Part shown: positions 1 through 64,000 of the stretch, in pieces
Numbering within the stretch: position 1 is the first letter of the stretch
Layout of the letters: each line of letters starts with the position of its first letter
Assembly (NCBI GenBank): GCA_963816675.1
Contig: CAWFLS010000017.1
Span: 5,831 to 69,830 of the forward strand
Direction of reading: 5' to 3'
Source of the DNA: an uncultured Chloroflexia bacterium
GTDB taxonomy: Bacteria > Chloroflexota > Limnocylindria > Limnocylindrales > CSP1-4
DNA length: 64,000 nt
The notes under the pieces: generated by a model
The model's input: only the letters and a program-made list of their open reading frames with translations
Database searches by the model: none
Told to the model about the DNA's origin: nothing
Program-made: the position numbers and the translations under genes

Positions 1-716
1 ACCGCTGCGTGCTGCCCACGCTGCCGCTGGGTGCCCACCGCCATCCCATGCGTGCCGGAGCGGACCTGTCACTGCGGGGTCAGGCGCGTCTGGTGAGCGA
101 GGTGCTCGAGCGACTCGATCTGCGAGAGGTCACGGTCTGCTTCAACGACTGGGCTGCGCCGCAGCTCATGGTCGCTGACGGACTCACAGACCGAGTGGCT
201 GCGATGGTCCTCGTGTCTTGCGAGACAGCCGGGAACTATCCCACCCGGCCTGCCCGGTCGCACTCTTGCACTGCTGGGGAGGACCCCCGGCGGCTTGACC
301 ATGGCCCTGTACGCGTTGCGGCTGCGCTGGGCCCGACGGTTGCCGACCACGTTCGGACGCATGGCGAAGTACGGCGTTCCGGACGACCTCGTCGAGGCAT
401 GGATCTCCCCCGCGTTGTCCTCCCGATCGGGTACGGCGTGACCTCGGTCGCTACGTGAGAAGCACCCGGCAGGGCAAGCGTGACCTCGTCGACGCCACCG
501 CAATGCTCAGCCAGTTCATACGTCCGGTACTCGTCGCCTGGGGTACCGACGACCGGGTCATGCCCGCGAGGAAGGCCGTCGTCGGCGGCGGCCTTCCCGC
601 AGGGCAGGTTCACCACCGTCCCTGACGCGGGAACGCTGGTTCCCCTCGACCAGCCAGCCGCTCTCGCCACGCTCATTGACGAGCACGCTCGGTTCGCCTC
701 GGCGCGCGGCGACTGA
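1..716 (+). pseudogene. alpha/beta-hydrolase fold protein, 5'-truncated by the window edge, reading frame broken at least 3 times
   Basis: Pieces in three + frames join into one hydrolase-like sequence: ...RLDLREVTVCFNDWAAPQL..AAMVLVSCETAGNYP | PGLPGRTLALL..FGRMAKYGVPDDLVEAWISPAL | RRDLGRYVRSTRQGKRDLVDATAMLSQFIRPVLVAWGTDDRVMP | AAAFPQGRFTTVPDAGTLVPLDQPAALATLIDEHARF*. ORFs 9..458 and 480..716 are only fragments. Confidence 0.6.
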
Positions 717-794
717 ACCTGCGACCGCTCCCAGGATGCCGACGCGCAGGGAGGCAGACTATGGTGCGGACAGGCTCAGCTCTCGTCGTGAGGG

Positions 795-1624
795 TTGTGC
801 AAGGCTTCGCGAGACCGGCCGGCTTTGACCAGTGCCCATGGGGGCTTCTTGACCACGACCGATGTGAACCGAAGGTCCCACCAGGCCTCCGTCCCACTGC
901 GCACCGCAGGCTGGGCGCTGCACCTGTACACCGCGAGCGGGACCGTGCTGGCGCTGCTCGCCGTGATCGCAGTGTTCGACGGTCACACCGTCCGTGCCCT
1001 GTGGATCCTCCTCGTCGCGCTGGTGGTGGACGGAACCGACGGGATGCTGGCGCGCGCTCTCCGGGTGAAGGAGACCATCCCGACGTTCGACGGCGCAAGC
1101 TCGACGACATCGTCGACTACATCACCTACGCGTTCGTCCCGATGCTGCTGCTCTGGGCCGGCGACTACCTGCCGGAGGGCTTCTGGGGCAAGGCCGTGGC
1201 CGCAATCCCCCTCGTCGCGTCGAGCTATCAGTTCTGCCGCTCGGACGCGAAGACCGACGACCACTTCTTCCTCGGCTTCCCGAGCTATTGGAACGTCGTG
1301 GCCTTCTACGTCGTCGTCCTCGAGCTGTCGACCACGGTCACGGTCGTGATCCTTCTGGCCTGTGCCGTCCTGGTGTTCGTGCCGATCAAGTACGTATACC
1401 CCTCACGCACTGACGCGTTCTGGATGCTCAACCTCAGCCTGGCCGGCCTCTGGCTGGTGCTGTACGGCGTGATCCTGGCGACCTTCCCCGACCCGAACAT
1501 GTTCTTCGTCGGGCTGTCGCTCGCGTATGTCGCCTACTACGTGGCGGTCAGCATCTATCTGACGATGATCAGCCCACGCAGGCGCGCACGGCAGTCCGCG
1601 GGGGCGGCTTCGTCGGTCGACTGA
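795..1624 (+). CDS. pcs: CDP-alcohol phosphatidyltransferase of the phosphatidylcholine-synthase (Pcs) type, one frame break
   Basis: The Pcs-like motif DGxDGxxARxxxVxxxxPxFDGxxLDxxxDYxTY is split over two frames. ORF 795..1349 gives ..LVVDGTDGMLARALRVKETIPTFDGA. ORF 761..1624 continues KLDDIVDYITYAFVPMLLLW.. followed by several hydrophobic segments. The frame switch is near 1093-1100 (ggcgcaagctc). Start is GTG 795 or GTG 864. Confidence 0.65.
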
Positions 1625-1633
1625 CCTCGATCG

Positions 1634-2506
1634 TCAGCTGGGACCAAGCACGTCGTTCACCGTCCGCGCGGGTGGGAGACCCAACCGACCACGCAGCTCG
1701 GGGTCGCCCTCGCCCAGATCGGTCGTGTCCATCACGAGGGCGAGCCGGTTCTGGCGCGCGAACGTCGGGCTGAACGGCCGCGCAACGACCGAGGCGACTC
1801 GCAGGGCCGCTCGAGGCAGGTGGCGCGGCTTCCCCTGCCACACATGGGCTGCCTGCACGGCCAGGGCCAGCTGCTGCATCGAGATCGGCTCGCCACCGAT
1901 CTCGAGGACCTCGCCCAGCAACATCGGATCGGTTGCGGCGCGCACGGCGAGCGCCACCACGTCGTCCACGGCGACGAAGGCCAGCCGCCGTTCCCCACGA
2001 CCGAAGACGAGTGGACGGCCCGATTGACCGGCGGTCTCCTGGAGCACCCGGTGCCAAGTCTCGATGTACGGCCCGGACCGGATGATGCACCACGGCACGT
2101 TGCTGGCCCGGAACAGCTCCTGCTCAGCAGCGAACTTGGCCCGGAACAGGTCGGCGGGCGAGTCAGCGGACGCACCCATGATCGACATCAGGACCACCGC
2201 TGATCCGGTTTCCTGTGCTGCAGCGTTGAGGTTCACGTTCCCCTGCCTGTCGACCTCCTCCGGTCCCTCGCCCCGACCGCCGAGGAAGCCGTGGAATGCG
2301 GAGACCACAGTGGCCGCACCCTCCAGTGCCTCGGTGAGCCCGTCGGGGCGGCGCACGTCGACCTCCACGATCTCCGGGGTCGTGCCCAGGGCCGCCGCGG
2401 CACGAGCTCGATCGCGAGTGAGTGCGCGAACCTCGTGGCCCAGCGCCAACAGGGCGGTCACCAGCCGGCTGCCGAGCAGCCCAGTGCCCCCGGCGACGGC
2501 GATCAC
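1634..2506 (-). CDS. NAD(P)H-binding NmrA/atypical-SDR family oxidoreductase
   Basis: Intact 290-aa ORF with N-terminal Rossmann motif MIAVAGGTGLLGSRLV. The GTG start lies in a GTGA overlap context with the upstream gene. Confidence 0.8.
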   Translation of the reverse strand: MIAVAGGTGLLGSRLVTALLALGHEVRALTRDRARAAAALGTTPEIVEVDVRRPDGLTEALEGAATVVSAFHGFLGGRGEGPEEVDRQGNVNLNAAAQETGSAVVLMSIMGASADSPADLFRAKFAAEQELFRASNVPWCIIRSGPYIETWHRVLQETAGQSGRPLVFGRGERRLAFVAVDDVVALAVRAATDPMLLGEVLEIGGEPISMQQLALAVQAAHVWQGKPRHLPRAALRVASVVARPFSPTFARQNRLALVMDTTDLGEGDPELRGRLGLPPARTVNDVLGPS

Positions 2507-4487
2507 ACCGGGTCACCTCTGGTGAGCCCAGGTTCTCGATCTCGAGGGTGGGGATCGACTCCTCGGCAGGCAGCTCGAACCCGAGCACTTGCGAGTAGAA
2601 GGAGAGCTCCGCCAGCATCGAGTCCTTGATGTTCGCCGCCTGGCGAAAGCCGTGCTGCTCCCCGTCGTACAGGCGATAGGCGACCGGCTGCCCCTTCTGG
2701 CGCAGGGCATCGACGATCATCTCCGCCTGCGCCTGCGGCACCACCTGGTCCTCAGAGCCCTGCAGAACGACGAGTGGCGACGTGAGGGAGTCGAGGTGCG
2801 TCAGCGGCGACCGTTCGGTGTAGATGTCGCGGCCCTCGGGGTACGGCGCGATCAGCCCGTCGAGGTAGCGCGACTCGAACTTGTGCGTCTCGAGCGCCAG
2901 TGCCTCGACGTCAGCGACCCCGTAGTAGTCCGCGCCGGCGGCGAAGACATCCGACTTCGCGAGCGCCATCAGCACGGTGAAACCACCGGCCGAACCCCCG
3001 CGGATGAGCGCCCGCTCGGGGTCCACCCAGCCCTGCTCGGTCAGCCAGCGCACGGCACCCACGCAGTCACCGACGTCGAGCAGTCCCCACTCCCCCTGCA
3101 GCCGGTTTCGGTACTCGCGGCCGTACCCGGTGGACCCGCCGTAGTCCACGTCAACGACGGCGAACCCGCGGCTCGTCCAGAACTGGCGGCTCAGCAGGAG
3201 CGTCGTCACCGCCTTCGACGTCGGGCCGCCGTGGATCATCACGATCACGGGTGGCAGCTCGCCATCCGACGGCTCGATCCCAGGGTTGGTCGGCGGGTAG
3301 AAGTTCGCGTACGTCGGTCGCCCGTCCCCACCCGGGAACTCGATGTGCTCCGGCTGCGAGAACCAGCCGGGGTCGATACCGAGGTCGCGCTGGACGCTGA
3401 GCGTCTGCACCGATCCGAGCCGATCAGCCTCCGACTGACTCACCACGAACCTCAGGACCGCCGGCTCCGCTACCGGGGAGGCACCGATGAGCACCACTGT
3501 GTCCGCGCCGGCGACGACGTCCTCGACATGGGTACAGCCGACGGGCAGGTCGACCAGCGCTCCATCGGCCTCGAGCAGGTACGTCGAGTCCTTGCCCTCG
3601 TGCAGCAACGCGAGAACCACGCGGCCGTCGCTGAGGAAGGCATACCGCGTGCTGGCGAACTGCCACTTGGGTTCCCCGACCTCGCCGGGGACGTGAAGCA
3701 TCTGCTCCACGCCTGCTTCGGGTGTCCAGCGGTAGAGCGACCACCAGTCATTGCGGTCAGTGCAGAACCACAACGAGCCGTCGGGCGCCCACTGCGGCTG
3801 GCACACGCCCTCGGCGGGTTGGTCCACTCCGCCCGCGACGGTCACCACACCCATGCCCGTCTGGACCTTCAGCGTCGAGGCGTCCCATGGCATGGCCGGG
3901 TGGTCCCACTCCAGCCATGCCAGCGAGGATCCGTCGGGTGACCAGCGCGGGTCGGAGACGAAGTCTGGGCCGGACACGACCACGTCCTGCTCCCCCGCCG
4001 AGTCCAGCACCACGATCTCGTTGACCACATCGACAGCGCCCCGGGACCCGGCCGGGTGGGTCTCCCGGACCAGGGCGACTCGACCGTCATGGGGGTGGAC
4101 GTCACCGTCCGCCCATCGCACAGACACGCCTTCGTGAGCCTCCGGAGTCACTGCGACCGGCTCGGCGCCCGGGTCGATCCGGCGCAGTCGCTGGTCGGTC
4201 CACTCGACGTACCAGATGACGCCGTCGCGCACCCACCACGCGCCGCCGCCGTACTCATGGACCTGGCTGCGCGCATTGGCGCCGGCAGGCAGTACGTCGG
4301 TCGGCTTGCCGCCGGGCGCGAGCCGGACGATCTGGGTCCGTCCGCCCTCCTCGGGCCGCATCTCCGACCAGTAGGCGACCTCGCCGTCGAGCGCCACACC
4401 GGAGAGGCTGCGGGACGCCTGCACCACGAGGTCGGCAGTGATGGGAGTGGGCCAGGACCCACAGGGGCGGCGTACGACGTCGGTCAT
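2163..4487 (-). CDS. S9 family serine peptidase (prolyl oligopeptidase / dipeptidyl aminopeptidase-like), 3' end uncertain
   Basis: Nucleophile motif IRGGSAGGFTVL and later GSEDQVVP..GEQHGF acid/His region, preceded by a long propeller-like N-terminal part. Recognisable sequence ends at ..GFELPAEESIPTLEIENLG (about 2515), but there is no in-frame stop until 2163, 340 nt inside the NmrA gene. A TGA in a GTGA overlap with the NmrA start sits one frame away. Confidence 0.8.
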   Translation of the reverse strand: MTDVVRRPCGSWPTPITADLVVQASRSLSGVALDGEVAYWSEMRPEEGGRTQIVRLAPGGKPTDVLPAGANARSQVHEYGGGAWWVRDGVIWYVEWTDQRLRRIDPGAEPVAVTPEAHEGVSVRWADGDVHPHDGRVALVRETHPAGSRGAVDVVNEIVVLDSAGEQDVVVSGPDFVSDPRWSPDGSSLAWLEWDHPAMPWDASTLKVQTGMGVVTVAGGVDQPAEGVCQPQWAPDGSLWFCTDRNDWWSLYRWTPEAGVEQMLHVPGEVGEPKWQFASTRYAFLSDGRVVLALLHEGKDSTYLLEADGALVDLPVGCTHVEDVVAGADTVVLIGASPVAEPAVLRFVVSQSEADRLGSVQTLSVQRDLGIDPGWFSQPEHIEFPGGDGRPTYANFYPPTNPGIEPSDGELPPVIVMIHGGPTSKAVTTLLLSRQFWTSRGFAVVDVDYGGSTGYGREYRNRLQGEWGLLDVGDCVGAVRWLTEQGWVDPERALIRGGSAGGFTVLMALAKSDVFAAGADYYGVADVEALALETHKFESRYLDGLIAPYPEGRDIYTERSPLTHLDSLTSPLVVLQGSEDQVVPQAQAEMIVDALRQKGQPVAYRLYDGEQHGFRQAANIKDSMLAELSFYSQVLGFELPAEESIPTLEIENLGSPEVTRCDRRRRGHWAARQPAGDRPVGAGPRGSRTHSRSSSCRGGPGHDPGDRGGRRAPPRRAHRGTGGCGHCGLRIPRLPRRSGRGTGGGRQAGEREPQRCSTGNRISGGPDVDHGCVR

Positions 4488-4571
4488 GTCCCGAGACTAG
4501 GTCACTCGCACCGATCTCAGGAGGCGGCCAAACTACTTGCCTGCGTCAGTCAGGTATTGGAGGATGGTGAC

Positions 4572-5093
4572 ATGAGCCGTCTTGAGAACCTGGTGGGTGC
4601 CTTCTCGCTGACTGTTGCCGACCGCCTGGTCGACGAGACGAACACCCGTGGCCTGTCCGCGTCCGACCATGCCGCGCTGGTGACCCTGCTGGCCCATCCC
4701 AACCGTCCGGTCTCCTGGCTCGGCGATGTCCTCGGTCTCTCGAGCTCAGGTGCCACCCGCCTCGTCGACCGGCTCGTTGCCGCTGGTCTGGTCACGCGCA
4801 CCGCCGCGTCGGACTCGAGGGAACGGCGACTTCGCCTGACGGCGTCGGGAAGACGTCGTGCCACGACTGCACTTCGAGCACGCAACGAGACCCTGGCCTC
4901 CTCCATCGAGGTGCTGACCGCAGCGGAGCGGGAGGAGCTGGAGAACCTGCTGGGTCGTCTGGTCTCCAATCTGACGACAGGTCGGCAACCCGCGCTCCAC
5001 ACGTGCCGACTGTGCGACCGCGACGCGTGTGCCTCCGGTGGTCACGGCTGCCCGCTCGACCACACCGTGCCGACTGACGACGCGCGTGCCTGA
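4572..5093 (+). CDS. MarR family transcriptional regulator with Cys-rich C-terminal tail
   Basis: ATG at 4572 inside ORF 4056..5093. Winged-helix region LGDVLGLSSSGATRLVDRLVAAGLVTRTAASDSRERRLRLTASG. Tail is HTCRLCDRDACASGGHGCP. Divergent from the S9 peptidase. Confidence 0.8.
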   Translation: MSRLENLVGAFSLTVADRLVDETNTRGLSASDHAALVTLLAHPNRPVSWLGDVLGLSSSGATRLVDRLVAAGLVTRTAASDSRERRLRLTASGRRRATTALRARNETLASSIEVLTAAEREELENLLGRLVSNLTTGRQPALHTCRLCDRDACASGGHGCPLDHTVPTDDARA

Positions 5094-5154
5094 CACCGCC
5101 ACGGCGATTGCGGCCCAACATTCGACGGCGCGCGCCCTGCTCCCCGGAACCGCG

Positions 5155-6297
5155 ATGATCGCGGTCACCTTCGGACTCGCCCGCTATGGCTACGGCCTGC
5201 TGCTGCCGGACATGCGGGCCGAGATCCAGATGACCGCGAGCACGGCCGGTCTTGTCTCGTCCGCGGCCTACCTCTCCTACCTGGCAGCCAACATCGGCGT
5301 CGTCGCGGTGCTCACCCGGTGGGGTCCGCGGGTAGCAGTCGGAGGCGCCGCGCTACTCGCAGCAGTCGGGATGGGCGTCATCGCCGGCGCCCACTCGGTG
5401 ATGCTCCTGGCCATCGGCGTCGTCGTGGCCGGTGCTGCGGCGGGGATGTCGTTCCCGCCGTACGCCGACATCGTCGCCGGGCAGGTGCGGCCTGAGAAAC
5501 GGGACGCCGTGTGGGCGACAATCAGCTCCGGGACGGGCTGGGGTGTCGCCATCGCCGGTCCGATCGCGATCGTCGCCGGAGCGCAGTGGCGCGTGGCATG
5601 GGCGATCTTCGTGATGACTGCGGTGGTGGTCGGGACGCTGGCCGTGTTCCATGCCCCAGCCGCCGAAGACCGGCGCGCACGTCTGCCCCAGCTGAGCATC
5701 ACCTGGTTCTTCTGTCCGAAGTCCCGCCCGCTCCTGCTCTCCGCCGTACTCGTCGGCGCTGGAAGCTCAGTCTGGTGGGCGTTCAGCGTGGACGCGCTGC
5801 GTCAGGCCGGCATCGACCCGAGCGCTGCCCGGCTCACCTACGCAGCATGCGGTGCGGCGATGCTCCTGGCCTCGTTCAGTGGCCTGATGTTCGCGCGGTT
5901 CGGGCTTCGTCCCAGCTACCTGGTCTCGTGTGTCCTGCTTGCCGCGTCCCTTGCGGTCTTCGGACTGTCGACCGCACACCTGACCACCGCTCTGGCGGCG
6001 GCCATCGTGTTCGGGGCGGTCTACGCGTCCGTCATCGCGGTGCACGGTGTCTGGAGCTCGCGGGTCTTCGCGGACCACCCGTCCGCAGGTCTGGCCGCCG
6101 TGAACACCGCGCTGACGATCGGAACCCTCGTCGGACCCACGTTGGCCGGCGTCCTGATCCAGCAGGCCGACTTTCGCTTCGCCCTGATCACCGTCGCCGT
6201 GCTGACGCTGGTGGCCCTGCCGTTCAGCCCGCCGTCGGCCCGACGCAAGGCCGTCATCGATGCCCACCGGTGCACAGCCGCACCGGTGCGTGACTGA
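5155..6297 (+). CDS. MFS transporter
   Basis: ORF 5029..6297. ATG 5155 gives MIAVTFGLARYGYGLLLPDMRAEI.. followed by ~12 hydrophobic segments. The upstream part of the ORF overlaps the MarR stop and looks non-coding. Confidence 0.75.
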   Translation: MIAVTFGLARYGYGLLLPDMRAEIQMTASTAGLVSSAAYLSYLAANIGVVAVLTRWGPRVAVGGAALLAAVGMGVIAGAHSVMLLAIGVVVAGAAAGMSFPPYADIVAGQVRPEKRDAVWATISSGTGWGVAIAGPIAIVAGAQWRVAWAIFVMTAVVVGTLAVFHAPAAEDRRARLPQLSITWFFCPKSRPLLLSAVLVGAGSSVWWAFSVDALRQAGIDPSAARLTYAACGAAMLLASFSGLMFARFGLRPSYLVSCVLLAASLAVFGLSTAHLTTALAAAIVFGAVYASVIAVHGVWSSRVFADHPSAGLAAVNTALTIGTLVGPTLAGVLIQQADFRFALITVAVLTLVALPFSPPSARRKAVIDAHRCTAAPVRD

Positions 6298-6345
6298 CGT
6301 ACTCTCACGAAATCGTGCAGCCGACCTGGCCGAAGGGAGGCCGAG

Positions 6346-7299
6346 ATCAAGGCGATCGTCCACGACCACTACGGGCCTCCCGACGTACTCCGCGTCGAGG
6401 ACGTCCCGATGCCCTCCCCCGCCTCCGGTCAGGTGCGGATCAAGGTCGCTGCGACCTCGGTCAACCTCAGCGACTGGGAGGGGCTCACCGGATCGCCGGC
6501 GTACGCGCGGATGGGTGGGTTGCGAACTCCTGCTCGGCCGACGCTCGGATCGGACATCGCCGGGGTGGTCGACGAGGTCGGTGAAGGGGTGACGCGGTTC
6601 CAGGTGGGCGACGAGGTGTACGGCGACAACCTCGCGCTGATGGGCGGCTTCGCGGAGTACGCCGTCGCGCCGGAGTCCGCACTCGCGCACAAGCCGACCG
6701 AGCTCACGTTCGCCGAGGCGTCGACGCTCCCGCAGGCGGGCGCGATCGCTGTGCAGGGCACGCAGCGGGCCGTGCCCGGTGGCCGGGTGCTCGTCAACGG
6801 CGCCGGTGGAGGGTCGGGGTCGTTCGCCATCCAGCTCGCCAAGCGGCTCGGCGCGCATGTCACAGGGGTCGACAACGCCGCCAAGCAGGACTTCATGTTG
6901 TCGATGGGCGCGGACGAGGTGATCGACTACCGCGAGGAAGACTTCAGTCGCACTGGCGCGCCGTACGACCTGATCCTGGACCTCGTCGCGCACCGATCCG
7001 TCTTCACCTACCGGCGCGCGCTGGCCCGGGGCGGCAGGTACCGGTGCGCCGGCGGCTCCGTGCGCACGCTGCTGCGCGTGGTCACCGCCGGCTCGGTGGT
7101 GGGGCGCGCAACCGGTCGCTCCATCGGGGTGCTGGTGGTGAAGCAGGGCCCGTCGCACTTCGAGCCCCTCGCCGCGCTCTGTGCCGCCGGTGAGGTCCGG
7201 ATCCACATCGACCGCACCTTCGCCCTCGACGAGGTTCCCGCTGCTCTCGCCCATGTCGGCGAGGGTCGCGCTCTTGGCAAGGTGGTCGTGACTCCGTAG
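6346..7299 (+). CDS. zinc-type/quinone oxidoreductase (MDR alcohol dehydrogenase superfamily); apparent non-canonical ATC start
   Basis: GSDIAGVVDEVGEGV and NAD(P) motif VNGAGGGSGSFAIQLAK. The track ORF starts at 6409, but the family N-terminus (I)KAIVHDHYGPPDVLRVEDVP is encoded in frame from 6346, 5 nt after GGGAGG. There is no ATG/GTG/TTG/CTG between the preceding stop (6297) and 6409. Confidence 0.8.
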   Translation: MKAIVHDHYGPPDVLRVEDVPMPSPASGQVRIKVAATSVNLSDWEGLTGSPAYARMGGLRTPARPTLGSDIAGVVDEVGEGVTRFQVGDEVYGDNLALMGGFAEYAVAPESALAHKPTELTFAEASTLPQAGAIAVQGTQRAVPGGRVLVNGAGGGSGSFAIQLAKRLGAHVTGVDNAAKQDFMLSMGADEVIDYREEDFSRTGAPYDLILDLVAHRSVFTYRRALARGGRYRCAGGSVRTLLRVVTAGSVVGRATGRSIGVLVVKQGPSHFEPLAALCAAGEVRIHIDRTFALDEVPAALAHVGEGRALGKVVVTP

Positions 7300-7343
7300 C
7301 TGGGCTAGGGTCCGCCAGCATCAACAGGGAGCTGGGTGGTGAG

Positions 7344-7760
7344 GTGAACGTGGAGACCTATGACGTTCGCGGGATCGGCGTCGTACGTTCGCCGCTGCGC
7401 GACCTGGATGCCGCGCCGCGGCAGGGCGACGAGGGCGCGCCCGAGGCGGAGCTGGTCTTCGACGAGGAGGTCGGCCCCGCACTGCAAGGGATCGAAGCCG
7501 GATCCGTCGTCGTGCTGCTGACCTGGTTGCACCAAGCGAACCGGGAAACCCTGGAGACGCGGCCGCGCAACGACCCCACCCGACCCATGACGGGCGTATT
7601 CGCCACGCGGTCACCGGACCGGCCGAACCCCATCGGCCTGCACACCGTGACGGTGCTCGAAGCCGGTCCTCGGACCTTGCGCGTGGCCGGCCTCGAGGCG
7701 ATCGACGGCACTCCATTGATCGACGTCAAGATCGCGCTGGGCTCCCCCGACACACGCTGA
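7344..7760 (+). CDS. trmO: TsaA/TrmO-like tRNA methyltransferase family protein (YaeB-like)
   Basis: Intact 138-aa ORF with motif ATRSPDRPNPIGLHTVTVLE..GLEAIDGTPLIDVK, typical of the TsaA/YaeB fold. Confidence 0.7.
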   Translation: MNVETYDVRGIGVVRSPLRDLDAAPRQGDEGAPEAELVFDEEVGPALQGIEAGSVVVLLTWLHQANRETLETRPRNDPTRPMTGVFATRSPDRPNPIGLHTVTVLEAGPRTLRVAGLEAIDGTPLIDVKIALGSPDTR

Positions 7761-7799
7761 GCTCAGCCGGGTCGCCGAGCCGGGACTACGCTGCTTGGC

Positions 7800-8135
7800 G
7801 TGTGGTCCCTCTGGTCAGAGAACTCAGTCCTCTCGATCTGCTCCCAGGACTCGTTCCTCTCGATCGGCAGCGCCGCGTCCTTCGCCTCGTTCGCCAGCAT
7901 CGGCTCGTTCGCCTCAGCCGGCTCGATCGGATCGGCGATGTCAGTCGCTTCACTGCTCTCGCACCAGAGCTCAGGGTCGGCTCTGTCCCACCGGAGCAGC
8001 GGATCCGTGCTTTCCAGCCAGGGCGACGCCGTACTCCTCAACCGCCACGGCGGCAGGCAGGTTCCCCAAGGGGCAGTAGGTGCGGCTGTACTGGCGACAC
8101 TCGTGGCCGCTGCCGTACATCGCGCGCGCCGCTGA
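7800..8135 (+). CDS. hypothetical Ser-rich protein built from eight 9-residue repeats with a C-terminal hydrophobic segment and basic tail; strand ambiguous
   Basis: The + frame reads SENSVLSIC SQDSFLSIG SAASFASFA SIGSFASAG SIGSAMSVA SLLSHQSSG SALSHRSSG SVLSSQGDA, then ..AAVLATLVAAAVHRARR*. The antisense ORF 7763..8179 shares the same third-codon positions, so GC3 cannot decide between them. Confidence 0.4.
   Translation: MWSLWSENSVLSICSQDSFLSIGSAASFASFASIGSFASAGSIGSAMSVASLLSHQSSGSALSHRSSGSVLSSQGDAVLLNRHGGRQVPQGAVGAAVLATLVAAAVHRARR
7815..8030. repeat. 8 tandem diverged 27-nt units (nonapeptide periodicity)
   Basis: Direct reading gives tcagagaactcagtcctctcgatctgc / tcccaggactcgttcctctcgatcggc / agcgccgcgtccttcgcctcgttcgcc / ... 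/ tccgtgctttccagccagggcgacgcc, exactly 8 x 27 nt. Confidence 0.8.
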
Positions 8136-8179
8136 ACGACGTGCGGCGACCCGGCTTCCTCGTGGCGGTTCACGGGCAC

Positions 8180-8614
8180 TCAGTCGAGACAGAACTCGTT
8201 GCCCTCGACGTCCTGCATCACCAGGCACGACTCGTTCTCCTCATCGGCCTCGAGGAGCCGCACGCGCGTCGCCCCCAGCGGGAGCAGACGTGCGCATTCG
8301 GCCTCCAGGGCAGCGAGGCGTTCCGCACCCACGAGGCCGGTGCCGACCCGCACGTCGAGATGGACCCGATTCTTGGCGACCTTGCCCTCGGGGACGCGCT
8401 GGAAGAACAGCCGCGGTCGCTCCCCCGTGGGATCAGCGCACGCGAACCATGCATCCCGATCCTCGGGCGGTTGGGCGCTGTTGAACTCGTCCCACGTGGC
8501 GAAGCCCTCTGGAGGCGGCGGTGCGACGTACCCCAACACCTCGCACCAGAACCGAGCAACGCGCTCAGGTGAGGCACAGTCGAAGGTGACCTGGAACTCT
8601 TTGACCGACGGCAT
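8180..8614 (-). CDS. VOC (glyoxalase-like domain) family protein
   Basis: MPSVKEFQVTFDCASPERVARFWCEVLGY..RVHLDVRV..EGNEFCLD. ORF 8180..8638; the ATG at 8614 fits the family N-terminus. Confidence 0.7.
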   Translation of the reverse strand: MPSVKEFQVTFDCASPERVARFWCEVLGYVAPPPPEGFATWDEFNSAQPPEDRDAWFACADPTGERPRLFFQRVPEGKVAKNRVHLDVRVGTGLVGAERLAALEAECARLLPLGATRVRLLEADEENESCLVMQDVEGNEFCLD

Positions 8615-8702
8615 CGGCCCACCATACGAGCGGATCACTCACGATCGCGCGGCCTTTTCGGCGTCGACGAGGCCGCCTTCGACGAGGGGCTAGCCTCGCG
8701 CC

Positions 8703-9101
8703 ATGGCCACCATCAGCCTGCAAGCGCACGGCGGGGCGCCGGTCAGTCTCGCTTGGGAGCGGTACGCCGATCCCGCGCTCTGGTCCACCTGGGCACCCCA
8801 GATCCAGCGGGTGGAGACCGACCTGCAGCGGCTCGCCGCAGGCGGGACCGGGACAGTCCGCGCCGGCCTGCTCCCCCGACCGACGCTGGGGATCCCGTTC
8901 CGGGTGCTCGCCGTCGACGAGGCTGCGCGCGAATGGTCCTGGCAGGCGCGGTTCGGCCCGCTGCGGCTGCGACTCGAGCACGGTGTGACCTCACACCTCA
9001 CGGGGTCCTCGACCTGGCTGCGGGTGCACGGTCCGCTGCCGGTGATCCTGGCCTACGCGCCCGTTGCAAGGATTGCGCTGGGTCGACTGGTGGCTGCCTG
9101 A
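8703..9101 (+). CDS. SRPBCC (polyketide cyclase/dehydrase-like) family protein
   Basis: Intact 132-aa ORF with a typical SRPBCC beginning, ..VSLAWERYADPALWSTWAPQIQRVE. Confidence 0.6.
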   Translation: MATISLQAHGGAPVSLAWERYADPALWSTWAPQIQRVETDLQRLAAGGTGTVRAGLLPRPTLGIPFRVLAVDEAAREWSWQARFGPLRLRLEHGVTSHLTGSSTWLRVHGPLPVILAYAPVARIALGRLVAA

Positions 9102-9181
9102 CGCCGCATCGCGGCCGGAGGCAGTGCCGTCGGCACCGTGGAAGGATTGCGAGTACGTAACTGGCGAAAGGCTCGACTCTG

Positions 9182-9574
9182 ATGCAGATGAAGCTGGAAA
9201 TGATCCCGATCCCGGTCTCGGACGTGGAGCGAGCCATCGCGTTCTATGCCGACAAGCTCGGCTTCACGAAGGACGTTGATGTGCAGCCCAGCGAGGGTGT
9301 CCGGGTCGTCCAGGTGACACCGGAGGGCTCGCACTGCTCGCTCGGTTTCGGGACTGGGCTGGATGTGTACAAGGGAGACCCGGGCAGTATCAGAGGCCTG
9401 CACCTCGTGGTGGAGGACATCGACGAGGCGCGTGCTGCGCTCCTCGGACGAGGGGTGCAGGTCAGCGAGATCCATGACTTCGGAGGCGGCGTCCGGGGAG
9501 CCGACTTCTCCGATCCTGACGGCAACACCTTCGAGCTGCAGGAGATGGCGTGGCGCAAGGGCGCGGAGTACTAG
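9182..9574 (+). CDS. VOC/glyoxalase family protein
   Basis: MKLEMIPIPVSDVERAIAFYADKLGF..HLVVEDIDEARAALLGRGV..FSDPDGNTFELQE. Confidence 0.8.
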   Translation: MQMKLEMIPIPVSDVERAIAFYADKLGFTKDVDVQPSEGVRVVQVTPEGSHCSLGFGTGLDVYKGDPGSIRGLHLVVEDIDEARAALLGRGVQVSEIHDFGGGVRGADFSDPDGNTFELQEMAWRKGAEY

Positions 9575-9581
9575 GAGCCCG

Positions 9582-9878
9582 GTGATCGTCGAGCATGCGC
9601 TTCTGCCCGTGAAGCCCGGAGCAGAAGACGACTTCGTTGAGGCATTCGAGACGGCCAAGGGGATCATCGCTTCGATGCGTGGGTTCCGTCGTCTGACCCT
9701 TTCCCGCTGCATCGAACGACCCAGCACCTTCCTGCTGCTCGTGGAGTGGGAGACGCTCGAGGACCACACCGAGGGCTTCCGCGGCTCTGACGAGTACTCG
9801 GAGTGGCGACGGCTCCTTCACGACTTCTACGACCCGTTCCCGACTGTCGAGCACTTCGAGCCCGTGCTGGAGGCATGA
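9582..9878 (+). CDS. antibiotic-biosynthesis-monooxygenase (ABM) domain protein
   Basis: GTG 9582 follows AGGAG (9573-9577). Sequence is VIVEHALLPVKPGAEDDFVEAFETAKGIIASMRGFRRLTLSRCIERPSTFLLLVEWETLEDHTEGFRGS. The track ORF 9363..9878 overlaps the previous gene. Confidence 0.75.
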   Translation: MIVEHALLPVKPGAEDDFVEAFETAKGIIASMRGFRRLTLSRCIERPSTFLLLVEWETLEDHTEGFRGSDEYSEWRRLLHDFYDPFPTVEHFEPVLEA

Positions 9879-9885
9879 GCGCACT

Positions 9886-9994
9886 CCCGGTGGTTGAGGA
9901 GCGAGCGAAGCGAGCGTCTCGAAACCACTGAACCCAACGGTCGGCCTCAACCACGGTGGTCGAGCAGCGAGCGCAGCGAGCGTCTCGAAACCAC
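9886..9994 (+). repeat. two REP-like units (left arm of an inverted-repeat pair)
   Basis: 9886-9928 is cccggtggttgaggagcgagcgaagcgagcgtctcgaaaccac. 9952-9994 is the same with 4 mismatches. Both are followed by tgaacc. Exact reverse complements lie at 11530-11572 and 11621-11663. Confidence 0.85.
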
Positions 9995-10082
9995 TGAACC
10001 GGGGTGAAGAAGATCGAGAATTCCCTTCCACAGCAGGGGAAACTCGACAGTTTCTGTCGGTGCTCGATGCTTGAATTCACTC

Positions 10083-11414
10083 ATGACAGCAACCACCAAC
10101 ACCGACCGCGGAGACCTCGACTCCGCGCGTGAGGTGCTGGTGTTCGCCCGCGAAAGCCAGGCCGCAGCCAACCGGGCACAGGCCGACCTGATGACGCGGC
10201 GGTGACCTGGGCCGAGCAGCACCCACCGGAGTCCATCGACGAGGCAGCCACCTGGATCACCCCCGGCGGAGACACCGGCCTCACGCTGGCCGGCGAAGGT
10301 GCACCGTTGGTCGCGGAGTTCTGCATCGCGGAGTTCGCCCTGGCGATCGGTCGCTCCACCGACGGCGGCCGGGCACTGGTCGCGGCAGCGGTCGAGCTGA
10401 AGTACCGGCTCCCGCGGGTCTGGGCCCGGATCGCAGTCCGGTGACCTGGAGGCGTGGCGGGCACGCCGCATCGCCGAGGCCACCTTCAGCTCGTCCCAGG
10501 AGGCGGCCGCGTTCGTGGACGCCCAGGTGGCACCGTTCGCGCACCGCATCGGGATGGCCGCGCTGGAGCGGCTGATCGATGAGGCGATCGCCCGGTTCAT
10601 GCCCGAGAAGGCCGCCGAGGACGCCGAGAAGTCGGCTGACAGTCGGCACTTCACCATCGACCACCAGCAGGTCTCCTTCGGCGGCACCAGCCAGATCACC
10701 GGCGAGCTCGACCTCGCCGACGCCCTCGACCTCGACACCGCCGTCGCGAAGGGCGCGCAAGAGCTGCTCGGCACTCGGGTCGACGGACTCCCTGGACGTA
10801 CGCCGCTCCATCGCCGCGGGCCAGCTCGCCCGCAACCAGCTCGCCCTCGACCTGGCCACCGAAACGACGCGGAGTCGGCGACCACTGCGACCGGCCGCCG
10901 ACCGAAGCCGCGTCAGGTGGTGCTGCACGTGCACCTCTCCGACACCGCGATCACCGGAACAGCGGGTGCCTGGAGCTGGCACGGGTGGAGAACCAGCGAC
11001 GCATCGTCACCGCCGACCAGATCCGCACCTGGTGCGCCAACCCCGACACCGAGGTCATCGTGAAGCCGGTGATCGACCTCAACGAACACATCCACGTCGA
11101 GGGCTACGAAGTCCCCGACCGGCTCCGCGAACAAGTCACGCCTGCGCGACCACACCTGCGTGTTCCCCTGGTGCACCCGATCAGCCCGGAAGACCGATGC
11201 CGACCACGTCATCCCCTACGCCGAGGGCGGCACCACCTCGAGCGACAACATCGCACCACTGTGCCGACGACATCATCGACTGAAAACCCATACGTCCTGG
11301 ACCTACACGATGCTCGAACCCGGATCGTTCCTCTGGTCGAGCCCGCACGGCTACCAGTTCCTGCGAGACCACCACGGCACCCTCGACGTCAGCCGCGACC
11401 GACCTCGGCCCTGA
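10083..11414 (+). pseudogene. DUF222/HNH endonuclease (mycobacterial REP13E12-like family), fragmented over >=4 frames
   Basis: MTATTNTDRGDLDSAREVLVFARESQAAANRAQADLM.. | ..WAEQHPPESIDEAATW..AEFCIAEFALAIGRSTDGGRALVAAAVELKYRLPRVWARI | ..FVDAQVAPFAHRIGMAALERLIDEAIARFMPEKAAEDAEKSADSRHFTIDHQ.. | ..IVTADQIRTWCANPDTEVIVKPVIDLNEHIHVEGYEVPDRLREQV | HNH core CVFPWCTRSARKTDADHVIPYAEGGTTSSDNIAPLCRRHHRLKTH. Confidence 0.8.
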
Positions 11415-11479
11415 GGCACCTCACCGCAACTGGTCTCGTCTGATCGCTCGCTTCGGGTCTCGTCTGTCCACTCGCTGCG

Positions 11480-11710
11480 CACCGCTCGCTCGCTCGACCA
11501 CCAGTGGTGACGGCCGCGGGTACACAGACGTGGTTTCGAGACGCTCGCTTCGCTCGCTCCTCAACCACCGGGAGCCTGCTGGCTGCTCGACCACCGGTGG
11601 TGGCGGTCGCGAGGTCAGATGTGGTTTCGAGACGCTCGCTTCGCTCGCTCCTCAACCACCGGGAGTCCGCTCGCCGCTCGACCACCTGTGGTCGCGGTCG
11701 CGCGGACAGA
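11480..11710 (-). repeat. ~91-nt tandem unit x ~2.5 carrying the right-arm REP-like copies
   Basis: gtggtttcgagacgctcgcttcgctcgctcctcaaccaccggg occurs at 11530-11572 and again at 11621-11663, both identical and 91 nt apart. Each is preceded by ctcgaccacc(a/g/t)gtggt..cgg. These are the exact reverse complement of 9886-9928. Confidence 0.85.
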
Positions 11711-11715
11711 CATGG

Positions 11716-12090
11716 TCAGCGGTAGCGGAAGCCGTCCATGAACCGGCGGAAGAGTCCACCCTTGATCGGCAGCGCTGGTGCCGCCGGCGGCGCGGTCGTA
11801 CGCCGGGTGGCGATCGGCTGGTCGTAGTCGGTGCGCAGGATCGCGTCGATGATCTGCTCCTCGGTGAAGCTGTCCGAGCCCTCGATCTCGGGCACGAAAC
11901 CCACCAGCATCCCGTTGCGCATCACCTGGGCCTCGAGCGAGGCGGTGCCGTCGGAGTCCCAGACTGCCTCCCGGCCGTCAGGCAGCCGAATCGTCACTCC
12001 GATCTGGTTGACCCCCACCCTCGCCAGGTCGGCATCCGTTCCGCGCTCGCGCAGGGCATCGACGACGCGGCGGGCCTTGTTCTCTTCCAT
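11716..12090 (-). CDS. hypothetical protein
   Basis: Intact 124-aa ORF with plausible composition (MEENKARRVVDALRERGTDADLARVGVNQIGVTIRLPDGREAVWDSDG..). No motif recognised. Confidence 0.55.
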   Translation of the reverse strand: MEENKARRVVDALRERGTDADLARVGVNQIGVTIRLPDGREAVWDSDGTASLEAQVMRNGMLVGFVPEIEGSDSFTEEQIIDAILRTDYDQPIATRRTTAPPAAPALPIKGGLFRRFMDGFRYR

Positions 12091-12424
12091 CTGGTCGAGC
12101 GTACCCAGCCATCGACTGGTGGAGGTGCTGCGCGCCGTACCTCAGAACCGCAGGAGACCGGACAAATGCGGACTGAATGACAGGATTGCGGGATCGTAAT
12201 CGCGCTGCATAGGATGCACACGAACTCGCCTCTCCAGACCCCGGAGGCCCGGGCCACTTCTACAGACCGTGGCACCGTCCACATGCGTCGGAGGTAGTTG
12301 TCGTGATCCGCCAGAACTGCTTGGCGTCGATTCCGCTTGGTGCCGCTCGAGTGCGCCGTTCACAGGCGATGTGTCGATCCCGCCGAGACTCCGCACCCTC
12401 ACCTTGGGTCCGGTAGCACGGGGG

Positions 12425-12461
12425 GTGCAGGGACACCGCTCACGCAGCGGTGTCCCTGCAC
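12425..12461. other. perfect 16-bp stem / 5-nt loop hairpin in a long intergenic region
   Basis: gtgcagggacaccgct cacgc agcggtgtccctgcac, an exact inverted repeat. Confidence 0.7.
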
Positions 12462-12538
12462 GGGCCCCCACCTTCGCGTTGGCCGCGTCTCGAACAGGAC
12501 GACCCGAACCAGTACCACCTCGACAGAAGGACACCTGC

Positions 12539-12757
12539 ATGTGGCTAGTCGCCCGCACCTTGCGCTATCTGGCAAGCCGGTACCTCGGCGAGCCGAACCG
12601 GTCCAACCAGCACACCTCCCGCGCCAACGCAGCTGAGGCCCACGCCATCATGCGACAGCGACGGCAGGAGCAGGACGACGTCGACGCCTACCTCCGCGCG
12701 CAGCTGGAGGCAGACCGCGACGCTGATGAGAGCGAGATTGTCAGAGCCCCCAGATAA
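12539..12757 (+). CDS. small hypothetical protein (72 aa)
   Basis: ATG 12539 lies ~8 nt after GAAGGA. Sequence is MWLVARTLRYLASRYLGEPNRSNQHTSRANAAEAHAIMRQRRQEQDDVDAYLRAQLEADRDADESEIVRAPR. The upstream part of track ORF 12269..12757 looks non-coding. Confidence 0.35.
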   Translation: MWLVARTLRYLASRYLGEPNRSNQHTSRANAAEAHAIMRQRRQEQDDVDAYLRAQLEADRDADESEIVRAPR

Positions 12758-12766
12758 CTTGGGCGA

Positions 12767-13330
12767 ATGGCTGAGATCTTGCTTTTCCATCACGCAGGCG
12801 GGTTGACCGAAGGGGTGCTCACGTTCGCGCAGACGCTGCGGGATGCGGGACACACGGTGCACACTCCCGATCTGTTCGGCGGCCGCACGTTCGACGACGT
12901 GCATGACGGTGTTGCGTACGCCGGCTCGGTGGGCGAGGAGTCCTTCGCCGTGAAGGCAGCCGAGATCGTCTCCTCCCTGCCGAACGAGCTGGTCTACGGG
13001 GGCATGTCGATGGGCGCAGCCCGGGCGGCCGAGCAGGTGCTAGCCCGACCCGGGGCGAAGGGCGCGTTCTTCCTGTACGGCGCGATCGCGCCCTCCTGGT
13101 GGCAGGCCACGTGGCCCGCCGGGGTGCCGTCGCAGGCCCACGTGACCGAGGACGACGAGTGGCGCGAGCCGGACGCCGAGAAGGAGTACCTCGCCCAGGT
13201 GCCGGGTGCGGAGCTCTTCATCTATCCGGGGTCGGGGCACCTGTTCGCTGAGCCAGGTCATCCGGACTACGACGAAGAGGCTGCAGGTCTGGCGACCAGC
13301 CGGGTGCTCGCGTTCCTCGCGGGGCTGTGA
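12767..13330 (+). CDS. dienelactone hydrolase family protein
   Basis: MAEILLFHHAGGLTEGVLTFAQTLRDAGHTVHTPDLFGGRTF..YGGMSMGAA..YPGSGHLFAEPGHPDYDEEAA. Confidence 0.7.
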   Translation: MAEILLFHHAGGLTEGVLTFAQTLRDAGHTVHTPDLFGGRTFDDVHDGVAYAGSVGEESFAVKAAEIVSSLPNELVYGGMSMGAARAAEQVLARPGAKGAFFLYGAIAPSWWQATWPAGVPSQAHVTEDDEWREPDAEKEYLAQVPGAELFIYPGSGHLFAEPGHPDYDEEAAGLATSRVLAFLAGL

Positions 13331-13502
13331 ACGACGCGGACACGCGCCGAGCGCACCGATAGCGACCCATTCGTCGCAATGCTGCGACAGCTGGTCCAGA
13401 TAGGTGCACCTGCCTGCCAACGCCATCCTGTACAGGCGATTCGCAGCGGTTCTAGCCTTGCCGCAGAGGGCTCACTCGGGGCCTCGGAATCGGGGCGGGC
13501 CG

Positions 13503-15209
13503 ATGAGAGTCTACGAAGCAATCGTCAAGGGACTCGAGAGCGTCGGGGTCGAAGCAGCTTTCGGCGGCGCGGGAGAGAACGCCGCTGGGCTGATGCTGGC
13601 GCTGAAGGACTCGGAGACCATCCGGCCGATCATCACCCGGCACGAGCAGGCCGCCTCCTTCATGGCCTGCGGCTACGCGATGTACACCGACAAGCTCGGG
13701 TTCTGCTTCGCCACCGCAGGACCGGGGGCGTTCAACCTGTTCTCGGGTCTGGCAGTCGCGATGTCCGACTCCTACCCGATGCTCGCCGTCTCCGGCTATG
13801 CGCCGATGGAGTGGAAGGGCCGTGGGTCACTCAACGAGACCTCGGGCTGGAACCGCACCCCGAACTCGCTGGACATGTTCGCCGCGACGACGAAGGGTTC
13901 GTTCCTGGTCAGCCGCATCGAGGACACCTGCGACATCCTCGAGGAAGCCGTGAACCTCGCCTTCGAGGGTCGGCCAGGCCCGGTGCACATCACGGTGCCC
14001 GAGAACCTCACCCATCGTGGGGAGGAGGTGGAGAACTACCACGACGTCCGCCTCGAGGTGGCCCCCGTCGTCGCCGATCCCCACCAGGTCGAAGGAGCCG
14101 CGGAAGCGCTCGCCGATGCCATCCAGCGCGGCCAGAAGGTCGTCATCCTGGTGGGCTTCGGCGCGATCCGCAGCCACGCGGAGACCGAGGTCAAGCGGTT
14201 CATCGAGCGCTTCCAGATCCCGCTGCTGACCACCCTGGACGGGAAGGGCATCGTCTCCGAAGGACATCCCCTGTGCGTCGGCGTGTTCTCCGACAGCGGT
14301 CACTCGAGTGCCTGGAAAGCGTTCCGGGAGGCCGACGTCGTACTCGCGGTCGGCAACGCGTTCAACCAGCACGCCACGTTCAACTACCGCGACGACCTCT
14401 TCACCGACAAGACGCTGATCCACGTCAACATCTCCGCCACCGAGATCGACAAGGCCTACAAGGCGGACCACGCGCTCGTCTCGGATGCCCGCTCGGCGAT
14501 GACTGCGCTGTACGACGCCCTGGACCGCCGTGTGGGTGAGGTCGAGGAGGTCACGGTCGACGGGCAGGACTGGGAGAAGCGACGGATCCCGCACTTGACC
14601 GACTCGCTCCACCCCGGCCAGCTCGCACAGGTGATCGGCGAGAAGCTGCCACCCAACGGGGTGCTGCTCGCCGATGCCGGGGCGCACCTGGGCTGGCTCG
14701 GCTACTACGTCGAGCTCGAGGAGGGTCAGCACTTCCGCAAGGCCGGCGAGTTCGGCCCGATGGCCGGACACACCAACGGGGCGCTCGGCGTACAGGTCGC
14801 CCACCCGGACCGGACCGTGGTCGTCGGCTGCGGTGACGGTTGCTACAACCTGTCCGGCTTCGAGCTGATGACCGCGGTCGAGCACAACCTGCCGGTCATC
14901 TGGGTGATCTTCGACGACGCCGAGTTCAAGCTGATCAAGATCTACCAGCTGGCCACCTACCTGGACACCGGCCTGGTCGAGTTCCAGAACCCCGACTACG
15001 CGGCGTACGCCCGAGCGTGCGGCGCCGACGGCTACACGGTTGAGACTCTGGAGGAGTTCGAGTCGGCCTTCGACAGCGCCCTCGCATCGGGACGACCCTC
15101 GCTCATCGACGCCCGCATCACGCGCTGGGCGATCCCCCACTTCAGTGGGTCGCCGGACGGAACCATCGCGGGCGTCGTCGAGATGGTCGAGAAGAGGTTG
15201 CGGTCATGA
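13503..15209 (+). CDS. thiamine-pyrophosphate-dependent enzyme (acetolactate-synthase-large-subunit-like)
   Basis: ATG 13503 begins MRVYEAIVKGLESVGVEAAFGGAGENAAG... The N-terminal pyrimidine domain has ITRHEQAASFMACGYA. The TPP motif is VVGCGDGCYNLSGFELMTAVEHNLPVIWVIFDD. 568 aa, intact. Confidence 0.85.
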   Translation: MRVYEAIVKGLESVGVEAAFGGAGENAAGLMLALKDSETIRPIITRHEQAASFMACGYAMYTDKLGFCFATAGPGAFNLFSGLAVAMSDSYPMLAVSGYAPMEWKGRGSLNETSGWNRTPNSLDMFAATTKGSFLVSRIEDTCDILEEAVNLAFEGRPGPVHITVPENLTHRGEEVENYHDVRLEVAPVVADPHQVEGAAEALADAIQRGQKVVILVGFGAIRSHAETEVKRFIERFQIPLLTTLDGKGIVSEGHPLCVGVFSDSGHSSAWKAFREADVVLAVGNAFNQHATFNYRDDLFTDKTLIHVNISATEIDKAYKADHALVSDARSAMTALYDALDRRVGEVEEVTVDGQDWEKRRIPHLTDSLHPGQLAQVIGEKLPPNGVLLADAGAHLGWLGYYVELEEGQHFRKAGEFGPMAGHTNGALGVQVAHPDRTVVVGCGDGCYNLSGFELMTAVEHNLPVIWVIFDDAEFKLIKIYQLATYLDTGLVEFQNPDYAAYARACGADGYTVETLEEFESAFDSALASGRPSLIDARITRWAIPHFSGSPDGTIAGVVEMVEKRLRS

Positions 15210-15724
15210 GTGACCCGTTCATCGGTGAGATCAGGCTGTTCCCGTACAACTTCGCGCCACGCGGCTGGGCCCTGTGCAGCGGACAGCTCCTGAGCATTTC
15301 CCAGAACACAGCACTGTTCTCACTGATCGGAACGATGTACGGCGGAGACGGTCGCACCACCTTCGCGCTGCCCGACCTGCGAGGCCGGGTGGCCGTCTCC
15401 TCTGGCCAGGGCCCTGGGCTCAGCGCGTACGACGTGGGCGAGGCGGGCGGCCTCGAGTCGGTCAGCCTGGACGAGAGCCAGATGCCAGCGCACAGGCACG
15501 AGATGAGAGTGCACGGCGGCACAAGCAGCTCGGACAAGCCCAGCAACCGGTTCCTCGGACGCGTCTCCGAGGGGACGACGTACGCCGACACGGCCAACGG
15601 CAGGGCGCTGACTCCCGGCGCCATCCGCCGCTCCGGAGGGGGTCAGCCGCACGAGAACAGGCCACCCCACCTCACCCTCAACTACTGCATCGCTCTCGAA
15701 GGCATCTTTCCCGCGCGCGACTGA
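15206..15724 (+). CDS. phage tail collar domain protein (MdpB/microcystin-dependent-protein-like)
   Basis: MSDPFIGEIRLFPYNFAPRGWALCSGQLLSISQNTALFSLIGTMYGGDGRTTFALPDLRGR. The ATG overlaps the TPP-enzyme stop (ATGA at 15206-15209). Confidence 0.85.
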   Translation: MSDPFIGEIRLFPYNFAPRGWALCSGQLLSISQNTALFSLIGTMYGGDGRTTFALPDLRGRVAVSSGQGPGLSAYDVGEAGGLESVSLDESQMPAHRHEMRVHGGTSSSDKPSNRFLGRVSEGTTYADTANGRALTPGAIRRSGGGQPHENRPPHLTLNYCIALEGIFPARD

Positions 15725-15749
15725 GCCACCTCGACAACAACAGGCATCC

Positions 15750-16297
15750 TTACGGAGCCCATGGCGAGAACGCGCGCAGCTCTTCCTGTCCGCTGCTGAC
15801 CACCAGACATGTGGACTCCGGAACTTCCCGCCAGGCTCCGCGCAGGTCTCCCCGAGGCTCGGAGACCACTGCCGTGCTCGGAGAGCTCGTGCAGCATCGG
15901 GTTGTCGGGGTACTGCTCGCGGAGTGTGGAGATGTCGGCGCTGTGGAACAGCGATCGAGCCGTTGTGCATCCACAGCCATCGGCCGTGGCGGAAGGGATG
16001 ACAGTTCGTCTGCTGACCCGCTGAACCCGTGGAGGCACGAATGTGCACGAACACAGGCCCGGCAGTTGCCTGCGCTGAGATCTCCCACAAGTTGCGGTCG
16101 TTCCAGGCAGGCTCGGTTCAGTGGTAGATGCCTGGGCCTTCGTGGCCGGCGTACCAACCCACTCCGAAACCGTCCCCGTTGACGGGTTCGACCCCCAGCC
16201 GTGAGTGCCTGCTCTGGACGACGAGCGAGTTCTCAGGCTTGTAGAGGAGGTCGTGCAGCAGCACGGGCGAGCCTGAATAGGCGAGCCAACGGCACAT
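15750..16297 (-). pseudogene. class II glutamine amidotransferase (YafJ/EgtC-like), internally deleted and frameshifted
   Basis: N-terminal nucleophile MCRWLAYSGSPVLLHDLLYKPENSLVVQS..GDGFGVGWY | ..FVHIRASTGSAGQQTNCHPFRHGRWLWMHNGSI | FHSADISTLREQYPDNPMLHELSEHGS | VVSEPRGDLRGAWREVPESTCLVVSSGQEELRAFSPWAP*. Four frames. The total span of ~182 codons is shorter than I would expect for this family, and the central segment is absent. Confidence 0.75.
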
Positions 16298-16298
16298 C

Positions 16299-17819
16299 TC
16301 AGCTTCCCTCTCCGTCGCCATGCCCAGAGCCGGCTCGGGTGGCGGTCGCAGAGGTGGGCAGCGTGTGCGAGACGGCGGCGGCCGAGGCGGCAGCATCGTT
16401 CAGGGTGCCCGTCGCGGTGCGGTACCGGCGGCCCATGACGAAGGCCATCAGGACGCCCAGGAAGCTGAAGACCGCCATCATCCATGCGGCCGCGGCCAGG
16501 CCGGAGGCCAGGGCTCCCGCCTGTGACGCGCCGTCGGCGGACTGGTTGGCTACCACCGAGCCGTAGACGGTGGCGGCAAGGGCAGTGGCCACGGCCGCGC
16601 CGACGTACCGGGCCATGTTGGAGACCCCGGAAGCCCCGCCCACCTGGTTCTCCGGTACGGCGGCCGTCGCGGCCGAGGATGCAGGGCCGTTGGACATACC
16701 CATACCGACCGCGATGGCCACGAGCGGCAGCAGGAACGCTGAGTACTTCCACCCGGAGTCGACGAACCCGACTATGACGAAGCCGGCGGTGGTGAGGGCG
16801 AACCCCACGCCGATCGTCTGGCGACCGCCGAATCTGGCCGCCAGTCGCGGCACCAGCGGGGCAACCAGCACCAGCCCGACCGTAGCTGGCAGGGTGGCCA
16901 ACCCCGCCTCGAGCGGGCTGAAGCCCAAGGTGGCTGGATCCTGGAAGTACAGGCTGAGCAGATACATCAACGCGTTGATCGTGCCCGCACCGATCAGGAT
17001 CGCGACGGTCGACCCGACCAGCACACGGTTCCGCAGCAACGCGAGATCCAGCAGAGGTACGGCGACTCGGCCCTCCACTGCGATGAACGCGTACCCGGCG
17101 GCGACCGAAAGCGCGAAGCACCCGAGGGTTCCCGCTGAGATCCACCCCCAGTCGCTGCTCTTGGTGACCCCGAGGATGAGGGGTGTCAGGGTCAGCGCGA
17201 TGAGTGCCGTGCCCGCGTAGTCGATCGACCTCGGTCGATCCAGGTCCCTCGACTCGCTCACCATTGCCGCGGTCAGCAGCATGCAGAGCACCGCAACGCC
17301 CGCGTCGATCCAGAACAGGCCCTGCCACCCGGTCGCGTCGACGAGCACACCGCCCAGCAACGGGCCTGCGGCAGCCCCCACAGCGGCGGCGGCTCCCCAC
17401 AGGGATACCGCCCGCAGTTGCGCGTTGCCCTTGTTGGCGACCGACAGCAGGCTCAGGCCGCACGCCAGGATGGTCGCCCCCGCTGCACCCTGGATGAGGC
17501 GGCCGACGATCACCATGCCGCCGGACTCCGCAAGCGCGATCAGGACGCAGGACACGGTGAACAGCAGCAGGCCGAGCTGGAAGATTCGCTTGCGGCCGAA
17601 GACGTCGCCCAGCGAACCGGACGTCACGATCGTCGCGGCGCCAACGAGTGAGTAGCCGGTGACCGCCCACTGCAGGGTGGTGACCGAGGTGCCGGTGTCC
17701 TCGGAGATGGCGGGAAGGAGGATGCTGACGGCGGACGTGTTGGCATTCACGACGAGCGTCGAGATGCAGGTCGCCGCGAGCACGCCGCTGGCTTTGGTAG
17801 CCGTGTGCGTATCGCTCAT
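16299..17819 (-). CDS. MFS transporter, DHA2 (EmrB/QacA-like, 14-TM) drug:proton antiporter type
   Basis: ATG 17819 is preceded by AAGGAGG. Sequence is MSDTHTATKASGVLAATCISTLVVNANTSAVSILLPAIS..GSLGDVFGRKRIF.. with ~14 hydrophobic segments. The stop is 1 nt from the amidotransferase ATG. Confidence 0.85.
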   Translation of the reverse strand: MSDTHTATKASGVLAATCISTLVVNANTSAVSILLPAISEDTGTSVTTLQWAVTGYSLVGAATIVTSGSLGDVFGRKRIFQLGLLLFTVSCVLIALAESGGMVIVGRLIQGAAGATILACGLSLLSVANKGNAQLRAVSLWGAAAAVGAAAGPLLGGVLVDATGWQGLFWIDAGVAVLCMLLTAAMVSESRDLDRPRSIDYAGTALIALTLTPLILGVTKSSDWGWISAGTLGCFALSVAAGYAFIAVEGRVAVPLLDLALLRNRVLVGSTVAILIGAGTINALMYLLSLYFQDPATLGFSPLEAGLATLPATVGLVLVAPLVPRLAARFGGRQTIGVGFALTTAGFVIVGFVDSGWKYSAFLLPLVAIAVGMGMSNGPASSAATAAVPENQVGGASGVSNMARYVGAAVATALAATVYGSVVANQSADGASQAGALASGLAAAAWMMAVFSFLGVLMAFVMGRRYRTATGTLNDAAASAAAVSHTLPTSATATRAGSGHGDGEGS

Positions 17820-18566
17820 CAGGCCTCCTTCCGACGACCGGCTGGGCCGAGTCCAGCGAGGCCGACAGTAGGCCAGCGGCCGTTGCCCTCCTTCACCCGT
17901 GAGGGATGACCGGATCTCGACAGCCTGACCTGTGTGACCGGACGTGGGCAGGTTCAGCGGCACGATGTGCGAAGGTGCAGATGCTTCGCCGGCCTGGTCG
18001 TGAAGGACGCCACGGTGGGTACGAGCGCGCGTCCAAGCCAGGCTGAGGACGTTCGCCAGATCATCAACTCGTGGAGTCGAGGACAGTGCCATCGATCCGG
18101 TACCTAGCGGACTGTTCTTCGGTCGGCGCTGGCTGAGCGCAGGACAAACCGCGGAACGGCGACAGGCGGCGGTGGGCGAGTCCAGTCGCTCTCTGCTTCC
18201 GGCTAGGGCGATCCCTCCGGTGAAACTCGGTAAGGCCCACTCTTGTCTGCGACTCGGCGCACAGTTGAGGCGTTCTCACGCAAGGATGGCCGCTGCGCAC
18301 CAACGACGGCAATCCTCTCGAGGGGCCATTTCCAAGCACCCAGCCAAGTCAGGTCCATCTAGCTCGGATGGGCCGTGGCCGTCCAACACGTCCGCTGTCT
18401 CCGCGAGCGGATCGCGGCGGCTCCGCGCCCTCACGCGCACATCAAGCCTGCAGCTCCGAACGTTCAAGGGTGACGAATTCGGGGCGAATTCGACGAGCTT
18501 GGGCATGGAGATCCTTCGTTCACGGCCCTGCGTTGCGAAGAAGACAATCTGACCCTGGAGTGCGGA

Positions 18567-19376
18567 TCAGACCGGCTCGAATGTGGAGAGCAGTGCCTCG
18601 AGCGCGGCCTGGTCAGGTCCGACGAAAGAGGGTGCGTCGGGAGCCTCGGCGAGTGCGGCCAGGAGCTGGGCGTTCATCCCGATCGCCGGCGGGAGGTGCG
18701 AGCTGAAGATGCCGGACGGGTCGAGCGCACGGATCGCTTCGACCTGTGGGTCGTATTTCGCGCGGTCAATGTACGTCACCCAGGGGCTGTCGATCGCGGC
18801 CCAGAGCAACTGGCCACCCCGGCGTTCCTCGGCTGTGATCGCCGCTGCGTCACCTCCGGTCGCCAGGTCGCTGCTCGACAGCGGTGCACCGAAGCAGTCA
18901 GAGGAGAAGAACGCACCCGTCGACCGGTCGAGGAAGCCCACGGTCGCAGGATTGTCGAAGAGCGGCGGACGGTGGCCCAGGAGGACGCGGTCCCCGATGT
19001 CGAGGCTGTCGCCCGGGTTCACGAAGTAGACCCGGTGCAGCGGAACCTCCCATTGGGTCGACATGATCCCGACTCCGATGAACGTCGTGACCAGCCTGGC
19101 CTGCGGTGCTGCCTCGAGCAGCTCCCAGAGGCCGCCGGTGTGGTCCCGATCCGGGTGGGTGATCCAGACCCACCGCACGTCGACAGGGTCGATCACCTTC
19201 GACAGCTCGGAGACGAAGTCCTTGTCCGGAGTGCTGAGTCCGGTGTCGACAACGACCGGCTGGTCGGCGTGCAACACGTAGGCGTTCACGGGCAGGTGCC
19301 CGATCCCGGGCACCTCCGCACTGTCGCCGAGCACGGTCACGTCGCCGTGGCGGTGGGTTTCGAGTAGCTGGGTCAT
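18567..19376 (-). CDS. MBL-fold metallo-hydrolase
   Basis: ATG 19376 begins MTQLLETHRHGDVTVLG... Metal motif is WITHPDRDHTGG. 269 aa, intact. Confidence 0.8.
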   Translation of the reverse strand: MTQLLETHRHGDVTVLGDSAEVPGIGHLPVNAYVLHADQPVVVDTGLSTPDKDFVSELSKVIDPVDVRWVWITHPDRDHTGGLWELLEAAPQARLVTTFIGVGIMSTQWEVPLHRVYFVNPGDSLDIGDRVLLGHRPPLFDNPATVGFLDRSTGAFFSSDCFGAPLSSSDLATGGDAAAITAEERRGGQLLWAAIDSPWVTYIDRAKYDPQVEAIRALDPSGIFSSHLPPAIGMNAQLLAALAEAPDAPSFVGPDQAALEALLSTFEPV

Positions 19377-19671
19377 GAATGGCTCCCGGTGCTCCGAAGA
19401 AACCGCGACCGCGAGCAAGCCGGATGCCTGCCCGCGACCGAGAACGCGGCAGAAGTAGACCGCCAACAGGCGCCCCTGGCGACCTCTACTTCGGAGGCTA
19501 GGCTGACCCGCGATTGCTGACCAAGACCCCCATCCGAGTGGTCTTGACCGCTGCTCGGCATGACGCGCGGACTTCTCCCGAGTCTTGTGCACCAGACCAC
19601 GACCGGCTGCTGACGGGGAAGCCTCAGGTTTCTTCGTGCGCTGTAGGCGTTTTCAGGGTGGGCGTAGTGCC

Positions 19672-21060
19672 CTACCGAAGGCGGGCCAGTAGCTGGGTCC
19701 CGAGGTCGCTCGCGTCGTTCGCGACGTCGGAGAGGACTATGACTGCCTTGTGCTCGGGCGCGGTCCAGGCCGAGGTAGGAGGCGTAGCCGCCGGTCTGCC
19801 CCGCGTGCGAGGTGATGGTCTGCCCGGTCTCCCAGGTGGACACCTCCCAGAAGGCGCCGACGCGGGAGTTCGACTCGTCTGTGCCGTTCGTGGGCTCGAG
19901 CGCGGACATGCCGGGGGCTGTGCCGTCGAGGAGCGCGGTCGCGAGCTTCGCCAGATCGCGGGTCGTGGAGACGGCGGCAGCGCCTGGGGCGTACGCGTCC
20001 ATCACCCATGGCTGAACCGGGAGGCCGGTCGCCGACTGACCGCCCTCGACGAGTGGGTGGTCGACCTCGATCGCGGTGTGCCGCATGCCGAGCGGCTCGA
20101 ACAGGCGGGTGCGCATCAGGTCTGGGTACGACATGTGGGCTGCCGCCGCGACCGCTTGACCGGCGAGGGCCGACCCCAGGGTGGAGTACGCGTAGTCGCC
20201 CCGACCACTCAGGTCCTGCGCACGAGCCTCGCTGGTCATCTGCGCGCTCGTGCTCGTGAAGAAGTTCAGGCCCAGCGGGGCTTTCCACGCCGCCTGGCGA
20301 AGGGTGCTGTTCCCGAACTCGGCGATGCCGCTGCTGTGGGTGACCAGCTCGTGCATCGTGACGGTGCCGGCTGGTGACCCCTCCAGCTGGCGGAGGTACG
20401 TGGACACGGGGACGTCCATCCGGATCTCGCCGCGTCGTACGGCGTCTGCGATGACCAGCCCGGTCATCGCCTTGGTCATCGAACCGACCTCCATCGGCGT
20501 GGTGCCGTCAGCACCGATCCCGGCCAGCCGCACCGGTTGGGTCGCGTCCAGGTCGACCTCCGCGACCGCGACGCTCTCGTAGCCCGCCAGCATGCCCATG
20601 CTGGCCTGATGGTCCAGGTGCGCCAGGACCGTGGAGTCGCCGTTTCGCGCGGTGGCCAGGTCCGGGGCCAGCGCCCAGGACACGACCGCGACCGTGACCG
20701 CACCGATGAGCACGGTGAGGACAAGGCGACGCGTGACGACGTAGCTGCCAAGCAGCACGGCAAGCATGAGCAGCGCCTTCCAGCTGTCGTCTGCGTACTG
20801 GCCGAAACGTCCACCACCCACTGAGTCAGGATCATCGTGGCGGGAATGGCGATCAGCACGGCGGCGACGAGCAGCTTGCCCGGCCAGCGGCGCGCGAACG
20901 TGGCCGTGTCACGAGCGAGCAGCACCCCGAGCAGCCGGCGTCGGGTCCCAGCCTGGACGGGAGAGGGTGGCTGGTCAGTGGGCGCTGTGGTCGTGTCCAG
21001 GAGGAGACCCCCTGTGGGAGCCATCAGCTGAGGTGGAGCACATGGGCGACGGGCATGCAT
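19672..21060 (-). CDS. serine hydrolase / beta-lactamase family protein with N-terminal membrane segments; >=2 frame breaks
   Basis: SxxK motif GSMTKAMTGLVIADAV. The C-terminus resumes in another frame after ..YLGLDRAR as KAVIVLSDVANDASDLGTQLLARLR* (stop at 19672; break near 19745). The N-terminal TM region ..FARRWPGKLLVAAVLIAIPATMILTQW is in ORF 20476..21060 (break near 20800). Confidence 0.7.
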
Positions 21061-21152
21061 TCAGCGTGCGGCCGGCCCGACCGAGCCACAAGGACACGTT
21101 GTTGACGATGTCAGCCACTCCCACGGCGTACCGTCGAAGGCATGGACCTCCG

Positions 21153-22136
21153 ATGACCGCCGAGCGCACGGTCGTCATCGTCACCTTCGACACGGCCCAG
21201 ATCCTCGATGTCACCGGGCCGCTCGAGGTCTTCTCCAGTGCCTCGCGGTTCCTGCCTTCGGTGCAGTACGACGCTCAGGTCGTGACCACGCAGGGCGGGC
21301 CGGTCCGCGCGAGCTGCGGACTGGAGTTCGCCTCGTCCGCCCTTGCTGACGTTGCCGGTCCCGTCGACACCCTCATGGTTGCTGGCGGAGCCGACATGGA
21401 CGCCGCGGTCGCAGACACGGAGCTGCTCGCGCACGTACGGCGGCTGGCCGCTGACGCGCGCCGCGTGACCTCGGTCTGCTCCGGGGCGTTCGTGCTCGCG
21501 GCGGCCGGACTGCTGGAGGGCCGGCGAGCGACCACGCACTGGGCGGAGTGTGGCCTGCTTGACGACACCTACACCGGTGTCACTGTCGATCCCGACGCCA
21601 TCTACGTGCACGACGGCAACGTCTGGACCTCCGCAGGCGTCACCGCCGGCATCGACCTCGCGCTTGCTCTCGTCGCTGACGACAACGGGCACCAGGCCGC
21701 CGCAACGGTCGCGCGGCAACTGGTCGTCTACCTTCAGCGCTCCGGTGGCCAGGCGCAGTTCTCTGCGGTTCTGGCTGGACAGGCCGCCGACAGCGAACCG
21801 GTTCGCGACCTGCTGTCCTGGCTGCGCGACCACCTCACCGACGACCTCTCCTTGGCCGCGCTGGCCAGGCAGATCAATCTCTCCGAACGGCAGTTCACCC
21901 GCGTGTTCAAGGCCGAAGTGGGCGCCACCGCTGCGGACCATGTCGAAACCGTTCGGCTCGAGTCCGCTTGCCGCCTCCTGGAGACCACCAACAGGTCGAT
22001 CGAACAGGTCGCCAAGACCTGCGGCTTCGGGACACCCGAGACCATGAACCGCAGCTTCCGTCGCCGCCTCGACACCACGCCGGGCGAGCATCGCCATCAC
22101 TTCCGGGGCGACGCTGTGCCCGACGGCAGTGCGTGA
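21153..22136 (+). CDS. GlxA family transcriptional regulator (DJ-1/PfpI domain + AraC-type HTH)
   Basis: MTAERTVVIVTFDTAQILDVTGPLEVF..VTSVCSGAFVLAAAGLLEGRRATTHW.. plus a C-terminal AraC HTH (LAALARQINLSERQFTRVFKAEVG..IEQVAKTCGFGTPETMNRSFRR). An alternative ATG lies at 21108. Confidence 0.85.
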   Translation: MTAERTVVIVTFDTAQILDVTGPLEVFSSASRFLPSVQYDAQVVTTQGGPVRASCGLEFASSALADVAGPVDTLMVAGGADMDAAVADTELLAHVRRLAADARRVTSVCSGAFVLAAAGLLEGRRATTHWAECGLLDDTYTGVTVDPDAIYVHDGNVWTSAGVTAGIDLALALVADDNGHQAAATVARQLVVYLQRSGGQAQFSAVLAGQAADSEPVRDLLSWLRDHLTDDLSLAALARQINLSERQFTRVFKAEVGATAADHVETVRLESACRLLETTNRSIEQVAKTCGFGTPETMNRSFRRRLDTTPGEHRHHFRGDAVPDGSA

Positions 22137-22150
22137 GGAGTACGCACGAC

Positions 22151-23242
22151 TCACGTCCGGGACCCGTCAGCCCCGGCAGGTGGGATCAGCACGAGCTTCC
22201 CGACGTGCGACTTGTCGAGGAAATCCTTCTGCGCCTGAGCGATCTCGGCGAGTGGGTATGAGCGAGCGACCACTGGGCGTACTTCGCCGCTCTCGAGGTA
22301 GGCGACCAGGTTCTCGAAGACCTCGTCGTACTGGAACGTGCAACCGAAGAGGGAAAGGTCCTTGAGGTACAGGGTCCGCAGGTCGAGCTCTGCGATTGGC
22401 CCGGCGATGGCCCCCGACACGGCGTACCGCCCACCGGGACGCAGGACGTCCAGCAACTGCGAAAAGCCAGGTCCGCCAACCACATCGATCACCACGTCGA
22501 CGGATGATCGCCCGAGCTCACGGACCAGATCAGTGTCACGGTCGACGGTCTGATCGGCACCCTCGGCCAGCACGCTCGCAGACTTCGCGCTCGAGCAGAC
22601 CGCGATCACGGTGGCGCCTCGTCGCTTGGCAAGCTGGACTGCGGCGAGTCCGACACCACCGGAGGCTCCGGTCACCAGGACCCGCTCTTTGCCGACCGCA
22701 GCACGATGCAACATGTTCTCCGCGGTCCCGTAGGAGCAGGGTGCGGCCGCCAGCTCCTCGTCGGTCAGGTCGCTGCGCACTGCACGCGTGTCCTCAGACG
22801 GAGCAACCGCGAACTGCGCGAAGCCACCGTCGCACTCGCTGCCGAACGTCCACACCTCGAACGGCCGAAAGCCCACAGGTGTGCGCAGCATGGTCCGCAC
22901 GATGACGCGTTCGCCGATCCGGTCGGGCGAGACTCCCTCACCCACCTCCACGACACGACCGCAGACATCCGCGCCCTGGATGCGCGGGAACTCCAGTGCG
23001 GCACCGGACCAAGATCCATCCACACCATCGAAAGCGTCATAACCCGCCACGCCGCCGTCGCCGGTCGCCGCAGTGACTGCCTTCGAGTACCAACCGATGC
23101 GGGTGTTGATGTCGGTGTTGTTGACGCCCGCGGCGAGGACCTCGATGAGCACCTGACCGCTGGCCGGGCGAGGAACCGGCCAGTCGGTCCGGTACTCCAG
23201 CTTCTCCAAGCCACCGTGCCCGGTGAGGATCACAGCCGCCAT
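22151..23242 (-). CDS. zinc-binding/quinone oxidoreductase (MDR superfamily)
   Basis: MAAVILTGHGGLEKLEYRTDWPVPRPASGQVLIEV..VTGASGGVGLAAVQLAKRRGA. The track ORF extends to a TTG at 23257. Confidence 0.8.
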   Translation of the reverse strand: MAAVILTGHGGLEKLEYRTDWPVPRPASGQVLIEVLAAGVNNTDINTRIGWYSKAVTAATGDGGVAGYDAFDGVDGSWSGAALEFPRIQGADVCGRVVEVGEGVSPDRIGERVIVRTMLRTPVGFRPFEVWTFGSECDGGFAQFAVAPSEDTRAVRSDLTDEELAAAPCSYGTAENMLHRAAVGKERVLVTGASGGVGLAAVQLAKRRGATVIAVCSSAKSASVLAEGADQTVDRDTDLVRELGRSSVDVVIDVVGGPGFSQLLDVLRPGGRYAVSGAIAGPIAELDLRTLYLKDLSLFGCTFQYDEVFENLVAYLESGEVRPVVARSYPLAEIAQAQKDFLDKSHVGKLVLIPPAGADGSRT

Positions 23243-23294
23243 GGTGCTCGGTATCAAGGTCGGGTCCTTTCTGGCTGCCCGACATCGTCACGCG

Positions 23295-24375
23295 TCAGAC
23301 ATCGACCACGATGTCAGTTGTCGGGGTGGAGGAACACAGCAGGATCTTGTTCTGCTCGATCTCCCGCTTGCGGATCCCGCCGCCGTGGTTCATCTCGACG
23401 TTGCCAGAGATGAGCGTGCTCTTGCACGTGCCGCAGACGCCTTCTCCGCAGGAGGACGGGAGTGTCAGGCCTGCGAGCGCGGCGGCAGTGAGGATCGAGG
23501 TTCCGGCGTCGCAGGTGATCGTGCGCGCCGAACGACGGAGCTCGATGGAGTGCACGCTCGTCTCGGCCTGAGCCGAGGGGCCGCTCGGCACAGGCGTGTC
23601 TGCTGCCACTGCCTTCGTGAAGTCGAAGCTCTCCTCGTGACAACGCGTCGGATCGACCCCTGCCTGCGCCAGGATGCTGCGGACCGCATCCATGTAGGGA
23701 GCAGGCCCGCAGGTGAAGACCTCGCGCTCCGTGAGGTCCGGCACCGCCTCACGGAGCAGCGGGAGGCTCAGGCGCCCACGTGGTCCGTGCCAGGCCTCGA
23801 CATCGGAGTCCTGCTCGCAGACCGCGACGACCCGGAAGCCGTCAAGGCTCGCGTGCAGCTGTGCGAGCTCAGCGCGGAAGATGATGTCAGCGGGAGTTCG
23901 GGCGCTGTGTACGAACGTGATGTCACTCGTCGAAGCAAGGTCGGTCGAGGTGCGCACCATCGACATCAGCGGGGTGATCCCACTGCCGGCTGACAGGAAG
24001 AGATACCTCTTCGCGGGGTGCTGCGATGCACTGAACCGTCCGTTGCGGTCCCGACACCCAGAGCCGCGTGCCGGTTTGGACGTGGTCGTGCAGCCAGTTC
24101 GAGACAGGGCCGTCCGGAACGCGCTTGACCGTGATGGTCAGCGAGTCAGGTCGCGTGGGAGCTGACGCGATGGTGTAGCAGCGACTCAGCAGCTCCCCGT
24201 CGATCTCTGCCGTGAGAGTGACGTACTGGCCGGGGTCGAAGCGAAGCATCGTCGGCTCGTCGGCCCGGAGCGTGAAGCTCATGACGTCGTGGGTCTCCTG
24301 CCGTACGCCGATGCAGACCAACGGCTGGTCGATCTCCTCGCGCCAGAGAGCAGGACGCACAGGGGCGCTGGTCAT
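23295..24375 (-). CDS. FAD/NAD(P)-binding ferredoxin reductase with C-terminal plant-type 2Fe-2S domain (oxygenase reductase component); one frame break
   Basis: FAD motif RCYTIAS. NAD motif YLFLSAGSGITPLMSM is read only after a shift near 24040 (ORFs 23923..24534 and 23295..23966). 2Fe-2S motif is SSCGEGVCGTCKS..LLCSS. Confidence 0.8.
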
Positions 24376-24545
24376 GACGGGAGGTGACCGCGTACCCGGT
24401 CGACGTACCAGTTGGTGAGGGCGTTCACCTGGTACTCGGTGGGGGCGTACGGACCGGGCTGGTAGGCGGGGCTGCTCACCCCTTGGTGTGCGCGTGCGCA
24501 AAGTGCGGCGTCCTGATCGTTGGTCTGGCGCCACACGTGGGTGAT
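24372..24545 (-). pseudogene. 3'-terminal remnant of a Rieske-type oxygenase alpha subunit
   Basis: HVWRQTNDQDAALCARAHQGVSSPAYQPGPYAPTEYQVNALTNWYVDRVRGHLPS* fits the W.Q...QD..C...Q.G..S..Y..G.Y..E......WY tail pattern of this family. The stop overlaps the reductase ATG (ATGA at 24372-24375). High GC3 in this frame stops near 24545, and no N-terminal Rieske domain is present upstream. Confidence 0.45.
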
Positions 24546-24884
24546 GTCACGGCTGGATTCACGTGGACCGCTTCCTGGACGGGCGCGGTCACGTACAGCC
24601 CGTCGGACCCGGGTGGCACGAGCTTCACGACGGTGATCCCGGGCGGTGGGGTCGTGGACGTGACCGTCACGAACGTCCGTGCGGTCGGCATGGTCCCACC
24701 ACCACCACCGCCGCCGACGCCGTGTCCGTGCGACACGATCGCGCCGCCGGCGCCCGGCGCAGCGACGACCGATCTCACGCCGATCGTCGTGATCCTGTGC
24801 GGTCTCATCGGCGGTTTGTGGGTGCTCTCACCGGGCGGGCTTCGCCGCCGTAGCCGGACGACCCGAATGCCAGACGATCTCTAG
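24546..24884 (+). other. possible 3' fragment of a surface/secreted protein (Ig-like beta segment, Pro-rich linker, C-terminal TM + Arg tail)
   Basis: The + frame reads ..FTWTASWTGAVTYSPSDPGGTSFTTVIPGGGVVDVTVTNVRAVGMVPPPPPPPTPCPCDTIAPPAPGAATTDLTPIVVILCGLIGGLWVLSPGGLRRRSR..*. GC3 is high. It has no N-terminus of its own, because upstream it runs antisense into the Rieske tail. Confidence 0.3.
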
Positions 24885-25000
24885 CGAGCCTGATCGACCG
24901 CTCGCGTCTCTCGGCGATGCGACCGGCAACACACGCCCCTGTAGGCCAACCACTCGCCCTGCTCGGGACCCACCGACCCCACCGGGCTACCATCGCGCCC

Positions 25001-26002
25001 ATGGATTACGGAATGTGCCTGCCCAACTTCCCCGATGGCGCCTCGCCCGAGGGCATCGACGCCGCCGCCGACGCCGCGGAACGTCTCGGCTTCTCGACCG
25101 TGTGGACGACGGACCACGTCCTCGTGCCGCACTCAGCGTCGGCCGACTACGGCCAGATCTACGACGCGATCCTGACGCTCGCGTGGGTCGGCGCCCGGTA
25201 CTCGACGATCCGGCTCGGGACCAGCGTGATCGTCGTCCCGCAGCGGAACGCGGTGGTCCTGGCCAAGGAGCTCGCATCGCTCGATTCGCTCAGCGGCGGA
25301 CGGGTCACGGCGGGCGTCGGCATCGGCTGGAACGAGGCCGAGTTCGCCAACCTCGGCATGTCGGACCGCTTCCATGTCCGGGGCGCCTACCTCGATGAGA
25401 CGATCCGGCTGTGGCGTCATCTCTGGTCGGGCTCGACCGAGCCCTTCGAAGGGCGATTCCACCCGCTGACGGATTACGCCTTCGGGCCATTGCCGCCGCA
25501 GGGGGCGTCGTTGCCGATCCTCGTCGGTGGCCGGGCAGAGGCGGCGCTCCGCCGCGCCGGGGCACTGGCCGACGGCTACCACTCGAGCGCGACGAGTCCA
25601 GCGGCCTTCGCCGAGCGGCTTCCGGCCGTCCGAGCGGGAGCAGATGCGGCCGGGCGGCAGATGCCGTCGCTGTCCGCCCGTGTGCGCGTCCAGTTCGACA
25701 CGACCGCAGGCTCGGGATACGCGATGCGCGGCTCTCCCGAGCAGATCGCGGCCGAGATCGGGACGTGGGCCGGCCTCGGCGTGACCCATCTGGCCCTGTG
25801 GTTCGGAACGACCGACCCCGACGAGGTGGTCGCGCGTGCCGAGCGGTTCGATCGCGAGGTCGCCCCGCTCGCCGCGGGCGCCGGCGGCCTGACGCTAGCG
25901 CGCGACGCGCGGCTGACGCCTCGCTGGCCCGCGCCCGGTTCAGCGACGCAACCGGACGACAGCGAGAGCCGCGGACGTTCGACCCACGGCCAAACCCGAT
26001 AA
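25001..26002 (+). CDS. LLM-class (luciferase-like) F420-dependent oxidoreductase
   Basis: MDYGMCLPNFPDGASPEGIDAAADAAERLGFSTVWTTDHVL..LGTSVIVVPQRNAVVLAKELASLDSLSGGRVTAGVGIGWNEAEF. The last ~45 codons overlap the convergent MFS gene. Confidence 0.8.
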   Translation: MDYGMCLPNFPDGASPEGIDAAADAAERLGFSTVWTTDHVLVPHSASADYGQIYDAILTLAWVGARYSTIRLGTSVIVVPQRNAVVLAKELASLDSLSGGRVTAGVGIGWNEAEFANLGMSDRFHVRGAYLDETIRLWRHLWSGSTEPFEGRFHPLTDYAFGPLPPQGASLPILVGGRAEAALRRAGALADGYHSSATSPAAFAERLPAVRAGADAAGRQMPSLSARVRVQFDTTAGSGYAMRGSPEQIAAEIGTWAGLGVTHLALWFGTTDPDEVVARAERFDREVAPLAAGAGGLTLARDARLTPRWPAPGSATQPDDSESRGRSTHGQTR

Positions 26003-27190
26003 CCCGACCACGCCGCTGACGATCACCACCGCCGGCCCGAGAGCAACCGCCGACAACAGCGCCCCCACGGCAGCCGGCGTGGCGAGCAGGGCCGCCGCCC
26101 GGAACACCCCGGTCACGGACATCACGTCGCCCTGCTCGTCGGGGCCTGCCGCGAGGCTCGCGAGCGCCGGCGCCAGTGCGGTGACCGCGCCACTCGCGGC
26201 ACCGCCGGCGAGAAGCAGCGCGAGATAGATCCCGATGAGCCCCGGAGCGACCGCCAGCGCGGCGAGGGACGCGATGGTGGCGGCGCAACCGACGCGAACG
26301 ACCCGACGAACACGGTCCGCGGCCACGCCGCGCAGAGCGACAAGGGCAGCGATGCTCGCGCCTTCGGATGCCGTGATGAGCCAGCCGACGCCCTGCGGGT
26401 CGATGCCGGCGCCGACGAGGATGACCGGGATGTACGAGCCGACCATCGACCACCAGCCACCGCCCACGACACTCGCCCAGGCGGCGATGTCGACGCCTTC
26501 ACGGCGGAGCAGGCGCAACGTCCCCGCCGAACGCCGCCGGTCGTAGGGATCCAGGCGGACGAGGAGCGGCGTGCCGATCGCCGCGACCAGCGCTCCGATC
26601 GCAGCCGCGCCGAGCGCGAACTGCAAGCCAAGCGCCGCGAGTGAACCGGCAAGGGCCGGGCCGATCAGCGTCCCGACGTTGCCGGCCGTGTTCAAGTCGA
26701 CGAGCCGCGTCACCGGCTCTCCGCCGCCTCGGACGGCGTGCGTCTGGCTCCCGGTCCAGAAGATCGCCCGTGCCGTTCCCTGGAAGAGCTGTGCGGCCAC
26801 GAATACGGGCAACGCGGTGCTGCCGAGGAGAAGCCCGAAGCCCGACAGCATGAGGAGACTCGCGACCGCGATGAGCGTCCGGTCGGGCAGCCAGCCGAGC
26901 AGCCACGGGAGGATCAGCCGCGTGCCGAGCTGTGCCGCCGCGGATGTGGCCACGAGGAACCCGACGGCAGCCTCGTCGTACCCGGCGTCGAGCGCCAGGA
27001 GAGGGATCGCGACGGTCGCGACGCCAAGCCCGACCGAGAACCCGAAGGCGACGACCAGCGACGTGACGCGATCCACGCGGGGACTCGTCGGGCGCGTCAA
27101 GCGGGCGACACCATGGCCACGCACGGACTCTGCGGCGCACGAGCGCCGCCCGTCAACGCCGCGGCCGACTTTTCCGTCGACCGGCTGCAC
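25940..27190 (-). CDS. MFS transporter (start uncertain, 27076-27190)
   Basis: ~12 hydrophobic segments (..SLVVAFGFSVGLGVATVAIPLLAL..LFQGTARAIFWTGSQTH..). GTG 27076 would give 378 aa. GTG 27190 would leave only 21 nt before the divergent STAND gene. Confidence 0.75.
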   Translation of the reverse strand: MQPVDGKVGRGVDGRRSCAAESVRGHGVARLTRPTSPRVDRVTSLVVAFGFSVGLGVATVAIPLLALDAGYDEAAVGFLVATSAAAQLGTRLILPWLLGWLPDRTLIAVASLLMLSGFGLLLGSTALPVFVAAQLFQGTARAIFWTGSQTHAVRGGGEPVTRLVDLNTAGNVGTLIGPALAGSLAALGLQFALGAAAIGALVAAIGTPLLVRLDPYDRRRSAGTLRLLRREGVDIAAWASVVGGGWWSMVGSYIPVILVGAGIDPQGVGWLITASEGASIAALVALRGVAADRVRRVVRVGCAATIASLAALAVAPGLIGIYLALLLAGGAASGAVTALAPALASLAAGPDEQGDVMSVTGVFRAAALLATPAAVGALLSAVALGPAVVIVSGVVGLSGLAVGRTSAALAVVRLRR

Positions 27191-27211
27191 GGGCTATGGG
27201 AGCATGGCTCG

Positions 27212-29926
27212 ATGCAAGCGGTGCCCGCCGGCGGCGTCCGGGCGTTCATGTTCACTGACATCGAGGGCAGCACGCGGATCCTCACCAAGCTGGAGGATCG
27301 CTACACCGGGTGGCTGGCCGACCACCAACGCCTGATTCGGACGGCCCTCGCCGATCACGGCGGCATCGAGGTCTCGACGGAGGGCGACTCGTTCTTCGTC
27401 GTGTTCGATCAGACGGCCGCCGCCGTCGCTGCCGCCGCCGATATCCAGCGGTCACTGGCCGCCCACGCCTGGCCGCCCGGCGCCGTCTGCAGGGTCCGGA
27501 TCGGCGTCCATGTCGGCCAAGCTGTCGTGGCCGGCATGGATTACGTCGGCATCGATATCAATCGCGCGGCGCGAATCGCAGCCGCCGGCCATGGTGGACA
27601 GGTGCTTCTGTCGGACGAGGTCCGCTTCGCGGTCGCGGAGGATCTCCCGCCCGGCACCAGGCTCCACGACCTCGGGCGGCACCGCCTGAAGGATGTCGGC
27701 GCCATCCGGCTGTGGGAGCTCGAAGTCGACGGGCTGGACCACGAGTTCGGCCCGCTCCGCTCCCTCGAGGCACATCCCTCCAACCTGCCGATCGATACGA
27801 CGGCGCTGGTCGACCGCGAGCCGGAGACGGCCATCCTCCGACGGCTTGTCGTCGATGGCCCGCTCGTGACCGTCACCGGTCCGGGTGGCATAGGAAAGAG
27901 CCGGATTGCGATCCACGTAGCACGAGCACTGCTCGCCGAGTTCCCGGACGGCGTCTTTCACGTTGATCTCGCGGCGATCGACCGAGCGGAATCGGCGGCA
28001 GTCGAGCTCGGTGCGACACTCGGGTTGCGGGCGATGGTTGACGCCGACCCGATCGCCTCGGTCCAGGACGGTCTTCGGGAGCGCCACGCGCTGGTCGTCC
28101 TCGAGACCGTCGATCGGGTCGAAGGCATCGGGGATCTCATTTCCCGGCTCGTCGGTGCCTGTCCGCTGACGCGGTTCCTCGTGACGGCTCGGTCACCGCT
28201 CCACCTCCAGGCCGAACGGGAGCTATCGGTGGCGCCGCTCGCTAGCCCTCCGGTCGGTGCCGATCCGGAGGCTCGGCGGTCATCGCCGGCCGTCGCGCTG
28301 TTCGTCGATCGGGCTGCGGCGGTCGGTCTCGGCTTCCAGCCGTCGAACCAGGACCTCGATGTCGTAGGCGAGATCGTCCGCCGTCTCGACGGTGTCCCGC
28401 TCGCCATCGAACTCGCGGCTGCGCGGACGCGGACGCTCTCACCGGCAGCCCTGCTCGCCCGACTCGAGCGGGCGCTTACGCTCCTGGCGCGCGGACCCAT
28501 CGACGCGCCCGAGCGGCAGCGCGGTCTGCGCAACACCATCGCTTGGAGCTATCAGCTTCTCGACCGCCGCGAGCAGGTGGTGCTCCAGCGCCTCGCGGTG
28601 CTCTCCGGCGAATTCACAATCGACGCAGTCGAGGCGATCGCGAGCGATGCCGAGTCGTCGGCCAGCTTCGATGAGGATGTCGTGACATCGTTCGAGCACC
28701 TCGTGGACCGAAGTCTCGTCCAGCGCACTGGCACGACGGCCGACCGGACCTATCGCCTTCTGGGAACCATTCGCGAGTTCGCGCAGGACGAACTCGCGGC
28801 GAGCGGAGACGCGATCGGAGCGAGGTCCGCCCATGCGCGTTACGTCCTGGGCGTCCTCGCGCGCGAGGGAGGTGCCCTCGACGGCCCCGGGGAGACGGCG
28901 GCACTCCACGCACTAGATCGGGTGATCGCCGACGCGGCGGCCGCGATCGCTTTCGCGCTCGACCGTGAGGCCGCGCAGGAGGACGCCGCCGGCGCGACGG
29001 AACCCGAGCCGGCCGACGCGAGCCACCTGGCGCTGCGACTGTCGGTCGGTCTCGGGCGCTACTGGTACCTGCGTGGTCGCATCCAGGAAGGAGGCCGGTG
29101 GCTCGACCACGCGATCGCGGCCGACCCGGAGGCGCCGGAGCGGCTCCTCGGCGAGGCGCTGCACTGGAGCGGCGTCATGGCGGACGAACGGCGCGATGCC
29201 CTGACGGCGATCGAGCGATTCGAGCGGTCACTTGCGATCCAACGACGCCTCGACGACCGACGAGCGATCGCCCGTGAGCTCAACAGCCTCGGCGTCGTGT
29301 ATCGAAACGTGGGGCAGACCGATCGTGCCGCAGAGCTGCTTCGCGAGGCCCTCGAGCGGCGCCGGAACCTGGGCGAACCCGGCGGGATCGCAACCGTCCT
29401 GACCAACTCCGGCATCGTCGCCCTCGATCGGGACCGCCCCGATGAGGCGCGGAAACTGCTTGAGGAGGCACTCGACCTCGACCGTACGGCCGGGGCGACA
29501 GGCGGCACGGCGTATTCGTCCGCGGCCCTTGGTGCAGCGCTCCTGGGGCTGGGCCGACGCGACGAAGCGATCACCCTCCTCGAGTACGCGCTGGCCGTCT
29601 TCGCCGACCTCGACGATGGCGACGGTGTCGCGGAGAGTCTCGAACGCCTCGCGGAGGCGACGTTTCCGGACGATCCCGGTCGGGCCGCGCGACTGCTCTT
29701 CGCCGCGGCAGCGATCCGCCAACGTGAGAGCGCCATGCTCCGCGGGGTAGACCAAGCCCGGCTGGACGCGCTCACCGCGACGATCACCGGCGCAGTCGAG
29801 GCGGAGGTGCTCCAGGCTGCCATGGCCGATGGGCGGGCGATGGATATCGCGTCGGCCGTCGCCTTCGCCGGCGTTGGAAACTTCGCGGGGAGCGCTGCGC
29901 TGAAAACCGACCGGGACACGCGGTAG
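27212..29926 (+). CDS. class III adenylate/guanylate cyclase domain fused to an NB-ARC/AAA STAND ATPase and C-terminal TPR repeats
   Basis: Cyclase: RAFMFTDIEGSTRI..EGDSFFVVF..RIGVHVGQ..GIDINRAARI. P-loop: VTVTGPGGIGKSRIA. Walker B-like: HALVVLETVD. Also ..DGVPLAIELAAAR.. and TPR-like helices (ARELNSLGVVYRNVGQTDRAAELLREALERRR..). 904 aa, uninterrupted. No C-terminal LuxR HTH was seen. Confidence 0.85.
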   Translation: MQAVPAGGVRAFMFTDIEGSTRILTKLEDRYTGWLADHQRLIRTALADHGGIEVSTEGDSFFVVFDQTAAAVAAAADIQRSLAAHAWPPGAVCRVRIGVHVGQAVVAGMDYVGIDINRAARIAAAGHGGQVLLSDEVRFAVAEDLPPGTRLHDLGRHRLKDVGAIRLWELEVDGLDHEFGPLRSLEAHPSNLPIDTTALVDREPETAILRRLVVDGPLVTVTGPGGIGKSRIAIHVARALLAEFPDGVFHVDLAAIDRAESAAVELGATLGLRAMVDADPIASVQDGLRERHALVVLETVDRVEGIGDLISRLVGACPLTRFLVTARSPLHLQAERELSVAPLASPPVGADPEARRSSPAVALFVDRAAAVGLGFQPSNQDLDVVGEIVRRLDGVPLAIELAAARTRTLSPAALLARLERALTLLARGPIDAPERQRGLRNTIAWSYQLLDRREQVVLQRLAVLSGEFTIDAVEAIASDAESSASFDEDVVTSFEHLVDRSLVQRTGTTADRTYRLLGTIREFAQDELAASGDAIGARSAHARYVLGVLAREGGALDGPGETAALHALDRVIADAAAAIAFALDREAAQEDAAGATEPEPADASHLALRLSVGLGRYWYLRGRIQEGGRWLDHAIAADPEAPERLLGEALHWSGVMADERRDALTAIERFERSLAIQRRLDDRRAIARELNSLGVVYRNVGQTDRAAELLREALERRRNLGEPGGIATVLTNSGIVALDRDRPDEARKLLEEALDLDRTAGATGGTAYSSAALGAALLGLGRRDEAITLLEYALAVFADLDDGDGVAESLERLAEATFPDDPGRAARLLFAAAAIRQRESAMLRGVDQARLDALTATITGAVEAEVLQAAMADGRAMDIASAVAFAGVGNFAGSAALKTDRDTR

Positions 29927-30012
29927 GGCATTTCGGGCCGATAGGCCCATGTGCGCGCCCCGACCGAAGCCAAGACTTGAGTCAGGCGTCCCGTAGGTAT
30001 AGGAGGCCCACC

Positions 30013-30463
30013 ATGCACGTCGTGATCCTGTGCGATTCGAAGTTCGGCAACACGAAGCGCCTCGCCGAGGCCATGGAGACCGCGTTGAGCGTCAGCCACG
30101 ACGTGGAACTGCGAGCTCCCGCTGACGGTCTGCCGGACGTCGCGGCCATCGACTTCCTGCTCGTCGGCGGCCCGACCCACGCTCACGGCGCCTCGGCGCC
30201 GCTCAAGACGACGCTAGCGGCCCTGCCGAAGGGGTCGCTCGCGGGCGCCTCGACGGCGACGTTCGACACGCGGTTGGACATGGCGAAGATCCTGACCGGG
30301 TCAGCGGCTGGTTCGGCGGAGAAGCTGCTCAAGCGCGCCGGCGCGACATCGGTTGCGCCTCCCGAAAGCTTCTTCGTGTCACGCGAGGACCCGCCGACAC
30401 TGGCGCGCGGGCGAGCTCGAGCGAGCGGCCGCGTGGGCGCGCGAGGTGGTGACCGCCGTCTGA
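30013..30463 (+). CDS. flavodoxin family protein; one frame break near the 3' end
   Basis: AGGAGG at 30001-30006 precedes the ATG at 30013. Sequence is MHVVILCDSKFGNTKRLAEAME... After ..PPTLARG the natural ending ELERAAAWAREVVTAV* (stop 30461-30463) is reached only if the G-run 30409-30411 is one base shorter. Confidence 0.75.
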
Positions 30464-30482
30464 CGCCTTGCGCGGGACGCGG

Positions 30483-31190
30483 TCAGCAGCCCGTCTTGAC
30501 CGTCAACGCGCCGCCGCCGGCATCGGGGGCTTGGTCGCCGGCCGTCGCGCCGGCACGTGTTCGCGTGCTCGACGCCGCGATGGAAACGGTCGACGGGCAA
30601 CCAACGGCATCGAGCGCCAGGCTCAGCGTCACGCTCGCCGCCGGTAAGTCCGGCAGTGCCGGGAAAGTCGGCGCCCTCGAATCGGTGGCCCGTGGCGACG
30701 TCGGTGAGGACCGGCCGGAACCCGCCCTCGGGTACGTTCTCGAGCGCGGCCACGGCATCGGCGACGCCGTCACCGTCCGTGTCGAGGCCGATCTCGTATC
30801 GGACGGTGCCGACGGTGACGGTGCTGGCCGGCAGTGCCGAGGCAAGCGTCATCGAAAGGTCGAGGGTGCCCGGATGCGTTCGTGCCTCGACGCCGATGAT
30901 GTCGAGGTAGCCAGGCTCGGCATCTCCGACGGGGTCCGAGATGACCGCACTTGCCTGGCTGGATGCTGAATGACCCGGCGAGATCGAGGGGCTGGTCGGC
31001 GCGGGGCGGCCACCGCGGCCGACGGACGAGAGCCGACGGAACCGCGGACGCTGCGGTCACAGCCGTCGCCTCGTTCGATGTCGGTGTCGTGCCGGAGGCT
31101 TGTGACGGTGGCGCTGCAGCCTGCGATCGTGAGGACCGCGACGAACGCCACGCCCGTCACACCGTTGAGCCGAGTGCGCGTCCGTGGCAT
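30483..31190 (-). CDS. putative lipoprotein, hypothetical; >=2 frame breaks
   Basis: Signal and lipobox: MPRTRTRLNGVTGVAFVAVLTIAGCS. The body is in other frames: ..AVISDPVGDAEPGYLDIIGVEARTHPGTLDLSMTLASALPASTVTVGTVRYEIGLDTDGDGVADAV.. | ..LPAASVTLSLALDAVGCPSTVSIAASS..GGGALTVKTGC*. Confidence 0.55.
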
Positions 31191-31293
31191 GCGAGGAAGG
31201 ATGGCGCGATTTGGCGTATCGCGCCGAAAACGAGAGTGGGGACGGATCGCTCCGTCCCCACTCGTTGACCTGCGTTGGCCGTGACCCGACGGG

Positions 31294-34200
31294 TTACGGT
31301 CCGAAGAAGGTGAAGACGCGGCTCGTCAGGTCGGCCTTCTGCGCGGCCGTCCCGTACGCCTCGAGCGGGAAGGCCAGGAAGACGACCTTGTAGGTACCCG
31401 GCGAAGGTCAGCGCGTCCGTCTGCGCGCCTGGTGTCGTCGGTGAAGGCGGGCGTGCGCCGGGCTGATCGGCGTGATCTGGTCCTCGAACTCGGCGCCGAG
31501 GACGCTGTGGTCGAGCGGCACGGTGCCGATGCCGTCGGTCACCGGGTTGCCGGCGACGCTCGTGACGTGCTCGGTGCCCTTGTCGTTCTGGGCCTCGGTG
31601 CCATCCCAGTCGATGTGCAGGTAGTCATGGACGAAGTCGGTCGTCCCGGCGCCCTGGTCGAGGATGTCCTGGCCGGACATGAACAGGTCGTCCGCCGCCG
31701 TCGAGGAAGGCGGTGAGCTCGCTCTCGTATGGCCCGAGCGGTGCCGGATACGAGTTGCCGGTGAACCAGACGACGTTCGTGTGGGCCTTGAGGTACGCCG
31801 CCGGCAGGACCGGGTCGGTGCCGAGATCCCAGATGTCGAACGACTGGCCGGCCGCCGTGAGCGCGGCCGTGTAGTAGACCTGGACGTCCGGGTTCGTTGT
31901 TGTCGTTGTCGACGAGGAGCGTGGCGACGGTGACGGCGATCGTCGTTGACCGTCGCGCTGTCGCTGACCGACGGATCGCCGGTCGATGTCGCGGTCACGT
32001 GTCGTCGTGTCGGTCGCCGCGTTGGCGGCGCCGGCCGGGACGTCCGACCCGGACGCAGACGTCGCCGCGCTGTCGCCAGAGGCGACGGTGATCGAGCTGA
32101 TCGGCGACGCGCACGTCGCGTCGAGGACGGTCGCCGGGAAGGTGCCCGGTCGCGGCGAGCGTGTAGGTGTCGTCGTTGGCGCTGATGTTCTCGACGTGGA
32201 TGGTGTAGGTCGACCGAGCCGCCGGCGGTTGCGCCGTCGGTCTGGCTGTCGGGCGTGAGCTCGACGCCGTGAACGGCGGCGCGATCGGCGTCACGTGGGC
32301 GCTGCCGGTCGTGCCGATGCCCTGCGGCCGAGGTGACCGTGAGCCCGTCGTCGACGATCGAGGCGACCTTCGCGCCGAGGTTCGGCTTGATGGTGACCGA
32401 GAAGTGGACATCGACGCTCGTCGCCCGCGGCGATGGTCAGGCCGCTCCAGGTGACCTTGCCGGCTTGGCGATAGGTCGCCGCCGTCACCGGCGGACGTGA
32501 AGGTCGTGTTGTGCCGGGATCGGGTCGGTGATCGTCACGCCGGTGGCGCGGCGGCGTTGCCGATGTTGTGCGACGCGTGATGGTGTAGTCGATCCGGCTG
32601 CCGGCCGCCGACCGGGACGCCGGCGTCGGTCTTGCTGACGACGAGGGCCGGCACGGTCGCGGCGTCATGCATGCGGCCAGGCGCCGCGGCCGTGGGTGCC
32701 GGCGGCGAGGTTGCGGTTGGCCGGGTCGAGGTTGAGCTGCCAGATCTCGACGGTCGGGAAGCCGGTCCCGAGCGGCTGCCAGCTCTGGCCGCCGTTGTAG
32801 GTCACGAACGGGCCGACGTCGGTGCCGGCATAGATGGTGTTCGGATAGCTCGCGTCGAGCTGGAGCGAGTTGACCGGCGCGTCCGGGATGTTCGAGCTGA
32901 TGTCCTTCCAGTGCTTGCCGCCGTCGGTCGTCTTGAAGACGTGGCCCGGCCGGCTCGGGGTGGAGGCGTTGAAGCCGTTGAACGCGGCATAGGCGATCCG
33001 GTCGTTCGACCGGTCGACCGCGAAGTCGCTGACGGGGCGGTTCGGGAAGATGTTCTTGCCGACCCGGGTCCAGGTCGGGTTGCGGTTCGTGACCGCGTCC
33101 GGGCTGGTCCAGACCCAGCCTTCGAGGGTGCCGGCGTAGACGCCGTCGCCGCCGCTCGAGACGCCGATCGCGCTGAGGACGCAGCCGCGTGCGCCGTTCG
33201 GAGCGCCGCCGGTGCAGCCCGACGTCAGGTCGGGGCTGATGGCGTGCCAGTGGACGGCCGCGGCCGGTCGCCGCCTTGGCGTTGTCGGTCCGGTAGACCC
33301 GGTACGTGCCAAGGAACAGCTGGTTCGGGTTGCCCTGGTTCATGATCTCGGGGACGTAGAACTCGGACCGGTCCGAGAGGTCGATGCCGTTGGTGATGAA
33401 CGAGTTCGAGAAGAACGACGGCGCCGCCGTCGGTGTTGCGGTACGGGCTGATGCCGAAGTAGTTGCCGTAGACGAAGTTGGCGTCGGTCGGGTTCGACGA
33501 GGACCTGGCCGCCGTCGCCGCTCTCGACGTCGAACCAGCTGTTGCTGGCGGTCGACTTGCGGAGCGTGCCGTTGTCCTGGGTGCCGCCCCACACCCGGGC
33601 CGGGACGGTCGGGACGTTGGCGATGCTGGTGAACTGGGTGATGCGCAGGCCCGTCCGATGGGTGACCGCGGCCGTGGTCGGGTCGACCGTCCCGTTGAGG
33701 TTCTGCCAGTCGTTCTGCGTCGACCGGGTCGCCGGCGCCGAGCCGACCGCCCATGTCCTCCGAGTACCAGACGCCGCCGTCGCTGCCGATCAGGACGTGC
33801 GACGGTGTCGGCCGGGTCGATGGCGATCGCGTGGTAGTCGGGATGGAGGTCGCAGCCGAGGTCCTTCCACGTCTGGCCGCCATCGGTCGAGCGGAAGACG
33901 CCGCCCGAGCCGGTGCCGTAGTTGAACAGGCCGAGGGCGTACACGATGTCGCTGTTGGTCGGGTCGACGCCGATGACGTTGTCGTAGAAGCACTGCGTGC
34001 CGCAGTAGTCGGCGATGTCGTCGCCGCCCGGTGCGCCGTGCGGCAGGAGCTGCCACGCACCGCCGTCGACGGACTTCCAGATCTGCGACGGCTGATCCTC
34101 GCCGTCGATCGTCCACTCGAAGCCCGCGTAGAGCACCGACGCGTGACCGGCCGGATGCGAGATGCCGAGCGCGAACCGGGTGCCGCCGCCGGTCCCGAAG

Positions 34201-35271
34201 GTGGCGTTGGCCGGGATGCCGGCCATGAACTTGGCCCAGTGCTTGCCGCCGTCGGTCGAGCGGTAGATCGCGTCGCCCCAGAACGAGGCGTACAGCATGT
34301 TCGGGTTGCTGCGGATCGACCACGATGTCGGTCGCGCCGTGGAGCTCGTTCTTGACGTTGCATGAGGTTCTTCCAGGTTCGCGCCGCCGTTCTTCGACTC
34401 CCAGATGCCGTACTTCGACGTATCGGGCGGGGTCTGGCGTCGGCTGCCGGCGCGGCCGCGGATGACGGCGGCCCACAGGTGGTTCGGCGTTCGTCGGGTC
34501 GATGGCGATCTTGGAGATCGAGACGCCGGTGAAGGTGTCACCACCGATCGGCGCCCAGTGGATCCCGCCGTCGGTCGACTTCAGGAACCCGTGACCGAAG
34601 TAGCTGTCGCCCGAGAGGTTGCCCTCGCCGGTCCCGGCGTAGACGATCGTTGTCGTTGACGGCGCGATGGCGATGGCGCCCGATCGACAGCGTCGTCTGG
34701 TTGTCGGTGCGCGGGGTCCACGTACCGGTGGCCTCGTCGTACGTCCAGATGCCGCCCTGCGCGGCGCCGAGGATCTTCAGGCCGTTGCTCGGGCGGATCG
34801 CCAGCGCGCTGACGCGTCCGGAGACTGCGTAGAAGCTGTTGCTGCCGCGGGTGACCTGGACGATCGGGTCGGGGCTGATCTCGGTCCATGGCACCGTTGA
34901 AGGTGACCGGAGAGATCGGCGGCTTCGTCTTCTTGAGCGCCTTGCGCGGCCGTTGGCCGCCGCGCCACGATGCCCGGCCGCCTGATCGATCGAGAGCTTC
35001 TTGTCGCCGGCGGTCCGGCGGGTGTGATCGCGTCGTCCTGCTTGAGGAGACCCTCGTCCTCGTCCTCTTCCTGGCCCTCGAGCGGCTCTTCTCGTGCGCG
35101 TGCCCGGGGTCGACCTCCGGGTCGCCACCGCCCGGTGGGGACCTGATACGCCGTCGATCCCAGAGGACCCGCCGCCGCGACTGAGCCGGGGAAGAGCGAC
35201 AGTACGATGGCAACGGTGCTGAGCGCGACGATCCAACGACGGCGCACGCCGACCGGGCCTTGATGGCGCAT
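31294..35271 (-). pseudogene. giant secreted BNR/Asp-box (sialidase/sortilin-type beta-propeller) repeat protein with DUF11-like and C-terminal domains; well over ten frame breaks
   Basis: Signal peptide MRHQGPVGVRRRWIVALSTVAIVLSLFPGSVAAAG. Asp-box repeats are scattered over all three frames: KSTDGGIHW, RSTDGGKHW, KSVDGGAW, RSTDGGQTW, GSDGGVWYS, RNTDGG, KTTDGGKHW, YNGGQSW. DUF11-like part: ..SKTDAG..IDYTIT. C-terminal piece: TYKVVFLAFPLEAYGTAAQKADLTSRVFTFFGP* (stop at 31294). Confidence 0.75.
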
Positions 35272-35362
35272 GGACGGACCCTCCCAGATTCGAGCAAAGG
35301 CACGCTCAGCGGGTCGGCGGGGTGCGGGGGCCGGCGAGCTGACGCGTGCTCCGAAGACCGGG

Positions 35363-35392
35363 ATTATCGCAACGCGACCTCTCCGAAGTCCA
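35363..35392 (-). promoter_or_regulatory. candidate sigma70-type promoter upstream of the BNR gene
   Basis: On the minus strand TGGACT-N18-GATAAT lies ~90 nt upstream of the ATG at 35271. This is a pattern match only. Confidence 0.25.
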
Positions 35393-35530
35393 CCCTTCCG
35401 GACAGTTCTGACACGGCTCTGTAATGCAAATGCGCGCTTACGGGACTGGCGACTCCGAGATTCCGGTGCCCACGTGCACCACTCGGCGCCAGCGACTTCC
35501 CTTCGGCGTGTCTAGGCTCGCTTGCCCGCG

Positions 35531-36740
35531 TCAGGTGCCAGACAGGACCTGTCCGACGACCGCCGCGACGGCGATCACAAGGACGACCGGGACCCGGCGT
35601 GAAACGAGAGCACCAAGCGCGGCCACGGCAAGAACGACATCGACCGGCGCTTCGATCGCCGATGTCCACACCGGCGTCACGAGCGCCGCGAGGAGGAGGC
35701 CGACGACCGCGGCGTTGGTGCCGGCCAGGGCCCGTCGCGTCCCTTCCGATCGACGGAGGACGTCCCAGAAGGGGAGGGCCGCGAACACGAGCAGGAACGA
35801 GGGCAGGAAGATCGCGATCACGCGCGAGCGCCGCGCCCGGGATACCCGACGGCGACCCGCCGGACACGGCGCCGAGGTACCCCGCGAAGGTGAAGAGCGG
35901 GCCCGGAACGGCCTGGGCGGCGCCGTACCCGGCGAGGAACCGGTCATCGCTGACCCAACCGGGATCGACAACCGTGGCATGGAGCAGCGGCAGGACGACA
36001 TGGCCGCCGCCGAACACCAGCGAGCCGGCCCGGTAGTACGCATCGATGAACGCGACGCGCGTGGTCGTCGCCGCCGGCCCGGACGAGCCCGAGCCCGACG
36101 AGCAGACCGCCGAACAGGACCAGGCAGGCGATGCCGACCTGGCGCGAGATGGGACTTCGGATCGCGGTAGTGACAGCCGCCGGGGCGCGCGCCACGAGGA
36201 ACCAGCCGGCGATCGCCGCCGCCGACGATGATCGCAAGCTGGGCCAATGGGATGGTCCACGCGAGGGCGGCGACGGTCGCGGCCGCGGCGAGCAACCGCC
36301 GCGGCCAGTCCGGTGTCAGCGACCGCGACATCTGGAAGACCGCCTGCGCCACCACTGCGACCGTTGCGACCTTGAGGCCGTGGACCCAGCCGGCCTCCGA
36401 GACGTCCACGGGGCCCGTCAGCAGCGCGAAGGCGACCAACGCCGCTGCGGACGGGAGCGTGAATCCGAGCCACGCCGCGAGTCCGCCGGCCATCCCGGCG
36501 CGGAGCGTTCCGATCGCGATGCCGAGCTGGCTGCTGGCCGGGCCTGGGAGCGACTGGCACAGCGCCACCAGGTCGCCGAACGTCGACTCGTCGAGCCACG
36601 CCCGGCGTTCCACGTATTCCCCCCGGAAGTACCCGATATGGGCGATCGGACCACCGAACGAGGTGAGCCCCAGCCGCAGGGCAGCCGAGAAGACCTCGAC
36701 GACCGATCCCGGTCGAGCCGCCTGTCCGGGCGTCGGCGCC
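35531..36740 (-). CDS. chrA: chromate transporter ChrA family; >=3 frame breaks, start codon not identifiable
   Basis: Two CHR halves: ..[34 protein letters not shown].. and ..[57 protein letters not shown].., then ..[27 protein letters not shown]. Pieces lie in ORFs 35531..37702, 35944..36237 and 35364..36848. Confidence 0.75.
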
Positions 36741-36741
36741 G

Positions 36742-38771
36742 TCAGGAGGCCTCGTCGAGAGCGGCCGCGAACTGGCTCTGGTACAGGTCGGCGTAGAAGC
36801 CGCCGCGCGCCAGCAGTGCGTCGTGGGTGCCCTGTTCCACGATCGCACCGCGGTCCATCACGAGGATCGTGTTGGCGTCGCGGATGGTCGAGAGCCGGTG
36901 GGCGATGACGAACGACGTCCGGCCCCGCATCAGCCGGGCCATCGCGCGCTGGATCAGCACCTCGGTGCGGGTGTCGACCGAGCTGGTCGCTTCGTCGAGG
37001 ATGAGGATCGTGGGATCGGCGAGGAACGCCCGGGCGATCGTCAGCAGCTGCTTCTCGCCGGCCGAGACGCTCGTTGCGTCGTCGTCGATGACCGTGTCGT
37101 AGCCCGTCGGGGAGTGTCCGCACGAAGTGGTCGACGTGGGCGGCTTCGGCCGCGGCCACGATCTCGTCCTCGGTGGCGCCCTCGCGGCCGTACGCGATGT
37201 TCTCGCGGATGGTGCCGTGGAACAGCCAGGTGTCCTGGAGCACCATCCCGAAGGTGTGGCGCAGGTCGTCGCGCGTCAGGTCGCGCGTGTCGACCCCATC
37301 GACCGTTATCCGACCGCCGTCGACGTCGTAGAACCGCATCAGCAGGTTGACGAGCGTCGTCTTGCCGGCGCCGGTCGGCCCGACGATTGCGACCGTCTCG
37401 CCGGCGTCGGCGATGAGGTCGAGGTGCTCGATGAGCGGCACGCCGCGCTCGTATCGGAACGACACGTCCTCGAATGTCACGGCCCCACGCGCTGCCGGCA
37501 GCAGGTGCGGCGCCGACGGGATCCGGGATCTCCTCGGCCTCGTCGAGCAGCTCGAACACGCGTTCGGCGGATGCCGCGGCCGACTGGAGGACGTTGGCGA
37601 TGCTCGCGGTCTGGATGATCGGAAACGAGAACTGGCGCGAATACGAGATGAACGCGATGACGTCGCCGAGCGACATCTGGCCCGACGCGACGCGCAGCCC
37701 ACCGATGACCGCGATCGCCACGTAGTTGAGGTTGGCGATGAAGTTCAGCGCCGGCTGGATGATGCCGCTGATGAACTGCGCCCGGTAGCTCGCCTCGTAC
37801 AGCTTGTCGTTCTCCTCGGCGAAGCGCTCGATCGCCTCTTCCTGGCGGCCGAAGAGCTTGACGATGGCGTGCCCGGTATGCATCTCCTCGACGTGGCCGT
37901 TGAGCGTTCCCGTCGTTGCCCATTGGGCGACGAATTCCTTCTGGGAACGGCCCGCGATGACGACGGTGACTGCGATCGACACCGGGACGCTGAGCAGCGA
38001 GATCACGGCGAGGATCGGGCTGATCGTGAACATCATGATCAGGACGCCGATGACGGTCAGCAACGACGTGATGAGCTGGGTCAGGCTCTGCTGGAGCGTC
38101 TGCCCGATGTTGTCGATGTCGTTCGTGACCCGGCTCAGCAGGTCGCCACGGGCGTGCGAGTCGAAGTAGCGCAGTGGCAGGCGCGCGAGCTTCTCGTCGA
38201 CATCGCGGCGCAGCCGGTAGACGGTCCGCTGGGTCACCCCGGTCATGATCCAGGCCTGTCCCCACGAGAAGATCGAGCTCAGGAGATAGACCCCGGTCAG
38301 CAGCGCAAGGATCCGTGCCAGGGCAGCGAAGTCAACGCCCTGCCCGGGAGTCACCGTCATGCTCGCCAGCATGTCGGCGAGCTGCGTCTGACCGCTGGCG
38401 CGCAGCCCGGCGATCGCCTGCTCCTGGGTGACCCCGGCCGGGATCTGCTGCCCGATGACGCCGTCGAAGATCACGTTGGTCGCGTCGCCGAGGATCTTCG
38501 GGCCAAGGATGGCGAAGAAGACGCTGACTACCGCGAGTCCGATGACCAGAACGATGAGCGGAGCCTCCGGGCGGAGGCGGCCGAGCAGGCGGCCGAACGA
38601 CGCCCGGAAGTTCTTCGACTTCTCGCCGGTGCCCATCGACATGCCCATCATGCCCGGGCCGCGTCGGGGTCCCGGGCCGCCGGGACCGGGGCGGCCCATC
38701 CCGGAGGCGGCTCCGCCCGACGGGCCGCCCGGCGCTCCGCCTGTCGCTCCCCCCGGCCGGGGCCCGCTCAC
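36742..38771 (-). CDS. ABC transporter permease/ATPase (type I exporter half-transporter) with Gly/Pro-rich N-terminal extension; 2-3 frame breaks in the ATPase part
   Basis: The GTG start is in a GTGA overlap with the upstream ABC stop. The TMD is intact (..[27 protein letters not shown]..). Walker [10 protein letters not shown], signature VSAGEKQL, Walker [10 protein letters not shown] and ..[34 protein letters not shown] are spread over three frames (breaks near 37520 and 37110). Confidence 0.8.
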
Positions 38772-40519
38772 GCCACTGCCTCCTCGGCGGAGAGCTGCGA
38801 GTACACGATCTCGCGGTAGGTCTCGTTCGAATCCAGCAGCTCGGTGTGCGTGCCGCTCCCCACGATCCGTCCCGCGTCCATGACGAGGATCCGGTCGGCG
38901 CCCATGATCGTGCCGACACGCTGGGCGACGATGACCACGGTGGCCCAGCCGAGCTCCCTCGCGAGCGCGGCGCGCAGGCGCGCATCGGTCGCGTAGTCGA
39001 GCGCGGAGAACGCGTCGTCGAAGATGAAGATCCCGGCCCGCTTCACGATCGCGCGGGCGATCGCCAGGCGCTGACGCTGGCCGCCGGACAGGTTTGCGCC
39101 ACCCTGGCTGATCGGAGCCTCGAGGCGGCCCTCGATGGCCTCGACGAAATCGCGTGCCTGGGCGATCTCGAGCGCTTCCCACAACGCCTCGTCGGTCGCT
39201 TCCTGGTCGCCGTAGCGCAGGTTGCTCCCGACCGTGCCGCTGAACAGGAACGCCTTCTGCGGGATGAAGGCGATGTGCTGCCACAGGTCGCCCCTGTCGA
39301 CGTCGCGGACATCGATGCCGTCGACGAGCACCGTCCCTTCAGTGGCGTCGTACAGGCGCGGCATCAGGTTGACGAGTGTCGACTTGCCGCTTCCCGTGCT
39401 TCCGACGATCGCGAGGGTCTCGCCCGGCAGGACGTCGAATGAGACCTCCCGCAGCACCGGGTCCTGCGCACCTGGATACCGGAACTCGACATCCCGGAAG
39501 GCGATCGAGCCGCCGACGCGGCGCGTGGGATCGGCGATCGGCAAGGCCACCGGACGCTCCGGGTCGTGGATGACCGGCTGTGTGTCGAGCACCTCGCGGA
39601 TCCGGCCGGCCGACACGGCTGCCCGCGGCACGAACACGAACAGGAACACCGCCATGAGCACAGAGAACAGGATCTGGATGAGGTACTGCAGAAACGCCGT
39701 CAGGTTGCCGATCGACATCGCCCCGCTGTCGACGCGGATGGCACCGAACCACATCGTCGCGACGGTCGAGAGATTGAGGATCAGGGTCATCACCGGGATG
39801 GTCACGGCGAACAGGCGGTTCACCCGGATCGACGTGTCGAAGAGGTCCAGGCTCGCTTCGTCGAAACGGCGCTCCTCGTGCTCCGTGCGCACGAACGCCC
39901 GGATCACCCGAATGCCTGCCAGCGTCTCGCGCATCACCTGGTTGATCCGGTCGAGCTTGACCTGGGTCGCCCGGAACAGCGGGATCGCCCGGCTCATCAC
40001 GACGCCGATAAAGCCGGCCATGAGCGGGAGGACGATCACGAGCAGCAACGACAGGGGACCGTCCTGGCGGACGGCCAGGATGATGCCGCCGACGGCCATG
40101 ATCGGCGCCGTGATCAACACTGTCAGCCCCATGAACGCGAGGGTCTGGACCTGAAGGACGTCGTTCGTGTTGCGGGTGATGAGCGACGCCGGCCCGAACG
40201 TATTCAGTTCGATCTGGGAAAACGTCTCGACCTTCCGGAAGATCACCCGGCGGACGTCACGACCGAGCCCCATGGCGGTCCGCGCGGCGAAGTAGACCGC
40301 GATGATCGAGGTCACTCCGACTACGAGTGTGACGACGAGCATCAGGCCGCCGACTCGGATGATGAAGTCGGTGTCGCCCTTGGCCACGCCGTCGTTGATG
40401 ATCTCGCCGTTGAGCGTCGGCAGGTAGAGGTTGCCGATCGCCGTGACGAGTGTCAGGCCGATGATCAACGCGATCTGTCGGGCGTACGGCCGAAGATAGG
40501 TTCGAAGCAGGCCGATCAC
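38768..40519 (-). CDS. ABC transporter permease/ATPase (type I exporter half-transporter)
   Basis: Intact 583 aa. Walker A GSTGSGKST, signature LSGGQRQR, Walker B IFIFDDAFS, and six N-terminal hydrophobic segments. Confidence 0.9.
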   Translation of the reverse strand: MIGLLRTYLRPYARQIALIIGLTLVTAIGNLYLPTLNGEIINDGVAKGDTDFIIRVGGLMLVVTLVVGVTSIIAVYFAARTAMGLGRDVRRVIFRKVETFSQIELNTFGPASLITRNTNDVLQVQTLAFMGLTVLITAPIMAVGGIILAVRQDGPLSLLLVIVLPLMAGFIGVVMSRAIPLFRATQVKLDRINQVMRETLAGIRVIRAFVRTEHEERRFDEASLDLFDTSIRVNRLFAVTIPVMTLILNLSTVATMWFGAIRVDSGAMSIGNLTAFLQYLIQILFSVLMAVFLFVFVPRAAVSAGRIREVLDTQPVIHDPERPVALPIADPTRRVGGSIAFRDVEFRYPGAQDPVLREVSFDVLPGETLAIVGSTGSGKSTLVNLMPRLYDATEGTVLVDGIDVRDVDRGDLWQHIAFIPQKAFLFSGTVGSNLRYGDQEATDEALWEALEIAQARDFVEAIEGRLEAPISQGGANLSGGQRQRLAIARAIVKRAGIFIFDDAFSALDYATDARLRAALARELGWATVVIVAQRVGTIMGADRILVMDAGRIVGSGTHTELLDSNETYREIVYSQLSAEEAVA

Positions 40520-40558
40520 GGTGTTGCCTTGCCGAGCGCGGCGGGCTTGCTGCGAGCC

Positions 40559-41203
40559 TTATGGGCATGGGCCGACGCCGTGCCGGCTTGCTCGACGTCG
40601 TTCGGCTGCCGGCGCGTCGGCCTTGACAGCCTGCGCGACGTACGCCGCCCGTGCCGCGTGAAGGGCCCGATGCCCCGTGAGCAGCGCCGAGAGCTCGTCA
40701 TCCGTCAGCGAGTCGAGCAATCGGGTCAGTCCTTCGCGTCGCCGTGCATCGATGTCTCGGAAGATCTGCTCACCGGCCGGGGAACGGTCGACCACGACCA
40801 CGCGGCGGTCCGTCTCGTCGTGGCGGCGAACGACGAGCCCGCGATTTTCCATCCGGCTGATGATCCCGGTCGCGCTCGCGACGGATACGTCGAGAAGCTC
40901 CGCGAGACGGCCCATCGACGTGGGTCCGGCGTCTTCGAGGACCATCAGCACGTCGAGGTGGACCAGGCTGATGGCGCCCCGATGCCAATGGCGGAGGGCC
41001 CGCGTCCACTCTCGCGGGTTCCACGACGTCAGCTCGCCTACGACCTCGGCGACAAGATGCCGTTCGTTGCGACGCCCCGGCTGCGCGAGGACGCTTGCGA
41101 CTGATATTCGATGGCACGTTGATAATCTACATGATGCGTATGACGTCACGCAACGGCCGTCGCCTGAGCGGACGTATCCTCGCGGGACTCGATCAGTCGA
41201 CAA
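40559..41203 (-). CDS. MarR family transcriptional regulator (start uncertain)
   Basis: ..LVHLDVLMVLEDAGPTSMGRLAELLDVSVASATGIISRMENRGLVVRRHDETDRRVVVVDRSPAGE... A realistic N-terminus would be near 41060-41100, but no ATG/GTG/TTG lies in frame there. The ORF start at 41203 falls in an AT-rich, promoter-like stretch. Confidence 0.7.
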   Translation of the reverse strand: MSTDRVPRGYVRSGDGRCVTSYASCRLSTCHRISVASVLAQPGRRNERHLVAEVVGELTSWNPREWTRALRHWHRGAISLVHLDVLMVLEDAGPTSMGRLAELLDVSVASATGIISRMENRGLVVRRHDETDRRVVVVDRSPAGEQIFRDIDARRREGLTRLLDSLTDDELSALLTGHRALHAARAAYVAQAVKADAPAAERRRASRHGVGPCP

Positions 41204-41216
41204 CTCCGGAGGTCCT

Positions 41217-41492
41217 GTGGAACCAGATCTCGCCGAGTGCGGCCATCTCGATCAGATCCGCGACGTCACCCCGTCCGCCGACGGGTGCGAGGACTGCCTC
41301 CGGACCGGCGGGCAGTGGGTCCACCTCCGCCTCTGCCTGACCTGTGGCCATGTCGGCTGCTGCGACCAATCCACCGGCCGCCATGCGACGGCCCACTGGA
41401 AGTCGACCAGGCACCCGATCATCCGCTCGTTCGAGCGCGGCGAGGACTGGGCGTGGTGCTTCGAGGACGACCTGGTGCTCGAGCCCGTCTGA
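41217..41492 (+). CDS. UBP-type zinc-finger domain protein
   Basis: GTG 41217 lies 4 nt after GGAGG. Sequence is VEPDLAECGHLDQIRDVTPSADGCEDCLRTGGQWVHLRLCLTCGHVGCCDQSTGRHATAHWKSTRHPIIRS. Confidence 0.75.
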   Translation: MEPDLAECGHLDQIRDVTPSADGCEDCLRTGGQWVHLRLCLTCGHVGCCDQSTGRHATAHWKSTRHPIIRSFERGEDWAWCFEDDLVLEPV

Positions 41493-41493
41493 G

Positions 41494-41964
41494 ATGGAGA
41501 TCGGCCCGGATCCGTATGCGAAGGCGATCGAGGCCGAGCGTGAGGCGTGGTACGAGGTCGCCGCGCTCGTCCGTGAGCTCAGAGTCGAGGAGCGGATGCT
41601 GCCCGGCTACTACATGGACCCTGCCTGGTCTGTTCGTGACGTCGTAGGCCACATCGGGGCCTGGCTCGCCGAAGGAGCGGCCCAGCTCGAACGGATCGCG
41701 GCCGGCACGTACCAGGGCCATGACGTCGACATCGATGGCTTGAACGCGGCCTTCCTCGAGGCGATGCGTGACCAGCCGTGGGACGTCGCGTGGCTCACCG
41801 CCAATGCCGGCCGGACGAGGATGCTCCAATGCTGGGTGGGCCTCGGTCAGGCGAACGAGGAAGCCGCCTGGTGGATCGCCAAATCGGGCGGCGACCACTA
41901 CCAGGAGCATCTCGGTCGCCTTCGCGCCTGGGTGGCGGAGCTCGTCGGGCGCCGGAGGGAGTAG
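41494..41964 (+). CDS. DinB-family (mycothiol-dependent-enzyme-like four-helix bundle) protein
   Basis: The ATG is 1 nt after the Zn-finger stop. Sequence is ..WSVRDVVGHIGAWLAEGAAQLERIAAGTY..DHYQEHLGRLRAWV. Confidence 0.55.
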   Translation: MEIGPDPYAKAIEAEREAWYEVAALVRELRVEERMLPGYYMDPAWSVRDVVGHIGAWLAEGAAQLERIAAGTYQGHDVDIDGLNAAFLEAMRDQPWDVAWLTANAGRTRMLQCWVGLGQANEEAAWWIAKSGGDHYQEHLGRLRAWVAELVGRRRE

Positions 41965-42255
41965 CCCGCGCGACCGGCCGACGTGGCGGTTCGGTACGGA
42001 ACCGATCTCTTACGAGCCCCAGGTGGACCCCTGCAGAAACGACGTGTTGCTGCAGTCTGGGCGGTGATCCACGAGGCTCTTGTTCCGAAACCGTTCTCGC
42101 GGGAACACTGCGTCGCGCGGCGAGCCGCGGGCGGCGCGCCCACGGCCCGTTCATCTGTCACCGGGATGCGACACGAGCGCGGCGCGACGCGGTGCGGGCG
42201 TCGGGCGTCGCGCGGTGCAATGGCACCAGGAATCGGGAATGGAGGTGACGACGGA

Positions 42256-42429
42256 ATGCCGGAGCAGGCTTGGAGCGACAAGCGCGAGCGTCAGTACGAG
42301 CACATCAAGGAGTCGTACGAGGATCGCGGCGTCGACGAGGATGAGGCGGAGGAGCGAGCGGCACGGACGGTGAACAAGACCCGTCGTGAGCACGGCGAGA
42401 CGAAGGACTCGAGCAGCAAGAAGAGCTGA
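42256..42429 (+). CDS. small charged hypothetical protein (57 aa)
   Basis: GGAGGTGA precedes the ATG at 42256. Sequence is MPEQAWSDKRERQYEHIKESYEDRGVDEDEAEERAARTVNKTRREHGETKDSSSKKS. Confidence 0.5.
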   Translation: MPEQAWSDKRERQYEHIKESYEDRGVDEDEAEERAARTVNKTRREHGETKDSSSKKS

Positions 42430-42614
42430 TCGAGCGCCGGGCCGGCGTTAACCCAGCGGCAGACCGGACCTCACACGGCCGGACCGGCCGGCCGACCGAT
42501 ACGCCGTTGAGATACCGGCCCGGTTCCTGTGACGGGCCGCTGCAGCGTCCCCGATTACGGTCCGTCTCGGCGACGTCCGGGGCGACATCCACTCTCAACC
42601 ACGGACGCTGACCT

Positions 42615-42644
42615 GAGCCCGGTCCCACCCCGGGGGCCGGGCTC
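42615..42644 (-). terminator. GC-rich hairpin ~55 nt downstream of the glycosyltransferase gene
   Basis: gagcccgg ... ccgggctc (8-bp stem), with an inner cccc/gggg pairing possible. No clear U-tract. Confidence 0.3.
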
Positions 42645-42698
42645 TTCATCTGCCCCGGAGGCAACACCCCCATGCCACGAGTCGAGGCAGCATGCGCA

Positions 42699-43871
42699 TC
42701 ACCGACGTGTGGCGAGCGACCCTCGCGCGGACGGCGTCGGCGGACGCGCCGACGACAGGCGGGTGATCGGTTCGGGAGGCGCGGGTCGGGGCGACTCGGT
42801 GCCGTTCATCTCGGTGGTGTCCATGCCGAGCATCTGCCGGTACAGGTCGATGTAGTCGTCGGTCATCCGGGCTGCCGAGAATCGCTCGAGCACGTACTTT
42901 CGGATCTCGAGCCTGTCGAGCCGGTCGACCCCGTCGACCTTGAACGCCATCTGGCCGACGTCGTCGCCGAAGAAGCCGTCGACGCCGTCACGGATGATCT
43001 CGGGCAAGGCGCCGCTCCGCCGGGCGATCACCGGCGTGCCGCAGGCCATCGCCTCGATCGCGACAAGACCGAACGGTTCCGGCCAGGAGCCGGGCATGAG
43101 AGCCGCGGCACTCTCCGCGAAGAGTGCGTCCCGTTCCGCCTGCTGGAGCTCGCCAAGGAACTCGACGTCGCTGCCGGCGGCCTCGAGTGCCGGACGGAAG
43201 ACGTCCTCGTAGTAGGCCCGCTCCGGCGGCGTCTCGCCGATCTTGGCCGCGATCCTCAACGGCCGGGCGGCCCGTCGGGCGATCTCCATGGCATCGACGA
43301 TGCCCTTTTCCGGCGCCACCCGGCCCACAAAGCACAACGCGTCGCTGCGCCGGCGGTCGAACGGCGCGTCGGCCAGCGACAGGCCGTTGTGGATGACAGT
43401 CCAGGGCACGTCCGGGTGGGTCGACGCCTGGTTGTGGCTGATCGCGACGAGGCCGGTCGGCGGGCTGCTCAGTGCGTCGCGCGCCCACGGATGATCCAGG
43501 CGGCCGTGGAATGTCGACACGACCGGGACGCTCAGGACCTGGTGGAGCAGGAGGCTCCACCACTCGAGGTGCGAGTGGACGATGTCGAACTCGCCCGCCT
43601 GATCGATGACCCGGCGCATCGTCGCGAGCATGTATGGCCCGACGTCGCCGCCGTAGCCCGACGGCCGGAGCGCGACGGGCACCGTCTCGACATGGCGACC
43701 GGGTATATCGGAGTCTCCGCTGGCGAACGTCGTGACGTCGTGACCGCGACGTGTCAGCTCGACGACGAGTTCGTGGACGATCCGCTCCGTTCCGCCGTAC
43801 GCGTGGGGCGGCACGCGCTCGATCGGCGGAGCGACGTGAGCGATCCGGAGTGCAGGGGACATCGGTGGGCA
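42699..43871 (-). CDS. GT4 family glycosyltransferase
   Basis: ATG 43871 begins MSPALRIAHVAPPIERVPPHAYGGTERIV.. Also contains ..EPFGLVAIEAMACGTPVIARRSGALPEII. Confidence 0.85.
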   Translation of the reverse strand, partial: CPPMSPALRIAHVAPPIERVPPHAYGGTERIVHELVVELTRRGHDVTTFASGDSDIPGRHVETVPVALRPSGYGGDVGPYMLATMRRVIDQAGEFDIVHSHLEWWSLLLHQVLSVPVVSTFHGRLDHPWARDALSSPPTGLVAISHNQASTHPDVPWTVIHNGLSLADAPFDRRRSDALCFVGRVAPEKGIVDAMEIARRAARPLRIAAKIGETPPERAYYEDVFRPALEAAGSDVEFLGELQQAERDALFAESAAALMPGSWPEPFGLVAIEAMACGTPVIARRSGALPEIIRDGVDGFFGDDVGQMAFKVDGVDRLDRLEIRKYVLERFSAARMTDDYIDLYRQMLGMDTTEMNGTESPRPAPPEPITRLSSARPPTPSARGSLATRR

Positions 43872-44017
43872 CCTCAAAGACGGCCCCGACCGGGCGGGCC
43901 AACCCGGGCCAACGGTAGTCGCCGTGCGGTCCGGGCGCCATCGCCAGCCGTTCAGGACGATATTGCAGCGGCATCGCAGCTTCGTGTGGTATCCATGCGC
44001 CACACCGGAGGACCGCA

Positions 44018-45649
44018 TTGACTGCTCAGGGCAAGGAACGTCGGGCCATGATGCGCACCGCTCGCAATGCCATCCGCCGCGACCGGCGGAGCATGGCCGC
44101 GGTCGTGGGTCCACCCGTGACCGCGATACAGGAGATCGCGATCGGTGCCCTGATCGGTGCCGGCTCGATCGTCGCGAAGGCGGCTTTCAACGCGCTCCTC
44201 GGCGGCGAAACGGGGTTCATCATCCTGTTCGCCGGCGCACTGGTCGGCGCGTGGTTCGGCGGCCTGCGGGGCGGAGTGGCCGCGACCCTCACTGCGGCGG
44301 TCCTCAACGTCATGGTCTTCATCGCGCCCCGGTCCTTGCCGATGACCGGGCTCGACGCGGGCCGGACGGTCCTGTACGTGCTCGGCGGGCTGCTGGTGAC
44401 ATGGCTCATCCACACGCTGCGGACGTCAAGGGATCGACTCGCCGCGTCATTGGTCGATCTCGGGGCGATGGCGGCTGCGGTCGAACGTCGCGACGAACGT
44501 CTTGAGATGGTCCTCGCGTCCTCGGGCACCGGGTTCTGGGAGTGGGACGTACGAACTGGCGAGCTGACATGGTCGGAAACGATCTACCGCCAGCACGGCC
44601 TCGATCCGGAAGGCGAAGCACCGTCCTTCGAGCGATACATCGAGACCATCCATCCAGACGATCGTGAGCGGTTTCGCCGCACGATGGACGAGACGCTCGA
44701 ATCGCGCGACACGTTCAGCCTCGAGTTCCGGATCGTCTGGGCGGACGGTTCCGTCCGCTGGACCCACGGCGTCGGCCGCATCTTCCGAGATCCCGATGGA
44801 CGTCCGACGCGGCTGATCGGGACCGGCACCGACATCACCGAGCAGCACCGGCTCGAGGCCGACCGGGATCGGCTCCTTGCCGACGAACGGCGCGCGGGCG
44901 CCTTCCGCGAGGCATTCATCGACGTCATCTCGCACGAGCTGCGCACGCCCATCACCACCATCTTCGGGCTGACACGGATCCTCGCCCGACCGGGCCGCGT
45001 CGACGACGCAACCGAGCGCGCCGGGCTCATCGACGACATCGCGGTGGAATCCGAGCGTCTGTTCCGACTGGTCGAGGACCTCCTGGTTCTCACACGGGCC
45101 GAGCGTGGCCAGTTCGCCGTCGAGGCCGAACCACTCGAGCTCCGACGGCTCCTCGCCCGCGTGGTCGCTCGAGAGCAGGCGAGGCTGCCCGGTCTGATGA
45201 TCAGTACCGAGATCGCCCGCGACCTCCCGGTCGTCGCCGGCGAGCAGACGTACGTCGAGCAGATCGTCCGGAACATGCTCTCGAATGCTGCCAAGTACAC
45301 CCCGCCGGGTACCCAGGTCATCGTCCGCGCCGAGCAGAAGGACTCCGCTGTCGCCGTTCGTGTGCTCGATTCGGGCCCGGGCATCGACCCCGCGGCCGCC
45401 GAGCGCGCGTTCGAGCTGTTCTATCGAGACCCAGACAGGGCGCGCTCGGTCGCCGGCTCGGGCATCGGTCTCTTCGTCTGCGCCAGTCTCGTCGAAGCGA
45501 TGGGCGGCAGGATCTGGGCGCAGCCGCGGCCCGAGGGCGGTGCCGAGTTCGGCTTCACATTGCGGGTCCTCCCAGATGACGAATCGATGCTCGCGAGCCG
45601 GCCGCTCCGGTCCGCCGCCGGTGTGGCGTCGGGAGCTGACCCGGACTGA
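44018..45649 (+). CDS. sensor histidine kinase: DUF4118-like membrane domain + PAS + HisKA + HATPase
   Basis: Membrane part IAIGALIGAGSIVAKAAFN..FIILFAGALVGAWFGGLRGG... PAS part SGTGFWEWDVRTGELTWSETIYRQHG... H-box FIDVISHELRTPITTIFG. G-boxes LDSGPGI and GSGIGL. Intact. TTG 44018 or ATG 44048. Confidence 0.85.
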   Translation: MTAQGKERRAMMRTARNAIRRDRRSMAAVVGPPVTAIQEIAIGALIGAGSIVAKAAFNALLGGETGFIILFAGALVGAWFGGLRGGVAATLTAAVLNVMVFIAPRSLPMTGLDAGRTVLYVLGGLLVTWLIHTLRTSRDRLAASLVDLGAMAAAVERRDERLEMVLASSGTGFWEWDVRTGELTWSETIYRQHGLDPEGEAPSFERYIETIHPDDRERFRRTMDETLESRDTFSLEFRIVWADGSVRWTHGVGRIFRDPDGRPTRLIGTGTDITEQHRLEADRDRLLADERRAGAFREAFIDVISHELRTPITTIFGLTRILARPGRVDDATERAGLIDDIAVESERLFRLVEDLLVLTRAERGQFAVEAEPLELRRLLARVVAREQARLPGLMISTEIARDLPVVAGEQTYVEQIVRNMLSNAAKYTPPGTQVIVRAEQKDSAVAVRVLDSGPGIDPAAAERAFELFYRDPDRARSVAGSGIGLFVCASLVEAMGGRIWAQPRPEGGAEFGFTLRVLPDDESMLASRPLRSAAGVASGADPD

Positions 45650-45767
45650 CCATCGCCCGAACCCATACCAACTCTTGACGAAAGGGGCCCGTTCGTCGCA
45701 CGGTGTTACGGCGGAATCCGCGCGGACCTGCAACTCCCGCGGACGTGTGTAGGTATGGGGAAGACGG

Positions 45768-46376
45768 GTGGCCGACGACGCGGTGATCCGGCTGCTGCAA
45801 TTCAGAGCGCTGGGCACAGCCTTCGACGAGGTTCTTCGCGATGATGTGATCCCGCGCCTCTGTGCTCGGCGGGGGATCGTCGATTGCGTCTGCGGTCGGC
45901 AGGGTCCGGAACAGGCCGGACCCCGGATCATCGCCTCCGTATGGCCGAGTGAAGCGACCATGCGAACGGCCTTGGCCGAAGACGCCGGAGACGAGCTCGG
46001 TCCCGAGGGTGAGGGGGAGACGGGTGACCACCTCGTCGAGGTCCTTCCGTTGCGGGTCGCCAAGCGCTTTGTCCTCGATGGTCCACCGCGCATCTTGCGG
46101 GTCCTTCGCGGGCATGTCCGCGTCGGCGAGATGGACCTCTACGAGCAGGACATGCGCGACGGGACGGACGTGGATGCCGCTGGACTCCACAGCCCATCCG
46201 TGGTCTACATGGCAGAGGTCGGACCCGAGGAGCTGGTCTCGATTTCCACCTGGCGGCGCTGGCAGGACATCGAATACGCGACCGGCGGAGACATCTTCCA
46301 GCCGCGGGCGACGCAACACCGGGACCGCCTCATCGACTGGGACGTTCGACACTTCGAGATCATCGGGAACGACTGA
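45768..46376 (+). CDS. hypothetical protein, two tandem ABM/Dabb-like half-domains
   Basis: 202 aa. Halves end ..PRIIASVWPSEATMRTAL and ..EELVSISTWRRWQDIEYA, each preceded by a beta-alpha-beta-like stretch. Similarity was judged by eye only. Confidence 0.5.
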   Translation: MADDAVIRLLQFRALGTAFDEVLRDDVIPRLCARRGIVDCVCGRQGPEQAGPRIIASVWPSEATMRTALAEDAGDELGPEGEGETGDHLVEVLPLRVAKRFVLDGPPRILRVLRGHVRVGEMDLYEQDMRDGTDVDAAGLHSPSVVYMAEVGPEELVSISTWRRWQDIEYATGGDIFQPRATQHRDRLIDWDVRHFEIIGND

Positions 46377-46545
46377 CTGTTATGCCGCTGCAAGGTCGGC
46401 ACCGCCTCGGAGTATCGAACGTTGCATGGCCGGGACCGTAGGGTAATCACGCAACAGGGGCGACACCCCGAACCCGAGCCTCTCGGATGAGGTTCGATCA
46501 CATCGCAATATCCCCAGGGCGACTCGTGACGGTGGCCCGCAGCAC

Positions 46546-46579
46546 GGACGGTCCGGTCCCCCTCCCGGACCGTCCGTCG
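46546..46579 (+). terminator. perfect 13-bp stem hairpin with C-rich 8-nt loop, followed by ggggtttctt
   Basis: acggacggtccgg tccccctc ccggaccgtccgt. It lies 170 nt downstream of the stop at 46376, inside a 590-nt intergenic region. Confidence 0.35.
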
Positions 46580-46970
46580 CCGCGTCTGGGGGTTTCTTGC
46601 GGGGCGGGCCGGTTGTCTCCGGAGTAGTTACCTTGTCCCCGACGTGGGCCGCGCGCGTGATGCTGTCCGCGTGGGATCGACCGGACGCGAGCCCGCCAGC
46701 TCGAAATCCGGGCATCGATGTGTCGGGGCTCGTGTCGCCACTGGGTCCGCGGGTCGAAGAGTGCATTCGTCGTTCGCGCGCGTCATCAGGGCCTTGGGGC
46801 GCTATGCCGATCCGGTGCGCTGTAATGGCGTTGCAACATGTATAAACGGACGGGGACCGTCGGTGGCACGGACGGGACGCCATGCTGGGTGCTCAACCAC
46901 CCACGAAGGATCGTCTGGTCGCGAACGCCATAAGACGCGTCGGGCCACGTCACCAACCCAGGAGGTGCCG

Positions 46971-47723
46971 GTGAGTACCCAACCGCTCGTGCTCGTCGCA
47001 GACGACGAACCTCGCATCACAAAGCTCGTCTCGATCGCCCTCGGAGAAGAGGGATTCCGAGTGGTCACGGCCAACAGCGGCGAGGAGGCGCTCCAGAAGG
47101 CGGAGGACGTTCGCCCGGACATCGTCCTCCTCGACATCGTGATGCCGGATCTCGACGGCATCGAGGTGATGCGCCAGCTCCGCGAGCGCCGCCCGGTCGC
47201 GGTGATCCTCCTGACAGCGAAGGGTTCGACCGCCGACAAGGCGAAAGGCCTCGACCTCGGCGCCGACGACTACATCGCCAAGCCGTTCCACCCCGACGAG
47301 CTGGCCGCCCGCGTCCGCGCCGTGCTGCGGCGATCATCGGGAGCCCAGCCGGGAGCCGGCATCCTCGCCTTCGACGATGTCGAGATCGACCTCGAACGGC
47401 GGATGGTGACGCGAAACGGCGAGCTAGTGCAGCTCTCCCGAACCGAATGGCTTCTCCTCCAGCATCTCGCCGCGAACGCCGGCAAGGTCGTCCTCCACAC
47501 CGAGCTCCTGACGAAGGTCTGGGGACCGGAATATCGCGACGACCTCCAGTACCTGCGGGTGTGGGTGTCCCGGGTCCGCCGCAAGCTCGGAGCCGAACCG
47601 GGCGAGCCCGGCCGGATCAAGACCTTCCAGGGCATCGGCTACCTGCTCGATGTCGAGCCGCCGTCGGCGGCACCGGTGGAACCGCAGATGGTCAAGGACG
47701 AGCGCTCTGCGCTGATCGGCTAG
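46971..47723 (+). CDS. OmpR-family response regulator, KdpE-like
   Basis: GGAGG precedes GTG 46971. Receiver domain VLVADDEPRITKLV..DIVLLDIVMPDLDG..LTAKG... The winged helix ..LSRTEWLLLQHLAANAGKVVLHTELLTKVWGPEYRDDLQYLRVWVSRVRRKL..GIGYLL is a KdpE-type pattern. Confidence 0.85.
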   Translation: MSTQPLVLVADDEPRITKLVSIALGEEGFRVVTANSGEEALQKAEDVRPDIVLLDIVMPDLDGIEVMRQLRERRPVAVILLTAKGSTADKAKGLDLGADDYIAKPFHPDELAARVRAVLRRSSGAQPGAGILAFDDVEIDLERRMVTRNGELVQLSRTEWLLLQHLAANAGKVVLHTELLTKVWGPEYRDDLQYLRVWVSRVRRKLGAEPGEPGRIKTFQGIGYLLDVEPPSAAPVEPQMVKDERSALIG

Positions 47724-47738
47724 ACCCTCGTCTGCGAG

Positions 47739-47764
47739 CCTGGCCCGGCCCCCGCCGGGTCAGG
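47739..47764. terminator. hairpin between convergent response-regulator and Crp genes
   Basis: cctggcccggc cccc gccgggtcagg forms an 11-bp stem with one G-U pair. Confidence 0.3.
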
Positions 47765-47800
47765 CGGCGTGGCGATCGGCGACCGGCCGCGTGGCCCGTT

Positions 47801-48514
47801 CTACCCGATCGGTGTCCCGAGCAGCCGATCGAACTCGGCCTGGATCAGGCCGTAGCATTCGCAGGTCTCACGCTCGATGCCGGGCCGGTCGATGATGCAG
47901 ACAGAGCCCCGGTCGTTCTGGATGATCCGCTTTCGCGCGAGGGCCCCCAGCGCACCGGAAACCTTTGGTCGTGACGTGCCGAGCATCATCGCGAGGAAGT
48001 CGTGGGTGAGCGGCATGGCGTCGCTCCGGTAGCGGTCGTCCATCGTCAGCAGCCACCGCGCTGTGCGCTGCTGGAGGTCGTGGAGCCGGTTGCACGCCAC
48101 GCTCTGGCTGGTCTGGAACAGCAGCGCGGCGACGTATCGGTCGACCACCTGGTGGAACGATTCGCCGCGCTCGTGCTCAGCACGCATGACTTCGGCGGGG
48201 AGCGAAGCCGCCGTTCCCGGCAGCTGGACGATCGCCTGCAACGGCATCGTGATCGTCCCGAGGATGATGGGCAGTCCGAGCAGTCCCTCGTATCCGACCG
48301 ATCCCACTTCGACGCCGGAGCCCGACGCATCGAAGGCGATCAGGGACAGGGCGCCGTCGAGCGGGAAGTAGCCGCGGCTGAGCGGTGCGTCCGGATGCAT
48401 CAGGATCTGTCGGGCGTGGAGCGGCTTCACCTCGAACGCCGGCTCGAGCCGGTCGGACGTCTCCGAATCCAGGAGGGCGAGCAGCCGATTGGCGTGCAGC
48501 CCCGGGGATCCCAT
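47801..48514 (-). CDS. Crp/Fnr family transcriptional regulator
   Basis: cNMP-binding-like N-domain (..ARQILMHPDAPLSRGYFPLDGALSLIAF..) and C-terminal HTH (..THDFLAMMLGTSRPKVSGALGALARKRIIQNDRGSVCIID). Confidence 0.8.
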   Translation of the reverse strand: MGSPGLHANRLLALLDSETSDRLEPAFEVKPLHARQILMHPDAPLSRGYFPLDGALSLIAFDASGSGVEVGSVGYEGLLGLPIILGTITMPLQAIVQLPGTAASLPAEVMRAEHERGESFHQVVDRYVAALLFQTSQSVACNRLHDLQQRTARWLLTMDDRYRSDAMPLTHDFLAMMLGTSRPKVSGALGALARKRIIQNDRGSVCIIDRPGIERETCECYGLIQAEFDRLLGTPIG

Positions 48515-48606
48515 TCACTGACCTCCTGGGTTGCCGGCTCGAAACGACGGCCGAGGCGCGTCGTCGATGCGCGCAGCGTGCGCTTGATGCCCGTCGCGAG
48601 TCAAAT

Positions 48607-48622
48607 GGTCCCGTACGGGACC
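48607..48622. promoter_or_regulatory. perfect 16-bp palindrome in the crp / hypothetical-gene divergent intergenic region (candidate operator)
   Basis: GGTCCCGTACGGGACC is its own reverse complement. A half-site-like cggtacgg follows 3 nt later. Confidence 0.4.
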
Positions 48623-48635
48623 GACGGTACGGCTG

Positions 48636-48998
48636 GTGTCGTCTAGCATCGCGACGCTCGATAACGCCACACAAGGACCTTGCCCTCGTCATGCTCCCGT
48701 GACCTGCGACGACCCCACCGACAAGCCGGGACCGAGTTCACTGCGCCTGATCTGCTATCCCCGCGAGGATACGGCCCTCGTGGATCGGGCCAGGACCATC
48801 GTTGAAGAATCGGGCAGGTTGGGCCGGGTGGTCGCCCCCCAGCAGGTCGCCGATCGTCTTCGGGCCTGGTATCCGCACATCTCCATCTCGGTCCGCGAGC
48901 CATTCGCCGACCTGTGGGGAAGCCAGGATCCGACCTGGTACGTCTATCGCGACGGCAGCATCCTGCCGGACCGGAGAGCCGACGCCACCTCGGTCTAG
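48636..48998 (+). CDS. hypothetical protein carrying one 'WYVYRDG' module
   Basis: ..VADRLRAWYPHISISVREPFADLWGSQDPTWYVYRDGSI.. parallels the N-terminus of the 49662 gene. Start is GTG 48636 or GTG 48699. Confidence 0.55.
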   Translation: MSSSIATLDNATQGPCPRHAPVTCDDPTDKPGPSSLRLICYPREDTALVDRARTIVEESGRLGRVVAPQQVADRLRAWYPHISISVREPFADLWGSQDPTWYVYRDGSILPDRRADATSV

Positions 48999-49222
48999 CC
49001 GGTCACACCCACCGGGTCGTGGCGCCGTGGCGTGAGGGCGCCCGGCGCCGACCCGGCGCGGTGACTTGCGCCGACCCCGGGCCCGAGATCCCGCCGTAAC
49101 GCCGTTGCAAGCCTTGCGCGCAGCGCTGCGACTGCCCGACACCAGCAGGCGACTGAATATCGGGACACCACCCACCGGATCCGTCCGACAGGGTCTCGGG
49201 GGCCGTTCGGCGCGAGGTCCTG

Positions 49223-49567
49223 ATGACGGAACAGGTCAGCGATCCCATCATCCATGTCCTTCGACCCGGCGAAGAGCTACGCGGGCGCGCGCCGCTGATC
49301 GATGCGACGGTCGCAGTCACCGACGATCGTCTGGTCGTCGCCCGCGGTCCGAAGATCGCCGTCGACATCCCGTGGGGCCGCCTCCGGCGCATCCAGCTCG
49401 ACATCGAACGGCAGCGCCCCGCGACGCTTGTAGTCGTCCCGGAGTGGCCGAGCGATCCCCCACAGGTGCTGTCGGTCCCTGCCGCTTCATACCGTTCGGT
49501 CACCGACGTCGTGGCCCACATCGCGGAGCGACTTGCGGGCGCCGACCCGAACGACGGGAGTTCCTGA
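49223..49567 (+). CDS. hypothetical protein (possibly bacterial PH-like)
   Basis: Intact 114 aa: MTEQVSDPIIHVLRPGEELRGRAPLIDATVAVTDDRLVVARGPKIAVDIPWGRLRRIQLDIE... The fold assignment is a guess. Confidence 0.5.
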   Translation: MTEQVSDPIIHVLRPGEELRGRAPLIDATVAVTDDRLVVARGPKIAVDIPWGRLRRIQLDIERQRPATLVVVPEWPSDPPQVLSVPAASYRSVTDVVAHIAERLAGADPNDGSS

Positions 49568-49661
49568 TCGGCGCGTAACTGAACTGGGAGACGGGGAGAC
49601 CAGACATAGAAGCCGCTCACCGGCCGGCCGGTCACCCGGCTTGAGCCCGCCTGTACCGATC

Positions 49662-50717
49662 GTGCAGACCATCCCCTCGGACGACGCAGGGTTCCGTGAG
49701 CATGTCCAGCGGCTGGTCCGCCGGCAGCACGTGACCCGGCCTGCCGTGCTCCAGTCGCAGCTCGTATCGATCTTTCCGAAGGTCGTCGTTCGCGAGCGCG
49801 ATCTGTCAGGCGAGAAACCCGTCTGGTATGTCTACCGTGATGGCCGCTGGACGCCGTCCGAGCGCGCGCGGTGGTGGGAGGCTCCGCGGCTTCCGATGAT
49901 CACCGTCCGGCGCGACGGAACCCTCTCGTCGGCGAACGCGGGGGCAGCCAGCCTGCTTGGGCTTTCGGACGTCACCAGCGACGATCGGTGGTTCTCGGAC
50001 CTCGTGGCGCCTGATGCGACGAGGGAAGCCATGGAGCTGCTTGGCGTCGTCCTTGATGGCCACGACCTCACAGCCACCGTGCTCGTCCGAGCAAGGGGTG
50101 CCGAGGCGATCGCGTGTGAGCTCCACGCGACCCGTCAGGGCGATGAGATGGTCGCCGTCCTCCGCCTGGCTGAGGAGCCAGGGGAGCCAGTGGGCCGGTC
50201 GAGATCCACGTCGCGACCTGCTCGTGTCGTCAGTCTGCCGGAGGCGGATGTCGGTTTCGCCGACTACGTCAAGCTCGTCTACGACGGCATGCGGGCACCG
50301 ACGCTCGATGGCCTCGCGCTCCGACTTCGCCGGCTCTATCCGCACGCGCGGGTCGAACGTGACGGCTCGGACTGGGTCGTGCACCGGGACGCGGACGGCG
50401 TCACGGGCCCACTCGAGGGCTGGTGGCTGGATGCGGGGCTGCCGACGGTGATGTACGACGACGACGCGCTGATCGTCGATGCCAACGAGGCTGCCAGGCG
50501 GCTTCTCGGCAGCCCGCTGATCGGCCATCACTGGCAGGAGTTCGTGACGCCCGGCGGGACCGGCCGGGTGGCCGAGTTCCTGCCGATCATCCGTCGCGCC
50601 GGAGTGGTGAACTCGAGGTTTCGGATGCCCCGCGAGGACGGCTCGCTGGTCGAATTCGACTCGCATACCGAGGTCCACGGCGACCGGTTCCGGACCGTCA
50701 TGCGACCCCGTGAGTGA
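49662..50717 (+). CDS. hypothetical protein: two tandem copies of ['WYVYRDG' module + PAS-like domain]
   Basis: Module 1: ..LQSQLVSIFPKVVVRERDLSGEKPVWYVYRDGRW..WW..LP, then PAS-like ITVRRDGTLSSANAGAASLLG... Module 2: ..LALRLRRLYPHARVERDGSDWVVHRDADG..GWW..LP, then PAS-like VMYDDDALIVDANEAARRLLG..FRMPREDGSLVEFDSHTE. GTG 49662 lies in track ORF 49533..50717. Confidence 0.6.
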   Translation: MQTIPSDDAGFREHVQRLVRRQHVTRPAVLQSQLVSIFPKVVVRERDLSGEKPVWYVYRDGRWTPSERARWWEAPRLPMITVRRDGTLSSANAGAASLLGLSDVTSDDRWFSDLVAPDATREAMELLGVVLDGHDLTATVLVRARGAEAIACELHATRQGDEMVAVLRLAEEPGEPVGRSRSTSRPARVVSLPEADVGFADYVKLVYDGMRAPTLDGLALRLRRLYPHARVERDGSDWVVHRDADGVTGPLEGWWLDAGLPTVMYDDDALIVDANEAARRLLGSPLIGHHWQEFVTPGGTGRVAEFLPIIRRAGVVNSRFRMPREDGSLVEFDSHTEVHGDRFRTVMRPRE

Positions 50718-50861
50718 CCGGCCAGCGCCGGTCAGCTCGCCGAGTCACCGGCAATGGGCCTGTCGCGCGCCTGAAATATCCGCATCGGTGGTCAGGATGG
50801 AGCACCTTTCGGCGGCCATGGGAGCCTGATACAAGCAGCTCGTCGTTCGGGAGATAGTCAG

Positions 50862-51356
50862 ATGGCGCGATTCGAGGACACGATCGAAGTCGAGGTTCCG
50901 GTTCGTGTCGCGTACGACCAGTGGACCCAGTTCAGGGAATTCCCGAAGTTCATGGAGGGGGTCGAAAGCGTCGAATTGTCGGATTCGATGACGCTGCGAT
51001 GGGTCGTCACGAGCGGCGGCCGACAGCGCACTTGGAGGGCGAGGATCATCGAGCGGACACCAGATGTCCGGATCGCGTGGCAGAGCATCGATGGGGGAGC
51101 CAACGACGGGACCGTCCTGTTCCGTTCGCTCGGGCTCGACCGGAGCCTCGTGACGCTTCGGCTCGACGTACAGTCCGACGGTCCGATGGAAGCCGCCGGA
51201 ACGACTCCCGCCTCGATGGAACGCCAGGTCCGCGGCGACCTGCGCCGGTTCAAGGCCTTTGTCGAGGAGCAGCTGGTCCCGACAGGCGCCTGGTGGGTTC
51301 CTGGTCAGGCCGGCCGCGACGGTCCGCGGCGCTCAGACGCGAGGATGGGGCACTAA
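50862..51356 (+). CDS. SRPBCC (cyclase/dehydrase) family protein
   Basis: MARFEDTIEVEVPVRVAYDQWTQFREFPKFMEGVESVE.. is a typical family N-terminus. Confidence 0.75.
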   Translation: MARFEDTIEVEVPVRVAYDQWTQFREFPKFMEGVESVELSDSMTLRWVVTSGGRQRTWRARIIERTPDVRIAWQSIDGGANDGTVLFRSLGLDRSLVTLRLDVQSDGPMEAAGTTPASMERQVRGDLRRFKAFVEEQLVPTGAWWVPGQAGRDGPRRSDARMGH

Positions 51357-51499
51357 CGCAACACTGCAATCGAATGTAACCCGGTGTGTAGTGCTCCGCT
51401 GCCGAATGTAATGGACGCTGTTATGCCGGGCTGCGGGCCATACCGGGACGATGTCGCGACACATCCTCGACATGCCGGACCCGGAGGATTCGCTGCGCC

Positions 51500-53725
51500 T
51501 TGGACCTGCTGACGCTGGTTATCCAGCTAGCGTTCTACGCCCTGTTCGCGGCGGCCCTCTGGCGATACGCGCGGAGGCGGACTGCCGCTTGATCTCGCGG
51601 TCGTCCTGGTCTTCGCCACGACGGCTGCCCTGTTCGCGATCTCCATCGCCAACCAGATCTTCGGGCCTGACGTCGCTGCCCTGCTTCGTCCCGTCACGCT
51701 TACGGTCCTGTTCGCACAGCCGTACCTGATCGTCCGCCTGATCCACGTCATCTCCCCTGTGCCCTCGGCGCTCGCGCGCTCGCGTTCGCGGGGTTCGTCG
51801 CGACGACCGCTGGCGTTCCTCGTGCTCGGGACCCGAAGCGTGCCGGCCATCCTCCTCCTCGTCCTGTATTTCGGGATCGGCGAGGCGGTCGCGGCATACC
51901 AGATCGTGCGCCTGGCGCGCCGGCGTCTGGGCCTGCCTCGGGTGCGTCTCCTCCTTGCCGCCGCGGGCACGGCGATGTTCGGCCTCACGATCGTCGTCGC
52001 GGGGGTCGGTGCGGCATCCGCCGGTGGCACGTCAAGCAGCGCAGTCACGCTGGTCAGTCGCGTGTTGGCGTTGCTGGCCGGCCTCAGCTATCTCGCCGCA
52101 TTCCTGACGCCCAGCTGGTTGACCGGTCTCGTGCACCGGGCCGTGGCATTCGATCTGACGCGGTCTGTGGTAACGGCCGGCACCGGGACGGAGCCGGCGG
52201 CGGTCCTGTGGAACAGGCTCGAGGTCGCGGCCCAGACGATCCTCGGCGCGCGGACGGTCGTCATCCGCGATCGCGACGGACGGCCGTCGTCGGGCGCCCG
52301 CGATGACGCCGGCCGGGAGCCCCGACGATGCCGCGGACATCGATGACGACGCCTGGTCAGCCGGAGGCCGGACGGTCGTCGCCCTCCCGCTCGAGGCCGA
52401 CGGCGAGTCGGTCGTTCTGCACGCGTATCTCGACGGTCGACCGCTGTTCGTGGAAGACGATGTAGCGGTCCTGACCCTGCTCGGCTCGCTGACGATCCGC
52501 TCCGTGGCTCACGAGGAGGCGATCCAGCGCCTGCGCGCCACGCTGATGGACCTCCAGCAGTCCGCCGCGGTGCGGGCGAGTGAGGCACGCTTCCGGGCGC
52601 TCCTCGAGGCTCATCCGTATGCAGTCCTCGCGACCGATGAGGACGGCAGGATCAGCTGGAGCACCGATTCCACCGCCCAGCTGTTCGGCCACGGCGAGAA
52701 TGACCTCGTCGGCCGCTTCCTGGGCGAGCTCGTCGAGCTCACCGGCGCCGCACCGCAAGGATCTCGCGCCGGAGGATGAAGCGGTGCGGCGGATCGAGAC
52801 GACAGCCCATCGAGCCGACGGGACGACGTTCCCGGCCGAAGTCGCGCTCAAGGACTTCGAGCTCGAGGGCCGACCAAGCCGCCTGGCGCTCATCTCGGAC
52901 ATCACCTGGCGCCACGAAGCGAACGAGATCCGCGACCGGTTCATCGGGATCCTGTCGCACGAGCTGCGGACCCCGATCACGTCGATCTACGGCGGCGCGC
53001 AGGTCCTGGCAAAGCGCGCGATGCAGCTCGACGACGAGACGCGCAGCGAGCTGCTGGCAGGGCTCGCGGGCGAATCAGAGCGGCTCCAGCGGATGATCGA
53101 GAACCTGCTCATCCTCGCTCGGGTCGAGCGAGGTGCCGATTTCTTCGGGCCCGGGCCGGTCCTCGTCGATCGCGTCCTGCGCGAGGTCATCACCCGGGAA
53201 CGAGGCCTGTGGCCGTCAGCGACGATCGACCTCCGGATCAGCGGACCGATCCCGGTGGTCTCCGGCGACGAGGACCATCTCGCCCAGATCATGCGCAACC
53301 TGCTTGCCAATGCGGTCAAGTACGCCGGCGACGACGCCCACGTGCTCGTCAACGTCAGCTATGAAGCGCCATGGGTCAGCGTCGCCGTACGCGACGACGG
53401 CCCCGGATTCCCGCCCGAGGAGGCCGAGCAGCTGTTCGGGCTCTACTTCCGGTCGGCACAGAGCACCACGGCGCCCGGCGCAGGTATCGGCCTGTTCGTG
53501 TGCCGCCAGCTCGTGTCGGCGATGGGCGGCACGATCTGGTGCCGAACGCTACCGGAGGGCGGCGCCGAGTTTGGCTTCACGTTGGCGGCCTACGACGAGG
53601 AGGAGATGCCGGTGCCCCGGCCGCGTCCGGTGGAGGAGCCCGTCGCGACCGCGGAAGCGGCTCGGCGTGACGGTGCGGCGGCCATGGTCGAGGCGGTCCA
53701 TCCCGGGACCGTCACTGCCGCCTGA
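51500..53725 (+). CDS. sensor histidine kinase paralogue (multi-TM N-domain + PAS + HisKA + HATPase); >=3 frame breaks
   Basis: TTG 51500 begins DLLTLVIQLAFYALFAAALW | PLDLAVVLVFATTAALFAISIAN..(to 52346) | ..FRALLEAHPYAVLATDEDGRISWSTDSTAQLFG..(52303..52779) | ..H-box FIGILSHELRTPITSIYG, ..DDGPGF, GAGIGL (52580..53725). Confidence 0.75.
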
Positions 53726-54555
53726 CGACAGAACCTGGCTTCTCTCCGTCGCCGGCTGGCGTGTCGGCGAGTGCGTCGCGTTCGCGGCGGGACTGGCAGA
53801 CGCGCGGCCGCGCTGGCTGAGCCATTCGCTTTTGTCATCCGTCCACGTGGTGCGCCTTGGCCGGCTGGAAAGCGATCCTCAAGGCCGTCGAGGCGTGCCG
53901 CGCGACCGCCGGCGAAACTCGATGAGCACGAACGAAGTCATGGATGACGCGAGATCGGCGTGCGGCGTCGTGGGCCAGCCGGTCGAAGGTTCACTGCGTG
54001 GACGGATGACAGGAACGGTCCCCGGGGACGGGAACCGCGAAGAGCTGGTCGCCTGTTGTCTCGCGCGAGGGCGGTGACGCTTTTCGTCTCGCGCCACGGC
54101 GCCTACCATCGACGCGTCCGCGTCGTCGACCGACCAGCGAAGCGGGCGGCTTCTTGGGCAGGAGGTGTGAGATGGAAGAGCGAATCACCCTCGCTGGCGC
54201 TGGCGAGGAGATGGACACAGCCGATGCTGGCTCCACGTTCACATTCGGCGCGGAGGGCTGGGAGGCGGTCGATTACGTCGACCCGATGGACGACTGGATG
54301 CTCCAATCCGACGGATCGCTTCGCGTCACCGGACGGTCTGACCCGGACCTGGCCGCTCGCAGGACCCGAGCCGGGCTGACGATCCAGGAGTCATCGCTGC
54401 CGGATCCGCGGCGGCGCGTCCTGACGCGGCGCGCGAGACGCAGCGACCCGCGGCCCGCGGCCCGCCGCCGTAGGGTAGGGTCACGGCCGAGGCGGCAGGG
54501 CCTGACGGTCGACGGCCGAAGGAGCCGGCAACCATCGTTGAGGGGAGACCACGGA

Positions 54556-55310
54556 ATGGGCAGCTTCCTCGTCACTGGCGCGGCGAGCGGGATCGGGCTG
54601 GCCACCGCCCGTGCGCTCGCGCGCGAGGGCCATCGCGTCTTCGCGCTCGATCGCGACGGAGATCGGCTGGCCACGCGCGTTTGACGGGCTCGACGGACCC
54701 GCTCCCGAGCCGTTCGTCGCGGACGTCGCGGACGCACGCCTCGGTCGCGGCCGCGATCGAAGCGATCACACGGCAGACGACCGCCCTCGATGGCCTCGTC
54801 AACGCGGCCGGGATCGTGCTGATCGTGCCATTCGAGGACCTGACGGCCGAGGACTGGGAGCGGATCTATCGGGTCAATGTGGTCGGCACGTTCCTCGTGC
54901 TCCAGGCCGCCTTGCCACTGCTGCGCGCGGCAGCGGCGCCCGCGGTCGTGAACCTGGCGTCGATGGCCGGAAAGATCGCCAGCGCCTACACCGCCCCGTA
55001 CAACGCGAGCAAGGCGGCGGTGATCAGCCTGACCCGGTCGGCCGCGCTCACCCTGGCCCCCCAGATCCGAGTCAACGCCGTCTGCCCGGGGATCGTCGAC
55101 ACGCCGATGTACGAGCAGATCGACCGGCGAATGAGGGAGGTGGGCGCCCCCGAGGAATTCCGCTTCCACCGGCGGGCTCCACAGGCGCCACTCGGACGGG
55201 CCGCAACGGCCGACGAGGTCGCCAGCGTGATCGTCTTCCTGCTCGGCTCCGGTGCCACGTTCATGACCGGCGAGGATGTCAACGTGACCGGCGGGTTCGT
55301 GATGCATTGA
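54556..55310 (+). CDS. SDR family oxidoreductase; two frame breaks near codons 40-60
   Basis: MGSFLVTGAASGIGLATARALAREGHRVFALDRDGDRLA | ..FVADVADA | ..LDGLVNAAGI..NLASMAG..YNASKAAV..PGIVDTPM.. (TGxxxGxG, NAAG and YxxxK motifs). Confidence 0.8.
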
Positions 55311-55400
55311 CCGATACAGGGTGGCCATACTTCCGGAGCGTCACGGCACACGTGACAGAGCCCACATTGAAGGGCGATCGAGGGGAAGGCGACCGACGGT

Positions 55401-56180
55401 ATGGGCGGACACGATCCCTTCCCCGAGCCGGGCGACGTATGGTCGACGCCGCGCGATGCGCCGACGTACCCCCGCTATCCCATCGAATTCCGCGACTGTG
55501 AGCTCCTGTCGATCCAGTACCGGACGGATCCCGACGCCGTCCGCTCGCTCGTGCCGGCGCCTCTTGAGCCGGTGGGCGACGTCGTGCTGTTCCACGTCGC
55601 GCGGTGGGGCGACGTGCCCGGCCTGGGAGCGGACCTCCACGAGTGCAACATCATGGTCGGCGCCGCGCTTCCCGCGCTTCCTGGCCGGGATGGCGAAGTT
55701 CGAGGCGCGTACTCGCCGTGGTTCTTTCTCGACAACGACAGAGCGATCGCCCAGGGCCGCGAGGTCCAGGGCCAGCCGAAACGCGCCGCGACGATCTCGC
55801 TCGAGGTTCGAGGCGACCTCCATGTCGGAACAGTGACCATGAACGGCATCGACATCATCACCGCGACTCTTCCATACAAGCACCGGCCGTCGAGCCTCGA
55901 AACGCTGATCGAGAACGTCGACATGCGGACGAACATCAACCTCAAGGCTATCCCGCATATCGACGGGCGGATGGCCGTCCTCCAGCTGGTGGCAAGGGAG
56001 CTGGCGGACGTCAAGGTGGAGGAGTGCTGGCAGGGACCGTCAACGGTGGAGCTCCGGCCGAATGCGGCAGCGCCGGTCCATCGGCTTCCGGTGCGCGAGT
56101 TCCTCGATGGCTTCTACTGGCGGGGCTCGTTCTCGCTCGTGGGCGGGACGGTCCTCCACGACTACCTCCCGCAGAGATGA
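55401..56180 (+). CDS. acetoacetate decarboxylase family protein
   Basis: ..YPRYPIEFRDCELLSIQYRTDPDAVRSLVPAPLEP.. and the overall 259-aa length fit the ADC family. Intact. Confidence 0.7.
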   Translation: MGGHDPFPEPGDVWSTPRDAPTYPRYPIEFRDCELLSIQYRTDPDAVRSLVPAPLEPVGDVVLFHVARWGDVPGLGADLHECNIMVGAALPALPGRDGEVRGAYSPWFFLDNDRAIAQGREVQGQPKRAATISLEVRGDLHVGTVTMNGIDIITATLPYKHRPSSLETLIENVDMRTNINLKAIPHIDGRMAVLQLVARELADVKVEECWQGPSTVELRPNAAAPVHRLPVREFLDGFYWRGSFSLVGGTVLHDYLPQR

Positions 56181-56235
56181 GGACCAGGGGAGCCACGTTC
56201 GCACGCTGACGCGGGCGAGCCGAGGGAGGAAGACG

Positions 56236-57104
56236 ATGCCGAGATCGAAGGCGGACCAGACCAAGCAGAGCGTCGAGCTCGCCGATATCTGGGCCGACCC
56301 GCCCGTCGAAGAGCTCGGTGCGACCGTCCGGACACTGTCGAACAAGGCGTATCTCCGCGAGCTGTCGACCCTCCAGATCGAGCTCGTCAAGCTCCAGGAG
56401 TGGATCCGCCATACGGGGATGAAGGTCGTCGTGATCTTCGAAGGCCGCGACGCAGCCGGCAAGGGCGGCGCGATCAAGACCATCACCCTGAGCCTCAACC
56501 CGCGGTACGCGCGGGTCGTCGCGCTCGGCACGCCGACCGAGCGCGAGAAGTCCCAGTGGTACTTCCAGCGCTACGTGCGCACCTGCCGGCGGCCGGCGAG
56601 ATGGTCCTGTTCGATCGCAGCTGGTACAACCGCGCCGGCGTCGAGCGCGTGATGGGCTTCTGCACCGACGAGGAGTACCGCGAGTTCTTCCGCTCGGTGC
56701 CCGAGTTCGAGCGGATGCTCGTCCGTTCGGGCATCGTCCTCGTCAAGTACTGGTTCTCGGTCAGCGACGCGGAGCAGGAGCGCCGTTTCCAGAGCCGGAT
56801 CGAGGACCCGACCAAGCGCTGGAAGCTGAGCCCGATGGACCTCGAGTCACGGGCCCGATGGGTCGAGTACTCGAGGGCCAAGGACGAGATGTTCGCGTAC
56901 ACCGACATCAAGCAGGCGCCGTGGTATGTCGTCAACGCCGACAACAAGAAGCGCGCCCGGCTGAACGTGATCCGGCATCTCCTGAGCCTGATCCCGTACG
57001 AGGACCTGACCCCCGATCCGATCGAGTTGCCGCCGCGACAAGCCGACGCCGGGTACATCCGGCCGCCGATCACCGACCAGACCTTCGTGCCCGAGGTCTA
57101 CTGA
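56236..57104 (+). CDS. ppk2: polyphosphate kinase 2 (PPK2); one frame break
   Basis: GGGAGG precedes ATG 56236. Walker A is IFEGRDAAGKGG. After ..SQWYFQRYV the frame shifts near 56575-56590 into AHLPAAGEMVLFDRSWYNRAGVERVMGF.. ..WKLSPMDLESR.. Confidence 0.85.
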
Positions 57105-57120
57105 CCCGGGCCTCGTTACC

Positions 57121-57561
57121 ATGCGTCGATGGACGGACATGCCCGCGCCGGCGCTCGCGGTCGTCCGGATTCGGACCGGCGCCCCTGAACCAGTTGTGAC
57201 TCGTCCGACACGCCACGTCCTTCTTGGCGTCAGCGCGGTCGCGGTCGGGCTGCTTGCCGCTGCCGTCCTCCAGCCGGTCGGGCTCCTCCTTTCCGCCGCC
57301 GGCCTGCTGCTCGCGATCGGCGGTCTCGGCGAGCTGCGCGCACGCCGCCGAGCGTGGCACTCCTACGAGATCGTCGCCGAGCCCGACGGCGTGACGACGG
57401 TCTTCCAGACGAGCACGCCGTTCGTGCCGGGGACCCTGATCGTGTTCGTGGATGGCATCGCCCACGCGACGATCGTCGAGCATCCGGCCTCGGGCAGCTT
57501 CGCGCTCGGCTGGGCGCCGGAGAAGGGGAGCAGCCTCGAAGCGTCCTGGCGAGAGGGCTAG
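57121..57561 (+). CDS. hypothetical membrane protein (2 TM) with small C-terminal beta domain
   Basis: ..LLGVSAVAVGLLAAAVLQPVGLLLSAAGLLLAIGGL.. then YEIVAEPDGVTTVFQTSTPFVPGTLIVFVDGIAHATIVEHPASGSFALGWAPEKGSSLEASW. Confidence 0.5.
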   Translation: MRRWTDMPAPALAVVRIRTGAPEPVVTRPTRHVLLGVSAVAVGLLAAAVLQPVGLLLSAAGLLLAIGGLGELRARRRAWHSYEIVAEPDGVTTVFQTSTPFVPGTLIVFVDGIAHATIVEHPASGSFALGWAPEKGSSLEASWREG

Positions 57562-57655
57562 GTCCGCTTCGAGGTCACCGGCAACCCGTCAATTGCCGCG
57601 GCAAAGTCAGTTGCCGCGGGCAACGTTGCTGCAGGGAGGTCAGTGCCGCGCGCGG

Positions 57656-60600
57656 TCAGTTGCCGCAGGGCGCGACGTTCCTCCAGTTGTCGATCGTGTC
57701 GGCGACCACCTGGTGGCCGGAAGCGCCGTAGCTCAACGTGAGCTGCCGGTCGCTGATCTCGGCGCAACTCACGTCCTTTTCGACATGGTCCCAGTCACCG
57801 AGCGTGTACTTGTACGCGATCTGGGTCAATTCCTTGCCCGGTGAAGTCGATCGTCCAGTGGGTTGCGTCCACGCGAGTCAGCGAAACCGCGCCCGGGTCC
57901 CACTGCGGGTAGCCGCCGTCGAAGCGGTCGAGGAACCCCGCGATATGCACGGAGCGGCCGGTCGCGTCCGTCGTTGCTGGCACCGTGACGTTGAACGTCA
58001 CCGACACCGTCCGGAGCTCGGCGGTGGCTTGCACCTCGGCCGAGGGCGCGGAGCGATTGAAGGACGTGTCGACCGAGCGAACGACGTAGAAGTACGTCTC
58101 GCCTTCGGTGACGCCGGTGTCGCTGAATGTCGTCGCCGAGGTCGCCCCGATCGTGCTGTACGGCCCACCAGCCGTCGCGCTTCGCCGGACCTCATACCCG
58201 TACAGGCTCGGAATCGCCCGTGACGGCATCCCAGGCGAGTTCGATCCCGGCGGGTGAGGCCGCCGTGGAGTGGAGGTTGGCCGGGCTCGCCGGCGCGCGC
58301 TGTGTCGGCGCTCGGGTTGACCGTCAGCGAACCCGCCTGGTCGGGCGAGTACGCCGTTGGCGATCCCGTCGAGGTCGGCATAGATCCAGTCGCGACCGTC
58401 GGTGACGGTGTAGCGATAGGCGTAGTCGAATGTGCCTGTCGTGTCCGGTTGGAGGGACGCCACGAACTCGTCGTTGTTGCCGGCGTCGGTGTTGAAGGCG
58501 GCCGCGACCCAGCTCCACGCCGGGTTCCCGGCAGGATCCGAGCCGTCCGGGCCGAAGCCGAGCTGGGCGATGAGGCCGGGTGTCGGGCCCGGCTGGCTGG
58601 TCGCGCCGTCGATCCAGACCTGCCCGTAGACGTTGTCCGTCCGGTTCACCGCCGAGATCGTGTGGGTCAGCGTCGGCGGCCACTGCAGGTTCGCCCAGCC
58701 GACGATGAGGTGGGGGACCGCGACGACTTCATTGGACGGACCGCTGGCGTTCCCTGGAGCATCGAGGGCGCGAACGACGATGTACGCCCGCCGGGCGTTG
58801 TCGAGCCCCGTAACCGTGAATGACGTGCCCGTGACGGGACTCGTATTGGCCTTCACATACCCGCCACCCGACAGCGGGCTGACCCACACGTCGTAGCCGG
58901 CGGCCCCGCCGACGGCGGACCAGGCCACCGTCACGGTCCCGTCGCCTTCGCCGGTGACCTGCAGCCCGATCGGGGCCTTCGGTGGCTTGAGGTCGACGGA
59001 TTTGCCGGTCGCGAGGACGATCCCCGACATCGCCGGGAGCGAGACGGCGACCGAACCGCCGGCGACCGACACGGAGCCCGTCGCCGCGACGCCGACCCCG
59101 AAGCGGCGCTCCAGCGACGTCCCGTCGGGAAGATAGCCGCCGACCGGGATCGTGAGGGTCTGGCTCGAGGACGAGCGGTTCAGGGCAACGATGGCAGCAG
59201 AATCACCCGTCCGCCGGCCGTAGGCGACCGTCTGCGACGAGTCGTCCGCGAGCAGGACCCGGAAGTCGCCGTCGGTCAGTGCCTTGACCTTGTCACGGAG
59301 CGCGGCGAGACCGGTGTAGTGAGCGAGCGTCGCCGTGTCCGGTGAGCCACCCAGGTCGGCCCACGGATACGTCCGCCGGTCGTCGGGATCGTCGTCGCCG
59401 GTCATGCCGACCTCGTCGCCGTAGTAGACCGTCGGCGCGCCCGGGACAGTGAACTGGATCAGTGAGGCGAGCTGCGCGCGCAGCTTCCCGGCGGCCACGT
59501 TCGAGGGCGTTCCCTCGCGTCCGGCGGTCGTCTCCGGGCCGGGCGTCAGCGTCCACAGCAGCCGTTCCGTGTCGTGGCTGTCGAGGAGGTTCATCAGCGA
59601 GTAGTACGCGGCGTCGGGATAGTCCTCGCGAGTCGATGCCAGCCGGTTCGCGAACTGCGAAACCGTGATCGGCTGGCCGCTGCCGGCAAAGCCCTTCGAG
59701 TCGAAGCTCCCGGGGGCGAGCAGGCCGATGACGGCGTCGCGGAGCCGATAGTTCATGGTCGTGTCCAGCCGGTCGCCGCGGAGCATCCGGAGCAGCGTGG
59801 AATCCTTCTGCCAGGTCTCCGAGATGGTGAGGGCCTGGGGGTCGGCCTTCTTGACGACAGTCCGGAAGGACTCCCAGTAGCCGTCCGGGAAGGATGGGTC
59901 GCCGGAGACGTCGAGGCGCCAGCCTGACGCGCCGTCCTTGATCCAGTGCTTCGCGACGCTGTCCTTGGAGGTCAGGAAGTACTCCTGGACCGAGGCGAGC
60001 GACTTGGTCAGGACGGGGATCGAGTCGAACCCGAACCATCCGTCGTAGAGCGCGGAATCTGCCTCGCCCGTGGACGACACACACGTCCCGGTGCCCGGGT
60101 CGACGTCGTGGAAGGTGAACCACGAGCGATAGGGCGAGGTCGCCAATTCACACGCCCCGACCGTCGAGTAGCGGTGATAGCGGTCGAACAGGGGGCTGTC
60201 GGACGACATGTGGTTGTAGACCCCGTCGAGGATCACCCGGATCCCGCGCGCCTTGGCGTGCTTGATGAGGTCGTCGAAATCCTTCTGTGTCCCGAAATAG
60301 GGATCGATCTTCAGGTAGTCCTGGGTGTCGTAGCCGTGATTCGAACCGCCATCGAAGATCGGGTTGAAGTAGATCGCCGTCACACCGAGCTTCTCGAGGT
60401 ACGGCAGCTCCTGGTCCACGCCCTTCAGATCGCCGCCGTAGTAATCGCGACCACGCGGCGACTCCTTCGTCGGGCTGTAGTCCGGCGGCGTCGTATCGAA
60501 CCGCCACGGGCAGTTGGCGTCACCGTCCGCGTAGTTCCGGCAGTAGCCCTCCGGCTTGACGCCCCAGGCGAGGGTCTGGACGGGATCGTCGTAGCGGGGG

Positions 60601-61877
60601 TCCCCGGTCTTGGGGTCGTTCGCGGTCGACCCGTTGCGGAATCGGTCCGGGAAGATCTGGTAGATGACCGCATCCTTCGCCCATTTCGGGCCGGTGAAGC
60701 CGGGCACGTACTGCATCAGCGCCCAGCTCTGGTCGATCGGGTCGTCGGATGCGGCTCCGAGGCCGCCGTCGAGCGCCGCCGTGTCGTCCGCGTAGTAGTC
60801 GGTATCGGTGCCGTCGGCGACGATGAACCGATACCACAGGTTGTCGGGCTCATCCGCGATCGAGGCCGGCATCGTCAGCTGCCAGAAGTCACAGGTCTCG
60901 GCTTCCAGCCCTGGCTGGTAGCACGGCACTCCGGACGCCGCGATCGACATCGCCACGACCTCCTGCCCGGCGCGATCGACGCTGAAGAAGCGCGCCTGCA
61001 CCGACGTCACGTCACCGTGGAAGGTCCGGAACCGGAGCGTGACCGGGGTGCCGGCCGGGACAGCGCCGCCCGGCGTCCGGTAGACATCCGAGCGCGAGTC
61101 GTGACGGAGTCCATCCCATTCGACGTTGTTGTCGTGACCGTGGCCGGCGAGCACCGTCAGGATGTGGGTCGAGGCGACGTATCGGAAGGTCACCTTGGCG
61201 TTGTTCGCCGGGACGGTGAAAGCGATGTTCGCGGGCCCCCCGCCCTGGCCGTAGCTCTCATCCCACGACTCGTTGATGGCGACCTTCGTCTCGTAGCTGC
61301 CCGCGGGCAGTGCGGTGGTCTCGAAGGTGTAGACCCCGTCGCCGTCGACATCCTCGAGCCACGAGCGGAGGCAGCCTGGGTCCCAGTCCCCCGGACAACC
61401 CAGTTCGCTCTGGAAGCTGCCGGGCGCCACGGCGATGACGGACGAGCGGTTGTCGGTCGGCCAGTGCGACTTGTCGTCGTAGTAGAACTTGACGGGGCCG
61501 GACGCCGCCGTCGTGAATGGGATGTTGTCGGCGCCGGCGTGGAGACCGTAGTTGCCCTTGGCCCAGTCGTCGTCGAGTACGGCCTTGTACGCCCAGCTTC
61601 CCGCGGGGATCGTCCAGGTGCCCTGCCAGACGTCATCGGCTGCGTCGAAGGTGAGGTGCGTCGCGGCGCAGGCGGGGTCCCAATCCCCGCCGCAGCCGAC
61701 CTCGGACTGCATGTCGCCCGCGATGGTGACCGAGCCCGGGGCGGGGCTGGCAGAGACCGGGATCGGCCCTGCCGCCGGGAGCAGCGTCCCGAGGAGCACG
61801 GCCGTGGCCGCGAGCGCGCGGAATCTGGCTCGACGGCCGCCCGCACGAACGTGGGCAGGACGGGGCGATGCGGGCAT
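57656..61877 (-). CDS. secreted multidomain GH13 alpha-amylase/pullulanase-like enzyme (2 N-terminal CBM-like modules, GH13 core, FN3, CBM-like, FN3, CBM20-like); >=3 frame breaks in the last ~230 codons
   Basis: GGAGG and ATG 61877 precede signal peptide ..RFRALAATAVLLGTLLPAAGP... GH13 regions: RVILDGVYNHMS, GWRLDVSGD, ISETWQ, NLLDSHDTER. FN3: ..GTVTVAWSAVGGAAGYDVWVS... Tail read after shifts: ..NGYSPDQAGSLTVNPSADTA | PPASPANLHS.. | ..SLYGYEVRRSATAGGPYS.. | ..ELTQIAYKYTLGDWDHVEKDVSCAEISDRQLTLSYG..WRNVAPCGN* (stop at 57656). Confidence 0.85.
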
Positions 61878-62222
61878 CGGTCGTACCTCCGAGAGCGGCT
61901 GCCGGCCGACTCTCCTCCTCCAAGGACGATGAAACGTCCTGTGCACCGGGTCAGCGTTCTGAGTTTCCCGAGGATGGGACCGGAGGTGACCCATGTCAAC
62001 GGTCGAGGCACCCGCCGACCGACTCGGCCGGACCGAGCATGGCCGGACGCCCACTCCACCTCGAAGCGAACGTCTGAATGACACGGTACGTCGCTCGTGA
62101 TGACCGACGGATAGGGCCGTGTCGGACCCTCTGTTGCGAGGATTTGAGGAGCGGCGCCACGACAGAGGACAAGGACGCCGGCGAGGTCTCGACGTCCGTT
62201 CCGACGAGCAGGCGGGCGGTTC

Positions 62223-63101
62223 TCAGCCGCCGAGCGCGGCGACCTGGGCTGATGCACCGCTCGAGATCGGGTCGCCGTGTCCGACGAGCAGCGTCTCGAA
62301 TGTGAGCCGGCCGAGCTTGGCGATCGAGGCCTTCGCCTGGTTCATGTCGACCGTGAAGGAGGCGTTCGGCAGCGTCGGCGATCCACCCGACGTCCCGAGC
62401 GCGTCGCCGGCCACGAGGATCCCGCCGGAGTCGTCGAACACCGCGATGTGACCTGCCGTGTGCCCCGGCGTCGTCACGATCCGCAGACCGAAGACGGTGT
62501 CGCCGTCGGCCGCCGCGACGAGCGGTCGAGGCGTCGTGATGCCCGGGATGTCCTCTGCCCCTGCGTACCCGGTCGCAGTCGAGGCGGCGCCGAGGACCGC
62601 CGCTGCGCTCCCGGCGTGATCGTTGTGGAGGTGAGTGAGGATGACGTTTCCCACGGCGCTCCAGTCGAGCCCGACCGCCGTCAAGTCCGGTCTCGATCGC
62701 GCCTTCGCTGCCGGGTGTACCGGTGTCGACGACAGCTGCCTCGCCGGCCCTGACGAGGATGTATGCCGACACGAACCCGAGGTTGACCCGCTGCCACGTC
62801 ACCCCTGTGACTGAGCCGGCAGGCGAAGCCACCGTCGATGGCGGCGCGGCCGATCCTTGTGACGGGCTCGCCGGTACCCCCGACGCCGCCGAAGTCGCGG
62901 CGCCCCCAGAGCTCGCGGGGAACCGCCGGCACCGGTCGAGTTCTCCGGTGAGGCAGCTCTGCTCGCCGACGTCCCGGAGACGGACGGCCGAACCGTCGAC
63001 GCCGGCGCACACGCTGCAATGCCGAGGATCGCGATCGCGATGCTGCCACGGCCTGCATGGACGAGGAACGTCCGTCGGCTGAGCGCTGGGCCGGTCGTCA
63101 T
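62223..63101 (-). CDS. Tat-exported lipoprotein, MBL-fold metallo-hydrolase; 2 frame breaks
   Basis: MTTGPALSRRTFLVHAGRGSIAIAILGIAAC (twin-Arg and lipobox) | ..TWQRVNLGFVSAYILVRAGEAAVVDTGTPGSEG | ..VILTHLHNDHAGS..TPGHTAGHIAVF..VGHGDP. Confidence 0.75.
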
Positions 63102-63144
63102 AGTCGTCGATCTTATGGCGGCGGGCGACGCCACCGTCGAGCCG

Positions 63145-64000
63145 TCATCGGCGAGGGACGAGAACGGCCAGTGCGCGCGGCTTGACCCGAACGTTGAGCG
63201 GAGTGGTGCCGATGACTCGTCCATCGCTCTCGACCAGGCGAGGCGACGGCGTCTCGACGGTGATCTCCGTCGCTCGGGCGCGAAAGACGTGACCGCCGCC
63301 GCTGATTCCCAGCTGCTTCTGCCGCACGACTTCCCAGTTCGCGAGAAGCCCGGGGATCAATCCGGAGGCACTCACCACGATGACATCGAGGCGGCCGTCG
63401 TCGGGGCGCACCGGCTGGCGCGGCTTGATCACGGGCAACAACTTCCCGAAGTTGGCGATGAAGACCTGGCTGGCGTCGACGATCCGGGTTTCGCCGTCGA
63501 TCGTGAGCTGATGGGGGATATTCCGGATCTCGCCGATCTGCCGGACGGCGTTCGCAAGGTAGGCGGCCTTGCCCCAGGGAAGCGTCTTCGGCTTGTCGGT
63601 CGCGTCGCCGACCGTGGCGTCATAGCCGATGCCGCACGCCACTGCGAAACTGCGCCGCTTGCCTTCGATCGACGCGCGACCGAGGTCGATGACTCGCTTT
63701 CGACCCGTCAGGATGACGCGGGCGGCGTCCGAGGGACGGGCAGGGATCCCGAGATTGCCGGCCAGCAGATCGCCCGCGCCCGTCGGTACGACGCCCAGTG
63801 CCACCTGGCTTCGAGCGAGCCCGGCGGCGGCCTGAACGACGGCATCATCGCCACCCACGGCAACGACGACGTCATAGCCGGCAGCCACGCTCGATGCGCT
63901 GCTGCGACGGATCTCGCGCTTCTTCGTTACAGCTGGCTGTCGGTCGCCCAGCCACCTGCCTTGAGCGCTTGCTCGACCTCGCTGACGATCCGGCCGTTCG
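63145..64000 (-). CDS. diacylglycerol/lipid kinase (YegS/LCB5-like) family protein, 5' end beyond the window, one frame break near 63935
   Basis: ..GYDVVVAVGGDDAVVQAAAGL..LGVVPTGAGDLLAGNLGIP... Upstream piece ..GRIVSEVEQALKAGGWATDSQL is in another frame. Confidence 0.7.
   Translation of the reverse strand, partial: ERPDRQRGRASAQGRWLGDRQPAVTKKREIRRSSASSVAAGYDVVVAVGGDDAVVQAAAGLARSQVALGVVPTGAGDLLAGNLGIPARPSDAARVILTGRKRVIDLGRASIEGKRRSFAVACGIGYDATVGDATDKPKTLPWGKAAYLANAVRQIGEIRNIPHQLTIDGETRIVDASQVFIANFGKLLPVIKPRQPVRPDDGRLDVIVVSASGLIPGLLANWEVVRQKQLGISGGGHVFRARATEITVETPSPRLVESDGRVIGTTPLNVRVKPRALAVLVPRR

What the first reader, a model, noticed from the sequence alone, without database searches (positions are those of the whole stretch)
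48636..50717. Uncharacterised repeated module ('..L..YP...V.ER....P.WYVYRDG..WW..LP') present three times, twice fused to PAS-like domains
The 120-aa ORF (48636) ends with ..RLRAWYPHISISVREPFADLWGSQDPTWYVYRDGSI. The 351-aa ORF (49662) starts with ..LVSIFPKVVVRERDLSGEKPVWYVYRDGRW..WWEAPRLP followed by a PAS-like domain. It then repeats the pattern (..LRLRRLYPHARVERDGSDWVVHRDADG..GWWLDAGLP) followed by a second PAS-like domain.

The identical heptapeptide WYVYRDG is encoded by different codons in the two genes (tgg tac gtc tat cgc gac ggc at 48936-48956 versus tgg tat gtc tac cgt gat ggc at 49824-49844). Conservation is therefore at the protein level. I cannot match the module to a named domain. 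Its position next to a Crp/Fnr regulator, a PH-like small protein and two kinases suggests a new sensory or adaptor module.
Basis: seen in the sequence. Interest (0 to 1): 0.7.

Follow-up and report, generated by a model that had tools for sequence, protein, structure and literature searches.

The report
Undescribed small domain partnering PAS sensors
The repeated "WYVYRDG" module is real: it is an undescribed protein domain of about 65 residues, confined to one uncultured soil lineage of Chloroflexota, found in front of PAS sensor domains or as a tiny stand-alone protein, and it most likely works as a protein-binding adaptor, though its function is inferred rather than shown.

Summary
The window holds exactly three copies of one module: one in a small ORF (48699-48998) and two in a 351-aa protein (49662-50717). 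That protein is an internal duplication of a [module-PAS] unit. The copies are alike only at the protein level.

The module matches no Pfam or NCBIfam family. It has no significant match in PDB sequences, PDB structures or predicted viral structures. AlphaFold2 predicts a compact β-α-α-β-β domain (pLDDT 82).

A profile search of 1.84 billion proteins finds 1,246 clusters. Genome scans place nearly all hits in Limnocylindria (Chloroflexota). The architectures seen are module alone, module-module, module-PAS, (module-PAS)x2, and fusions to an ABM-like domain, HTH_17 and a domain like the neighbouring 114-aa protein.

Stand-alone modules are followed by a small acidic helical-hairpin gene in 43 of 67 cases. 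PAS-linked modules never are (0 of 141).

Best reading: a lineage-specific protein-protein interaction (adaptor or transmitter) domain of output-less PAS sensors. The function is inferred, not shown. Interest is moderate.

The parts
48699..48998 (+). ORF1, a 99-aa stand-alone module protein. The mechanical ORF starts at GTG 48636 (120 aa). Homologues and the GC3 profile favour GTG 48699.
   Evidence: P0121 is 98% identical and starts at VTCDD. There are nine homologues of about 99 aa. dN/dS is 0.35-0.49.
48747..48992 (+). Module copy 1, of the 'DP[FL]A' hairpin subtype (LRLICYP.ED ... WYPHISISVREPFADLWGSQDPTWYVYRDGS). It has no WW..LP tail.
   Evidence: HMM hit. The leave-class-out profile gives 40 bits. 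Subtype alignment is A6.
49223..49567 (+). The 114-aa protein ('p114'), with no family match. It is conserved between ORF1 and ORF2 in close relatives. A related domain is fused to a module-PAS-HTH_17 protein elsewhere.
   Evidence: hhalign probability 83%, E 9e-6; dN/dS 0.14-0.30.
49662..50717 (+). ORF2, 351 aa, with the architecture module-PAS-module-PAS and no output domain. It is an internal duplication of a module-PAS unit.
   Evidence: 420 homologues; AF2 pLDDT 81.5.
49662..49850 (+). Module copy 2, the N-module core (residues 1-63). Predicted elements: β1 2-4, α1 9-22, α2 27-35, β2 42-46, β3 54-58 (WYVYR).
49872..49895 (+). The 'WWEAPRLP' segment (residues 71-78). This is the linker and N-terminal cap of PAS1, not part of the autonomous module.
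   Evidence: It is absent from all stand-alone forms. Residues 61-70 have low pLDDT and a short helix sits at 71-73.
49896..50168 (+). PAS domain 1 (ORF2 residues about 79-169).
   Evidence: Pfam PAS_4, E 6e-8. AF2 strands and helices. Foldseek matches to multi-PAS proteins, E 1e-9.
50226..50450 (+). Module copy 3, the C-module (residues 189-263). It is the most divergent copy, with a short hairpin and the invariant RLRRLYPHA motif. The span includes GWWLDAGLP.
   Evidence: (same β-α-α-β-β).
50445..50708 (+). PAS domain 2 (residues about 262-349), the best-conserved part of the family (GHHWQEFVTPG, SRFRMP, EFDS).
   Evidence: Pfam PAS_9/PAS_8, TIGR00229 and alignment A1.
47801..48514 (-). Crp/Fnr-family regulator, divergent from ORF1. 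Adjacent in L001, L077 and L078, and also next to the ORF2 homologue in L017.
45768..46376 (+). The 202-aa tandem ABM-like protein. It is homologous to the N-terminal region of the roughly 720-aa ABM-like-PAS-module-PAS-module-PAS proteins.
   Evidence: (hhalign probability 85%, E 5.7e-6).
50862..51356 (+). SRPBCC (Polyketide_cyc) protein downstream of ORF2. It holds the same position in L078.

Best explanation
The three copies are instances of an undescribed, autonomously folding domain of about 65 residues. Its predicted topology is β-α-α-β-β, and its hallmark is the β3 strand W-Y-V-Y-R-D-G. The domain is essentially confined to Limnocylindria (Chloroflexota).

ORF2 is a cytoplasmic sensor without an output domain, built from two [module-PAS] units. 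ORF1 is a single-domain paralogue of a different subtype.

The most likely mechanism (inferred) is protein-protein interaction. The module would act as an adaptor or transmitter domain that presents a conserved aromatic and charged β-sheet or hairpin surface to a partner. In module-PAS proteins the adjoining PAS domain would gate that surface in response to its ligand. Stand-alone modules would bind partners constitutively or compete for them. In many genomes that partner would be the small acidic helical-hairpin protein encoded immediately downstream.

Shown:
- The domain is real and conserved, and has no match in the family, sequence and structure libraries searched.
- Its predicted fold and its range of architectures.
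- Its phyletic restriction.
- The gene pairing with the helical-hairpin protein.

Inferred:
- Binding function.
- PAS gating.
- Identity of the partners in this window, which lacks the helical-hairpin gene.
For: Real and conserved:
- ORF2 has 420 homologues, with full-length orthologues at 45-76% identity. dN/dS is below 0.5.
- The module profile finds 1,246 clusters at 50% identity (511 at E≤1e-10) among 1.84 billion proteins.

No match to anything described:
- No Pfam hit for the window proteins at E≤1 or for 43 family members at E≤10.
- No NCBIfam hit.
- Best PDB sequence hit has E 0.3.
- Foldseek against PDB and BFVD gives nothing below E 0.28.
- No plasmid or phage match and no literature hit.

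Autonomous domain:
- AF2 gives the same β-α-α-β-β elements in the full-length protein and in isolation (pLDDT 81.5 and 82.4).
- Among 144 representatives, 57 are module alone, 47 module-PAS, about 22 module-PAS-module(-PAS) and 2 module-module (sequences).

Interaction role:
- Columns invariant across all classes are P5, D8, W55 and R59, with L34, P39 and D60 nearly so. This looks like a structural set rather than a catalytic one.
- 43 of 67 ORF-terminal modules are followed on the same strand by the acidic helix-loop-helix gene 'c2' (median pI 4.4). None of 141 PAS-linked modules is.
- In eight loci the ORF2 homologue, an MBL-fold gene and a stand-alone module lie in one same-strand cluster. 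c2 follows in six of these (c2 calls).
- N-modules are basic (median pI 10.5) and C-modules acidic (5.2).
- Fusions to HTH_17 plus a p114-like domain, and to an ABM-like domain, tie the module-PAS unit to two separate genes of this window.

Lineage:
- Of 115 hits confirmed, all 76 loci kept are Limnocylindria or Chloroflexota MAGs except three contigs from other bins.
- 79 of 117 new pattern-scan loci carry the module. These are also Limnocylindria or Chloroflexota except four contigs from other bins.
Against: - No binding or expression data exist.
- The window itself has no c2 gene, and ORF1-type modules lack c2 in L001, L077 and L078. The proposed partner therefore cannot be the one used here.
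- Gene neighbourhoods of ORF2 orthologues are not conserved beyond close relatives.
- No model of a complex could be computed.
- The tools gave no coordinates or PAE, so the exposed-surface argument rests on strand periodicity only.
- The weak structural neighbours include winged-helix DNA binders.
- AlphaFold DB and HHpred were not available, so a remote relationship to a known fold family is not excluded.
Confidence: 0.5

Rival explanations
1. The module is only a lineage-specific N-terminal extension or cap of a specialised PAS subfamily. It would stabilise or dimerise the PAS domain and have no partner-binding role of its own. Stand-alone copies would be evolutionary leftovers.
For: 141 of 215 distinct module hits are followed by a PAS domain. 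The conserved WW..LP segment links the module tightly to the PAS domain. The [module-PAS] unit duplicated as a whole.
Against: 57 of 144 representative clusters are module-only proteins with intact conserved motifs. Module-module tandems without PAS exist (P0190, P0248). Stand-alone genes are specifically paired with c2 (43 of 67). ORF1 is under purifying selection. The residues between module and WW have low pLDDT, which suggests a flexible tether.
Confidence: 0.2
2. The module is a compact winged-helix-like nucleic-acid-binding domain. ORF2 would then be a one-component regulator with two DNA/RNA-binding-PAS units.
For: The element order β-α-α-β-β equals a winged helix lacking its first helix. 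The weak Foldseek neighbours include Zα, PadR, Pex and RQC (E 0.65-2). N-modules are basic (median pI 10.5). α2 and β2 are Arg-rich in most N- and C-modules (RLRRLFPRVVVRER). A two-helix-plus-hairpin surface with exposed Tyr and Arg would suit nucleic acids.
Against: No structural match is significant (best E 0.65, TM 0.27-0.38). Stand-alone modules and C-modules are acidic to neutral (median pI 5.6 and 5.2). The Arg residues of α2 are absent from the window's own N-module and its closest orthologues (LQSQLVSIFP). One family member carries a separate HTH_17 DNA-binding domain. No Pfam HTH model hits any of 43 members.
Confidence: 0.12
3. Stand-alone module plus c2 is a toxin-antitoxin-like or other selfish two-gene cassette. 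The PAS-fused copies would be domesticated derivatives, and ORF1 a solitary remnant.
For: The pairs are small adjacent genes on one strand, one of them strongly acidic, with several pairs per genome. One MAG has three (L116, L135, L188).
Against: There is no match to PADLOC or to Pfam toxin or antitoxin families. Nothing is found on plasmids or phages. The family is strictly confined to one lineage rather than horizontally scattered. Most copies are fused to PAS sensors.
Confidence: 0.06
4. The module is itself a small-molecule sensory domain. This is the 'sensory' alternative in the first reader's phrase 'sensory or adaptor module'.
For: It always accompanies sensor (PAS) domains, and its aromatic residues are highly conserved.
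Against: It has about 60 residues, two helices and three strands, leaving little room for a pocket. The invariant residues are typical of fold determinants. The adjoining PAS domains already provide ligand-binding capacity.
Confidence: 0.07

Closest known systems
PAS-domain flanking elements (N-terminal caps, A'α helices) of cytoplasmic PAS sensors
   Same: It lies immediately N-terminal to PAS domains. The conserved WW..LP segment probably packs on the PAS core. The unit was duplicated together with its PAS domain.
   Different: The module is a separate α/β domain of about 65 residues on a low-confidence tether. It also exists alone and in tandem without any PAS domain. PAS Pfam models do not cover it.
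STAS domains in partner-switching systems and in LOV/PAS-STAS proteins such as YtvA and RsbR (comparison from general knowledge, not tested here)
   Same: A small α/β domain that occurs both as a single-domain protein and fused to a PAS-type sensor lacking an enzymatic output. It is thought to signal by protein-protein binding.
   Different: There is no sequence or structural similarity: no STAS hit in Pfam and none among the top 50 Foldseek matches. The module is shorter, has a different topology and has no conserved phosphorylatable Ser. No SpoIIAB/RsbW-type kinase turned up among the recurrent neighbour gene clusters, though most neighbours were not scanned against Pfam.
POTRA domain (FtsQ, BamA)
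   Same: It has the same order of secondary-structure elements (β-α-α-β-β) and a similar size. The FtsQ POTRA domain is the top Foldseek PDB match (6h9o_C, 2vh1_B, 2vh2_A). POTRA domains bind partner proteins (general knowledge).
   Different: The match is not significant (E 0.65-1.3, TM 0.35-0.37 over about 50 columns). No Pfam POTRA hit appears at E≤10. POTRA domains are extracytoplasmic. These proteins show no obvious hydrophobic N-terminal or membrane-spanning stretch by eye, but no predictor was run.
Winged-helix DNA-binding domains (Zα, PadR, Pex)
   Same: Two helices followed by a β-hairpin. They appear among the weak Foldseek matches.
   Different: E is 0.65 or higher and TM 0.24-0.28. 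The charge pattern and the variable α2 argue against a conserved recognition helix. No Pfam HTH match.

Membership tests
PAS domain (Pfam clan PAS_Fold), for the two domains that follow the modules | Significant match to PAS profile HMMs above the gathering score | tested here: met
   PAS_4 scores 33.3 bits (cut-off 23.1) at residues 79-161. PAS_9 scores 28.4 (cut-off 27) and PAS_8 27.4 (cut-off 21.8) at residues 263-331. TIGR00229 scores 28.7 (cut-off 22.9).
PAS domain (Pfam clan PAS_Fold), for the two domains that follow the modules | PAS fold: five-stranded antiparallel sheet with flanking helices | tested here: met
   The AF2 secondary-structure pattern fits. Foldseek matches multi-PAS structures (PpsR, HIF-2α:ARNT, FixL) at E 1e-9 to 1e-7.
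Any Pfam-A or NCBIfam family, for the module itself | Profile-HMM match to the module region | tested here: not met
   No family at E≤1 for ORF1 or for ORF2 residues 1-78 and 185-262. Among 43 family members scanned at E≤10, there are only scattered single hits, the best being E 0.008. NCBIfam gives none.
POTRA domain | Significant structural superposition on a solved POTRA domain, or a POTRA profile match | tested here: not met
   Foldseek gives E 0.65, probability 0.30 and TMq 0.36 for the FtsQ POTRA domain. No Pfam POTRA hit. Only the order of elements agrees.
Winged helix-turn-helix DNA-binding domains | Significant structural or profile match, and a conserved basic recognition helix | tested here: not met
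   Foldseek E is 0.65 or higher and TM 0.24-0.28. No HTH Pfam hit. The α2 Arg residues are not conserved in the window protein. Stand-alone and C-modules are acidic.
STAS / anti-sigma-antagonist partner-switching domains | STAS profile match, and a neighbouring SpoIIAB/RsbW-type kinase or PP2C phosphatase | tested here: not met
   No STAS hit. No such kinase or phosphatase appears among the recurrent neighbour clusters, though those clusters were inspected by sequence and not all were scanned against Pfam. The functional analogy itself could not be tested with these tools.
Known toxin-antitoxin or defence systems, for the module + c2 pair | Match to PADLOC or Pfam toxin/antitoxin models | tested here: not met
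   PADLOC gives no hit for ORF1, a stand-alone module or c2. Pfam gives none for c2.
Proposed new family ('WYVYRDG module') | A core of about 60-65 residues with [hydrophobic strand]-P-x-x-D-x-x-F ... L-x-x-x-L-R-x-x-[YF]-P ... W-[YVIL]-V-[YH]-R-D, and a β-α-α-β-β prediction | tested here: met
   All three window copies match. HMM scores are 69-99 bits (the window sequences were in that model). Leave-class-out profiles give 73, 40 and 16 bits. AF2 predicts the same elements for the N- and C-modules. ORF1 itself was not modelled.

The most novel reading that the evidence does not exclude
The module and the small acidic helical-hairpin protein (c2) would form a signalling pair peculiar to Limnocylindria. 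PAS-gated modules in proteins like ORF2 would capture or release hairpin-type partners or other modules. Stand-alone modules like ORF1 would act as competitors. Together this would be a partner-switching-like network built from a new fold, working without phosphorylation and linking redox or ligand sensing (PAS, ABM-like, SRPBCC, Crp) to downstream regulators.
Probability: 0.15. Interest if true: 0.65.

Novelty: new variant of a known kind. Interest (0 to 1): 0.4.

Why it matters
Limnocylindria (formerly Ellin6529) is, from general knowledge, a widespread and uncultured soil class, and its biology is known only from MAGs. An undescribed domain with more than 1,200 sequence clusters sits in front of PAS sensors in these genomes. 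It points to a lineage-specific way of passing on PAS signals in proteins that have no recognisable output domain.

Defining the family would:
- give a name and boundaries to several hundred 'hypothetical' or merely 'PAS domain-containing' proteins;
- separate the true domain from the PAS linker;
- offer concrete partners to test (c2, the 114-aa protein, the ABM-like protein).

It does not by itself answer a long-standing question, and lineage-restricted domains of unknown function are common. The value is moderate.

Tried and rejected
- **DNA-level repeat or recent duplication.** Rejected. blastn and the repeat finder show no nucleotide similarity between the copies.
- **Spurious high-GC ORFs.** Rejected. 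The GC3 frame signal, the homologues and dN/dS all support coding.
- **Match to a known family.** Pfam, NCBIfam and PADLOC found nothing for the module. Neither did PDB sequence profiles, Foldseek against PDB and BFVD, or tblastn against plasmids and phages.
- **APH(2'')-Id kinase similarity.** The best PDB sequence hit is the N-terminus of this kinase (E 0.3, 36 residues, 'YPdftintieisGeG'). It is judged a chance local resemblance, because the module has no kinase lobes.
- **Regulatory RNA or promoter/terminator features around the genes.** Rfam gave only a sub-threshold snoRNA hit, and there were no consensus promoters or terminators.
- **Conserved operon with the kinases or regulator.** This holds only in the closest clade.
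- **c2 partner gene in the window.** None found by tblastn or HMM.
Apparent ORFs with 472-930 residues following a module were artefacts of masking stop codons. One search shows an in-frame stop directly after the module in each.
- **Literature searches.** No papers were found.
Full report
**Setting**

The window is high-GC DNA (66-71%). The closest public relatives of the genes studied are MAGs labelled Limnocylindria, Limnocylindrales, Chloroflexota or 'uncultured Chloroflexia'.

Gene order around the finding:

| Position | Strand | Product |
|---|---|---|
| 44018-45649 | + | PAS histidine kinase |
| 45768-46376 | + | 202-aa protein with no family match |
| 46644-47723 | + | OmpR-type response regulator |
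| 47801-48514 | - | Crp/Fnr-family regulator |
| 48636/48699-48998 | + | ORF1 |
| 49223-49567 | + | 114-aa protein ('p114') |
| 49662-50717 | + | ORF2 |
| 50862-51356 | + | SRPBCC protein |
| 51759-53725 | + | second histidine kinase |

**Check of the observation**

- The two WYVYRDG heptapeptides lie at 48936-48956 and 49824-49844 and use different codons at four positions.
- blastn and a repeat search find no nucleotide similarity between the genes.
- Local alignment scores of the three copies exceed shuffled controls. They are 81 vs 27±5 and 67 vs 24±4 for the two strong pairs. The most distant pair scores 41 vs 26±4.
- The two halves of ORF2 align end to end (E 3e-9). ORF2 is therefore a duplicated [module-PAS] unit.
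- Pfam and NCBIfam confirm two PAS domains and nothing else.
- A six-frame HMM scan finds exactly three module copies in the 64 kb.
- Profiles that exclude the window sequences and the class under test still recover the ORF2 N-module (73 bits) and ORF1 (40 bits). The C-module is recovered only weakly (16 bits), so it is the most diverged copy.

Two corrections follow.
- ORF1 is probably 99 aa, starting at GTG 48699 like its homologues.

**The genes are real**

ORF2 has 420 homologues at E≤1e-3. The top hits are full-length proteins of about 350-370 aa at 45-76% identity, named at most 'PAS domain-containing protein'. ORF1 has only nine close homologues.

Against orthologous DNA, dN/dS is 0.35-0.49 for ORF1, 0.16-0.25 for ORF2 against its three closest orthologues (0.37 against the 48%-identical L017), and 0.14-0.30 for p114.

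**What the module is**

Alignments of N-modules, C-modules, ORF1-type and stand-alone sequences (A2 and A3) share four invariant columns: P5, D8, W55 and R59. L34, P39 and D60 are nearly invariant.

Class consensus sequences:
- Stand-alone: `L..NP..D..F...V...P..L...LR..YP..VVR.R.LSGE...WYVYRDG.W`
- N-module: `TIPS.D.AFR.HV.R...P..LE.RLRRLFPRVVVRER.LSGE.P.WYVYRDG.W....WW...GLPRV`
- C-module: `P..D.AFRGYV.LAL.RMPEPTPDGLALRLRRLYPHARV...G..W.A.RD......WW.DP.LPRV`

AlphaFold2 predicts the same compact β1-α1-α2-β2-β3 unit in two settings. One is full-length ORF2 (pLDDT 81.5; both modules). The other is the module alone (pLDDT 82.4). A low-confidence stretch separates β3 from a short helix at 'WW' that leads into the first PAS strand. 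Stand-alone proteins end a few residues after YRDG.W. I therefore assign WW..LP to the PAS linker or cap.

**No known relative was found**

- Pfam: nothing for the window proteins at E≤1. For 43 members at E≤10 there are only scattered single hits.
- NCBIfam and PADLOC: nothing.
- PDB sequence profile: best hit E 0.3, a 36-residue stretch at the N-terminus of APH(2'')-Id, judged chance.
- Foldseek of the module model: no match with E≤0.001 in PDB or BFVD. The best are the FtsQ POTRA domain (E 0.65, TM 0.36) and winged-helix proteins.
- No plasmid or phage match and no paper.

POTRA shares the β-α-α-β-β order. That is a resemblance of topology only. AlphaFold DB and HHpred were not available.

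**Distribution and architectures**

A profile search of 1.84 billion representative proteins gives 1,246 clusters at E≤1e-3 and 511 at E≤1e-10.

The 144 newly listed representatives (the top 150 minus six already retrieved) break down as follows:

| Architecture | Count |
|---|---|
| Module alone (about 70-110 aa) | 57 |
| Module-PAS (about 180-200 aa, complete proteins) | 47 |
| Module-PAS-module(-PAS) | about 22 |
| About 700-740-aa proteins with an extra N-terminal region and PAS | 9 |
| Module-module | 2 |
| Module-PAS-HTH_17 with a further C-terminal domain | 1 |

Two scans of one genome per species bear on the lineage.
- The alignment-seeded scan confirmed 115 relatives.
Of 117 new loci, 79 carried a true module.

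Apart from seven contigs, the positive loci come from Limnocylindria or Chloroflexota MAGs (two carry Anaerolineaceae and Thermomicrobiales labels). The seven, of 2.5-31 kb, sit in soil MAGs labelled as other phyla (L008, L032, L055, L103, L159, L176, L192). I take these as probable binning errors. The 38 pattern matches without a module are scattered over unrelated taxa, as expected by chance.

**Context**

The window's gene order recurs only in the closest clade. That order is response regulator, Crp(-), ORF1, p114, ORF2, then SRPBCC or kinase. It is seen in L001, L077 and L078. Crp is also adjacent in L017, and p114 lies upstream of the ORF2 homologue in L029.

Other ORF2 orthologues have different neighbours, often but not always two-component genes.

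Two links come from domain fusion instead.
- The p114 profile aligns to the C-terminal domain of the module-PAS-HTH_17 protein P0193 (hhalign probability 83%, E 9e-6).
- The second half of the 202-aa neighbour aligns to the N-terminal, weakly ABM-like region of the roughly 720-aa module-PAS proteins (probability 85%, E 5.7e-6).

Both are single-comparison statistics and moderate in strength.

**A partner gene for stand-alone modules**

Clustering of neighbours revealed a small acidic helix-loop(DPxDP)-helix protein, here called c2 (about 70-95 aa, median pI 4.4, longer paralogues about 140 aa). It has no Pfam match and resembles only designed coiled coils in the PDB.
- It lies directly downstream, on the same strand, of 43 of 67 distinct ORF-terminal modules.
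- It lies downstream of none of 141 modules that continue into a PAS domain.
- In eight loci the order is ORF2 homologue, MBL-fold gene, stand-alone module, then a divergent permease gene. c2 follows the module in six of them (L025, L033, L036, L037, L050, L055) and was not detected in L029 or L031.
- Several genomes carry more than one pair.
- The window has no c2, and ORF1-type modules lack it in the three relatives examined.

**Interpretation**

Shown:
- The domain family is real and has no match in the family, sequence and structure libraries searched.
- Its predicted fold, its architectures and its lineage restriction.
- The specific pairing of stand-alone copies with c2.

Inferred: the module is a protein-protein interaction (adaptor or transmitter) domain. 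Five observations support this.
- The residues conserved across all classes look like fold determinants rather than a catalytic set.
- The domain is too small for an obvious ligand pocket.
- It occurs alone, in tandem and fused to sensors that lack outputs.
- Stand-alone copies are operonically coupled to a helical partner.
- N- and C-modules of one protein carry opposite net charge (median pI 10.5 vs 5.2), which is compatible with module-module or module-partner contacts.

In ORF2 the PAS domains would sense and the modules would transmit. The second PAS domain is the most conserved part (GHHWQEFVTPG, SRFRMP, EFDS). ORF1 could be a free competitor or partner.

Four rivals were weighed.
- A mere PAS cap or dimerisation element. 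The stand-alone and tandem forms and the c2 pairing argue against it.
- A winged-helix-like nucleic-acid binder. Basic N-modules and weak Foldseek neighbours favour it. Acidic stand-alone and C-modules, a non-conserved α2 and a separate HTH in one member argue against it.
- A toxin-antitoxin-like cassette. There are no family matches, no mobile-element signal and strict lineage confinement.
- A small-molecule sensor. Nothing supports it.

**Verdict**

This is a lineage-specific accessory domain of PAS signalling proteins with no match in the libraries searched, and its function is unknown. I rate it a new variant of a known kind (modular cytoplasmic sensor proteins) rather than a categorically new system, with moderate interest (0.4). 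The most novel reading not excluded is a module/hairpin partner-switching-like network (probability about 0.15).

Noticed in passing
window 51759-53725 (+): The second histidine kinase is split over three reading frames (51759-52346, 52303-52779, 52580-53725). Its orthologue in L001 is a single 625-aa ORF in one frame. This implies two frameshifts, from either assembly indels or a pseudogene. Several related contigs (L046, L047, L049, L052, L054, L057) show similar split hits in ORF2 orthologues.
   Followed up: partly
window 45768-46376 (+): The 202-aa protein between the kinase and the response regulator looks like a tandem ABM/Dabb-like protein. Its second half aligns to the N-terminal region of the roughly 720-aa ABM-like-PAS-module-PAS-module-PAS proteins (hhalign probability 85%, E 5.7e-6). 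The Pfam ABM hits are weak (E 0.005 in 3 of 7).
   Followed up: partly
window 49223-49567 (+); L077 6498-6815; L078 5601-5918; L029 4877-5173: The 114-aa protein has no Pfam, NCBIfam or PDB-sequence match but is conserved (49-78% identity, dN/dS 0.14-0.30). It resembles the C-terminal domain of a module-PAS-HTH_17 protein (P0193).
   Followed up: partly
e.g. L062 6173-6445, L025 8129-8515, L033 8092-8397, L067 6176-6451 (alignment A4): A family of small acidic helix-loop(DPxDP)-helix proteins with no family match ('c2') is encoded directly downstream of stand-alone modules (43 of 67). In L062, L067, L068, L071 and L073 a longer paralogue of about 140 aa also lies just upstream. None is present in the window.
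   Followed up: yes
L025, L029, L031, L033, L036, L037, L050, L055: A conserved same-strand cluster: ORF2 homologue, a 254-aa MBL-fold hydrolase-like gene and a stand-alone module, followed by a divergent large membrane permease-like gene. c2 follows the module in six of the eight loci. It was not detected in L029 or L031.
   Followed up: partly
L061, L063, L075, L076 (about 5990-6200 and flanks); L107: Some stand-alone modules sit between an Ogt/MGMT-like gene and a heavy-metal P-type ATPase gene. c2 was not detected in L061, L063 or L076 but is present in L075. In L107 a stand-alone module is followed directly by an OmpR-type response regulator.
   Followed up: no
L008, L032, L055, L103, L159, L176, L192: Module-bearing contigs of 2.5-31 kb are assigned to MAGs labelled Methylomirabilota, Dormiibacterota, Patescibacteria, Solirubrobacteraceae, Eisenbacteria, Gemmatimonadales and Verrucomicrobiia. 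These are probably mis-binned Limnocylindria contigs rather than real occurrences in other phyla.
   Followed up: no
window 46644-47723 (+): The mechanical ORF of the OmpR-type response regulator carries an N-terminal extension of about 100 aa before the receiver domain (VSTQPLVLVADDEP...). The true start is probably near 46960.
   Followed up: no
P0152; L149 (minus strand): A subtype related to ORF1 ('DPFGGYPDDP..VWYVYRDGRIR') carries a C-terminal helical extension of about 50 residues instead of a PAS domain. Whether this tail mimics the c2 hairpin was not examined.
   Followed up: no
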